NCBI RefSeq assembly: GCF_006345805.1
Contig: NC_043007.1
Span: forward strand, 65,906,001-65,970,000
Reading direction: 5' to 3'
DNA from: Octopus sinensis
Lineage: Eukaryota
DNA length: 64,000 nucleotides
Shown: piece after piece, positions 1 through 64,000 of the stretch
Layout of the letters: every line of letters begins with the position of its first letter
Position numbering within the stretch: position 1 is the stretch's first letter
Position numbers and translations under genes: made by a program
The notes under the pieces: generated by a model
Seen by the model: the letters and a program-made list of their open reading frames with translations, nothing else
The model's database searches: none
Told to the model about the DNA's origin: nothing

Positions 1-515
1 GTGTGCGTGTGTGTATGAGCGTGAGTGTGTGTGTGTGATAATACATATATGCTATATCTTGCCAGTTGACAGTGTATAGTGTGTATATGTTAAGTACAAT
101 GCATAGATGGCTGTTTTAATATAATACTACTTCAATTGCATACACCAGATTTTTATTCAGCCCAACGGTTATTCGTATTATTAGTGAATGTATCATTCAC
201 TGCTTCTTATATGTTAAATGAATGATCTCATCTAAGCATATGATTGCGAATATATATCATTGGCCAGGCCCAAGAAGGCTGAAAAGTACCTAGTGTTCTC
301 GCTAGCTTTGGCGCCAGGGCGAACTTTTCTGTCTGTCCGATATATATATATATGTATATGTGTGTTTGCGTGGGTGTGTGTGCATATAAATCCTTAAAAT
401 CCTTAAAATGTTTTAGCCCGAAGGCCGCGGCCATGCTGGGGCACCACCGCTATAGATCATATAGATACACACATACTTACATGCATACATACATATAAAC
501 ATGGGGAGACAGGTA

Positions 516-665
516 GGCGCAGGAGTGAGTGTGTAGTAAGAAGCTTGCTTCCCACATACATGGTTCCGCTGCGTAGAACCTTGGACAAGTGTCTTCTGCT
601 ATAGCCTCGGGCCAACTAAAGCTCTGCGAGTGGATTTGGCTGACGGAAAATAAAAGAATCCTGTC

Positions 666-718
<53 letters not shown>

Positions 719-983
719 GTGTGTGTGTGTGCGTGTATGTGTGTGTGTGTGTATGTGTGTGTGAGTGTGTGTATTTGTCTGTCTGGGTTTGTCCCCCCAC
801 CATCGCTTGACAACCTATGCTGGTGTGTTTACATCCTCATAACCTAGCGGTTCAGCAATAGACTGATAGAATAAGTACTAGGCTTACAAGGAATAAGTCT
901 TGGGGTTGATTTGTTTGACTACAGGCGGTGCTCCAGCATGGCCGCAGTCAAATGACTGAAACAAGTAAAAGAATAAAAGAATA
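516..983 (+). mobile_element. tRNA-derived SINE, family A (head + internal (TA)n(TG)n + conserved 3' body)
   Basis: tRNA-like head GGCGCAGGAGTGAGTGTGTAGTAAG and 3' end GCTCCAGCATGGCCGCAGTCAAATGACTGAAACAAGTAAAAG are shared with copies at 30027, 51035 and 25982. Confidence 0.85.
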
Positions 984-1022
984 CGTATACACACAAATAC
1001 ACAAACACACACACACACATAA

Positions 1023-1375
1023 AGGTGCAGGCGTGGCTATCTGGCAAGACGTTTGCTTCGCAACCACACGGTTCAGAGTTCAGTCTCACTGCGTGGCACC
1101 TTGGCGAGGTGTCTTCAACTATATATCCTAGTCGGTCAAAGCCTTGTGAGTGGATTTGGTACACAGAAACTGAAAGAAGCATATCGTACGTGTGTGTGTG
1201 TGTGTGTGTTTATGTCTGTGTTTGTTCCCCACCATCGCTTGACAACCAATGGTGGTTTGTTTACATTCCCATAATTTAGAGGTTCGGAAAAAGTTACCGA
1301 CAGAACAAGTAACAGGCTTTTGCAGGTAACAAGTAACAGTCATTAAACTACAGTCTAATGACTGAAACAAATAAA
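1023..1375 (+). mobile_element. SINE family A, diverged tandem copy
   Basis: GGTGCAGGCGTGGC...GGTTCAGAGTTCAGTCTCACTGCGTGGCACCTTGG aligns to the copy at 30027. Confidence 0.8.
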
Positions 1376-1700
1376 TTGTAACAGATATGGTCACGAGCAC
1401 CTGCTTATATGTGTATATATGGGTTTTTTTTCTCGAGTGCTCAACTCATGGAGAAGTTATACAGACTCACATATCTTAATCATTTGAAACCTGGCGAGGC
1501 CCGAAAATCTCTGCTTCCGATAAACATCGGATTTCTTCAAGTGGAATCGCCAGAGAATAAAAAGGTAGAGAGAAGACGGAAATAAGTATTTGTCCTCTGC
1601 ATTGGATGGACGCTTCATTCATCGATCACGTGATTCTGAAAGAATAAAAGAAAATGTCCTCTCAGCACCTAGCGCAGGAACAACAAATACTGCATGGCAT

Positions 1701-1701
1701 C

Positions 1702-1771
<70 letters not shown>

Positions 1772-1810
1772 GTCTGTCTGTCTGCTGTCTGTCTGTCTGT
1801 CTATCTACCA
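1701..1810. repeat. (CTAT)n/(CTGT)n microsatellite
   Basis: Direct reading. Confidence 0.95.
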
Positions 1811-1860
1811 GTCTGTCTGCCTGTATGCCTGTGTGTGCATCAATCGCTTTATGTATCTAC

Positions 1861-1908
<48 letters not shown>

Positions 1909-2422
1909 TATATATTTATATATACAATCAAAAATATATACTATAAGAGACGTACACATACAAGTATATATACATATATATATGTGTGTGTGTGTGTATA
2001 AGAACACAAGTACATACATACGCGTATTGCAATGCAGACACGCAGACAAGTAGATAGACAGAGAGATAGAGAGAAACAAAGAAAGAAAGAAATACACGTA
2101 ATATATTTATGGCAAAAGAGGTGGGGGGGGCTGTTCATTTGAAAATTTGAAGTCATTTTGTGAATAATTACTCTCTTTGTTTCAGTATTTAGAAAAAAAT
2201 ATCCCTTTTCTAACATTTATAAACTACACGTCTTTTCTCCTTTTAACGTTGCATTATATTTTGGCATGTACGGTATTTCACGGCACAAAACAGCCTTCAG
2301 GTCTGGTATTTAAGGCATGTTAGAATTCGAGGGTGATTTCTTCCAGTCTTCAAGTATGCAATTACAGGCGAGCATTGTATTTGCGTATACAAATCATTGG
2401 TAGTTTTGTTCTTCTATCCGTC

Positions 2423-2685
<263 letters not shown>

Positions 2686-2843
2686 ATATGTATATATGTA
2701 TGTGTGTGTATGTGTGTGTGTGTGTGTATCATATATTCATTTATCTTTCTATATAAACATTTGTATGTAGGTACGCATATAAATGTATGCATATATATGT
2801 ATAGATATATGCATATATACATACCTATATATATATACATATG

Positions 2844-2886
<43 letters not shown>

Positions 2887-3360
2887 ACATATATGTGCAT
2901 ATGTTTGTATGTGTGAATGTATATAAATGTTTATAAATGTAGACATGTAAGTACGTATGAACGCTAAAATAATACTTATAGGCAAGAAAAAGAGAGCGAA
3001 ATTTAAAGCATAGAAATAAGAAAAAAGGAAACAGTCTAATAATTTCATTCAGCCCATCCGTCATTCCATCGTTCTATCATTTCATCATTCCAATAGTAGG
3101 GAATTTTTCTCGAAATTTATCGTAATTAAAAGAGCCGCTAGGCTAGACAACAACTATTAAATACTAGAAAAAATATGGGAAGGAGAAAAATTATGGGGGA
3201 CAGGCAGGTTTCGAGGGAATTACCATAAACGTTGTCATCTTTCTTTCTTTCCTTCTATCTCTCCCTCCCCTCTCTCTGTGTATATATACATGTATTTTTT
3301 TTAAATTGATACATACATATATAAATACAGATTCATATATGCATTCCCATACATACATAA

Positions 3361-3417
<57 letters not shown>

Positions 3418-4164
3418 CAAATATACATAGTTTCATCGATACATGCGTGCACACAAACAAATAAGTAGAATATATATGCATATATATATACATATATTAT
3501 ATATATATGTATGCACACACATATATATATATATATGTACATGTATATGCATGTATGCATATATATATATATGTATATGCAAATATATATATATATATAA
3601 ACATATACATATATATATGTCTATATATATGTGTATATATATATATATATATATGCATACATAGATACATGCATTCACATATAAACACATACATTCATAT
3701 ATAAAAATACATAAGCATATACATACATACATACATGTATATAATTTATATAATTATTTTCTTACAATTGTCGGAATACATTTCATTTCTAATCTAATAA
3801 GTAAACTGATTTCGTCTCAGGTTTTTATCTCACTGGAATTGATCGACAGAAATTTATTTTTCTGCCAATCTGAAGTCAAGTTATTTTGGAATTGAAGATG
3901 GGGAAAAAAATGCATTCGAAAAATAAAATATGTGCGTATGTACGTTCGTTGCTGCAAAAATATGCACACACACACACACGTGCGAGCTCTGAGGTACATA
4001 TACTAACACACACATATTTCTTCCCGTCTGTGTAAATCAAAGATGAAACAGAGATATTTACGAAAACTAAACAAAAGAAATACAATTATATGGCATAATT
4101 ACATGAAAATCTAAAAGATCTGAAAATGTAAGTGATAGTAAGATATCAGACCCCCACAAAATTC

Positions 4165-4174
4165 TACTACTACA

Positions 4175-4220
<46 letters not shown>

Positions 4221-4294
4221 AAAATAATAATAATAATGACAACAACAACAGCAACAACAATAACAATAATAGTAATAATAATAGTAATAATAGC

Positions 4295-4365
<71 letters not shown>

Positions 4366-4423
4366 TATAATAATAATAATATTAATCATAAGCATAATAA
4401 TAATAATGACAACAACAGCAGCA

Positions 4424-4485
<62 letters not shown>
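4165..4485. repeat. Compound trinucleotide tract (CTA)n-(CAA)-(TAA)n
   Basis: Direct reading. Confidence 0.95.
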
Positions 4486-4486
<1 letters not shown>

Positions 4487-5055
4487 TTAAAGGAAAAACT
4501 GTGCTTAGATGATTTGGCGGCAAAGTAAGAAAAAAAGGTAAGAAAAAGGAAAAGATATTTGAAAGTTGATTAAAGGAAGTTAGTTCGTTGTCTGTCTGTA
4601 GAGAAGAGAAGTAGGTGAATAGTGGGGGACGGGTTCGGTGGGGTGTTTGAGTCGATATTGCTGATGAGAATAATGTGATTTGCGTGTTGGTGTGTTTAAG
4701 GTACGGTACTGTTGATAGTGGGAGCGTGTGTGCATGAGCAGGTCGCAATAATTTTTAATGAAACGTACGCATAGATACATGCGCACGCACGCGTATGCAT
4801 GCATGCATGCGCACGTAAGCATGCACATGAACGTGTGCGAACACAGACATATAGATACACACATATTCACACACACACACATATATATGTACCTGTGCAT
4901 ACTTGCATATATTGGCATATGCGCATGTATGTGTGTGTGTGTATGTGTAAATGTACATACATACATAATATATACACATATATAAATATATATAGATATA
5001 TATATATGCAATAAAATTACCTCAAGGACGTCTTTCTTTCCTCCTTTCTTTCCTC

Positions 5056-5090
<35 letters not shown>

Positions 5091-5347
5091 TGTTCTTCAG
5101 GGATGTAGTTTTTGAAGACGTTGATATTTTGGGTGGAGAAAAAGCAAAAAAAAAAAAAAAAGAAAAAAGAGAAATCAGAAAAAGAAAATCTAAAGACACG
5201 TTAATAAATTGATGACAGATTCTTGGGGAGAGAAGTTTTGAGAAATATCTTTAGATCTGTGGGAATAGACGTGAGAGAAGGGAGAGGTAATGAAAATGAG
5301 AAAAAGAGAATGAGGCAGTAAGAATAAAGAGCGCGGAACGACGAGAT

Positions 5348-5381
<34 letters not shown>

Positions 5382-5822
5382 TAGAAAGAGAGAGAGAGAG
5401 TGGGCGAAGAGAGAGAAAGGAAACGAAAGAACGAGAGTGGGAAGAGAGAGAAAGAGCGAGTGGGCGGGAGAAGTGGAGGGAAAGAGAATGCGTAGAATTT
5501 TATTCGTAGAGTAGGTGGGTGTAATTTTATGAAAAGCAGACTTCAAACATGATTCAAAATATCTTGGGAATGTCCGTGTTTCTTATTAGCCCTAGTGAAA
5601 GGACCTACGCACTAATATTCACGAACGACAAAACGCTTATTACAGGAAAATAATACTTCTCTTCCTCCTCCTCCTCCTTTTTCTTTATCATCACACCTTG
5701 TCATCAACATCACTCTTAATACGAGCCAGTGAGGAAGCTCTTACGTGGTCGCTTTACCACCACCACCACCACTACCATCACCACCACTGCCACCACCATT
5801 AACACCACCACTACTGATGCCA

Positions 5823-6490
5823 TAGAAGGGACTAGAGTTAACAACCTCTTCAGACCGAGCGCATGATACTGAAAAGCTTCGCTCAGTGATCATTCACCCG
5901 AATCACTGAGAAAACATCAGACATTGTGGCAGTCTACCCGCGCAAGACAGGACCGAAACCGGTCGCCCTGGGAACATTTTGTGTATCACTAGTTAGTCCT
6001 TGGCCAAAATTCTGAAATCTTCGATGAACAGAGATGTAGGCCAAAAGTTATCAATGTGGGCCCCCTTGTTTGGGGTATCTCTCAGAAGCACTATCACTCT
6101 ACTACTCATCGATTGCGGTAAATTCTTACCAAGAGCTCTCCAAACATACAAAAATAAAGCTCGTAGGGCAGACCATCCAAAAATGACGATTTCCTACTTG
6201 TACAATGATCCATCAAATCCCGTATCTCAGTGGTCTTTTTGCAACAATCCGTATATCTAGCCAAGAGTTGCGGCAGGTCGTCGAGACAGGCACTGAAATC
6301 CATCCTGCGTTTCGGGCCACCATTCGTCCCGAACAGTCAAAGAAAGTGATATTTGAAAACCAGCACACATCAACTTGGGTCGAGTAAAATGTGGCCATTT
6401 TGGTTAGGTCAAGATCGAATTGTGGTTTTGTTGCCCAGCTGTACTTTCACCACTCGAGCCCATCAAACTGTTATCGTCCACTCTTGCCTT
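5823..6490 (-). mobile_element. L1/Tx1-clade LINE ORF2 fragment (RT N-terminal part), degenerate with internal deletion
   Basis: Minus-strand frames give SSFLDGLPYELY (cf. KSPGLDGLPYE), NKGAHIDNFWPTSLFIEDFRILAK (cf. NYRPITLLNxDxKILAK) and GFGPVLRG...SVIRVND...RSV*RGC (cf. RSVRQGCPLSP). Multiple stops and frameshifts. Confidence 0.8.
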
Positions 6491-7746
6491 AGAGCAAGTA
6501 CCTTAGCTCTAACAACAGAGCTGATTTTTTAAAATATAAAAACATCTTGTTCATTCTTCTCCATTTTGAAGTGTTTTGGCCTTTGTGGTGGTGGTGTTGG
6601 GGTGGTTCAGAATAAAAGGCAATTCTACAGGAATTTGGAATTAAAATTTTTCCATATAAAAACAGCAAAAATTTTATGCTTGAATTGTCTTCTCTGATTT
6701 TATATTGCAAAGAGATATAACCACTTCAAAGAAAGAATTATTACCAACGTGAGATGAATATATAAATGGACACATATTGCATCTTTACATGTATGCTACT
6801 CACAGAGAAAACTTTTTTTTAATTTTTAGAAAACATCCATTTTAAAAGAAAATGCGTATATGTCATAATCGTAATCGTTCCGCATGATTTCTTTCCAATT
6901 CACCACGCTTCAGTGAGTGTGCTATCATCTCACCAGTTGTTTCGTTGATCAATTCCAAAAGGTTTGGAATTCTAAAGATTGATTTTTAGCAGCGTGTTGA
7001 CATCTGTTATTTCTGTATGTTGTAATTGAATTGTAGTCGACATAGCGCTAAGGACCTTATGCAATAATCCATCAATCTCGAGGTTTTGGCTTTTAACTCA
7101 CCGTATCTTAAGTTCAACAATCTCCGGGGCATTATATTTTGTCTAACTTACAGTATTTTCTAACTGTATGAAACATTGTTCCATTTGTTAGTCATATAGA
7201 ATATTCTCCATCCATCATGCAATTAATATTCCAAAACATCATGAGGTGGTGTTTGTTCCAAATAAACGTGCTAGTCAACTCTTTTCAATTGTTTCCTGAC
7301 CAACAGCGCGTCTTTCAATGAAACCAAATTAGTTTTAGCATACAGGAAATGGCACCATGGCAAATAATGGAATGTTGCAGACACTTCATTACAAATTGAG
7401 CTTTTGTGCTTCGCATCTCTGAAACAGGCATACATACACAATCGCAAGTAAATACGCACGCACGCACACACACACGCACACACACACATGCACACACACA
7501 CATATTTAATTTACTTGTTGAATATGTTTTAGGGATCAGTCGCTTCACTGAAATATTAGATTGTTTCTCTGTCATATACAGTCAAATATACGAGATAAAA
7601 TATTTTTTTTTTTTTTTTTACTTTCAACCTTAATGTATATCAGTATCTTGAATACCACATTTCGACACCACTTGATAGGGGATACCTAAAGTGTATTCGA
7701 AACGATTAAGATATTTCCAATTACTATACATTCTCAAATACGGATG

Positions 7747-8035
7747 TGGAGGCATGTGGCTTAGTGGTTAGGGGTGTTGGATATATGATCGCAAGATTGT
7801 GGTTTCGATTTCTGATTTTACAAGCCATGAGCATATAAGTCGTGGTCTTGTTGGGGAACTTGCCTTCAACCTTAGTGGGTACGTGATATTTAAAAGCCGC
7901 AGAAATGGCGAAGCATCCGGTGTTCGCCATCCGGGTGTCCATGACTCTGGGGTGTTTTAAACCCAGTGATTTGAGAGTATATACCCCACCACGCTATTGC
8001 TAACCACCGGAAAATGCACAAAACATATACATTAA
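7747..8035 (+). mobile_element. tRNA-derived SINE (separate family)
   Basis: A-box-like TGGCTTAGTGGTTAGG and B-box-like GGTTTCGATTTC, followed by a non-tRNA body and TA/TG repeats. Confidence 0.6.
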
Positions 8036-8070
8036 GTATATGTCTTTAATAATTGATATATATATATATA

Positions 8071-8121
<51 letters not shown>

Positions 8122-10296
8122 ATACAAGCGTGCTTGGACTTCCGTCGGTAATGAGTTCCAAGACATGCAATTTAACTCAACAGACGACGTGACAAGGAAA
8201 AACATTTTCAAAATTTTATTAGTTTACCTCTATTAGCTTATATCTATTTTAATAATTGATTTCATTATCAGCTTCAGTAATGGTTTTTATTTTTTTTCTC
8301 CATCTTATTTTTCTTAATTTTTATGCTTTTAAATACGTTCGCTGTGGTCGTTGCAAAGTCGAATAAATCAACTGAAGTTGAGTCTATTTTTTTTCCATTA
8401 ATTTCTTGAAAAAAAAAACTCGTAAAGTCGAATGCAAAAAGTGACTCGAAACGATTTAAGTTTAAGTACGTTGGTACCGGGTTTTTAGAATTCCTTATTA
8501 ACCCTGCTACGACAAAATGGAATTATAAAGTGTGTGTGTATGTATATGAGAATGTGTGTGTACGTATGTATGGTATCTAGAGACACATGTTAATTCGTCT
8601 TAATGTGGTTATTATTTACTGAGAGCGCTCTGTAAATATCTAGAAATTTATTGAAACTATTAACAACGTCTGTTTGAAATATATAAACGGGGAGAATAAA
8701 TCTTGAAGATATCAATATAAACAAAATGTGCATATATTTAACTCACATTAGACTTCTGTAAGTACTTGCGTCGTCAACTAGAATGAGGTAGATTGCTGTC
8801 AAACTTCAATATAAATGGTATACTGCGCAGTGTTTTATTTTAAAGTGATAAGTACATAAAAAGTGAAGAAGCGAGCACGTTTATTTATAACCAGAAAAAA
8901 ACCCTTCTTATCAATGTAGTAAAAATGGCTCGTGAGTTATATTAGGAACATAGATTAATAAAAATAAGCTTAACATCCCTAAAATCGATTAATGTGGCAA
9001 CTAAACACATTGGAATGTTAGAAGGTACATCTTAATTAATCTAATCGAAACATTTACTTAGTGAGAGTGTTCTTATAAGAAATTAGTTGGGACTATTAGC
9101 AGAAAATCAATAAACGGAATGAATGAATTTTATATATACCCATATAAAGAACGTTGCGTATATTGGCATAATTACGGAAATGTGCTCCCACCCAACTTCG
9201 TTTTCGCATAACTGTCTGAAATATAGGTATTTTTTAATGAAATTTTCTGAAAATACGCTTCACATAATGGCGATTATATCAGAATTAGCTAAGTATAAAA
9301 AAAGGGTCGCAGCAGATATTTCACGCATATCAACTTTGATTCCTTATGTTTTGATGATGTAGATTATAATTATATTGAAGAAAAAAATTACTTTTGATGA
9401 CTATTCTATCGTTTCCCTTTTGGAATTTATTAAATGAATATTTTTTTTTTAATAAAATGAAATTTTCCCGAGATACCGGCATAATTTTAAAAACAAAATC
9501 ATGAAAGAGGAATTTACTAGTATGGCTGTTCGATAAGCTATTGGCCAGGAAAAATATCAGTCTTTAAAAGATATTCGTTTAACAAATTCCAGAAGGGAAA
9601 GCGCAGAATATTCTCCCTAAGTAATTTTTCTTCAACATAAATGAGAAAGTTATGATGAAACAAAGTCGCAGCGTGTGTGAATTATCTGAAACTTCTCTAA
9701 CTTGCCTCAGAACATTTTCTCTTCGCAATAAATTCCGATATAATCGAAATCTACTTCATCTCAAACGTATTTTTAGAAAATTTCTTTAAAAAAGTATCCA
9801 TTTTCTCGAAAGTTATGAAGCAACAAAGTCATCGTAATTATACTTTACGGTAGCTTCTCAGTTTATTAGATGCTTCTACAACTACTTAGGTCTTCATAGC
9901 CTTCTATAGACTATTCCAGCAATCGGTATTTTGTTTAAAATTTATTATCATTACAATCATTGCATTTTAATGATTGTTGATATTAAGTACGTCACCGTAA
10001 CTCAGTATTAATTTCAACGTCTAAATTGTTTTATCGACCTTGGGACGTTTATAAGTAAAGACAACTTTCGTAAGATTTAAAAGTTGAAAAAAAAGGACCT
10101 AATTAAATGCAGCCACACGTTTTGTCGTTTTGACCAACGCTCAAATATTTCTTTTAATCTGTAATCCTAATAATAATTGCGACACGTATTCACACATATT
10201 CTTTGGTAAAGAGAAGACAGTTAATCTGGCAGACACTTTATTCCATCGACCCATAAAACAGAAGCCAAAAAACTCGACTTAGGCAGGTTTTGGAAT

Positions 10297-10405
10297 AATA
10301 ATGATGATGATGATGATGATGATGATGATAATAATAATAATAATAATAATAACAATAATAACTATAATAATATTAATAATGATAATAATAATAATAATAA
10401 TAATA

Positions 10406-10443
<38 letters not shown>

Positions 10444-10644
10444 AATAAAAATAATAATAAGAAGAAGAAGAAAAAGAAAAAGAAGAAGAAGAAAAATAAA
10501 AAGTAGAAGAAGAAGAAGAAGAAGAAGAAGAAGAAGAAGAAGAAGAAGAAGAAGAAGAAGAAGAAGAAGAAGAAGAAGAAGAAGAAGAAGAAGAAGAAGA
10601 AGAAGAAGAAGAAGAAGAAGAAGAAGAAGAAGAAGAAGAAGAAG
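10297..10644. repeat. Compound (GAT)n/(AAT)n/(AAG)n microsatellite
   Basis: Direct reading; source of the poly-M/I/R ORFs. Confidence 0.95.
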
Positions 10645-11046
10645 AATGAGTTACTAGTTGATTCATCCTGTCCGTTTGATTCCATGATTGTAAAGAAAGA
10701 AGATGAAAAGCTAAAAAAATACAATGACTTATATTCGGAAATTGTAAGAATTTGGAGTAAGAAAGTTATACCTATAATATTTGATGCATTAGGAAATGTG
10801 AGTAAGGGTATAGACAAATTGTTGTAGGAGATTAGAATACAATGTCTTATAGAGCTTCTATAGAAAGTTTGCCTCTTAGAGAAAGGAAAAATTATCAGGA
10901 GGGTTTTAAGTACTTGAAGGTCTACTGAAAGCTTGTGTATATCTAAGGTTATAGGGAGTAACCTGCTACTCACATAAATTCTACAAAGAATAAGAACAGA
11001 CCTGAGTCAAATCACAAAGAACAACAATAATAATAATAATAATAAT
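10645..11046 (+). mobile_element. R4/Dong-clade LINE 3' end (restriction-like endonuclease C-terminus, 3'UTR, (TAA)n tail)
   Basis: 10645-10917 translates as VDSSCPFDSMIVKKEDEKLKKYNDLYSEIVRIWSKKVIPIIFDALGNV...ELL*KVCLLEKGKIIRRVLST*, the RLE C-terminal signature. Two internal stops. Confidence 0.85.
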
Positions 11047-11047
11047 A

Positions 11048-11443
11048 CATGGCTTCTGATCTTAACTGATTAGAAGTGCTATCATGTACATGCTTTATGC
11101 TGGTGTAAAAGATGGGTAGAGCAAATATTCTGCTCAATACCTCAGATTTGTTTGTCGTTAACCTGTTGAACGTGTTCCTAAGTGGCTGACGATATGTGCA
11201 TTTCTGATCACGATCAGAAGTAGTAGGGGAGCATCATAGCCATGTGTTGAGAGGGATTCTTTGGGGTTTGATTAATTCTCCTCTGGAGATACGGGTGTTT
11301 TGTTCATCAGCCTTAACAACTTTTGATTCAGACCTTTTGAGCGGGATTGTCTCAACCAGAAGAAAATTCTAACTGGGCTCCCACCTGCAAGTAAATATTG
11401 TACACATATAGTTGTGATGCATGTATCTGATGTGCCCTTATCG
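11048..11443 (+). mobile_element. ~525-bp (TAA)n-associated interspersed repeat, partial copy
   Basis: Aligns to the complete copy at 22282-22806. Confidence 0.85.
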
Positions 11444-11569
11444 TCCGTCGCTACGTTCTGAGTTTAATTTCCGACTTTGCTTTTAATCCTTTCGGAGTCG
11501 ATAAATTAAGTACCAGTGAAACACTGGGGTCGATGTAATTTCAGGCCTTGTGCCTTCAGTTGAAAGGAT

Positions 11570-11570
<1 letters not shown>
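11444..11570 (+). mobile_element. SINE family B, partial
   Basis: TACGTTCTGAGTTTAATTTCCGAC...TAAGTACCAG...CTGGGGTCGATGTAAT matches 42394 and 48384. Confidence 0.75.
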
Positions 11571-11643
<73 letters not shown>

Positions 11644-12263
11644 GCAACAGCAGTAGTTGTAGCACTACAGCTGCAACAAACATCTATAGTAGCTGAAGAT
11701 ATTGTATTCATGAAGGTGTTTATATGGTCACGATGTCACGCGCGCGTGCGACACTGGGACATAGGAAAAGAGAGGAGAGAGAGAGAGAGAGAGGGTGAGA
11801 GGCAGATAGACAGACAGAGACAGAGAGGGAGGGAGAGTGAGAAAGAGAGAGAGCGAAAGAGAGAGAGAGAGGGAGAAAGAGTGCGAGAATGAGATAGATA
11901 AAGAGAGGGAGAGAGAGAAAGAAAGAGAGCAAATACGGGTCACGGACAATGTGTCTGCAAGATGGATTACTTAAAAATAGAGAGAGACTTTAGAATAATA
12001 GTTAAAGGGTCAGTTCGAGAAGGGGTCAGAAAAAGGAGCGAAGACTTATGTTGGTGTAAGAGAGAGAGAGAGATAAAAATAACACACATATGCACATAAA
12101 AATGTATATATATATATATAATATATATATATAATATATATATATATATATACAAATATATAACCCATACCATATGTGTGTGTTTGTGTGTGTGTGTATG
12201 TATATATACATAGAGAGAGGGAAAGAGAGAAGGAGAAAGAGAAATGGCTTGATGAAAGGACAA

Positions 12264-12300
<37 letters not shown>

Positions 12301-12301
12301 C

Positions 12302-12349
<48 letters not shown>

Positions 12350-14160
12350 GAAGAGCCACTGGTCTAAGGGAGGCCGAGTAAGAAGTGATGGATTGCTATT
12401 TGAAGGGGAGACGGGTCGTTTTGTTCAGCGCCGATCGGAAACGGTGAAACTAGAATGGCGAAACGAGATATTCCAACTGAAACGATTCGCCTTTACCCTC
12501 ATTCGAAACAACCTTTTAGCATTTTCTTTTGTTCTTTGCTTTGGGGGGGGGGGGGGCTTGTTTTGTTTTGTTTTGTTTGTTAATCTTTTATCTGTGTCCG
12601 ACAAATTTCCAATCCTATTTATTTCACCCATAAATTTTGCCGTTTTGCTACTACACCTTATAATCTCGGAATTATTGTCGTTGTTCTTTTTGCTGCTGTT
12701 GTTGTTGTTGTTGCTGTTGCTGCTGCTGCTGCTGTTGTTGTTGTTGTTGTTTCATTTATTTATTTATTTTTCATTTTTCATTACGTATTTATTTTTCTAT
12801 TGTTTTGTTTGTTTGTTTGTTTTTTTTCTTTGGCTGCAAACAATATTCTTACTGCTGTTTCTCCTATTGTGCTTTCTACTGATGTTGCACACCTTTATTA
12901 GAGTCGATTCTTTTATTTCTGGGTGTTGAAACAGTATTAAATGTCGTCGATGTTGTTGTTATTGTTATTGTTATTGTTGTTGTAGATGTTGTTATTCTGT
13001 GTTGTTCATTATTAACAATGTGGTAGAAATTGTTTTCCTTTTAATGTTGTTTTCATAGTTTTCCTCTCACTAATTATTTTTTATGTCTAATCACTACCGT
13101 TGTTGTTGTTGTCGTTGTTGGTAGTAGTGGCGGCGGTGGGGGGTGGGGTGGAGCTAGTGGTTGTGTTGTTGATTGTTCATGTTTATTATTATGCTAGTGA
13201 TTGTTGCCTTCGTCGTCTTTTCTTTTTGCCGTCATCATCGTCAGCAATCCCAATATCTTTGCATTTCTCGTAATAAATATAATTAAGGTTGTCGTTGTTA
13301 TTGTTCCTGTTTCTGTTATTGTTGTTGTTGTTGTTGTTGTTGTTGCTGTTGTTGTTATTGTTGTTGTTATTAACACCTTAAGGTGGAGGGAGCGGCATCC
13401 ATCTGTTCGTAACGTATCAACAGCCAAAGACCTTGATTTACGAAAGTCGTAGTCACCCTTCGTCTCAAAAGGTCCCTAAAGACACGAAAAAAGGGTGTGA
13501 AGAGATTATTTTCATTACCTTGAAGAAATGTCGCTGATGCATGTAGGTGTGGTAGGAAGCCAAAAAGGGAAAAGAGCGCACAAGAGAAAAAAAGTAGGAA
13601 AGAGAAATAGACAGAAGGAGGCAGTTTGAGACAGAGAAGAGGAAGAAGTGGAGGGATAAGAGGGGTAGAGTTAGAGGGGGATTAAGAGATTGATAGATAT
13701 AAAGGGGAAGTTTAGTGAGTTGCTGTTAATGCTGGTGTAACTCAAATGTCGTTAGATTGATTGATAGTGCTCTGAAAGGTTTCAGATAGATTAAATGGCT
13801 TAAGCGTGTTCACTCTTTAGTCAAGTTATCGGTGGGTCAACTTAGAAAGGCTTACCGGACCCCCACTGCTGGATCATTGTAGGGAGATTTTGGTAGGGAT
13901 AGATCCCTAGCGAAAGATTCGGATAGAAGTAGAGGTAGATTCTTTGTGTAGCAGATTTCATTCTTTGTACTCCGCCGATTTTTGCCTATTTATGTGCATT
14001 CATGTGTACATACCAACCCATAGACACGCACACACACACACACACACATACACACACAAACGCACACGTATATTATATATATATATATATATACACATGT
14101 ATACATATATGTATATATTAATTAATAAATCATTAATGACAAAAAAGTTACGTAATCACA

Positions 14161-14234
14161 GGCAAATGGCGTAGTGGTTAAGAGCGTGGGCTACTAACTC
14201 CAAGATTCCGAGTTCGATTCCAGGCAGTGACCTG

Positions 14235-14286
<52 letters not shown>

Positions 14287-14465
14287 TCGAAGAATACCTT
14301 AGGAATGTGAACTAAGGTTCGAAATTTCCCCAAGACACCTAATAAAGGCTGGAGGGTATATCAGCCGAAACGTTGTATTAAAAATAAGCAACATGAGGAC
14401 AAATATCCGTCAAATGTAAATAACGTAAATAATGTATATAATTCCTCATCTCTTAAATGTAGAAC
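14161..14465 (+). mobile_element. tRNA-headed SINE-like element with (AAT)n spacer and hammerhead-like body
   Basis: A box TGGCGTAGTGGTTAAG, anticodon-like loop CTACTAA, B box GAGTTCGATTCC, then (AAT)n at 14235-14283 and the hammerhead fold at 14334-14379. Confidence 0.75.
14334..14379 (+). ncRNA. Degenerate minimal type-I hammerhead ribozyme
   Basis: GACAC-CTAATAA(A)-GGCTG/CAGCC-GAAA-CG-TT-GTATT. The core has G5A and G8A, stem III is the palindrome ACGT, and stem I has one mismatch. Confidence 0.65.
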
Positions 14466-15261
14466 GGTGCAATCATTATTAATAATGCAGAATATTAGTC
14501 TAAAGTAGGAACAATACATGTTTCTTATTACTTTTAATCCAATATCATCCTGGTTAAAGTCCTTTTACACCCATTTTAGAATTTTTTCTTGATTTTATTT
14601 TCTTACTGTAACTTTTATAGCTTGTTCTTTGATATATCTTTAAACAAGGACCTCGTCTCAAAGACTGATCTGTCTCTTCAGGGCCTTACTATATTTGAAC
14701 CCCTATAAAGTTGTTGTCACTCTACAAGGCACCTACATCTGAAATGCGCACAAATATTCTGGATCGTACCAGGCAAGGGCCACTCGACTGAGTAGCATCA
14801 AATGACTAACAAACACCCTGCCGGCCTGCCTTTCTATCGCTTCTAAAATGGCTTTTGTTCCTCGGATCTGACTATCTCTTACCTACTCTATTCAGATACC
14901 CCGACTCCTCGTCTCTCTCTCTCTCCCTTATCACCCTTGTTGTGTACTCCTGTGACACCGTACAAACCCCTATGGCTAGTCCTACTACAGAATATTTAAC
15001 TCTGGAATCTTTTCTCTGCCTGTATTTTTTGCGCCAGTGTTGACCTACATCCATTTAAATGGAACATTTATAGTATCAAGTTCATCGATTTTAGAGGACC
15101 TACAAAGATTCAGGTCACTAGCTCCTTCTAAATTCAGCAAGTGACAAAATACAAAACATAAAAAGGCTGACTGATTTCGGCAGAATTCCTTGTTACTGAG
15201 ATATACTTGCATAGCAAGTGACCTGATCTGAGATCGTGTGCTGGAACGAAAACAATCGCAG

Positions 15262-15396
15262 CGGGGAAGGTGTTTATAAGCCATTTAAAGAACATACAAA
15301 AACCGTTAGATTCACTTTAACATTTAAATTTTATTTGTTAAAATATTTTCGTCGCTTTGCGACCGCGACCTGTTCACTGACAAAATTCCGTGCAGC
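15262..15396 (-). repeat. ~135-bp dispersed repeat shared with 61678-61812 (hammerhead-bearing)
   Basis: Reverse complement aligns to 61678-61812 over its whole length. Confidence 0.85.
15334..15384 (-). ncRNA. Minimal type-I hammerhead fold, G3-C8 core variant (copy 1)
   Basis: Minus strand reads TTTGTCA-GTGAACA-G-GTCGC-ggtcgcaaa-GCGAC-GAAA-ATATT-T-TAACAAA. One stem I mismatch. Confidence 0.7.
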
Positions 15397-16194
15397 ACGA
15401 AATTTTCCTTGCCATTGTTACTTTTTTTTCAATTACATTTTTCTGGTGCCGTAAACTCTGACAGTTTTTAACTTCTGTTTGAAAATAAACAGCGTATACT
15501 AATGACTTCTTTTTTTTTCTACCTCCAAACTTTGTTCCTCTTTCATGTTTCTTATTTAATTGGAAATCGAGTACCTATGTGTTATTTTGTTTGTTTTTCT
15601 CTTGCATAATACACATTACCACATAACTGATACTCTACTGTAAATCTTTGTTTCTGTTTTCCAAGTCCATGAAGACAAACAATATTTTTTACTATTTTGC
15701 TTTTGTTTATTTTTTTCATTGTCTCCAAGGCACTGCTTATCAGTTTTTGAAAGGATATGTAAGCAAGTGTTAATTTGCCAAAATGAAGATGCATTACTCT
15801 ATTGTGAATATACACGCACGATTTCTTGAATCATTATCAAGAATACATCTCTGTTGATTGTATTCTTCGTTGTTCTTCTTGCACGATGCACACTTATAGT
15901 TACGGACACTTTGGTATGCATAGTTAAACTTAATGTGAAGTGATCTAGCAATATAAAGGTCCTGTTGTGAAGCGTGGTGTTATGCTTATAAAAGAAGAAT
16001 GCGATCTGTTGTTTGTATGTATGTATGTATGTATGTATGTATGTATGTATGTATGTATGTATGTATGTATGTATGTATGTATGCAAGTATGTATGTATGA
16101 ATGCTTGTATGCATTTATGTATGTATGTATGCATGTATGTATACATGTATGCATGTATGCATGTACTAATGTATGTATGCATGCATGTTATGTC

Positions 16195-16670
16195 AGGTCA
16201 CTTTCGAGTGTTACTGGTAACATGTAACCCAGTACAACCTGTTGCATGGTCGGGCCGTCGGCGTCTAAACCGGCAACCCCACCAAGCTTGCTTGGTGAGG
16301 AGGGTGTTTATTGGACACCCTGCGGGATGAAAAACAAAACCCGCCAAAGGTTGGAGGAACTCTTGAGAGTCAACGGCCATCCAATAAATGTGTATTTTTT
16401 TTTTAAGGCTTAAGGCTGTATCATGCGCGGGGACATAGAAATAATCGGACTGAATACCCGATCACGCGGTTAAACCATTGGGATTGAACGACTCCTAGCC
16501 TTTGTTAGGGCATCCTTCTAGGAGAAGATAACTCAGGTAACTGGGAACACTCCGACATAAAACCTGCGGCTCAGTGGTTACCGATGATGTTGACTTGTTC
16601 TTCTTTTCGGATTATGGCTGCTGTTGCATAGTGAGTGGGATTGACTCAGTGTACAGCCTTTCCTCACTTT
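16195..16670 (+). mobile_element. Probable RTE-clade LINE 5'UTR fragment, highly structured
   Basis: Three adjacent hairpins at 16280-16344. The motif GGGCATCCTTCTAGGAGAAGATAACTC (16508-16534) resembles RTE 5'UTR motifs as I recall them. No ORF follows. Confidence 0.45.
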
Positions 16671-17770
16671 AAAAAAAATCTTCTTGCACAGGCATTGCAC
16701 GATAGCAATATTGTTCCTGATTGTTGACAGTGCTGTGAGTCTCAACTGAATAGCTGGCAGTAGCCTTAAAAAGCAAATAAAAGTCACATTCGATCACAGC
16801 ACCAATAACAGTTAAGCTTCGTGCAATGGCCATACTCGATAACGAGGGGGCAGCCATCATGTATATATGCATGCTTGTATGCATTTATGCTTGTATGTAT
16901 GCGTGTGTGTGTATGCATGTATATATATACGTATGTATGTATGCATGTATGAATGTATGCATGTCCAGGGTACCATTTTAAACTACCTCCGATAATTGAG
17001 CTCTGGTTCGGGGATACAAAGGAGTGTGGAAGCACCTCTTAGCCACTGTTGTTCCCAGGTCTGCTCTAAATCGAAATAGTAGCGTCAGTCAGGGTTCCAG
17101 CTTTGAGATAACTAGCTTATGTGATAACAATCCCTCCAAGAATAGAGACGCAGAAATGTCCTTGATGGGTGTCAGGGTGCACAATGAAACTACCTTTCTA
17201 GGCGAGGGATATTCTGATGTAAAACCTACGGTCTTTATTAGATTACCAGTCATTTCATTTCGGCCTGTCAATAGGTACTAATCAATAGGTACTAAGCTCC
17301 GAGGGTAGTACTCATGTTGTACAAGTAGATCACTTTAATTCAGCGATATACGGATGTCTGTATATGGTGATATCATTTATCATTCCATCTTCTGAAAGTC
17401 TTATGCCGATGGAAGAATGGTGATGTGTGCATGTCTAACCAGCTGGAACCGCGCAGTAAGTTACAGCTTTCATCTGTCGTCTATGCTACATACCATGCAG
17501 ATCTCCAACTGGGAGGTCATATATGGACAATCAGAAATGCCATTGGTGACAAAGAAGCACGAGGAGGCGGCAATCATCTGAGAAGATGCCGCAACCACCA
17601 TGCATGCTTATATGTATGTACGTACGTATGTATGTATGTATGTATGTATGTATGTATGTATGTATGTATGTATGTATGTATGTATGTATGTATGTATGTA
17701 TGCATGTATGTATTTATTATATGTGTGCAAGTGCATATCTATCTATCTATCTATCTATCTTTCTATCTAG

Positions 17771-17848
<78 letters not shown>

Positions 17849-18883
17849 TTGTGTGTGTATATGTATGTTGTATGTATATACATGCATGTATCTGTGGATG
17901 TGGATGTATGCATCTGTATGTGTATATATACATATATATCTTTATATATATATATATATATATATGCATGTGTGTGCGCATGTGTGTTAGTATATATATT
18001 ATATATGCATGTGGCATGTGTATACTTATGCATGCTTGAGTGCGTGTGAAAAATTTCGCTAATTTATATCAGCAACATATTTTTTTGTCATATTTGCATT
18101 TTATTCCGTCCTTCCTTTTTCTGGCGAGTCTTGTAATTTTAATGATTTTTCCCAGAAAGTTTTATACCATTCTCTTTTTAATCCATTTAGCTATAATTAT
18201 ATTTCTTTTCCTCCTCATGGAGAATTATAACAGAGAGTTACATCCATATCTTTTGAAGTCATTGGTATTGCCTTGTTATTTCGATGAAAACAATTAAATA
18301 AAATTACCTAAATACAGGCTTGCGATACTCTATCTTACTATACTAATGAGCTTTACCATTCTCAGTTTATTTTTGGTATTTTAGTGAGAAATTTTCTTTT
18401 AAAATATTCGTTTGACTGAAAAAATTTATTAGCTGAAGTTTTCCTAAGATATTTGCACTGGGAAAGTTCAAATTTAATTTGATAAACTAATTTTAGAATC
18501 ATTATGTTACGGTGCTTTTAAATAAGCAGTTCCTTTTTATAAACTGATACATCCAGTATGTCTAAAGAATTTAGTTAAATAGCAGTGGTGTGTTCTTTCC
18601 TGAAAGGTTCCAGTTCTTTTTTTTTTTCTCTCGTTGTTCTTTGTCTTAATTTTTAAGAAGAAAGTGTTCCAGTCTTTCAGAAAACTTTACTTAAGAATTT
18701 CTTATCTATTTGTGTACAAAGCAGATATAAGCATCACTCTGTACTTTGGTGATTACTGCCTTCTACAGTAAATGACCAAAGTGCTGTGAATAAAATTTGG
18801 CAGTAGGAAATTGTATAGGGACACGTCAAATTATTCTCAAGTAGCGGGCATCAATGCATTGATTTTAATAGCATTATTATTAT

Positions 18884-19000
18884 TGAGTGAGAGGGCAGCA
18901 CATGCCGTCAAAGTGACAGTGGGGTAAAATATACGAAGCCCAATATACCCATCATGACTATCCGTCTGATAAGGGTACACTAGACACATGCATCACGACC
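18884..19000 (-). mobile_element. (TAA)n-associated repeat, 3'-end fragment
   Basis: (ATT)n-GAGTGAGAGGGCAGCACATGCC is the reverse complement of the 3' end of 22282-22806. Confidence 0.8.
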
Positions 19001-19104
19001 TTTCATCCTTTCGCCGTCGCCCAGTTGTTCAGTGGGGTAAGTGTAATCGATTAACCCTATCACCTTCAAAATTTCAGGCCTTGTGCCAAAATTTGAAACC
19101 ATTA

Positions 19105-19330
19105 TTTTGAAGGTAGTGTGCTAGCAGAGTCGATAGAGATTCTGGACATAACGCTGAGCAGTATTTCTTTTAGCTCTTTACATTCTGAGTTCATATCCAC
19201 CGAGGTCAACTTTACTTTTCCTCCTTCTGTGATCGGTAAATAGAGTAGCTTTGAAGTACTGGAGTTGATATAATAGACTCGATCCATCTCCCTCATAATT
19301 GCTAGCCTTGTGCCAAAATTAGAAAGAATT
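19105..19330 (+). mobile_element. SINE family B
   Basis: CTGAGTTCATATCCACCGAGGTCAACTTT...GCCTTGTGCCAAAATT matches other family B copies. Confidence 0.7.
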
Positions 19331-19742
19331 ACTCTAGACGAAAGGGAACACAGTACTCATGACCTCCAAGACTAGTGGGAGTAGGTTAAAAGTATCCTCC
19401 AACCGTGAACCTGGGTCCGAATGCTTGCAACAAGGAGGACATATCTAAGAGCAAAAAAGGTGACAGATGCTTGTATTACACAGTATAACGATCTACGTAA
19501 GCTAAAGACTTTTGGATTGAAGACACTTTCTGCTTTTCTTCCATTAAACGTGGTAGGTCTGAACAAAGTCATACGCGTTTTTATTCTTCCTCTAAATTAC
19601 TATTTAAAATATACGTTACAAAATATTCTCTATTAGACCTGAGCAAAAGCTGAGGCAACGATCAATTCAGACAAATCTTGCATATTCAATAAACAAGAAA
19701 TAGGAAACCGGTTAAAAAAACTTCAAAAATCAGATAGACATC

Positions 19743-19815
<73 letters not shown>

Positions 19816-20649
19816 CTATCTATCTATCTTTCTATCTGAGTCAAGTTACTGGTAGCATAAATTGGAAAATACTCTTACACGCATCCACCATTCCAGCGTT
19901 ATAAAAAACCTTGCCAACATTTTGCAAATTATTCTAACTACATTCTAACATTCATGGACTAAATTCCTACAAAAGGTTTTCTAATATAACTTCAGAAACT
20001 CAACCACATACACAAATATAAAAAAAATGTATACCTGTTTGCAAGCAAACTGAAATATAATTTTCTTTTTCTCATTCTTCATTTTTCTTTTACTAATTAA
20101 ATCATATTTTATTTTTGTTCTCATTTTTATACATGAATATATATACACATATTCTATATCGGACCCACTTTAGAATATATCTAGAAGAGAATTTTGAAGA
20201 AAATATATAAACAAACAACAAACAAATTTTGTACATAACACCTATGTACTAATCAAATTGCTTATAAAACAATGAACACCTAGAGAGAAATATATAAACA
20301 GACAACCTTTACCCAAATACTTTTATGAACATCAAGCACAAGAGAAACAGTTTTCTATACTAATAAATCCACGACACGTCTGATTAATAACCCCACCCTG
20401 ACACATAAAAACAAGAACTACCCTAAATAATAACAAGTAAAAAAAATAACCAGTCAAAAACTTTCTACCTGCTTACATTCTTTAGTGAAAAAGTCGACAC
20501 ACCCAGTTACTGAAGACTTAAATACTGGACTTTGTACCTTTGACATTTATATTGTCAAAGCAAAGGAATTAAATCCAATAATACCCCCACCCACCAAAAA
20601 AACAGCAAAAATACTGTCACGCCCTGTGTCTACCAAAAAATAAAGAGAA

Positions 20650-21021
20650 ACACCGAAATACTTCTCCTTGTACTCCTCGATCTTCTCCTTCCGTGAGTGC
20701 TGTTCTTATAATACCGAGGACTTGGTTGTGACGCCATGCATATTTGTCCAGTGCCAGCCTGCAGTTTGACAGGACATGTCTCATCGTCGCTTTCTCTCCG
20801 CATTTAAATTCATCAGCCGTTTGTATGTTCCACCGGATTAAGTTGACCGGTGATGGCAAAATGTCGAAGGTGAACTTGATCAGGAAAGATGTTCTTGCTT
20901 GTTCCAAAGCCCAAAGTTATTTCCATGTGATTTTACGACTGACCACATATTCCTCCCATCGTAAGCACTGTCTCTGTTGACTACACTGCACCAAATGCAT
21001 ATTTCATCTTTCTTTTTCCTC
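20650..21021 (-). mobile_element. HERO-type (R2 superfamily) LINE fragment, thumb to CCHC knuckle
   Basis: HLVQCSQQRQCLRWEEYVVSRKITWK*LWALEQARTSFLIKFTFDILPSPVNLIRW...CGEKATMRHVLSNCRLALDKYAWRHNQVL. Confidence 0.75.
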
Positions 21022-21743
21022 TTTGAGACCATTCCGCCCCAAATCATTATAAATGGTATTATTTTAACCTTATATCCATTCATCTGTTCAATTTCTTTTG
21101 CAAGTCTATTATACTTTTGTATTTTTGTCATTTCGACTTCGTTCAGTTTTTTTGTCGATGTTATTCCAATTTCGATTATTATTGTTTCTTCTCTTTCGTG
21201 GGCAAATATTGTAATATCGAGTTTATTGTTTTCTATATGGTTTGGTGTTATTACTGAGCTATCTACTAAAATCTTAATCTTTTCAGTTGTTGTTACCATA
21301 TCTTTTTGCACGTTTCTGATTTTCTGGGTTTTTTATGTGTTATATTGCTGTAGTAGGTCCGCAAAGATTATCTTGGTTATCTCACCACGTCTCTCTTTAT
21401 ATTTCGTGCATGCTATTTTTCCACATTGTATTGCCATATGTTCGATATTGCCGTTGTGTTTTACAATATCTGCATGCCTTTTTTCTTCCATAGTAGTTGT
21501 TTCTGTCTTGTAAATACTGTATAATATATTTATGTCTCATTGAGTATTTGCTTTGTTTTATAAATTTCAATGATTCTCTTTTTGATACTGCTCCCTCAAT
21601 CAGGTGTTTAAAGTATTCACCGTATATTACTTTGTGAGGTTGTTCCCTAATTATTTTTTCTCCTTCGTATTTTTTGTATTCATTGACATTATTGATATTA
21701 TTTTTTATGCATTCATTTTTTTATTTCCATAATATCGTAACCC

Positions 21744-21745
<2 letters not shown>
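21022..21745 (-). mobile_element. Divergent RLE-encoding LINE fragment (CCHC knuckle + restriction-like endonuclease)
   Basis: YLQDRNNYYGRKKACRYCK / NIEHMAIQCGK...YKERRGEI / NNKLDITI...IIIEIGITS...KIQKYNRLAKEIEQMNGYKVKIIPFIMIWGGMVSK. One frameshift and one stop. Confidence 0.8.
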
Positions 21746-21788
<43 letters not shown>

Positions 21789-22217
21789 GAGCATCCCCTG
21801 TGATCATAATATCTCAGCGAAAGAGTTTGACAAGCTCAGAAAATATAAAGACCTACTCATTGAAATTGAGAAAATGTGGCATCTCAAGGCGGGTTACAAT
21901 ACCAGTGATCGTAGAGCACTAGGAATGATCAAGAAGGGAACCGAAAATTATATGAGAATGATCCCTGGCTTACCATCCCTGCAAGAAGTGCAAAAGATTG
22001 TCTTAACTGGTACATCACACGTATGAGAAGAGCATTGTCGATGTGAGAACTGTTGCTGCTCATGTATTTTAATTTAACTTTAAAAAAAAAAAAAAATGAA
22101 CGAACTACTGAGTTTGGTTTAATGGCCTACCAATATTACACTATGAGTTTCTTTGCCCTAGGAGTCGGGAAGACACTCGGCAAGAAATGGAAGAAAATTT
22201 GAAAGAAGAAAAAAAAA

Positions 22218-22250
<33 letters not shown>

Positions 22251-22280
22251 TAATAATAAAAATAATAATAACAATAATAA
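21789..22280 (+). mobile_element. R4/Dong-clade LINE 3' end flanked by (TAA)n on both sides
   Basis: IPCDHNISAKEFDKLRKYKDLLIEIEKMWHLKA / TIPVIV...LGMIKKGTENYMRMIPGLPSLQEVQKIVLTGTSHV..RALSM* (stop 22044-22046), then 3'UTR and (TAA)n at 22219-22280. Confidence 0.85.
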
Positions 22281-22281
22281 T

Positions 22282-22805
22282 GGCTCTCATGGCTTCTGAT
22301 CTTAACTGATTGGAAGTGTTATGTACATTGTTTTGTCTTGGTATAAAGATGGGCTACAGCAAAATATTCTGCTCAATACCACAGATTGCTTGTCAGTTGT
22401 TTGACCTTAACCAGTTGAGCATGTCCCTTAGTGGCTGACGATATGTGCATCTCTGATCACGAGCAGAAGTAGTGGGGGAGCATCATAGCCTGTGTGAGAA
22501 GGATTCTTTGGGGTTTGAATAATTCATCTCTGGAAACATGGGTGTTTCGTTCAACGTCCTTAAACAACCCTTATTCAGGGACCTTTTGAGCGGGATGGGT
22601 TACTCGATCTGAAGAAAATTCTAATGGCTCCACCTGCAAGGTCATGTGCTGCTTATCTTGATATGAGATCACCATGTGGAGCACATATGGTTGTGATGCA
22701 TGTGCCTGGTGTACCCTTATCAGACGGGTAGTCATGATGGGTTATACTGGGCTTCGTATATTTTACCCCAGTGTCACTTTGATGGCATGCTCTGCTCGCT
22801 CACTC

Positions 22806-22806
<1 letters not shown>
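22282..22806 (+). mobile_element. ~525-bp (TAA)n-associated non-coding repeat, complete copy
   Basis: GGCTCTCATGGCTTCTGATC...CTCGCTCACTCA-(ATA)n. Six copies in the window; no ORF and no tRNA head. Confidence 0.85.
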
Positions 22807-22840
<34 letters not shown>

Positions 22841-23177
22841 TAACAATAATGATAATTTCACCTATGGTGAAATTTACCTTGCTGGAATATACCGTGGTGG
22901 AATTTATCCGTCACCGTATGTATGTATGTATGTATGTATGTATGTAGATATATATATATATAGAGAGAGAGATAGAGAGAGAGAGATAGAGAGAGGGAGA
23001 GGGAGAGAGAGAGATACATATATATATTTATATACGTATGTATGTGTATGTATTATAAATATATGTGTGTTTGTATGTGTATGTGTGTGTATAAGTATAT
23101 ACATAGTTCACAGATGAAACCCAAATATTCTCCCTATAACAGGCACGTCGTGTTTAAGAGATTTAAACTTGTGCGGG

Positions 23178-23686
23178 TATAGAGGTAAATGTGGGGCTAA
23201 ACGAATAAGACAGATCACTATATAAAGTATATTAAATACATGAAATACAAAAAATGTATATATGTATACATATAAAAAGTTACATAGAGTACACATTATA
23301 TAGAGAATTAAAGGTGTGGAGGAAAATTATTACAAATCCAACAGCTGTTTCTTAGGGATTGGTGATCCATAATAATGTTTGTAGATTGATTTCATCATAG
23401 AGTGAGATGAGCCTACGCTTTCAGGGAAGAGATCTTACATTTGAGATGTTAAAGGAGAAAATGAATCCATCTACAAACATTATTTTGGACCACCGAGCCG
23501 CCAGATACAGCTGTAGGATGTGTAATACTTTTCCTCCACCCCTTTAATTCTCTATATCATTTGTACTCTGTATAAGTTGAACCTTTTCATATGTGTACAT
23601 ATATACATTTTTCGTAGTTCATCAATTTAATATACTCTGTATATATTGATATGTCTAATTCGCTTATCCCTACATTTACCTCTATA
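23178..23686. repeat. Foldback element with ~220-bp imperfect inverted arms
   Basis: 23178-23394 is the reverse complement of 23462-23686 (roughly 80% by eye), with a ~67-bp spacer. Confidence 0.85.
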
Positions 23687-24000
23687 AGTATATACATGTG
23701 TGTGTGCGTGTGTGTGTGTGTGCGTGCGCGTGTGTGTGTGTATTACATTACACTAAAACGGTTCGTTTCAGGTGGTGAATTCTTTCGCTCGGCACCTTTT
23801 AATCGTAATGTGATATAAAATACATATCACATCGCTTCACGCACGCACACAAAATACATAAACTCGCACACATACATACACACGCACACTACACAACACA
23901 GACACACACAAACATACACTCACTTATGCGTATGTATATATTCATACAACACATACTACAACACTCTCAGATGACTACAATTATATATACATATATATAA

Positions 24001-24034
<34 letters not shown>

Positions 24035-24040
24035 GGGTGG

Positions 24041-24081
<41 letters not shown>

Positions 24082-24927
24082 TACACGCACATATTAATGA
24101 GTATTTCACTATAAATCTCCTATCCAAACACACTAAAGCTATATCATTTACTTATTAACTCCATAGCTGTATCAGCATTCATCATTACAATTACGTCTTT
24201 AATTAACATCTAATTATTGCTCTGCGCTTGATTATTTACAATAAGAAACATTCATTAGTGGCTTTATGAATAAATTAACAAATAAATAAATGAATAAACA
24301 AACAACTAAATAAATAAGCGTAAACAGCTAAACAACTTCATCCCTGAAACGAATAAACAGATAAACATAAAACAAAATAATTAGTCGACGTAATTATGAA
24401 ATGATAACCTCAGGCTGTTATAAAGCCCGCCGTTTTTCCACATGCCTTTTTCTTAATGTTAGTTTCTCAGCAAGAAAGAGACACCAGAATCTTCACAGAA
24501 TTTCTTAGAAAATACAATCATTTTTCATAAAATCCTACTTGGGATGTTGTTTCTTATCTTTTACTTGATTTAAACAGTGGACTCTGACCATGCTGGGGCA
24601 ACCGCCTTGAAGGTTTTAGTCGAACAAGTCAAACACAGTGCCTATTTTTTTTTAAAGTTTGGTACTTATTCTATCTGTCATTTATGCCGAACTGCTAAGT
24701 TACGAGGTCGTAAACAAGCCAACACCGGTTGATGGTGGTGGACAAACACAAATACGAAGACGCCTACTAACACATGCATACATACATGCACACACACATA
24801 TATATACACATTAATATATATATATGTATATATATTGTACGTATAAATATATATATATATATAACACGTTTGTTTTCGTATTTCATATTGTTTATGCAGT
24901 TGGTGACGCTCTGTACCCATATATGCA

Positions 24928-25030
<103 letters not shown>

Positions 25031-25172
25031 ATATATATATACATTTATGTACATAATTTAACGTAACAGGTACTCTTTACACTTTTAGATCGGATAAGAT
25101 CGTTAATTTAAAAATAAAATTACGATTTTATCAAGTGGTCAGCATAGAAAAAATAACCCTCAAAGGTAATAG

Positions 25173-25586
25173 TAATTAAAATTATAAATTAGGGTATCTA
25201 CGAGATACCACCATGCTGAAAATAGCAGCCATGATCTGACTCTAAAGCCACCTTAATTGTCCATATATCAACACGGAGAGAAAACAAAGAGACAAGATGA
25301 AACTACTAAAAAATTACTGGATAATTCTAGATCCCGGATTTCTAGCTTTGCATTTAGTAATGCTTTGCGTCGTCTGTAGGATACACACAGAAGAGAAACA
25401 TAAATACATATATATATAAGCACAACATACGAATACTTACATATACAAACGTATACATACATATATATGCACGTATGCATCATGACCAGTTATATGGACA
25501 ATTAAGGTGGTTTTAGAGTCAGATCATGGCTGCTATTTTCAGCATGGTGGTATCTCGTAGATGCCCATTTATAATTTTAATAATTA
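25173..25586. mobile_element. MITE-like element with ~93-bp terminal inverted repeats
   Basis: 25173-25265 and 25492-25586 are near-identical reverse complements (TCTACGAGATACCACCATGCTGAAAATAGCAGCCATGATCTGACTCTAAA). Confidence 0.85.
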
Positions 25587-25677
25587 TATTATATATATAT
25601 ATATACTCGTTTGTTTTCGTATTTCATATTGTTTATGAAGTTGGTGACGTTCTGTACCCATATATGCATTATATATG

Positions 25678-25749
<72 letters not shown>

Positions 25750-25981
25750 AAGCCAGGGAAGATGGGGATGAAAAACATTCAGGTTTTCACTTGCTCCACA
25801 AGCAGATACCCAATTTTGCAGAGAAAATCTTTACAAATTACATGAGTGTATATTAAATTATAAAAATAACAGGAAATGGAGATGTATAACAATTGGCAAT
25901 TCAAATTTAAAGTTTATTAGCATAGTAGTATATTATATTATATTCTTATAATAATACAATATAATACTGGCACCAAATTCT

Positions 25982-26400
25982 CTTTACTCTTTTACTCTTT
26001 TATTTGTTTCAGTTATTTGACTGCGGTCATGCTGGAGCACCGCTTTTAGTCGAGCAAATCGACCCCAAGACTTATTCTTTGTAAGCCTAGTACTTATTCT
26101 ATAGATCTCTTTTGTCGAACCGCTAGATTACGAGGATCTAAACACACCAACATCGTTCGTCAAGCGATGTTGGGGAGACAAACACAGACACACAAACATA
26201 TACACACACATACATATACATATATACATATATACGACGGGCTTCTTTCAGTTTCCGTCTACCAAATCCACTCACAAGGCTTTGGTCGGCCCGAGGCTAT
26301 AGTAGAATGTACTTGTCTAAGGTTCAACGCAGTAGGACTGAACCCGGAAACATGTGGTTGGTAAGCAAGCCAAGCTGCTTACCACACAGCCACTCCTGTA
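25982..26400 (-). mobile_element. SINE family A, full length
   Basis: Reverse complement of 30027-30441. Confidence 0.85.
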
Positions 26401-27451
26401 TAACATCGGTTGCGTGGAGAAGGGAGGCTGGTATACATGGGTAACTGCTTATCTTTTATAAACACCCTTTCCCGGTCTTGTGCCTAGGAATGGTGCATTC
26501 TAGGTGCAATCCCATGGCCAGTCATGACCAATGGGAGTCTTTATCCTTTATTTTCTGGCCCTTTTACTTTTCACCCTATAATACACACACTCACACGAAA
26601 GTTTTCCTTCAGTTTCAGTCAACCAAATCCACTCACAAGACTTTAGTCGAGTCGAGACGATAGCAGAAGACACTTGCCCAAGATGTTATGCAGTGGACTG
26701 AACCCGAAGCCATATGGTTGGAAAGCAAACTTCTTACCATACAGTCGCATAGTGGGCCAGATATATTTTTGCTCAGAGAACTAGTTTAATGCTAGTAATT
26801 ATTTACCTCGGCACCATCCAACAGCAAGCGAATATTTGATACATCGCAGCTTGACAGTAGTTAATGATCGCAGCTTAACTGTAGTCTATGGCTTCGGCCA
26901 TACTCGGACATATACTCTAAGTGCTTCATATATACCCAAGAAGCAGTTAGTTAAAAATTTATCCGTATATTCCTATTTATGGTCGTAGTTCCTGCTTATT
27001 CACGCACACATATTACATTTGTCTGCTCACATACAAGTTTACACGTGGGAGTAGATTATGAGATTGACAGACGACACTCATAGCTGGAATCAGCACAGTT
27101 TAAGAATCTACAAACGGATATATATGTATACTCATACCGGTATGTTCCAGAGTCTGTCTTTATTGCATTTATGAAAATATCCTCAAATTTTGAGTCGTTT
27201 AATTATACTTTAGTTTATCGTTTGTAACGTACATGGCATCTTTTCTTTTATCTTTTACTTGTTTCAGTCATTAGACTATGGCCTTGCCGGAGCAACTTTT
27301 AGTTGAATGAATCGATCCCAGTAATTATTTGTTAAGACTGATAATTATTATATCGGTTGCTTTTACCGAACCGCTAAAGTACGGGGACGCAAACACCCCA
27401 ACACCAGTTATCAAGCTGTTGTAGAAGGACTAACACTGACACACACACACA

Positions 27452-27489
<38 letters not shown>

Positions 27490-27496
27490 ACATACA

Positions 27497-27528
<32 letters not shown>

Positions 27529-27659
27529 AGAAGCCCATCGTGCGCGCACACACACACACCCACATATATATAATAGTAGGGAATATAATTCCAAACTATA
27601 GGGAAAAATTCAATTTAGCAATTCTAAATCAAATTTCACAATATATAATATATTTATAT

Positions 27660-28438
27660 AATTTAGAGAAAAAACTCTATTAAGCAATTCAATAGTGAAA
27701 TATGTTATTCACATCGTATAGAAAAAATAAATATACTATAAAAACCTTATTCTAAAAATCAATAAAGTACATAAACAATAAATAGTAAATAGTCAATTTT
27801 ACTACTATTTACTATTGTTTATGTACTTTATTGATATTTAGAATAAGGTTTTTATAGTATATTTATTTTATATATATGACTAGCAGTATCGCCCGGCGTT
27901 GCTCGGGTTTGTAAGGGAAATAACTATATAAGCATTTTTAGAGAGTTACTTCCCTTATAAATTCGGGCTTTCTTAGCCATTTTTGTTTTGGTGTCTTCAA
28001 GCCATGAAGTCGTTGTTCTAAAAGAACGCTGGTTTCCTTCACAACGCATTACGACGTTGATTTCTTTACACTCCCTTCCCCACAGCTTCACGAGGGAGGG
28101 AAGGGGAGAAGCAAACAGGTGCAGCTGTGAGCGTGGACGCCAACTCCGCCGCCATCGACACACGATGCATTTTATGCATTAAAATGGAATAAAAAATGAT
28201 GTTAAATTATTTTTAAAATCGTAGACTCATCGTTGACGCGCGCTAATAGTCAGACGGGCTCGACATGAATCACGACTATAAGATACCCGAATTTGGTTAA
28301 ACTGCACCGCAAAATGTGGGAGGAGTTAGGAATCTAAATCGAAGGGGACAGACACTCACACAACTAGAGTTTTATATATATAGATATGAATAACGTCTTT
28401 CACTATTGAATTGCTATATAGAGGTTTTTCTCTGAATT
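27660..28438. repeat. AT-rich palindrome (~135-bp arms, centre 27794-27803) with right arm split by an insertion
   Basis: Left arm 27660-27793 pairs with 27804-27878 plus 28386-28438. Confidence 0.85.
27879..28385 (+). mobile_element. Non-autonomous Helitron-like element
   Basis: Starts ACTAGC with subterminal hairpin CCCG-gcgttgct-CGGG, ends TTTTATATATATAGAT, has no TIR or obvious TSD, and cleanly interrupts one palindrome arm. Confidence 0.7.
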
Positions 28439-28473
28439 ATATACATACACACACGCACACATATTATGTATAC

Positions 28474-28536
<63 letters not shown>

Positions 28537-28572
28537 TACATATACCATACATACTAACACATTCATACAAAC

Positions 28573-28628
<56 letters not shown>

Positions 28629-28728
28629 ATATAATAATTAGAGACAAACCACTATTATGCAAATCAAACAAAGAAAGACTTAATCCAATACATAAAAAAT
28701 TTATATAAATTAAATATAATTAAGATAT

Positions 28729-28774
28729 CCACTACGATCGTTTCTTGTCACTTCTATTGACATTAATCAGGTGG
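28729..28774 (-). ncRNA. Degenerate minimal type-I hammerhead fold
   Basis: CCAC-CTGATTA-a-TGTCA/TGACA-a-GAAA-CGATCG-TA-GTGG. Stem III is the palindrome ACGATCGT; defects are G8U and an A-A mismatch at the base of stem II. Confidence 0.65.
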
Positions 28775-28798
28775 TTCCAAGACCTTCTTTGCAAGTTT

Positions 28799-28831
<33 letters not shown>

Positions 28832-28834
28832 GTG

Positions 28835-29090
28835 TGTGTTATTGGAACGTAAACACACCAACACCGGTTGTCAGTCGGTAGGTGTGGGACAAGGAGACAT
28901 GAAAACACACACACACACGCACACACATTGGTGTGATGGGCTTCTTTCTGTTTCCGTCTAACAAATCCACTCACAAGGCTTTATTCAGCCTGAGGCTATT
29001 AGTACAAAACACTTGCCGATGGTGCAATGCAGTGTGATTGAACTCGGAACCGTATGGTTGGGAAGCAAATTTCTTACCACATAGCCACGT
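28835..29090 (-). mobile_element. SINE family A, partial
   Basis: Reverse complement of the head and middle of 30027. Confidence 0.75.
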
Positions 29091-29705
29091 ATGCGCACAT
29101 TTAACCTATTTATTTTTTAAAGTTGTTTCAATAAAAAACAAAAACTAAGTAGAAATTGGTACTGACATATTTATATACTGCCCTTCATCCATTTTGTTCC
29201 CCAGTGCTCGTACAAAATTTCCCACTGTCCTCCCCGGGGATAACGCCGCCCAGTTGAGAAATACGCGTTTACATGATGGATATAGAACTGAATTAACTCC
29301 ACAGAATCACACGAAATTAACACATGTGAAAACCCCTGATTGTCACTGGGAGCTGGACGTCTACGTATGTGTTCGCCCATTTGTCTACAAGCAAATGGAT
29401 CTTCTGTCAACAGGAAGCCCGTCACACCCTCATACAGAACCGCACATTCGCTTCTCTGGCTGTCAGACTCTATTTCTACGCCTGTTTGTCAATCTCCCTC
29501 TGATTGTGGATCGGTCGATATGTTCAGCTGTCCAGCCTGCCTTCCGATTGACGGAATGGCATGTTATACTGTCGTCCTTCTATGATTCTGTCCAAAAAAA
29601 ATTAAATGAAATCAGCAGATAACAACGTGTGACATGTGATCACTCTAATTAGACGAATATTACAAAGAGAAAGAGAGAAAGAGAGAAAGAGAGAAAGAGG
29701 GAGAG

Positions 29706-29736
<31 letters not shown>

Positions 29737-29949
29737 GAGAGAATGAAAGAGAAACACACAATCACACTCGGCCATACACAAAATCACGCTTGCCTACAAA
29801 CTCTCATATGTATATATGCATGCATATATACACGTAAGCACACATGCAGACACACACACACATATTTGTATATACCAGATGTGTGTGTGTGGTTATGTGT
29901 ATATATATACATGTATATATATGTATTATATGTATGTATATATAAATAC

Positions 29950-30026
<77 letters not shown>

Positions 30027-30028
<2 letters not shown>

Positions 30029-30439
30029 TGCAGGAGTGGCTGTGTGGTAAGTAGCTTGCTTACCAGCCACATGGTTCGGGGTTCAGTCCACTGCGTGGCA
30101 TCTTGGGCAAGTGTCTTCTACTATAGCCTCGGACCGACCAAAGCCCTGTGAGTGGATTTGGTAGACGGAAACTGAAAGAAGCCCGTCGTATATATGTATA
30201 TATATATATGTGTGTGTGTGTGTTGTGTGAATGTTTGCGTGTCTGTGTTTGTCCTAGCATTGCTTGACAACCGATGCTGGTGTGTTTACGTCCCCGTTAC
30301 CTAGCGGTTCGGCAAAAGAGACCGATAGAATAAGTACTGGGCTTACAAAGAATAAGTCCTGGGGTCGATTTGCTCGACTAAAGGTGGTGCTCCACCATGG
30401 CCGCAGTCAAATGACTGAAACAAGTAAAAGAGTAAAGAG

Positions 30440-30441
<2 letters not shown>
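30027..30441 (+). mobile_element. SINE family A, full length and well preserved
   Basis: Head GGTGCAGGAGTGGCTGTGTGGTAAG...GGTTCGGGGTTCAGTCC, internal microsatellite, tail AAGTAAAAGAGTAAAGAGTA. Confidence 0.9.
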
Positions 30442-30475
<34 letters not shown>

Positions 30476-31374
30476 ATATACGCACACATACACATATATA
30501 TGTATGTATTCATTTATGTACCTCTGCATAAAAGCACACTCTATATCTACATCTTGATCACCCTCAATTCACTTCAACCTCATGATCATCATCGTCAGCA
30601 CCATCAACATCCTCCTCCACCTTCTCCTTTTCATCTTCATCATCATTATCATCATCAAAAATAGTAACAGCAACAATAGCAACAACAAGGACTTTAAACA
30701 TAATGTAAGCACGATGCTTAATGTAATAATTGGATGAATTGTTTCAGTAAATGATGAGATAGTCATGGGTGGAAGGCTTTTGATCATAAGTTAGCTCGGA
30801 AATACTCCAATTCGCGCCCACCCCCACACCCAACATCACTACCATCGTCTCCACAATCACTATCCTCACCACCACCAACAACAACAACAGACACCCCTTA
30901 CTACAATTATCAGCATCATCACCAAAAACCACCCCACCTCCACCATCATCACCGACACCACCATCACCCCACAACTACTACCATCAACACCATCGCCATC
31001 ATTATCACCACCACAGTCGCCATCACCACTATTATCACCATTATTCTCACCAATATCCCCCACCGCCGTCCATCAACATACATACCCACTTCCGCGCCGT
31101 TTCCACCACAAACCCACTATGTCTATACCACGGTAACCTAAGGCTGTAAAATCCGAACACTAGCACATACACACACACATACACACACACACAATCACTC
31201 TCTCTCTCTCTCGCTCGCTCGCACACACACACGCACACACACACACACACACACACGCACACACACACACATACACACACACAAGACAAACACGTACTCA
31301 ACATGAATGCACAGGTATACCCACACAAACATTCATAAACTTTTCTGTATGATTCCCCTCTCTTCCGCCATCCC

Positions 31375-31420
<46 letters not shown>

Positions 31421-31709
31421 TCGCATCTAGCATTGTTTATCCTTCTCTTCCTCCACCTCTTGTCTGCATCTCCAGCTAGATGTCTTTGACAAACAACAAT
31501 TGGACACTCCGTTTCGGATGGGAAGCAATCATTTCATTTAGAGTCTGGCTGGATGTCTTTTGGGCACAATCGTCGATCAGAGAGACACACAGGCATCTCA
31601 GACAGATGGACGTGGAGACGGGGAAGTGAAGTGGAGGTTGAAGGGGGCGGGGGAACGGGGACGGGACGAGTTGGCTGAGAGGATGGGGAGGTATTGGAGA
31701 GAGAATGAC

Positions 31710-32250
<541 letters not shown>

Positions 32251-33847
32251 AGAAGACGAACCCAAAAGAGGAGAATGAGACAGGGTAGGAAATAGGAGAA
32301 AAAGTCGACGAAGAAAAAGGACGGATAAAAAATGTAAGAGTTGTAAAATTAGTTGTTTTTCTAATGTAAAAAATAAAAAGTTTGTAAAGTCAAGATGGAG
32401 GATTACCTCGGACCCACAAATATGGCTGGTATTTTATTGAGCAAGGAAATTAATGAAAATAAATCAGACGTGACATTGCAGCACGAAAGTGATCTGTCTC
32501 TCTATCTTCTGTCTTCTACTTGTTTCAGTTAGAGGGCTGTGGCCATGCTGGGGCAACGCTTTGAAGAATTTTAGTCGTACAAATGGACCGTTTTTTTTAC
32601 GTCTGGCACTTATTCTACTGATCTCTCTTTGAAAAGGAGATTTGGTAATGCAGTCTCAGATACACAGTGCCTAAAAAAGACCGAATGGCCAATGGTAGAC
32701 GGGTTGTCATTGACCATAAATCTATCTGCTCGATTACTTCTGACTTGGAGCCAAATAACAAAACTTCGACAACAACAACAACGAGAAAAATATAACAGCC
32801 AGAAGTTGTTATATAACAATTTGTCTTCGGCAATACTTCTCTCCTTTCATCTTCAAGCCGTCTGTCTGTGTCTCTGTCTGAGTCTCTGTCTGTCTTTGTC
32901 TCTCTTCTTTTCCCCCGCCTCCGCCTCATCTTCCTCCTTTTTTCTTTCACACATATAAACACACACGTACGCATACACAAACACACATACGTACACACAC
33001 ATGCTTCTGTATTTCTTTCTTACAGCCCAGAAGCATGTGTAGGGTTAACACAATTAGACGTGAAATCAGTTTGGATTCTTTTGATTAGGTTAGAAACAAA
33101 AGCGAAACTTTTAACAATGAGATGTTGTGTTGTTCAGGCTTTTCCAAAAGAGTGTTAAGCAAAGTAATTGAACATGACTACGAGACGAGGTTAAAAGTGG
33201 GCCCTCTGGACAAAATAGATTCCCTGTCACAATCTACTCATCAATGGTTTTGCAGTGCTGCTGCCACTGCTGTTACTAATACTGCTACAGCAGAGGTACC
33301 TACGCAGAGTAACGTACTTTGAATATTTAGCAACTAATAGCAGCCACAGTAACAACTTCTTTTCGGACGTTTAAAAGATGTCTAGAGCATGAGAACAAGC
33401 GTGATCAACCCTCGATAGCTGTCTAGGTAATCAATTTATTTGGTGGATAGGGATCTGAATAAGAATCTTCAAATGTTTCCATTAAATAATCCGCGGGAAC
33501 CTAAGGTTACAGGCATCTGCTTTTATGCTGGTAGTATCAAGCAGAGAACGCAGTCAAAAGTAACGGCTTTTGGAAAGTCTTGTGTGGTGAGGAGGGACCA
33601 AGGGGAGAAACCACTACCGAGATAGATATCGAGAAAAAGAGCACAAACTCAAGATACTGATTTAAAAGGCGAGGCTGAATGATTTTTATTGCACAAGATC
33701 TGATGGAGTCCCCACGACCACCAGCCTTCACCAAGTCCTATTATTACGAAATCATTAAAATATATTGAACAGGCTTGTAATGCAAGATAAGTAGAAAATA
33801 TAAAAGAAACAAATACCCAACTAATTATAAATTATACCAAGGAACAT

Positions 33848-34711
33848 CTATAATAGAAGATGCAAAGCTGACTTGTTTTAGAGATATGATATAAACACGA
33901 TGCCTTCTCAAGACGAACACAACTCGTGAATTGTGGAATTTAGCGTGAGGTTTGCCATACTAACATAGAAATGACCTCTTTCATTATTTGGAACGTAGTG
34001 TCTAATGTCTGATGTTATTTGTAATCTCCTCTCTAGTTATCATTTTTCATTTCCACTGAGTTGTTGCTTTGTATATTTATAATTTAGAGACCAAACAATA
34101 CGAAATGGCAGCAAACATATGACGAACGAACGCCTTTATGGAGACCTACCAAAAGTTAGCGACAAAATCAGGCAAAAATGGCTACGGCTATCTGGTCATT
34201 GCGTGCGCTACCCTTCGCTGGAATTAGTCTTGTGGAACCCACTTCATACTGATGTAAGATGCGGAAAATGTCGTCACACTTACATCAACAACTTGACTGC
34301 AGACACAGGCCTGGAATGTATGTAGGACCTCGAGGCATTGATGATGGACCAAGAAGTGTGGTGGGTAGACTTTGTTGCTGCGGCCCGAGTTGGAACCCGG
34401 CCATAATAATAATAACATAGATAAAAAAAAAGCTGCATTAGAAGAGCTGAGTAAACTATAAATATACAAAGCAAACTCACTGGAAATGAAGGCGTCAGTC
34501 TCCCATAGATTATGATTAGCAAGGAGATTATAAATAACATCAGACATTACACACCACCATCAAAAGAATGAAAGAGATCAGTTTTATATCAATGTGACAA
34601 ATCCCACGATAAATTCCGTAATTCACTGAGTTGTGTTCATCTTGAGAAAGCATCGTGTTTATATTTATATCTCTAAAACAAGCCAGCTTAGCAAAGCATC
34701 TTCTATTACAG
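33848..34711. repeat. Foldback element with ~240-260-bp inverted arms enclosing an RTE fragment
   Basis: 33848-34086 aligns to the reverse complement of 34452-34711 (e.g. ATATAAACACGATGCCTTCTCAAGACGAACACAACTC and AATGTCTGATGTTATTT). Confidence 0.85.
34087..34415 (+). mobile_element. RTE-clade LINE 3' end with (TAA)n tail
   Basis: WQQ.MTNERLYGDLPKVSDKIRQKWLRLSGHCVRYP..LVLWNP...TYINNLTADTG...LMMDQEVW is the RTE ORF C-terminal signature. Confidence 0.8.
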
Positions 34712-34814
34712 GTAAAAGGAGTTTTTTACCTTGTAATGGTACTGGTATGTGAGACACAATACTGTATATGAATTTCGAAAGCAGAACGCTCCTCAGAGCT
34801 ACTTCCACGAAATC

Positions 34815-34845
<31 letters not shown>

Positions 34846-35104
34846 CACACACACAATCCTGCACAGAGCAGCATAACTGGCTGTTATCTAACACCCATTG
34901 AACCTCTAGTGAGAAACCGACTGGTAAGATCGGCAGCACGCGTATATTTGATATTATACTCGGGGGAGAATGGGTAAACAATATTCAAGGTCATTTTCAT
35001 GGCCTCCAAGACTGGATATCAAGACAGGATATCATCCTCAGCCTAGAGACTTGGCACGAATTTTCGTAACAAAGTGGGCTGCGGTAAAGTCAACAAAGGG
35101 CCAT

Positions 35105-35272
35105 CTAAGTTCCACGCGGCTCCGGCAGAAGGTAATGGCGAACTTCTGATGACTCTTTCGCCACAATTTTCTTTCATTCTTTCCTCCTGCATCTTGCAGC
35201 TCACCTGCGACGTACTGGCGTCCCGTCCAGATGGGGAACCTATACGCCAAGGAAACTGGGAAACCGGCCTTA
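35105..35272 (+). mobile_element. 5'-truncated SINE body with V-domain-like segment
   Basis: CCACGCGGCTCCGGCAG is shared with the SINE at 50220. ACTGGCGTCCCGTCCAG resembles the V-SINE core. Confidence 0.6.
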
Positions 35273-36809
35273 TTATCAATATATGTTAATACAATAGAAA
35301 CAATTGTCGGCTATATAAGGTGAATTCTACAATAAAGATGTGATTTTCTCTATGCATACTTTTTGTGATATATATATGTGTGTGTTTGTGTGTTTCTATG
35401 TGTGTGTGTGTGTGTGTGTGGTGTCTGTGTATATGTGTTTGTCCTCACCATCGCTTGACGACCAGTGTTGGTTTGTTTACGTCCCCGTAACGATAGAATA
35501 AGTACTAGCATTAGAAAATATATCCTGGGGTCGATTTGTTCGACTAAACATTTTCAAGGTAGTACCCCAGCATGGTCGCAGTGCAATGACTGAAACAAAT
35601 GACGAAGTATTTTGATGCTATCGGCTCTGGGGGGAAAGAATAGAGAAATCGACCTTAATGTGCTTTTGAACTCAGAAAGTGAAAACTAAATAGCTAATGT
35701 GTCTATCTGTGCAGCATCCTGAAAACAATGAAAGAATCGGCACCGAAGAAGAAAAGAGAGAAAAAAGGGATTTAGACAAAAAAGATAACAAATAACAGCA
35801 AAAGACAGGCCAACGATTAGATTTTAAGTCTGTTGCCAGCTAATTCGCAGTAAATTAGTTTAATCTGTATTTATGGAAGAGAAAGGGTGAGAGAGAGAAA
35901 GAGAGACAGAGGAAGAGAAAGACAAAGTGAAAAAGAAAGAAAAGAAGTCAAGGAAAGGGAAGCGAGACTAAGAAGAGAGAGAGAGAGAGGGGAGGAAGAT
36001 CATAGAGGAGAAAGGGTGAAGCATATCGATTAAGGGAAAGAGATAAAGGAAAAATAAAAAATAAAGACGGACAGTAAAGGATTTCAAGGAGTTAGAAAAC
36101 GAGAGAAATGCAAGGAGATAGAACGAGATGGGAATGGAGAGACGGAGAGTGAGAAGAAGAAGAAGAAGAAGAAGAAGAAGAATAAGAAGAAAAAGGAGAA
36201 GGAGGAGGCGGAGGAGAAGAAGAAGAAGAAGAAGAAGAAGGAGGAGAAGAAGAAGAAGAAGAAGAAGAAGAAGAAGAAGAAGAAGAGAAGAAAGGAGAAG
36301 TAAAAAGAAGAATCGAAGAAGGAGAAGGAGAAGAAGAGCGAGAGGAGATAGATAGCTGGAGAGAAAGAGACAGAAAGTCCGAGAGGGAAGAGGGCAGAAG
36401 GAGGAGATGAAAGAACGGGCTGTAGAGAGGTGACGGCTAGCGTGTTACGCGCTGATAGAGCGATTTCAGAACGAGGCGGGTGGTGGGTGGTGGGTGGTTT
36501 ATTGTAACCGACATTGTTTGTTTTGTCATTTTAAAGAGGAAGTTATGGCTGCTGCAGATGAAGATGAAGATGATGATGATGATGATAACGACTGCGAGGA
36601 TGAGGACTATGCTAACGTTGTTGGTGCCTCCTTTTCAGTTCCTCTCGTTACTGTTATTGTCGTTGACGAAGAAATTACATTTTCGTTTGTTTTCCTTGTT
36701 TTGCCTCTTATTATCCACTCTTTTTTCTTCTTTCTTTTCCTTCTTTCATTTTCGCTTCTTACTGAGCTGACTTCTCCCTTCTACATCCACTCCTTCGCGC
36801 TCTCTACCC

Positions 36810-36880
<71 letters not shown>

Positions 36881-37576
36881 AATCTATCTATCTATCTATC
36901 TGTCTGTCTGTCTATTTGTCCACCCGTCCGTCCGTCTGTCTGTCTGTCTGTCTGTTTTTTTTCTATCTATATCTGTCCATCTATCTATCTAGCTAGCTAG
37001 CTATCTAGCTGTCTGTCCGCCCGTCCGTCCGTCTGTCTGTCTATCTATCTATCTCACTTTCTAACTTCCTATTTCAAAATCACCCTACCCCTCTCTTCCA
37101 ATCCAATCCCCAACTTCGTCCTCCACCACCTCCACTTTCACCTTCTCCATCTCCATCGCCTCTTCCACGTCTTTCCCTCTCTGTTTGGTTGAGCGGTCCA
37201 CGCCTGCGCCAGGTTGACCAGTAATCAAATTGTCACCATTAGGACAGACGTATCAATGTAAATTGAGCGGGTTATTGTCATGATTGGTGACGTCAAAGTG
37301 ACATTTCACATTGCTTCTTCCTTTCTTTTTTCACTTTCTGTCTTACACTTTTTTTTTTGTTTTTGTTTTTGTGATGTTCTTCTTTCATCTCTGGCATTCT
37401 TGTTGTGAATGATTTTTTTTGACATATTTTCCTTTACTTTTTATATTTGTTTATTTACATCTTTTAAAGCTCTAACCAACCAATGATAACAATAATAATT
37501 TTCGTCTGTTTATTTACGTCATTAAGGCTCTAATAAACCAACCAACCAACGATAGATGATGATGATGATGATGATA

Positions 37577-37628
<52 letters not shown>

Positions 37629-37708
37629 CGATGATGATGATGTTGATGATAACGATGACGATGACAATAATGATGATGATGATAATGATGATGATGTTAA
37701 TAAAAGAT

Positions 37709-38107
37709 TTCAAATTTCGGCACAAGGCAGCAAGATCGGGGGACGGAGTAAATCAATTATATTGACCCTAGTGCTCAACTGGCACTTAATTTATCGACTC
37801 CAAAAGGATGAAACGAAAAGTCGACCTCGGCGGAATTTGAACTTAGAACGTAAATACGGACGAAATGCCGCTAAGCATTAATAATGCTTAATGCAAAAAG
37901 GCACAAGGCCTGAAATTTGGTGGGAAGGGACTGGTCGATTACGCCGACCACAGTGTTTCACTGGTACTTAATTTAACGACCACGAAATGAGGAAAGGTGA
38001 AGTCGACCTTGGCGAAATTTGAACTCAGGACGTAATAACAGACGAAATACCGCTAATTATTTTGTCCGGCATGCTAACGATTCTGCCGGCTCACCGTCCT
38101 AATAATG

Positions 38108-38139
<32 letters not shown>

Positions 38140-38295
38140 CCCTACTATTATAGGCCTGAATTTTGTGGGGAGGGATTAAGTCAATTACATCGACCCCCAG
38201 TATTCAACTGCTTAGTTTATCAACACCGAAAGGATGAAAGGCAAGGCCGAACCTCGACTGAATTTGAATGCAGAACGTAGCGACGGGCGAAATAG
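37709..38295 (-). mobile_element. Three tandem SINE family B copies (37709-37880, 37900-38098, 38150-38295)
   Basis: Each contains GATGAAA..AAGTCGACCTCGGCGGAATTTGAACT.AGAACGTA, the reverse complement of family B. Confidence 0.85.
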
Positions 38296-38302
38296 ACATA
38301 AT

Positions 38303-40776
38303 AGCTAATTCAGAGTAGATCGGAAGAGATTCTGCAAAGAAATAAATGGAGAGTGTACAGATGAAAAGTTGATACCAGATAACATTGAAAGTCAAAGTTT
38401 TTGGAGTGACATCTGGAGCAAAGTCAAGGAGCATAAGAAGGATGCTGAATGGTTGCAAGGGCTGAAACAAACAGTAGTCTGTCCACAACAAGCAGAACTA
38501 GTCATTTCAGTAAGGGAAGTGAAGGAAATCAGCAAAAGAAATGGGCAACTGGAAGGCCCCGGGACCAGATGGAGTTCAAAGCTACTGGATCAAAAGGTTT
38601 GGAGAATGTCATGCACGAGTAGCTGCACAGCTCCCCACCTTGTTAAATGCCGACCAAGTAACATCAGAGTAGTTGACAATCTGTAGGACAGTGCCGTGCT
38701 TGAAAAACATAGAAAAAAGACAATAAAGTTGACAATTACAGGCCGATATCCTGTTTGCTACTTATGTGGAAATTATTGAATGGAATAGTCGCCGTGTCAA
38801 TGTACGGACATCTGGAAAAAAATGGAGTCCTGCCATATGAGCAGAAGGGTTTCAAGCGAAAGTGCAGAGGTACCAAGGATCAACTCCTGGTAGACAAATC
38901 TGTATATAGAGACTGCAAGAGGAGGCAAACTAACAGCCATGTCATGGAACGACTATCGTAAGGCGTACGATATGATCCCACATTCTTGGATTAGGCAATG
39001 TATGAACCTATTTGGTATTGCATCGAATGTTGACCGATTGCTTGGGAAAAGTATGGCAAAGAGGAGGACGAAATTAATAGCTTATGGAAGAATTTTAGGG
39101 ACAACAGAAATCAGGAGAGGCATCTTCCAAGGGGACTACCTGTTCCCACTGATATTTGTACTGTGCATGATATCACTAACATTGATTTTGAGGAAATCAA
39201 AGGCTGGATATGTACTCAAAAGCCGCCAACAAAAAGTCAACCACCTGTTATTCATGGATGAGCTCAAACTTTATGGTAAAGATGAATCCTGAGTCAGTTC
39301 CCTCGTTGATACGGTGTATACTTTCAGTGCTGATATCAGAATGGAGATCGAACTGAAAAAAGTGTGGTGTGTTAGTATTGAAGAGAGGCAAAATTAAATG
39401 TATGAACAGGCTAGTGATACTGTCAGGGGAGGTTATAAAACAGATAGAAGAGACGGGTCATAACTACATGGGGATATTGGAAATGGATAAATTGATGGAG
39501 AAAGAAATGACAGAAAAATTTACGTTGGAGTACTTGTGCAGACTGAAACTGATCCTTAAGTCCAAATTAAACGGACGAGATAAGATTGAAGCAACCAACA
39601 CCTGGGCGGTGTCACTCCTTATATATGGAGCAGGGGTAATCGCATGGACAGTAGAACTAAACAGCTTAGAGAGGAAGACAAGGAAGTTGCTAACTAGATA
39701 TGGTTACTCCACTCAAAAAGAGACACAGACAGACTGTATGTTCCAAGAAAAAGAGGGAGAAGAGGACTGGATGCGAACACAGCATTAGAGCAGAAGAAAA
39801 CAGCATTGAATGATATATAAAAATGCCACAGAACCAATATTATTGGAAGTAAGAAGGTCAAGCTTGTGTTGGATGGAAGATTGCAAAGATAAAGCACTGT
39901 ACACTGTACAAGAATAGCTCAAACTGAAAATAGGTGGATAAAGAAAAGAATGCATGGACAATTTCATAGGGATGTTGAAGATAAGACAGGCAGAGAAAGA
40001 AGATGGCTATGGATGACTAAAAGTGGTTTAAAACCAGAAACGGAGGCTGCCCAAGAGCAAGCACTTGGAACCAATTACATCAAATACACAGTAGACAACA
40101 TCAGAAAGTGATAAGTGCAGAATTTGTGGACAAAATGGTGAAACCATATGGCATATTACCAGTCAATGTACGCCACTAGCCCAGAAAGAATAGAGTAGAT
40201 GTCATGACAATTTAGCAAGGATTGTCCATTGCACACTTTGCAACAAGTATGGACTTGATACAGCAAAAACGTGGTACGAGCATAAATCCGAAGGCATTAT
40301 CAAAAATGATAATGTAAAGATCCTATGGGATTTTATGATTCAGTGCGATCATGAGATAGAGAATAGGAAACCAGACATAGTGTTGAGAAAGAAAGCAAAC
40401 GATACTGGGTAATAGAATAACATGTCCAGCTGACAAAAAGGTATGTGGTAAGGAAGAAAGAAAAGTCAATAGATATAACAGTTTAGCTTGGGAGGTTAAG
40501 CAGTTGTAGTCGCTAAAAAAGGTGGTGGTAATACCAATAATTGTCGGAGTCCTGAGAACAGTGAATAAAAATCTTGAGAAGTACACGGGACAAATATGGG
40601 CTGCCATAAGGGTGGTGCACGTGCAGAAAACATCACTACTTGGAACCGCTCGAATACTCCGGATGATGCTCGAAAAATAAGAGGTGTTATCTTAGTTCAC
40701 TGGTAGTAAACAGCATGCACCGTAGTACATCTCCAGCGTTAGAAGCTGTGCAAAGACAATAAATAATAATAATAAT
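38303..40776 (+). mobile_element. 5'-truncated R4/Dong-clade LINE (RT, CCHC knuckle, RLE endonuclease, 3'UTR, (TAA)n tail), pseudogenised
   Basis: Motifs in order across frames: [118 protein letters not shown] (40678-40680). Many stops and frameshifts. Confidence 0.93.
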
Positions 40777-41125
40777 TCGGTCTATGCCTATAGTTTGAGA
40801 ATATCTACCTCCTTCCCTCTCACCTGCTGAGGAGGCCATGTAAAGAGAGGGTTATGAATAAAAAAAAAAACTTTTTAAGAAATCTATCTGGCGTTTGGCT
40901 GCTTGCCACCATTATAACTGATTCAGAATTCGTCTGAATTAGAGACAATTCTTTGTAGCACAAATTAGAGAATTCAGTGTAATGCTAGCTTTCTATTTCA
41001 CAAATTATTAAATGTAATCTTAAACTTAGGGATGATCACTTTTTGCCGATTAAGCATACGCAGTTTTTATTTAACACATGCAATATTCATGTGATTTTCA
41101 CTTCAGCTTTATTATTATTATTATG

Positions 41126-41189
<64 letters not shown>

Positions 41190-41325
41190 TATTATTATTA
41201 TTATTATTATTACTACTACTACTACAACTACTACTACTACTACTACCACCACCACCACCACCACCACTACTACACTACTACTACTACTACTACTACTACA
41301 CTACTACTACTACTACTACTACTAC

Positions 41326-41373
<48 letters not shown>

Positions 41374-41490
41374 CATTACTATTACTATTACTACTTTTAC
41401 TTATCTGTCAAAGTTATTTCTTTGCATTCTGATTTCAAATCTCACTTGAAGCGGTCACAATATGTAACGGAAGAACTTTGACGAATAAAC

Positions 41491-41558
<68 letters not shown>

Positions 41559-41688
41559 TGCAGATCGAATAAGTAGTGCATGTTTAATCTGCAGAAAAGG
41601 TAACCATCCTCAAATATAACGATATCTGTCTCAAAACACGATTTCACATCAAGAATCTTACAAGAACAAATACGGAAAAGCACACACG

Positions 41689-41787
<99 letters not shown>

Positions 41788-41799
41788 TTACCCCTCTGC

Positions 41800-42360
41800 G
41801 AGGTTATTTTATTTTAATTCTCTCGTAGGAAGGCTTAGCATGTTAGACGTGTCCTGTCTTGCCTTCGACAGCTGATGAAGGGGATTTTTCCTTGTGTAGC
41901 ATGTCCTGTACCTTGTCTTTCCGTTTTACATTATGTTTTTCCCGTTTTCGTTCTCGTCCTGTTCCACGTCTCTGTCCTTCTGTTGTAACAAAATGGCTTT
42001 TCCGTTTTCGTTTCTGTTGAGTTCTACGTCTTTTTGTGGTTTCCTGTACGTATATATATTTATATATGCATGTATATATACATGTAGATGTCGGTACGTA
42101 CATATATGTTTGTATGTATGCATATATTTTATCCTTGAATGATTTTTAAAAATCACTTATTGTCGTTTTGTTAACCATGTAGGCAGTCATCGAAATTTTT
42201 GTTTGTCTTGTTGCCGAGAGAGGCTCCCTTTCTTTCCTGATGAGAAGATTGCATCATACACCCTTTATTCCTTTGGAATGAAACCATGTGGTCTTCGAAA
42301 CATATGTTGGGAGTAAAGGAATTTTGTTAACATCTTCGTTCGACTCCATTCTTTCATTTA
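41800..42360 (+). mobile_element. Probable Penelope-like terminal-repeat-derived non-coding element
   Basis: T-rich non-coding block with CTGATGA at 41872 and a full hammerhead at 42232-42313. The GACA(G/A)CTGATGAAGGG start recurs at 55706. Confidence 0.5.
42232..42313 (+). ncRNA. Minimal type-I hammerhead ribozyme with canonical core
   Basis: CTGATGA (42237-42243); 11-bp stem II (42244-54/42286-96, including GU pairs); GAAA (42297-42300); stem III palindrome ACATATGT; cleavage triplet GUU (42306-08); 5-bp stem I CTTTC/GGGAG with two GU pairs. Confidence 0.8.
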
Positions 42361-42393
42361 TTCATATATATATATACATACATATATATATAA

Positions 42394-42609
42394 GGGCGGC
42401 GAGCTGGGAGAATGGTTAGAATGCCGGGCGAAATGCTTAGCGTCTGCCGTTATGTTCTGGGTTCAAATTCCGCCGAGGTGGACTTTCATTTTTTCGGAGT
42501 CGGTTAAATAAGTACCAGTTACGCACTGGGCTCGATGTAATCGATTTAATCCATTTGTCTGTCCTTGTTTGTCCCCTCTGTTTAGCCCCCTGAGAGCAAT
42601 AAAGAAATA
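42394..42609 (+). mobile_element. SINE family B, near full length
   Basis: GGCGGCGAGCTGG.AGAA.GGTTAG...GGTTCAAATTCCGCCGAGG, ending AATAAAGAAATA. Confidence 0.85.
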
Positions 42610-43429
42610 TATATATATATATATATATATATAAGAAAAAGAAAACGAAAAATGTCCATCAAGAATCTTACAAAAACATATACTCACACGTATATAAATA
42701 CACGAGTGAGTGGACAAACAAAATAAGGACGCTCAACACATTTAAATTTAATGCGAGTTCCATGTATGGATCAAAACAGTTTGATCTAAATTCGTTGGTA
42801 CTCCGAGTTTCAAGCGTGATGCTAGTCTTCAGCCATTTTGAATTTCAGATGCAAAATGGCTGAAGACCAGCAAGATGTATTGAAGTTGTGAGTGACAAAG
42901 TGTGATTTAATTAAGCTTATTAAAGTTATGCCTCATCTTTCCATAGCACGAGTAAACAAGCCATTACACTGTGAAGTATGGATGTCATAACAATTAATAA
43001 ATCACACAGTAGAGCAGCTATAATGTTCTCGTTAAAAATTTATTGAGCAGATTATTAGGAGATGTTGTTGCTGATGGTTGTGGTGTTATTAATGGTGGTG
43101 GTGGTGGTGGTGGAAGTAGGGTGGTGAAAGAATTGGTATAAAGTCAACAAATTAACAAGTTGACTGACCGTAATGAAGAACCGTGAAATAACATCGTGAC
43201 ATTCCTTTATATGTTCTTCAGTGGCGATGATAACGGCGATGATAAGCAGGACGATGGCAACGATGGCGACTATGAATGTGACGACGGCTTCTCAAAGGCA
43301 AGGCCAACAGACGAGAGGAGAGGTGTAATCCATCAATATATTCCCAGTGTGTGGTTGTTATGTACTTTATTGAAAAGGTAAAGTCTCTACACGATATACA
43401 GTCTAATTGCAGTAACTCAGAGACTGTGC

Positions 43430-43465
43430 AAAATAATAATAATAATAATAATAATAATGATGATG

Positions 43466-43538
<73 letters not shown>

Positions 43539-43558
43539 TAATAATGATAGTAATAATA

Positions 43559-43646
<88 letters not shown>

Positions 43647-43664
43647 GGTAATAATAATAATAAT
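43430..43664. repeat. (TAA)n microsatellite
   Basis: Direct reading. Confidence 0.95.
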
Positions 43665-44024
43665 GCTTGTGGCATCTCAAGGCGACTACTGTACCAGTGA
43701 TTGTAGGATCTCTAGGAATGATAAAAAAAAAGATACTGAAACCTATTTGAAAATGATACCAGGCTTACCATCCCTACGGGAAGTGCAAAGTATCGTGTTA
43801 ACTGGAACGATTCATGTACTGAGAAGAGCATTATCGCTGGGAAAACAACACCCATTCATGAATTTATTTATTTTTTCAAATGCATATTTTACCTGTGAAT
43901 TTGCCTGTGTAATCTGGGAATGCATACAATGAGCTTCTCTGCTTTAGGTGTGCGGAAAACACCCGGCGAGAAATGGAAGAAAATTTGGAGAAAGAAGGAA
44001 AATAATAATAATAATAATAATAAT
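43665..44024 (+). mobile_element. R4/Dong LINE 3' end in (TAA)n
   Basis: WHLKATTVPVIVGSLGMIKK / DTETYLKMIPGLPSLREVQSIVLTGTIHVLRRALS. Same subfamily as 21789. Confidence 0.85.
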
Positions 44025-44362
44025 GATAGCGAAAGGGACTGATTGCTACCTAACTCAGATACCAGGAAACCCCAAAATGGCAGAAATTCAAAAGATAGTG
44101 CTCATAGGAACTGCTCATATCCTACGCAAAATACTCTCTATGTAATCCCAAGGTTTAAAACGAACTTTTTTATTTATTTATTTATTTATTTATTTATTTT
44201 TTTTATGTATTAGACATTCACTAGTACAACACCAAAAAAAGAGGGAAAAAAAACAAAAAAACCCCAAATATATGGCACAGAACTTCCAACCTGTTGTCTC
44301 TTGAGGTCTCTGGGTGAGACTTGGAGCCAACTTGTACAGACATAAAGCAAAAGTCAAACATA

Positions 44363-44430
<68 letters not shown>
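44025..44430 (+). mobile_element. Second R4/Dong LINE 3' end directly downstream, different subfamily
   Basis: IAKGTDCYLTQIPGNPKMAEIQKIVLIGTAHILRKILSM* (44143-44145), then 3'UTR and (TAA)n at 44364-44430. Confidence 0.85.
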
Positions 44431-44435
<5 letters not shown>

Positions 44436-45918
44436 GAAAACCAAAGAAACTATTTGTGTAAATATGTAACTCATCCAGTTGATGTTGATTCGTTGACAGA
44501 ATCGTTTGAATATAGAATAAAATTCATCTGGGTTGAAATCGCGCCTCGGTTAACTTTAACTACGATCTTTACAGAGTCAATAAAATATAATTACCAGTTG
44601 AGGGCAATGGATTGTCGGTATTGTTAGAGTTTTGGACGAGGTGCCTTGTGGTAGTAGTACCTATTCTTTGCTTTCTTAGTTCCTGGGTGGTGGACTTAAT
44701 CCGTTGTCCGCTTTAATACCATCATTACTTAGTCCCTGGGTGTCTTTAATAGTGTTTGTTGTGTTGTTACCCAGGTTAACATCACCACAAAGCCTTGGAT
44801 ATCTCTAATAGAATCTACTTTGTTGTTACCCAGTTTAGCACAACCATTTGGTCCTTAAAGTCCCTTTAGCAGAATTCACTCGGTTGTAAGCATTCCCCCT
44901 CGTTTCGAAGGGGCTGGAAACTTAAAGGTTGAAAGGCACTACCGTTTCTAACCTGTTTAAGAGGTGAAAACAAAATTCAACAAATTATTTTCAGGTATTG
45001 AGTACTACATTATCATCATCGCCGTCATAGCCGTCGTTGTCGTAATCGTCATCATCATCGTTATCGTCATCTTTCAGCTTCTCCTCTTCCACCACCACCA
45101 CCACCTGCTCCTCCTTTTCTGCCTCCTCCTTCTCCACCTCCTCCTCTTCCACCTCCCCTCTCATTTTCCACCTCCTTATCCTCTCCTTTTCTTCTGCCTC
45201 GTTTCCCCCTCATATTCCGCCTCATTCTTCCCCTCCAAGTCCTCTTCCGCCTCATTTTCCGTCCAACTCCTCTTCTATCTCCTTCTCATTTTTCTCCAAC
45301 TCCGATCCCCCCTCCTCCTCCTCCTCATCATCATCATCATCCATCATCTATATGATCTTCCTTTCAAATCTAATATATATATCAAATTTAATTATTTTTT
45401 ACTTTAAGAAAAATCATTGTATATCCTGGGATATTTCATTCAATGTATTCCTTTGGTTTTTTTTTTAAACGAGCAGTATAGTCTTATTTTAGAGAATAAT
45501 TAAGTGCTCTATCTTGTAGGTCGTACGACTAAGGTGCAGAAGTTTCTCTCGATGGTTTTTATTACATCACCCATGAATAAATTTTTTTTAAATATGCAAA
45601 ATTTGCAAAACAAAGAAGATAGACGTTTATAGAATTATAATTAAGAAGAGAGAAAGTACCAAGCACCAAATTCTTTGGTTACTGAAAAACTTCATTATTA
45701 GATTTACACACAGACAACAATGCTATCAATTCAGATTATGCTTAATTAAACTTAGTGTCCTTATTTTTAGTAAAAGCCCTGACTACCCCTAGGGCATTCA
45801 TCTTACAAAAGAGGAGACACACAAAAGTCACTTTCCATTTTAGATCAGATAGTTTTGCTGAGTTGTGTTGTGTTTCTGTTGATAGTATTGTTGTTTTTGT
45901 TGTAACATTTTCCGCCAG

Positions 45919-45973
45919 ATCAGATTCACTGAGCAATGATGGCGATACTTACAGCGGTGATGCTTGTCCCGTG
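45919..45973 (+). other. Candidate 55-nt exon of an unidentified host gene
   Basis: Pyrimidine-rich acceptor TTTTCCGCCAG and donor GTG|GTAAGA. ATG at 45936 gives MMAILTAVMLVP; the alternative frame SDSLSNDGDTYSGDACPV is also open. Confidence 0.35.
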
Positions 45974-46269
45974 GTAAGAAATTAGTTTCAATTTTTTTAA
46001 ACAAGGCTATGTGTATGTATATATATATGTATAACAGATGATAGCTATATATATCGGTTACAAATTTTGTACCAGCCCAGGAAGTCAGGGGAGGAGGTAA
46101 GTCGATTACTAGTATTTATTCAACTGGTACTTATTCTATCGATCCCGAGAGGATGAAAAGCTAAGTTGACTTCTGTGGGTTTTGAACTTAGAACGTAGCG
46201 GTTAGCGAAATGCCGCTAAGCATTTTACCCCCCACTCTGGGACATCACATTAAATAATTCTTGATCGAA

Positions 46270-46440
46270 GAAATCGACCTCAGTACTTTTTATGAAGCTT
46301 GGTATTTATTTCATCGGTTCTTTTGCCGATGAGCTAAATTACAGAGGTGTAACAAATCAACACCAGTTGTCAAGTGGTAGTGGGTGACAAGACAGATGCA
46401 AAGATACACACATACACACATTCCCCCCTCTCTCTCTCTA

Positions 46441-46479
<39 letters not shown>

Positions 46480-46645
46480 TACACGCACACATAGGAATAG
46501 CTTCTTTCAGTTTTCGTGTAACAAATCCACTCACAAGTCTTTAGTTGGCCCGAGAGCATAGTGGAGGACAAGTGTCCAAAGTTCCACGCAGTGTAATTGA
46601 ACCCAGAACCATGTGATTGGGAAGCAAGCTACTTACCACGCACAC
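46270..46645 (-). mobile_element. SINE family A
   Basis: Reverse complement of 30027 with an internal (TC)n(CA)n. Confidence 0.75.
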
Positions 46646-47077
46646 CAACTCCACGTGGACCAAAGTTTATGCACATGAACTAAATGACATGAGCTAACCG
46701 ACAAAATCTTTATGGTTTCCTCCCTGGTTCTGTTCTTTGATTATCCGTATTTAAAATCAAACGAAGCTATCGATATATTTTGAAGACATACTGGTACCTA
46801 CTAAAACTCATGATGACGTGAGTTCGATAGTTTTGACACTCTGACGAAGTGATATATCTGGGCATATTGGTCAACTATTTTTAAATCTAGAATCATAAAA
46901 TGGCAAAAGACCGCTGTCCTATAGTATTTTTTACGTGTTATTTCCCCGTTCCTGCATTTTTACCAACACACACACTCATACCTTCTTACGCACACACGTA
47001 TGTACATATGGGCGTATACATAGATATATATATATATATATGTATGTGTGTATGTATATATACATATTCATATATGC

Positions 47078-47159
<82 letters not shown>

Positions 47160-47307
47160 GATATATGCATTATATGTTCTCAGCAACTTTCATCATTATT
47201 TTCTACATTTCCTACTCTTGCCACCTCCCACTATCATTGATTATCATAATGCCCTTGATGGCATATAGAGATGGACATAGATAAATAGGGAGAGTGTGGA
47301 AGAGGGA

Positions 47308-47365
<58 letters not shown>

Positions 47366-47956
47366 ATGAGAGAAATTGGTCTGTGTGACTCCTTATATAA
47401 CTGACATCAGAGACAAATACGCCTCATTAACTTAAGTCTATCCTTCTCAGCATCGAAGCAGGCGCACGTAATCCACAGCATACACAGCCACTCTTCATGC
47501 CGCCCACCACAGTTAACAGTGTCACCATTAGTACTGACCGCCCCACAGTTCCCTCTAGCTTAGTACACGCACCACTGCCATCATTATAGTGAATGGCACC
47601 AACATTACCATTAACTCTACTAGTGATCACCACTGCCTCCACCATTTACACTGAGTAATCTCAACATCAGTTTTAATCCCTGAAATTCAGAGCCTACGTT
47701 AATTAGTGTTGATCATACGTTTGCATATATATGTGCGGACGAGGGTAAGGTTTTCTTGAGGAAGAACAGTTGTGGCCTGTACATGTAGAATACCGTGGAT
47801 CATAGTTCTCTTCAGTGAGAACTGACTTGGGGTTAAGCAACAACAGACCAATAACAACGACGGCGACATGGTACCCCCATTATCACAACTAACATCATGA
47901 CCATAGAGTATAACTGACTTTTACTGCTGCTTCAGTTAATATTGGTTTCAAATTTT

Positions 47957-48597
47957 GGCACAAGGCCAGCAACTTCGAAGAAGAGGGAAATCGATTATAT
48001 CGAACCCAGAGCTTAACTGGTATTTAACTTATCGATTCCGAAAGGATGAAAGGCAAAGTCAACTTGGCGAAATTCGAACTCAAAACGTGCCGACGGACGA
48101 AATACCACTAAGTATTTTTACTGGGTATGCTAATGATTCTTTTCTACTGAAGGCACAAGGACCAAAATTTTCGGGGAGGGGGCCAGTCGATTAAATTGAC
48201 CCCAGTGCGCAACTGATATTTGATTTATCGACCCCCGAAAGGATGAAAGGCAAAATCAACCTCGGCGGAATTTGAACTCGGAACGTAAAGACAGACGAAA
48301 TAACGCGACACATTTCGTCCGGCGTGCTAACGATTCTGCCAGCTCGCTGCATTTGCTTCTGTTAATATTACCTTCACCGCCAAGGCGGCGAACTGGCAGA
48401 ATCGTCAGCAACGCCGGGGAAAATGCATAGCGGCATTTCATTCATCTTTATGTTCTGAGTTCAAATTCTGCCGAGGTCGACTTTACCTTTTATCCTTTCG
48501 AGGTCGATAAGATAAGTACTGGTTGATCACTGGGGTCGATGTAGTCGACTTAATCCCTCCCGCGAACTTGTCGGCTTTGTACCAATATTTGAAATAA
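47957..48597. mobile_element. SINE family B cluster: 47957-48140 (-), 48152-48350 (-), 48384-48597 (+)
   Basis: All match family B; the last two are inverted and ~33 bp apart. Confidence 0.85.
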
Positions 48598-49047
48598 ATA
48601 TTACCTTCCAAACGATAACCACCACTCCCAAACTATAACCACCACTGGCAACCACAGCTTCCTTAATCCCATTCCCCAGATCCGACTCCTACCGGCATTT
48701 ACTACCACCATCATTAACACTACAACCATCCTGTATTGTCCATCAAGAAAGTGAAACCAGCCTGAACGCTACACCACCATCTATCTCTCTTGTCATCAAT
48801 CTATCCGCAAACACCACAGTAATCGCCAAATTCTGCCGCTAACAAACCCCTTGTATCACTACCGCCGCCATCAACATCACTATCACAACCACTTCAACCT
48901 CCACCTCCACACGCTCGGCTACTTACCTCTAACAATCGACCTCCACTCGTCTCGTCCACGCCCCAGCTACCATCTGTTTTGAAATGATCAAAGGACTCTT
49001 GCACAGTTCAGTCCGTGCTGCTGCTTTTTTGTTATTGTTGTTGTCGG

Positions 49048-49095
<48 letters not shown>

Positions 49096-49323
49096 TCGCG
49101 GTGCTTATTGGCCAGAACTCGGGCTAAATTCTCGCAGGAGGCTTACCTTTCATTATACAACACATATACACGCATACACTCAGACGAGACACACATTCAC
49201 ACGTGCATGCACACACAATCAAACACACACATACATACAAATATCTTAATATCTATCAACACATACATACACATGATATATGTGTGTGTATGCGTGTGCC
49301 TACGTATATATATGTATATGTAC

Positions 49324-49410
<87 letters not shown>

Positions 49411-50219
49411 TGTATGTATGTGTACGTATATATATATATGTATGCATATATGTATGTATATATATATATGTGTATATATATATATGTGTGTATATATATA
49501 TATATGCATATATATATATGTATATGTATATGCATGCATATATATCTATATATACGCATACATATATGTATATATATATATATGTATATGTATATGCATG
49601 CATATATATCTATATATACGCATACATATATGTATATATATATGTACGAATATATATGTATACTTATATATATATGTGTGTGTGTGTTTCGATGTGTGGT
49701 TATTTATCTCTATGTACACGAATATATGTACGTGTTTGTGCGTATTTGTTATGGGCATGCGTGCGCATACACTTGAGTGCTTATTTCTGTGTGAACCTCC
49801 AATTATTTACGAACTTGGCTTATTAAGGGCCTCTGGACTGAAAAGCTCCAGAAGGTGGGAAGGGGCTTACCACTGTCCATAAGTCTCTCTCTGTCTGTCT
49901 GAGTGTAGAGTCGTGTGCTGCCCGCCCGGCCGCCCGCTCGCCTGCCTGTTTGTCTGTCTGTCTGTCCGTCTGTCCGTCTGTCCGTCTGTCTGTCTGTGTC
50001 TATCATTTTGTATTACAGCCTTTTGAATCACTTCTGCCCCCTTATCATCATGATCATATATCATCAACAACAACAATAACAATAACAATAACAGCAACAA
50101 CAGCAGCAGCATCATCATCAACCACATCATCATCATCATCATCATTATCATCATCATCATCAACTTCAGCATCATCAACAAGAACAGCAAGTACAGCAGC
50201 AGCAACAACAGCAGCAAGT

Positions 50220-50580
50220 GAAGGCGCAATGGCCCAGTGGTTAGGGCAGTGGACTCGCGGTCAGAGGATCGCGGTTTCGATTCCCAGACCGGGCGTTGTG
50301 CGTGTTTATTGAGCGAAAACACCTACAGCTCCACGAGACTCCGGCAGGGGGTGGTGGCGACCCCTGTTGTACTCTTTCACCCCAACATTCTCTCACTCTT
50401 TCTTATTGTATCTTGTCCCCGACTTCCTACGCAACCGCTGAGCCTGGATGCGCATTCATCCATCCGTCGGTGTCGGGGGTTGACCTGCTTTCTCTTCTGC
50501 GGGTCTTACGAATAGCAAAGGACCACGTTTCGGACTTCTCCCATCTTGCGAGCTCTGGGACGAAGACCGTTCTCTCAACA
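50220..50580 (+). mobile_element. tRNA-derived SINE (family C) within (CAG/CAA)n
   Basis: A box TGGCCCAGTGGTTAGG, B box GGTTTCGATTCCC, then a non-tRNA body shared in part with 35105. Confidence 0.8.
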
Positions 50581-50998
50581 GCAGCAGCAACAAAAACATC
50601 GACAACGACTACAGCAACAACACTATCTCCATTACGTTGAAATTTCTGTTCCTCAGCATTTCCCAGTATTTGAAGTCAGCGTTTCTCAATAATTTTGTAC
50701 CCATAGACTCCTTTGATTCCTATTTTTCTCGAATGGACCTTCACGGCCATTCCATGTTTAAAAATATTCTCTTATATCTTCAGAATTAAATATTATTACA
50801 AATTCCATAAGAAAACTTGTTAAAATATTTTGTGCATTTTTGTAATATAACCAATTTATAACACATAAATTTCAACAGCAAAACCTTACATGGATCCCGG
50901 TTGTGAACTAATGCTCCAAGCTAATAAAAAATCATATCTCAAAATAAATAGCAATTTAGATAATTTTGTTTGCTGTTATATCTGTTATTATAGTCTTA

Positions 50999-51034
<36 letters not shown>

Positions 51035-51037
<3 letters not shown>

Positions 51038-51470
51038 GCAGGAGTGGGTGTGTGGTAAGTAGCTTGCTTACCAACCACATGGTTCTGGATTCAGTCCCAC
51101 TACATGGCACCTTGTGCAAGTGTCTTCTACTGTAGCCTCGGGCCAACCAAAGCCTTGTGAGTGGATTTGGTAGACGGAAACTGAAAGAAGCCCGTCGTAT
51201 GTATATATATATAATATATATATATGTATGTGTGTGTGTGTGTGTGTATGTGTGTGTGTGCATACGTTTGTGTGTCTGTGTTTGTCCCCCCCTACATCAC
51301 TTGACAACCGATACTGGTGTGTTACGTCCTGGTAACAAGGCGGTTCGGCAAAAGAGACGGATAGAATAATTACTAGGCTTACAAAGAATAAGTCTTGGGA
51401 TCGATTTGCTCGACTAAGGGCGGTGCTCCAGCATGGCCACAGTAAAATGACTGAAACAAGTAAAAGAGTA
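51035..51470 (+). mobile_element. SINE family A, full length
   Basis: Aligns end to end with 30027-30441. Confidence 0.9.
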
Positions 51471-51481
51471 TATATATATAT

Positions 51482-51522
51482 ACTAGCATTATGACCCGTC
51501 GTTGCCGGGTCATAGTGCTAGT
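51482..51522. repeat. 41-bp palindrome related to the Helitron-like 5' end
   Basis: ACTAGCATTATGACCCG-tcgttgc-CGGGTCATAGTGCTAGT forms a 17-bp stem with one T-G pair. Confidence 0.85.
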
Positions 51523-51639
51523 GTATGTATATATGTGTATATATATGTGTACATATTACTTGTACATCTATATATATATACATCTACACATAAAATACAA
51601 AATACAAAGTTATATCTTGATATCGCTAGTGATAACAAT

Positions 51640-52330
51640 ACTCAAAATATATAACAGGCTGGAATTGTAGGCCTGTCTCTTACCATTTCGATCAATTGTA
51701 TCTTGTCCTCCCTCTTGTATAGAAGTGTGGCTAAAATCCAGCCTACCTCTACTTATGGAGGGACATTTTAAATTTTTATCCGGGACGTCCTACGTCCCAG
51801 ATATAAAAGTAAAAATAAAATATTTCCACTTTGCAAGTTCGAGTCGAGTACTCCCTTACACGCTCCGTTGACTCGAACCTTGCTTCTATTGTGGCGAATT
51901 TACCGCCTCTGGCTAGATATCTTTCATAGTCGCACCAAGACACTTTTCGATGGTTCTTTACTCCAGGTGTTCAAATCTTTTTTTTCTCTACACTGTATAC
52001 TTTATAGACAATAGTCTTTTCTTTAATTTAATTTTTTATTTCGTTTGGTGGTGTTATCCTAGATTCACCGTCTTTGTCGGTGATCAATCCGAAGTAGGTT
52101 TGTATTTCTTCCATTTTAATTTTAATGAGTTCGCGCCCACCGACGGCTACAACAAAATTCATTTTTGGACTTTCTTCTATCGAAGGCATTCTAACAAAAA
52201 TGCTTCCTTATAAACGGTGAAAATATTGTCAATTTCCTCAAACGGGGACGCAATTCAATTTTTGAGAGAAGAGTGCCATTGTCCTCTAGTGAACGATATT
52301 TCGACATCTTGTGTGTCTTCAACAGGTTCA
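51640..52330 (-). mobile_element. Probable L1/Tx1 ORF1 fragment, degenerate
   Basis: EKTIVYKVYS...YLARGGKFATIEARFESTERVREYSTRT...GRRTSRIKI.NVPP.VEVGWILATLL resembles cephalopod Tx1-type ORF1 as I recall it. Many stops. Confidence 0.5.
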
Positions 52331-52380
52331 AAAATTGTTATTATTATTTTATTATTTTATTATTATTATTATTATATTAT

Positions 52381-52903
52381 TGAGTGAGAGAGCAGTACAT
52401 GCCCTCAAAGTGACACTAGGGTAAAATATACGAAGCCTAGTAAACACATCTGATAAGGGTGCACCAGGAACATGCATCACAACCATATGTGTACGGCATG
52501 GTGATCTCATATCAAGATAAACAGCACATGACCTTGCAGGTGGAGCCCAGTTAGCTTCATATTAAGTAGTCCATTCTGCTCAAAAGGTCCCTGAGTAAGA
52601 GCTGTTTAAAGATGTTGAAAGAAATACTTATGTTTCCAAAGCTGAATTATCCAAACCCCAAATAATTCCTCTCAACTCAAGGCTATGATGCTCCCACACT
52701 ATTTCTGCTCGTGATTAGAGATGCCCATATCGTCAGCCACTAAGGGACATGCTCAACTGGTTGTGGTCAAACAAGTGACAAGCAAATCTGTGGTATTGAA
52801 CAGAATATTTGCTGTAGCCCATCTTTTATATCAAGACAAAACCATGTACATGATAACACTTCCAGTCAGTTAAGATCAGAAGCCATGAGAGCCACTGCTT
52901 GGT
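52381..52903 (-). mobile_element. ~525-bp (TAA)n-associated repeat, complete copy
   Basis: Reverse complement of 22282-22806, with (ATT)n on both sides. Confidence 0.85.
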
Positions 52904-52911
52904 ATTATTAA

Positions 52912-52970
<59 letters not shown>

Positions 52971-52991
52971 TATTACTATTATTATATTACT

Positions 52992-53114
<123 letters not shown>

Positions 53115-53352
53115 TTGTTTCTTTTTTTATCATTTCATATGTAACCCCCACACGTTATGTATGTATTTGTATTGTCACCCTCATCCTTCGCCCTTGTGTT
53201 AGATAAATATAATCATTACTATTCTTCTTGTTCTTGTTCTTCTTGTTCTTCTTGTTCTTCTTGTGCTTCTTGTTCTTCCTCTTCTTGTTCTTCTTCTTGT
53301 TCTTGTTCTTCTTCTTGTTCTTCTTCTTCTTCTTCTTCTTCTTCTTCTTCTT

Positions 53353-53418
<66 letters not shown>

Positions 53419-53859
53419 GTGATTTGAGGCCATCAAGGTGATAGCTTTTTATATACTTTCGAGAGCATGGGTTCATTATCTCTGTAGGAATCAAATCAAG
53501 AAGATAACATAACATTCAATAAAATGTTATAAACCAAAACTCCCAATTCGCAAATGTCAGGCCCCGTCGAATCTACTTATTGGAAAATCAAATAACATTT
53601 CGACGGTTTGCTTTCCCCAAACGAGATTCTTCTAAAAGCAGAAATCACCTCTGGCATTTATCTTCATTCTGATATCACTTTCGAAAAAGAAACACAGAAG
53701 TGTATTAATGTAAATCTATTAAATACTCTACTTTTCATAGTTTCTTAGTCACACACTCACACACATATACGCATGCGCACACACACGCACGCACACATAG
53801 GCACGCACACACACATACATACATACATACATACATACACACACGCACGTACACAAAAC

Positions 53860-54125
53860 TGGCATTCTGTCGGTTACGACGATGAAGTTTCCAGTTGATC
53901 CGATCAAATCAAAGACCAGCGTGTTCGTGAAATTAACGTCCAAGTGGCTGACGCGCGCACCCTTAACGTAGTCCTCACGGCGATTCAGCGTGGACACAAA
54001 ATGTGATAAGGTTGGCTCTGTGAATTACAAGTGCAACTCGTTTTTGCCAGCTGAGTGGGCTGGATCGACGTGAAATAAAGTGCCTTGCTCAAGGATACAA
54101 CGCGCCACCAGGAATCAACTTCAGG
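53860..54125 (-). mobile_element. SINE fragment with TTGAGCAAGGCACTTTATTTCACG core
   Basis: The core is shared with 54590-54640 (reverse complement). Confidence 0.6.
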
Positions 54126-54305
54126 ACCCTAACAACACCCACTCGTCTTCACACACAAATATATATATATATATATATAATATATATATATATTGCGAGG
54201 ATGATCCGGTCTTGACTGAAGATTAAACCCGTCCATTTTTTTTGTATCGTCTTCTGGATGTTTTGCGTTCTTGTCCTATTTTGTGTGTATTTATTATATA
54301 TATAT

Positions 54306-54364
<59 letters not shown>

Positions 54365-54384
54365 ATGGATGTGTGTGTATAAAA

Positions 54385-54650
54385 AGGGTAAAAACCCTTC
54401 GGTCATGAATGACCATGGAATTGCACATAGAAAATTACCTTCCGAGGTCCATTTCCGAACAAGGTTGTTTATGGAAAACCAGCAGCCACCCATGCGTACC
54501 AGCCTCTCCTTTCTATGCCACTGATGTTATCCATGGGAAAGACAAAGGCCGATACTGTTTGGCTCCAGTGACATCGCAACTCATTTCTACAGGTGAGTGA
54601 ACTGGAGCAACGTGAAATAAAGTGTCTTGCTCAAGAACGCAATACACAAC
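54385..54650 (-). mobile_element. SINE fragment; related 3' segment at 26400-26560
   Basis: GGAGCAACGTGAAATAAAGTGTCTTGCTCAAG core. The GGTCATGAATGACCATGG.ATTGCAC tail matches the reverse complement of 26500-26535. Confidence 0.6.
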
Positions 54651-55029
54651 TCGAAAATGCAGAAGTGTGGGCCACTTTCGGTATCAAATATGCCGGATAA
54701 TTGTTCCAGTAGGTGGTTTTTAATAATTCATCTTATAATAGAAGTCACAATCCTTCTAAACATCCCTATCCCACCCTCTTGACATCTGCTTCCCCTCCTT
54801 CTGAGCTCACAATGCCCCTTTCAATGTGCATTTGAGGTCATCCTTATAAAACAGTTGATTTATTATCACCTTGTTTTGGTAAACTCATAGGCAGGTTAAG
54901 ATTTTCTCAGTATATTTCTCGAAGGGATTAATGACGAAGTGTTGTGGAATGAGCAAGTCTCCCTGGAAAATCCCCCAGCGTATTTTCACGTTATTATTAT
55001 TATTGTTTTTATTGTTATTGTTGTTGTTA

Positions 55030-55094
<65 letters not shown>

Positions 55095-55108
55095 TTATTT
55101 ATCATTTT

Positions 55109-55543
55109 GCATGCCATCAAAATGACACTGGGATAAAATATACGAAGCCCAGTATACCCATCATGACTACCCGTCTGATAAGGGTACACTAGGCACATGC
55201 ATCACAACCATATGTGCGCGACATGGTGATCTCATATCAAGATAAACAGCACATGACCTTGCAGGTGGGTCCCAGTTAGAATTTTCTTCTGGTCGGGTAA
55301 CCCATCCCGCTCAAAAGGTCCCTGAATAAGGATTGTTTAAGGATATTGAACGAAACACCCATGTTTCCAGAGGTGAATCATTCAAACCCCAAAGAATCCC
55401 TCTCAACACATGGCTATGATGCTCCCCCACTACTTCTGCTCGTGATCAGAGATGCACATATCGTCAGCCACTAAGGGACATGCTCAACTGGTTACGGTCA
55501 AACAACTGACAAGCAAATCTGTGGTATTGAGCAGAATATTTGC
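55109..55543 (-). mobile_element. (TAA)n-associated repeat, partial
   Basis: Reverse complement of 22282-22806, preceded by (ATT)n. Confidence 0.85.
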
Positions 55544-56947
55544 AATCAAAAGATATGGAAATATGTGTTGTTACAGGCAGATCATTCTAGTGTGTCACAT
55601 CCAGTAGCAACATATTTCATTTTTTTTTTTTGCTCCAACTTTGACCCTCCATAAATCCTAAATTATTTTCGTTGAATGCTCGAAATGAGGACTAGATAGA
55701 CAGCTGACAACTGATGAAGGGTCCTTTCTCTGTGTTTACTTGTTTTACTTGTCCTGTTTTTACGTTTCATGTTGTTTGCACAATTGGTGCCGTCCTGAAA
55801 AAGCTTGGTAGTATTTATTCATCATTATACATGTTTCTTTTGCTAATATGAATCACCAAGTTGTACATGTTTAGACAAATATGTAAGAAATTTCCCTATA
55901 AGAAATTCTTCAGAGAATCTTATATATATGCATGTATCTATGTGTATGTATGTATGTATGTATGTATGTATGTATGTATGCATGTATGTATGTATGTACG
56001 TATGTATGTATGTATGTATGTATGTATGTATGTATGTATGTATGTATGTGTGTATGTATGTATGTGTGTCTGTCTGTCTGTCTGTCTGAATGTATGTATA
56101 TATATTGATGGATAGAGTTATGCATGTATCCATGCGTGTAAATATGTGTGCATGTATGCATGTATGTATGTACACATGTATATGTGTATGTATGGCTTGA
56201 TGGATAGATGGATAGATGAGTGTATGGATTCTTAATCGACAAAAGATACAATGTCACTCAAAGTGCGAGAGTTTCATGCATGTCGCTTTTCAATAGCTGT
56301 CAGCGTTTGAGTTACTTCGAAGCTCCTGTCGGTATATATATTACATACATAGATATACACAATCGTACGCGTGTCACTCGCAGTGTCTATAATAAGGGAG
56401 CCATCAGTACCATCACTGTCATCCGCATCATCGCCACCACAGCCATCACCCATACCTTAGAAAAAAAACGTTGTCTTACGGTGCGAAACACCGCTATAAT
56501 AATACTACACGAACATTAGCGGAATGCCCAACAACGGCTGCAGCGAAGACATCTTAATGCGATATTTTGTCCAGTCACATATTAATAACATTACACCGAC
56601 CATTGATTATTCCCGCCACAGGCCAAGCAGAATTGTATAAAGCAGACGACAACACCGTGTTTAAAGATTATAGCAATTACCAATTTTACTAATGCCATCT
56701 GCTTGATGTAGGCGGCATGGCATCCTCATAAATAAATAAATAAACCAGCATCAAGACCGATATTGTTTAGTGTGAGACCATAACGAAAATGAAATTCCAT
56801 CCCCCAATTTATTCTTGTTTTGTCGAGGCTGTTTCTTGTTGCCAACTTTTTTTGTTTTCATTCTCCCTTTTGCGTTTTGTTGTTGTTGTTGCTGTGGTGG
56901 TGTTGGTTGTGGTGCTATAGTTCTTACAACTGCTGTTCCTTTTATAT

Positions 56948-56983
<36 letters not shown>

Positions 56984-57563
56984 TTGTTGTTGTTGTTGTT
57001 AATGTTTTTGTTGACTTTGGTGATGGTGGTGAGAGTGGAGTTTCATGTTGGCAGATATAAGCTGCTGTTATTGTTATTGTCTTTATGGTTGTTCTAATTA
57101 GTGATGGTGGTGATGGCGGTGCATGATGACGGATAACACACGTTGTTGTTCTCTCTTTTTTTGTTATGTTTTAGTTCAGATCTCCCGTCCATGCGTGTCA
57201 ACCCTCGTCGAACAGCTGTGCGATCGGAAGAATTCTGACAACGACCACCGTCAGTTTTCCTGTGCACAGGAAATACCGACTCTGTGAGTGTGTGCATACG
57301 CGCGTGCGTGTGTGTGTGTAAGATGCAACCACACGGTTTCAGGTTCAATCCCACTGCGCAACAACAAATTGGGCAAGACAACCGATGCTTTGTGTAGGAA
57401 TCTGTTCGAGAGAAAGCGTCTATATGTATGTATGTATGTAGCTATCTATCTATTATCTATCTATCTTATCTATAATATATATATAGATATATATATATAT
57501 ATATATAATATATACAATACATATATGTATACGTATATATATATATGTATGTATAGATTATAA

Positions 57564-57657
<94 letters not shown>

Positions 57658-58039
57658 TTATTATTCAGACATCGATGTTTCCAGTTTTTTTACTCTTGTC
57701 AATGAGATGTAGCTAAGCAGGGCAACTCTGAACAAACTTAATAAAGCTTGTAGCTTTATATATAATTCAGTCAACACGTTGACTGATTTGCGCAAGTAGA
57801 TCGCCCGATCACGATAGATAACGAAGCATTGGTGCAAGGCAATGTTTAGGTATGAGCACAACGTAGGTTAGTTGAAATATGTTTGTCACATATTTCAAGT
57901 GCTAAAGGCAAATACACTGCATTTATCATGGGGAAATATATCTCTTATGGTAAAAAGGTGTGAAAACAGTTCGTTCATACCTAACCACTGCTTTGCGCTA
58001 ATGCTTCGTTATTTATCTCGATCGAAGTTTCATTTGTTC

Positions 58040-58470
58040 GTTCTGAGCTGCTTGGTTTCCAAGACATGTGGTCTTTGGTTCAGTCCCACAATACAGCACA
58101 TTTGGCAAGTGTGTTCTACTACAGCCCCGGACAGACCAAATCTTTGTGAGAGGAATTGATAGACAGAAACTGAAAGAAACCGCTAGTATGTGTGTTTATA
58201 TATATATTATACATGTAAGTGTGTGTGTGCCCGCGCACGTGTGTGAGACTGTGTTTGTGCTTGACTCCCATCAATGCTTGACAACCGGCATTGGTTTGCT
58301 TGCGTCTTCGTAACCAGCGGTTCGGCAAAAGAGATGGATCGAAGAAAAAAGGGCTTTGGAAATGTAAAATAAGAACTGGGCTCGACTTCTTCGACTAAAC
58401 CGTCAAGGTGATACCCCAGCACAGCGTTTGTCCAGTGAGTGAAGCAAGTAAAAGATGAAAGATAAACGGT
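58040..58470 (+). mobile_element. SINE family A, diverged
   Basis: GGTTCAGTCCCAC...TTGGCAAGTGTGTTCTACT...GCGGTTCGGCAAAAGAGA. Confidence 0.75.
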
Positions 58471-58754
58471 TATTGAACGATCCCATCTGTTTATGACGGT
58501 AAGGTACACAATAGAGTAGATTTTGAACTGCCATTATTAGGATGTTGTGGAGGCTTCTCTGTTAGAATGGACTTTGCAGTATAATTGATAATAGTAGTTT
58601 GTAGTGGTTTCATTGTTGTTGCTGTTGTTGTTGTTGCAGCTGTTGCGCAAGCCTATAGTAAACAGCGTTCCACTCATGCCTGTACTACCTTTGTGTTTGT
58701 GTGTTCAGAGACTACGTTGTTTAAAGTATTTATCCTCCAGTTTAAGGTAATGGA

Positions 58755-59020
58755 TGTCTGATTTGAGGGAGGTTTGGTCACTATTATTATCCACTAAAGC
58801 GGTGGTTAGCAGAAATGTTACTGCACTGGACGAAATACTTAGTAGCATTTTTTTCCGGCTTTACGTTCTGTGTTCAAAATTTGCCGAGGACAACTTTGCC
58901 TTTCATTCAATCAGAATCAATAAAGATATGAACTAGTTGAGCACCTTGGTCGATGTAATCGACTACATCACATTCTCCAAAATTTCAGACCTTGTGCCTA
59001 TAGTAGAAAGGATTATTTCT
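58755..59020 (+). mobile_element. SINE family B, diverged
   Basis: TTACGTTCTGTGTTCAAAATTTGCCGAGG...CCTTGTGCC. Confidence 0.7.
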
Positions 59021-60282
59021 AAGAGAGGCTTCCATTTTGGCTCATGATAACGTTGATGATGATGGTGCCAGTGCTACATTTGTTATTGGGGGTGGTTGTG
59101 GTGGTGGTGGTGGTGGTGGTGGCATGTGATAGTTGGGGGTGCTAGATAATGCTGATGTTGATGTTGATGTTAGGTGGAGGTTATGGCGATAGTGATGTTG
59201 GTGGATGGTGGATGGTGGCACTGCTAGTAGTAATGGTAGGGGTGGCCGTGGTGCTTGCGGTTGTCATGGTGGTGATGGTAGTGGTGGTGCATGATGTTTG
59301 CGGGTACAAGATGATTTGATGTCATGTGGGGGGTTAAGGCGGTGGTGCTGTGCTTGTCAAGTGTATATTTTTGTCCTTTTGTTTTCATTTTTATTTCATT
59401 GTGCCTTGCATCGATGTTATTATTAGCGTTGTTGATGTTATTGTTGTTGTTGTTGCCCTTGTCATCGCCGTCGTTATTTTCCTCGCCGACGTTGCCGTTC
59501 TTTTCTTCCTCTTCCCCCTCTCCTCCCTCTCTCCTCTTCCTTGTATTTTTCCACTTTCCAATCATCATCTACATCATTATCGTGGTCATCATCCTCAACA
59601 TTGTTATCATCCTCCTCCCCATCATCATCCTCATCATGAGTACACCACCATCATCACCGTTGTCATCATCGTTTTCACTACCACCATCATCGTCGACGTT
59701 GTTGTCGTCATCATCATCATCACCACCACCACCACCACCACCACCACCACCACCACCTCATCAACAACAACATCATCATCATCGCCGTCGTTGTCAATAC
59801 GAAGAATAATTTAATATAATTATCATTTTAGCGTGTGCACCTATTTCGTGCAGACTGTACTCTGCGAACCGTGTCTGCAACCTAGTTTCGATTCCCAATG
59901 GAATTCTCTACCCATACGATGCTAATTCCTCATGGGAAAACACCTCGATGTCAACAACAGTTCTCCCAGCAACATTCTTTGTCATAAATAAATCACAGAA
60001 GCTGTCGGTCGCTCCTTTATAAAACATTAAACGGTGGTTGAATTAATAAAACAATACCAGATGACAATGATTTAGGATGACTTACTTGCGATAATTTACG
60101 TTCTAATTTCGAGTCCCAGCAATGTTCGTTGTGCCCTCTAACCTTCCGTGGGGTATAAATAAAACAAGTGAAGATTTGGCTGAGTTTTTAGCGTTGGCTC
60201 TTTGCACTTTGAGTTCAAATAACGCCATTGCTAATATTGTCTTTTGTCCTTTAGAGATCGACAAATGAAATACCCGTTCTCT

Positions 60283-60515
60283 CTTATTTCTTTATTACAC
60301 ACAAGGGGCTAAACATAGAGGGGACAAACATGGACAGACAAAAGTATTAAGTCGATTACATCGACCCCAGTGCGTAACTGGTACTTAATTTATCTACCCT
60401 GAAAGGATGAAAGGCAAAGTCGATCTCGGCGGAATTTGAACTCAGAACGTAAAGGCAGACGAAATACCGCTAAGCATTTCTCCCAGCATGCTAAAGTTTC
60501 TGCCAGTTCGATCGG
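60283..60515 (-). mobile_element. SINE family B, near full length
   Basis: Reverse complement of 42394-42609. Confidence 0.85.
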
Positions 60516-61687
60516 TTGCTCTGGCCTGGACGGGGTGGATTCCACCAGGTTTAAAATGTCAAAGAATGTTTCGACGATGGCCCTATAATTGTACCATGTG
60601 CTAAGCCTTTCAAAAACAGAGTACCAGGTATATTGCAAACCCTGTTTTACTTATCTGACCTCGATAAATCTTCTTAGAATACATATTCTTTTGAAAGACA
60701 GAAAAAGCTATGAAAAAGAAAAAAGCTCGTGACTTTTTCTTATGACATATTATCTGAAATATTTGTCTCGAGATGTATTACTTATGGAACGATATAGGAG
60801 ACATAATCGGGATCTTCTATATATAATGGAGAAAGCTGCTTATTAATTAGGTGTGTTACAGTTACTAAATTAAAGCAATTATTAAAGGCTCGACCGTCTG
60901 GAGATTTGTTTTATAAATTTATATTCCAAGAAATTTCCTGAAATTTCGATTTCTGAAGTTTATTGAATATTTGAACTACAAGCTTTCCCCAAATTTAAAT
61001 ATTCGTTGCATTTACTGCGGAGTAGATTTTAATATTGCAGACGAAATTTTCCGTTTTCATTAGTAACAATCTCTGTCTCTCTCTCTTTCTCTCTCTCTCC
61101 CTTTCTCTCTCTCTCTCTCTCTCTCTCACCCACACACACACACACACTCTTTCTCTTCTATTTTTATTAATGTTAATTTAATACATATTTCAATGCTTTT
61201 AATTCACTATTTTCAAAACGCACAGTTTATTCTATATACGTAATGTATGAACATTTATTGAATGAATGCTATTAGACAAAATAGCTGCATAACTTTGACA
61301 CGAGACATAATTTCAAAAATAATAACAGTTTCTGGAATTTGTTAAATGAATATTTTTGATAAAAATGAAAATTTTTTAATAGACCGGTATGATTTAAAAA
61401 AAATTAGGAAGTGGTATGGCTGTTTGGAACGCTATACGCCTTACAATAATAGCTATGTGATCGCTGCTATTTCTAGCATGCTAAACGTGGTTGGGTTACC
61501 TTGAATTTTTTTTTAAATTAAAGACATATTACAACTACGATAAATTACTGAAAGAAATATTTACTAAGCAAGTGAGATTTTTATAAATTGAAGTTTTCAG
61601 GAAAATTTACTTTCTGAACTTCCTTTAATTATTGAATATTTCAAGTTCACAAATTTAAATACTCGGTACGAAGATACAGCACGGAGT

Positions 61688-61738
61688 TTTGTCAGTGAAC
61701 AGGTCGCGGTTTCAAAGCGACGAAAATATTTTGACAAA
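61688..61738 (+). ncRNA. Minimal type-I hammerhead fold, G3-C8 core variant (copy 2, all helices intact)
   Basis: TTTGTCA-GTGAACA-G-GTCGC-ggtttcaaa-GCGAC-GAAA-ATATT-T-TGACAAA: 7-bp stem I, 5-bp stem II, palindromic stem III AATATT, UUU cleavage triplet. Confidence 0.8.
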
Positions 61739-61860
61739 TTAAATTTAAATGTTGAAGTGAATCTAACGGTTTTTGTGTGTTTCTTAAATGGCTTATAAAC
61801 ACCTTCCACGCTGCAATTGTTTATTATTATTATTATGATGATAATGATGATGATTTTCTT

Positions 61861-62266
61861 GCTTGTCAGTTCTTTGACCTGAATCAACTAAGCATTCCTA
61901 CGGTAGCTGACAATATGTGCATCTCTGATCACAAGCAGAAGTAGTGGGGGAGCATCGTAACCATGTGTTGAGAGAAATTCTTTGCGGTTTGAATGATTCA
62001 CCTCTAGAAACATGGGTGTTTCGTTCAGCATCCTTAAATAACCCTTATTCAAGGACCTTTTGAGTGGGATGGACTACTCGACCTAAAGAAAATTCTAACT
62101 GGGCCCAACCTGCAAGGTTATGTGCTGCTTATCTTGACATAGAGTCACCATGTCGTGCACATCATTACTAACCGCCTGATAAGGCGGGTAGTTATGATGG
62201 GGGTATTGGGCTTCCTATAGTTGTACCCGAGGGTCACGTTGATGGCATGCATTGCTCTATCACTCA
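61861..62266 (+). mobile_element. (TAA)n-associated repeat, 5'-truncated
   Basis: Aligns to 22390-22806 and is followed by (TAA)n(TAG)n. Confidence 0.85.
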
Positions 62267-62285
62267 GTAATAATAATAATAATGA

Positions 62286-62341
<56 letters not shown>

Positions 62342-62509
62342 AAAACAATAATTTCTTTTAGTAGCCACAGGGGCATAGATGAGGGAGACATCAGGAGGAA
62401 AGACAATTTGTGAGGAGATTTGCACAACGGATGATTAGAAAGAAACGGCAAATACTGTTAAATGTGATAAAAGTATACATATTAAACCAAGTATGGGATA
62501 ACATTAATG

Positions 62510-63310
62510 ATGCAGTTCTAATAGAGAAAAAAAATTCAAACTAGAGTCAATAAAGGAACTCCACAGGTTCAGGATTATCCTGACCACCAAAGGTACGAGC
62601 CATCTCTCATGGTCTCCAATCTACAGGCATAAGCTTAGAGTAGGGCCATTCATTCCGACTATTTTTACCAGTCACCCATCTCTTCACAAGTTTATCGGTA
62701 GGCAGTCCTTCACACTCCACTCTCACTTACCTTTCCAAGTGGGACTTAAAAAAAAATCATTTAAGGCTTCACTGAAGAGGAAGATGTCTTTCACAATCCT
62801 TTCAGCTATGTCTACCACAAAACCTCTTTCACCATCGCCACTAGAGTGAGGGATACCGTACGCCCCGACTTTTTAAATGTAGGTAGTGGGGCGATCCAAA
62901 AGATGAATTCAGCCAATAGTCGTATTCGATAACAGCTATTCTCATAACTCTACAAGTAAGCAATCCTTGGACACGGGTGCGTGCTCGACGGTTTCATCGC
63001 ACTGAGCTCTTCTCGAATAGTCCCACTCGGCAGTACTCCGTGCCTGTAGAGTTTATCTCTAACTGGTAGTGATCCTTGGAAGCACTGGTAGACCGAGGAC
63101 TTCTAGAAGTTAACCATGGTAGTACTGAGAGCGATAGTCCTCCGAAATAGACCAGCGAGTTCATCGTCGATATATTGAGCTTTCTCTGATAACGCAATTG
63201 CTCTTAACCACTACTAGATATCTATACATTGCTAACATAGAACTTCTGCCGACCGAATAACCCGACTAGTAGAGGGCAGTGAGCGCCTGACGGTATTCCA
63301 GATGCCAGAC
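62510..63310 (-). mobile_element. L1/Tx1-clade LINE ORF2 C-terminus (zf-RVT region), degenerate
   Basis: QCFQGSLPVRDKLYRHG, CDETVEHA, LVAMVKEVLW*T*LKGL, FFKSHLERKVRVE, across frameshifts. Confidence 0.7.
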
Positions 63311-64000
63311 GTCTAAAGATCTTTGTGAAGACCGTATGTAAAATGAATGGCCTAGTTTCAACAGTGCAGATATTCAGCATGGATATCGGAATGGAATTTG
63401 TGACTAAAATGTGTGGTATGCTTATAATACACAAAGACAATGTAGTGTCGTATAATGGTATAGTACTACCCAACGATGAGAAAGGCAAGGGCATTGGGTC
63501 TGATGGATATAAGTATCTGGGTATTTTGGAATATTAAAAAAATCAAAGAAAGTGAAATGAAGGAAAGCTTTAAGCAAGAATTTCTCAGAAGGACCAAATT
63601 AATTATAGGAAGTAGACTCAATAGAAAAAACAAGATCAGTTCAATGAACACATGGGCTGTTTCTTTAATGCGATATGGCGCAAGTGTTGTTAGGGGGATA
63701 AAGAACGAGCTTGGGGAAATGAACAGGAAAACCAGGAAAGTGATGACAATTAACAAGGAACTACACACGAAAAGGGACATTGACAAGTTGTATGTGCTTA
63801 GGAACAAGGGAGGAAGAGGCCTCATAGGATGCGAAATCTGTGATGTCAACGAGAAGAACAGTCTGGGATAGTACATCAAATAACAGAGTGAATCCTTGCT
63901 TGCCGCTGTTAGAATTAGCATTACAAGACCTACCGAAAATGTGATGCACCCACAAATAATTAAGAAACAAGATGAAGAAAGAGTAAACAATAAGAAAATG
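63311..64000 (+). mobile_element. R4/Dong-clade LINE RT fragment (from the catalytic-motif region onward), runs off the window
   Basis: LKIF...DIGMEF...GYKYLGILE / MNTWAVSLMRYGA / DIDKLYVLRNKGGRGL, homologous to 39260-39800. Confidence 0.88.

What the first reader, a model, noticed from the sequence alone, without database searches (positions are those of the whole stretch)
61688..61738. Hammerhead ribozyme family with a natural G3-C8 compensatory core (GUGAACA instead of CUGANGA)
Seen in sequence: perfect type-I hammerhead geometry, with a 7-bp stem I (TTTGTCA/TGACAAA), G-U-G-A-A-C-A, one extra G, a 5-bp stem II (GTCGC/GCGAC), GAAA, palindromic stem III AATATT and a UH site (predicted cleavage after 61731). 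Exactly two canonical core positions differ, 3 and 8, and they are swapped. The second copy 46 kb away (15334-15384, minus) has the same GUGAACA despite other differences, so this is the family state and not decay. Established: C3-G8 is a tertiary Watson-Crick pair in the active hammerhead, and engineered G3-C8 swaps rescue activity. Inference: this is a dispersed, potentially active ribozyme family that standard CUGANGA motif searches would miss. I have not verified whether it is already catalogued.
Basis: partly seen in the sequence, partly recalled or inferred. Interest (0 to 1): 0.92.

Follow-up and report, generated by a model that had tools for sequence, protein, structure and literature searches.

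The report
Hammerhead-like motif with swapped core pair
A 144-base repeat, present twice in this repeat-rich animal-type genome window, carries a motif that matches the small dimer-dependent hammerhead ribozymes of animal retroelements, except that the core pair C3-G8 is swapped to G3-C8; this is a modest new variant whose activity is untested.

Summary
A second copy lies at 15334-15384 (-), inside a 144-bp repeat that is 92% identical between the two sites.

It is not a chance match. A descriptor allowing all four Watson-Crick 3-8 pairs gives 0.013 hits per 64-kb window in 5,361 random windows, and none as good as this one.

- the extra G after A9
- the loop-less palindromic stem III

G10.1-C11.1 is present too. 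A canonical-core CUGAUGA motif of the same style sits at 42227-42318.

So this is most likely a genuine hammerhead-lineage motif with a compensated G3-C8 core. Natural U3-A8 is documented. I found no report of natural G3-C8.

The weak points:
- There are only two copies, so "family state" rests on little.
- There is no covariation, and copy B has a broken stem I.
- Both copies are solitary, so helix III has no partner.
- Rfam models miss the motif.
- Engineered G3-C8 gives only partial rescue.
- No further copies could be retrieved from any collection.

Verdict: partly supported; a new variant of a known kind, of moderate interest.

The parts
61679..61822 (+). Copy A of the 144-bp dispersed repeat unit that carries the motif
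   Evidence: BLAST of the unit against the window: 92.4% identity over 144 nt to 15393-15250, and flanks unrelated.
61688..61694 (+). Stem I, 5' strand (UUUGUCA)
   Evidence: Pairs with 61732-61738. This is the lowest-energy fold of the 51-mer and also of the 144-mer.
61695..61701 (+). Core strand G3-U4-G5-A6-A7-C8-A9 (canonical is CUGANGA)
   Evidence: Sequence read directly. Positions 3 and 8 are swapped but still complementary.
61702..61702 (+). Unpaired G between A9 and G10.1
   Evidence: A conserved nucleotide at this position is a stated hallmark of PLE min-HHRs (PMC4209133).
61703..61721 (+). Stem II (GUCGC/GCGAC, with G10.1-C11.1) and its 9-nt loop GGUUUCAAA
   Evidence: Lowest-energy fold. 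G10.1-C11.1 occurred in only 2 of 72 random hits.
61722..61725 (+). G12-A13-A14-A15.1
61725..61730 (+). Palindrome AAUAUU: A15.1, the AUAU 'tetraloop' and U16.1. As helix III it can form only between two copies. It is part of a 10-nt palindrome AAAAUAUUUU (61723-61732).
   Evidence: self-duplex of the GAAAAUAUUUU segment that contains this palindrome -4.6 kcal/mol. Amphibian type-I hammerheads are described the same way: one base pair capped by a palindromic tetraloop (PMC7229834).
61731..61731 (+). U17. The predicted scissile bond lies between 61731 and 61732.
   Evidence: Inferred from hammerhead numbering. Not tested.
61732..61738 (+). Stem I, 3' strand (UGACAAA)
15250..15393 (-). Copy B of the 144-bp unit. 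The motif is at 15334-15384. It has the same G3/C8 core, a C.A mismatch in stem I and a changed loop II.
   Evidence: A possible 6-bp target-site duplication TTTCGT lies near its ends, which is weak evidence.

Best explanation
The 144-bp unit is a short dispersed retroelement-type repeat. It is most likely a non-autonomous relative, or a terminal-repeat fragment, of a Penelope-like element (PLE).

Its 5' end carries a minimal type-I hammerhead of the metazoan kind. Helix I is open. Helix II has G10.1-C11.1, preceded by one unpaired nucleotide. Helix III is reduced to A15.1-U16.1 plus a palindrome.

The tertiary C3-G8 Watson-Crick pair of the catalytic core has been replaced by G3-C8. This double change is best explained by selection for the pair in the master element, so the ribozyme fold mattered in that lineage.

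As in its known relatives, the motif cannot cleave as a monomer. Two copies, in tandem or in trans, would have to pair through AAUAUU to build helix III. A protein might also be needed. Cleavage would then fall after U17 (61731).

The two loci in this window are solitary and copy B is damaged. They are probably inert copies, not working ribozymes.

Shown: the sequence anatomy, the non-randomness and the match to published hallmarks. Inferred: descent from a PLE-type hammerhead, selection on the 3-8 pair, the dimer mechanism and any activity.
For: - Anatomy is read directly from the sequence. The lowest-energy fold of the 51-mer is stem I plus stem II (z = -2.3).
- Not chance: 0.013 relaxed hits per window in 5,361 random windows. 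None of the 72 hits had stem I >=7 together with stem II >=5, 2 had G10.1-C11.1, and 6 had a palindrome of at least 4 nt. There were no comparable hits in the reversed window.
These are a nucleotide between 9 and 10.1, G10.1-C11.1, and palindromic 15.2-16.2 with loop 3. The same paper says most such motifs occur as dispersed single copies and work as dimers (PMC4209133).
- Natural compensation at 3-8 has a precedent in U3-A8 (PMC3088659; PMC4209133).
- C3G/G8C partly restores cleavage in a PLE hammerhead (PMC11167929).
- The same window holds a canonical-core motif of the same style at 42227-42318: CUGAUGA, an 11-bp stem II, GAAA, the palindrome CAUAUG, then UU. The expected number is 0.0007 per window. 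So this genome does carry such hammerheads.
- All other core positions are intact while exactly 3 and 8 are swapped. That is unlikely under neutral drift (inference).
Against: - There are only two copies, 92% identical, so the shared G3/C8 is one inherited state.
- There are no compensatory changes in stems I or II. The single stem difference breaks a pair in copy B.
- The motif does not diverge less than the rest of the unit: 3 differences in 51 nt versus 8 in 93 nt.
- No Rfam hammerhead model matches, even at E<=10.
- There is no tandem partner and no PLE reading frame nearby or anywhere in the window.
- Both copies start at the same base, which does not fit random 5' truncation of a PLE.
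- Helix I is 7 bp and helix II is 5 bp, the reverse of the proportions described for Schistosoma min-HHRs.
- U17 is an uncommon cleavage-site base (own knowledge).
- Published min-HHRs cleave weakly even as dimers, and hammerhead mutants do not impair PLE insertion in vitro.
- No further family members could be retrieved to test conservation.
Confidence: 0.55

Rival explanations
1. Dead relic. The motif descends from a canonical hammerhead, but the ribozyme was no longer under selection. The G3 and C8 changes are two fortuitous substitutions in an inactive pseudo-ribozyme that was then copied.
For: - Hammerhead cleavage is dispensable for PLE insertion in vitro (PMC11167929), and whole PLE clades lack hammerheads (PMC8557442). 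Loss of constraint is therefore plausible.
- Copy B shows ordinary decay.
- The motif diverges no less than the rest of the unit.
Against: Two transversions would have to land exactly on the two partners of one tertiary pair and restore complementarity. The other 11 core bases, G10.1-C11.1 and both stems would have to stay intact in copy A. Under drift this is improbable, of the order of 1e-3 or less (inference).
Confidence: 0.22
2. Chance look-alike. This is a nested pair of inverted repeats in an AT-rich transposon fragment that happens to carry UGA..A and GAAA in its internal loops.
For:
- The number of windows screened is unknown.
- No Rfam hit.
- The whole-unit fold is no better than shuffles (z = +0.46).
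Against: - Even with all four Watson-Crick 3-8 pairs allowed, the rate is 0.013 per window at minimal stem lengths. It was zero in 5,361 windows at the observed stem lengths.
- Multiplying in the independently observed hallmark frequencies gives roughly 1e-7 per window.
- The reversed-sequence control is empty.
- A canonical hammerhead of the same style is present in the same window.
Confidence: 0.08
3. The stem I and stem II three-way fold serves another purpose in the element's RNA. It might be a recognition structure for a reverse transcriptase or a promoter-proximal element, with no cleavage at all.
For: - The motif sits 9 nt from the unit's defined 5' end.
- A type-I hammerhead at that position would cut itself off the downstream RNA, so cleaved RNA could not pass the motif on.
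Against: This does not explain why 11 of 13 hammerhead core bases, G10.1-C11.1 and a palindromic helix III are all present. It is compatible with, rather than opposed to, hammerhead ancestry.
Confidence: 0.15

Closest known systems
Minimal hammerheads (min-HHRs) of metazoan Penelope-like elements (Cervera & de la Pena 2014, PMC4209133)
   Same: - Type-I topology
- One unpaired nucleotide between A9 and G10.1
- G10.1-C11.1
- Helix III reduced to a palindrome, so a dimer is required
- Mostly dispersed single copies
- Natural covariation at 3-8 (U3-A8) reported in a Schistosoma PLE
- Variants with a small palindromic helix III reported in flies, rotifers, shrimps and mosquitoes
   Different: - The core pair is G3-C8, which is not reported there.
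- Helix I is longer (7 bp) and helix II shorter (5 bp) than in the Schistosoma families.
- No PLE reading frame or terminal repeat could be linked to the unit.
- Both copies share one defined 5' end.
Classical metazoan type-I hammerheads of satellite DNA and non-LTR retrozymes (newt and axolotl, Schistosoma Sm-alpha; PMC7229834)
   Same: - Helix III of one base pair capped by a palindromic tetraloop
- Poor activity as a monomer
- Carried by short non-coding repeats
   Different: - Those elements are tandem arrays of 170-400 bp and have conserved loop 1-loop 2 contacts. Here the copies are solitary 144-bp units, with no tandem array and no evident loop 1.
- The core is canonical in those families.
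Engineered C3G/G8C double mutants (Martick & Scott 2006, as cited in PMC11167929; Anolis PLE hammerhead in PMC11167929; Kalweit & Hammann 2013, PMC3884650)
   Same: The same swapped tertiary pair. It shows that G3-C8 can support catalysis.
   Different: - Those are laboratory constructs.
- Rescue is partial and depends on context.
- In the Anolis PLE, cleavage also needed the element's protein.
Natural U3-A8 hammerheads (Perreault et al. 2011, PMC3088659)
   Same: Natural compensatory replacement of the C3-G8 pair.
   Different: That is a transition pair (C to U, G to A), reachable through a G.U intermediate. G3-C8 needs two transversions through a mismatched intermediate.

Membership tests
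Hammerhead ribozyme (type I) | Conserved core C3 U4 G5 A6 N7 G8 A9 / G12 A13 A14 / A15.1-U16.1 / H17 | tested here: inconclusive
   Eleven of 13 positions match. C3 and G8 are not met as bases. The Watson-Crick pair they form is kept as G3-C8.
Hammerhead ribozyme (type I) | Three helices around the core, with helix I open | tested here: inconclusive
   Stems I (7 bp) and II (5 bp) are the lowest-energy fold. Helix III cannot form within one molecule. It can form only as an AAUAUU self-duplex between two copies.
Hammerhead ribozyme (type I) | Match to the curated covariance models (Rfam hammerhead families) | tested here: not met
   No hit at the gathering score on the window, nor at E<=10 on 251 nt. 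The canonical-core motif at 42227-42318 is also missed, so the models are insensitive to this minimal architecture.
Hammerhead ribozyme (type I) | Covariation in the stems and conservation of the core across homologues | tested here: inconclusive
   Only two copies exist. The core is identical, there are no compensatory changes, and one change is disruptive. No further copies were found in any collection.
Hammerhead ribozyme (type I) | Site-specific self-cleavage after position 17 | not testable with these tools
   Needs in vitro transcription of dimer constructs or mapping of RNA ends.
PLE-type minimal hammerhead | Unpaired nucleotide between 9 and 10.1 | tested here: met
   G at 61702. The criterion is from PMC4209133.
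PLE-type minimal hammerhead | G10.1-C11.1 closing pair of helix II | tested here: met
   G61703-C61721. This pair was rare among random hits, 2 of 72.
PLE-type minimal hammerhead | Palindromic 15.2-16.2 and loop 3 | tested here: met
   AAUAUU at 61725-61730.
PLE-type minimal hammerhead | Location in the terminal repeat of an element encoding a telomerase-like reverse transcriptase and a GIY-YIG endonuclease | tested here: not met
   Flanks of the two copies are unrelated. No GIY-YIG signature or PLE-like frame was found in the window by a pattern scan or in the ORF lists. Most published min-HHRs are likewise solitary, so this does not exclude descent. The source genome could not be searched.
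Non-LTR retrozyme or hammerhead satellite | Tandem head-to-tail repeats of 170-400 bp, each with a type-I hammerhead | tested here: not met
   Two solitary copies lie 46 kb apart on opposite strands, with no tandem array.
tRNA-derived SINE with hammerhead (Sm-alpha type) | tRNA-related head with pol III boxes | tested here: not met
   ARAGORN finds nothing in the window. No convincing A and B box spacing by eye.

The most novel reading that the evidence does not exclude
The source genome, and perhaps its relatives, holds a sizeable family of hammerheads that are active as dimers or with protein help. Their catalytic core uses a natural G3-C8 pair. This would be a third natural solution for the 3-8 tertiary pair, reached by two transversions, and it is invisible to CUGANGA descriptors and to Rfam models.
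Probability: 0.3. Interest if true: 0.6.

Novelty: new variant of a known kind. Interest (0 to 1): 0.45.

Why it matters
If the G3-C8 core is conserved across a family and cleaves, it would be natural confirmation that the 3-8 interaction is selected as a base pair and not as specific bases. It would extend the known natural repertoire from C-G and U-A to G-C.

It would also show that descriptor and covariance-model surveys under-count retroelement hammerheads.

The claim is testable with four constructs: wild type, G3C, C8G and the double revertant. It does not change the picture of what hammerheads are or where they live. Dimer-dependent minimal hammerheads in animal retroelements, and compensation at 3-8, are both already known.

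Tried and rejected
**Searches for more copies (all negative)**
- A protein search with the reading frame that stays open across the unit on the minus strand found no candidate.
- A metagenome scan with TGTCASTGAASAGGTCGCGG gave 35 hits. Thirty-one are in G+C-rich contigs (>=54% G+C, read as bacterial), four lie at 42-50% G+C, and only a 29-nt chance match extends beyond the pattern.
- Viral and prokaryote genome scans with two different 20-22-mers found nothing.
- A search for the sequence strings in the paper library found only unrelated primers.

**Reaching the source genome through its LINE reverse transcriptase**
- The best homologue is only 62% identical. The fetched contigs that were scanned (ENA; L001, L037) lack the unit and any hammerhead hit; the Tara and Logan contigs (L038, L039) could not be scanned. 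The species appears not to be in the collections.

**Alternative identities for the unit, rejected**
- Coding exon: the minus-strand frame is open in both copies, but the 11 differences are mostly amino-acid-changing.
- tRNA or SINE head: no tRNA found.
- Any Rfam family: none.
- Tandem satellite: none.
- Segmental duplication: the flanks are unrelated.

**Other**
I replaced it with ORF lists and motif patterns, which show no PLE frame.
- Target-site duplications: a 6-bp TTTCGT candidate for copy B and none for copy A. This is not conclusive.
- Literature on natural G3-C8 hammerheads: nothing in the held library. The library is incomplete.

Full report
**1. What is there**

The sequence at 61688-61738 (+) reads UUUGUCA | GUGAACA | G | GUCGC-GGUUUCAAA-GCGAC | GAAA | AUAU | U | U | UGACAAA. 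In hammerhead numbering:
- Stem I is 7 bp.
- The core strand is G3 U4 G5 A6 A7 C8 A9, followed by one extra G.
- Stem II is 5 bp and is closed by G10.1-C11.1.
- G12 A13 A14 A15.1 follows, then AUAU, U16.1 and U17.
- Cleavage is predicted after 61731.

Eleven of the 13 conserved core bases are canonical. Positions 3 and 8 are swapped and remain complementary. The lowest-energy fold of the 51-mer is stem I plus stem II (-13.8 kcal/mol, z = -2.3). The same two stems form in the 144-nt context.

A second copy on the minus strand (15334-15384) has the same core. The shared repeat is 144 bp, not 135 (61679-61822 versus 15393-15250, 92.4% identity). There are only these two copies in the window, and their flanks are unrelated.

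Copy B differs inside the motif at three positions. Two are in loop II, where they create a GGUCGC-GGUCGC duplication that offers an alternative stem II. One is in stem I, where a C-G pair becomes C.A. The predicted fold of copy B loses the full stem I.

**2. Is it more than chance?**

I wrote a descriptor that is deliberately generous:
- any of the four Watson-Crick pairs at 3-8
- perfect stems of at least 4 bp
- an optional bulge after A9
- a loop II of 3-30 nt
- GAAA, then a self-complementary spacer of 0-8 nt, then U and H

In the window it finds copy A. In 5,361 first-order Markov windows of 64 kb, scanned on both strands, it finds 72 hits, or 0.013 per window. None has stem I of at least 7 bp together with stem II of at least 5 bp. 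Only 2 have G10.1-C11.1, and only 6 have a palindrome of 4 nt or more.

The reversed window serves as a control that keeps the repeats and simple sequence. It gives no hit with a Watson-Crick 3-8 pair and a palindrome.

The motif is therefore not a chance match, even allowing for a genome-wide screen. What remains unknown is how many windows the first stage read.

**3. What kind of hammerhead it resembles**

Both are published signatures.

Cervera and de la Pena (PMC4209133) describe 'min-HHRs' in the terminal repeats of Penelope-like retroelements (PLEs) across animals. They list the features that emerged without being part of their search:
- a highly conserved G10.1-C11.1
- a palindromic 15.2-16.2 and loop 3

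They also report that most copies are dispersed single motifs thought to be truncated elements. The motifs must pair as dimers to build helix III, and cleavage in vitro is weak. Variants with a small palindromic helix III occur in flies, rotifers, shrimps and mosquitoes.

The amphibian satellite and retrozyme hammerhead is described as one base pair capped by a palindromic tetraloop (PMC7229834). That is exactly A15.1-[AUAU]-U16.1 here. The palindrome extends to 10 nt (AAAAUAUUUU, 61723-61732; the GAAAAUAUUUU segment containing it self-duplexes at -4.6 kcal/mol).

This is the strongest argument that the motif is a true hammerhead descendant.

**4. Context in the window**

The window is eukaryotic and 33-40% G+C. 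It contains several kinds of repeats:
- Perfect microsatellites make up 11.3% of it.
- LINE reverse-transcriptase fragments are present.
- Several repeat families are present, some of them SINE-like by eye.

My own guess, untested, is a decapod crustacean such as a penaeid shrimp.

A relaxed scan turned up one more hammerhead-like motif with a fully canonical core at 42227-42318 (+). It has CUGAUGA, a stem II of about 11 bp closed by G10.1-C11.1, GAAA, the palindrome CAUAUG, then U and U, and a stem I of 7 pairs with one mismatch. The expected number for a canonical core plus a palindrome of at least 4 nt is 0.0007 per window.

This motif lies in a segment of about 230 bp between AT-rich, (TA)n-like simple-sequence tracts (42050-42130, 42359-42390). 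That recalls the (TA)n insertion preference reported for some PLE clades (PMC8557442). Rfam misses it too, so the lack of an Rfam hit for the G3-C8 motif says little about authenticity. Its lowest-energy fold is not the exact hammerhead fold, so it remains a candidate.

The window thus shows that this genome carries dimer-type hammerhead motifs. No PLE reading frame is present.

**5. The G3-C8 question**

The accessible literature establishes three things:
- C3-G8 is a base pair. Single C3G or G8C mutations kill activity and the double mutant partly restores it. This was recently shown in an Anolis PLE hammerhead that also needed the element's protein (PMC11167929).
- Natural covariation to U3-A8 exists (PMC3088659; PMC4209133).

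I found no report of a natural G3-C8 hammerhead. The library is incomplete, so this is absence of evidence.

Going from C-G to G-C needs two transversions through a mismatched intermediate. Finding exactly that swap with every other core base intact argues for selection on the pair in the master copy (inference).

The present data cannot show this directly. The two copies share the state by descent. There is no compensatory change in either stem, and the motif is no better conserved than the rest of the unit (3 differences in 51 nt versus 8 in 93 nt).

**6. Mechanism, and how far it is supported**

The most likely reading is that the unit is a short retroposed repeat related to PLE-type elements, with the hammerhead starting 9 nt from its 5' end. 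A monomer cannot form helix III. Cleavage after U17 would need two copies paired through AAUAUU, in tandem or in trans, and perhaps a protein.

Both loci here are solitary and copy B is damaged, so these two copies are probably inert.

Two points are unexplained:
- Both copies begin at the same base. That does not fit random 5' truncation and suggests a defined full-length element.
- A type-I hammerhead at the 5' end would cut itself away from the downstream RNA. Only uncleaved RNA could transmit the motif. This is consistent with the report that unprocessed RNA is the substrate for PLE insertion in vitro.

**7. What could not be done**

Every route to further family members failed. The routes tried were a peptide search across the unit, a metagenome scan, viral and prokaryote scans, and contigs reached through LINE homologues. 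The source species appears to be absent from the collections.

**8. Verdict**

This is very probably a genuine hammerhead-lineage motif of the known metazoan dimer-type class, with a swapped 3-8 pair that has not been reported in the literature I could search. It is a new variant of a known kind.

That the swap is a conserved family state, and that the motif cleaves, are open questions. Interest is moderate (0.45). The claim is cleanly testable, but compensation at 3-8 and minimal retroelement hammerheads are both established.

Noticed in passing
window 42227-42318 (+), within 42131-42362: A canonical-core type-I hammerhead-like motif: CUGAUGA at 42237-43, a stem II of about 11 bp with G10.1-C11.1, GAAA at 42297-300, the palindrome CAUAUG, U16.1 and U17, and predicted cleavage after 42308. 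It lies in a segment of about 230 bp between AT-rich, (TA)n-like simple-sequence tracts (42050-42130, 42359-42390). The expected number is 0.0007 per window. Rfam misses it, and its lowest-energy fold is not the exact hammerhead fold.
   Followed up: partly
window 61723-61732: AAAAUAUUUU is a perfect 10-nt palindrome spanning A13 to the first base of stem I. That is longer than the 6 nt needed for a dimeric helix III and could mis-pair core bases in a dimer.
   Followed up: partly
window 61679-61822 minus strand; 15227-15451 plus strand: One reading frame on the strand opposite the motif stays open across the whole unit in both copies. The 11 nucleotide differences are mostly amino-acid-changing, and no protein in the 5.8-billion-sequence collection shares words with it, so it is not coding.
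   Followed up: yes
window 22206-22858, 52332-52974, 55034-55543, 61859-62323, 11017-11391, 18865-19000: A repeat family of about 460-650 bp (75-92% identity between copies) is bordered by trinucleotide microsatellites, (AAT)n at several copies and (TAG)n at 62286-62341 at the copy beside unit A. One copy starts 36 bp after unit A, separated from it only by an ATT/ATG microsatellite. The identity of the family is unknown.
   Followed up: no
window 42395-42600, 60285-60510, 48185-48554, 37749-38294, 47988-48140: A SINE-like family whose head looks tRNA-derived by eye, with a B-box-like GGTTCAAATTCC. At 42395-42600 it is flanked by AT-rich, (TA)n-type simple-sequence runs. ARAGORN calls no tRNA.
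   Followed up: no
window 38309-40409 (+), 63283-63868 (+), 20620-21720 (-): Decayed LINE reverse-transcriptase and C-terminal fragments (Pfam RVT_1 in the homologues). The best database homologue is only 62% identical, which suggests the source species is not in the protein collection.
   Followed up: partly
whole window: 11.3% of the bases lie in perfect microsatellite runs of at least 12 bp: AT, AAT, AGAT, AC, ACAT, AAG and ACT. This is unusually high and fits my untested guess of a penaeid-shrimp-like genome.
   Followed up: partly
window 15398-15403 and 15246-15251 (copy B flanks): A possible 6-bp direct repeat TTTCGT lies near both ends of copy B. Copy A has no counterpart. It could be a target-site duplication or chance.
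   Followed up: partly
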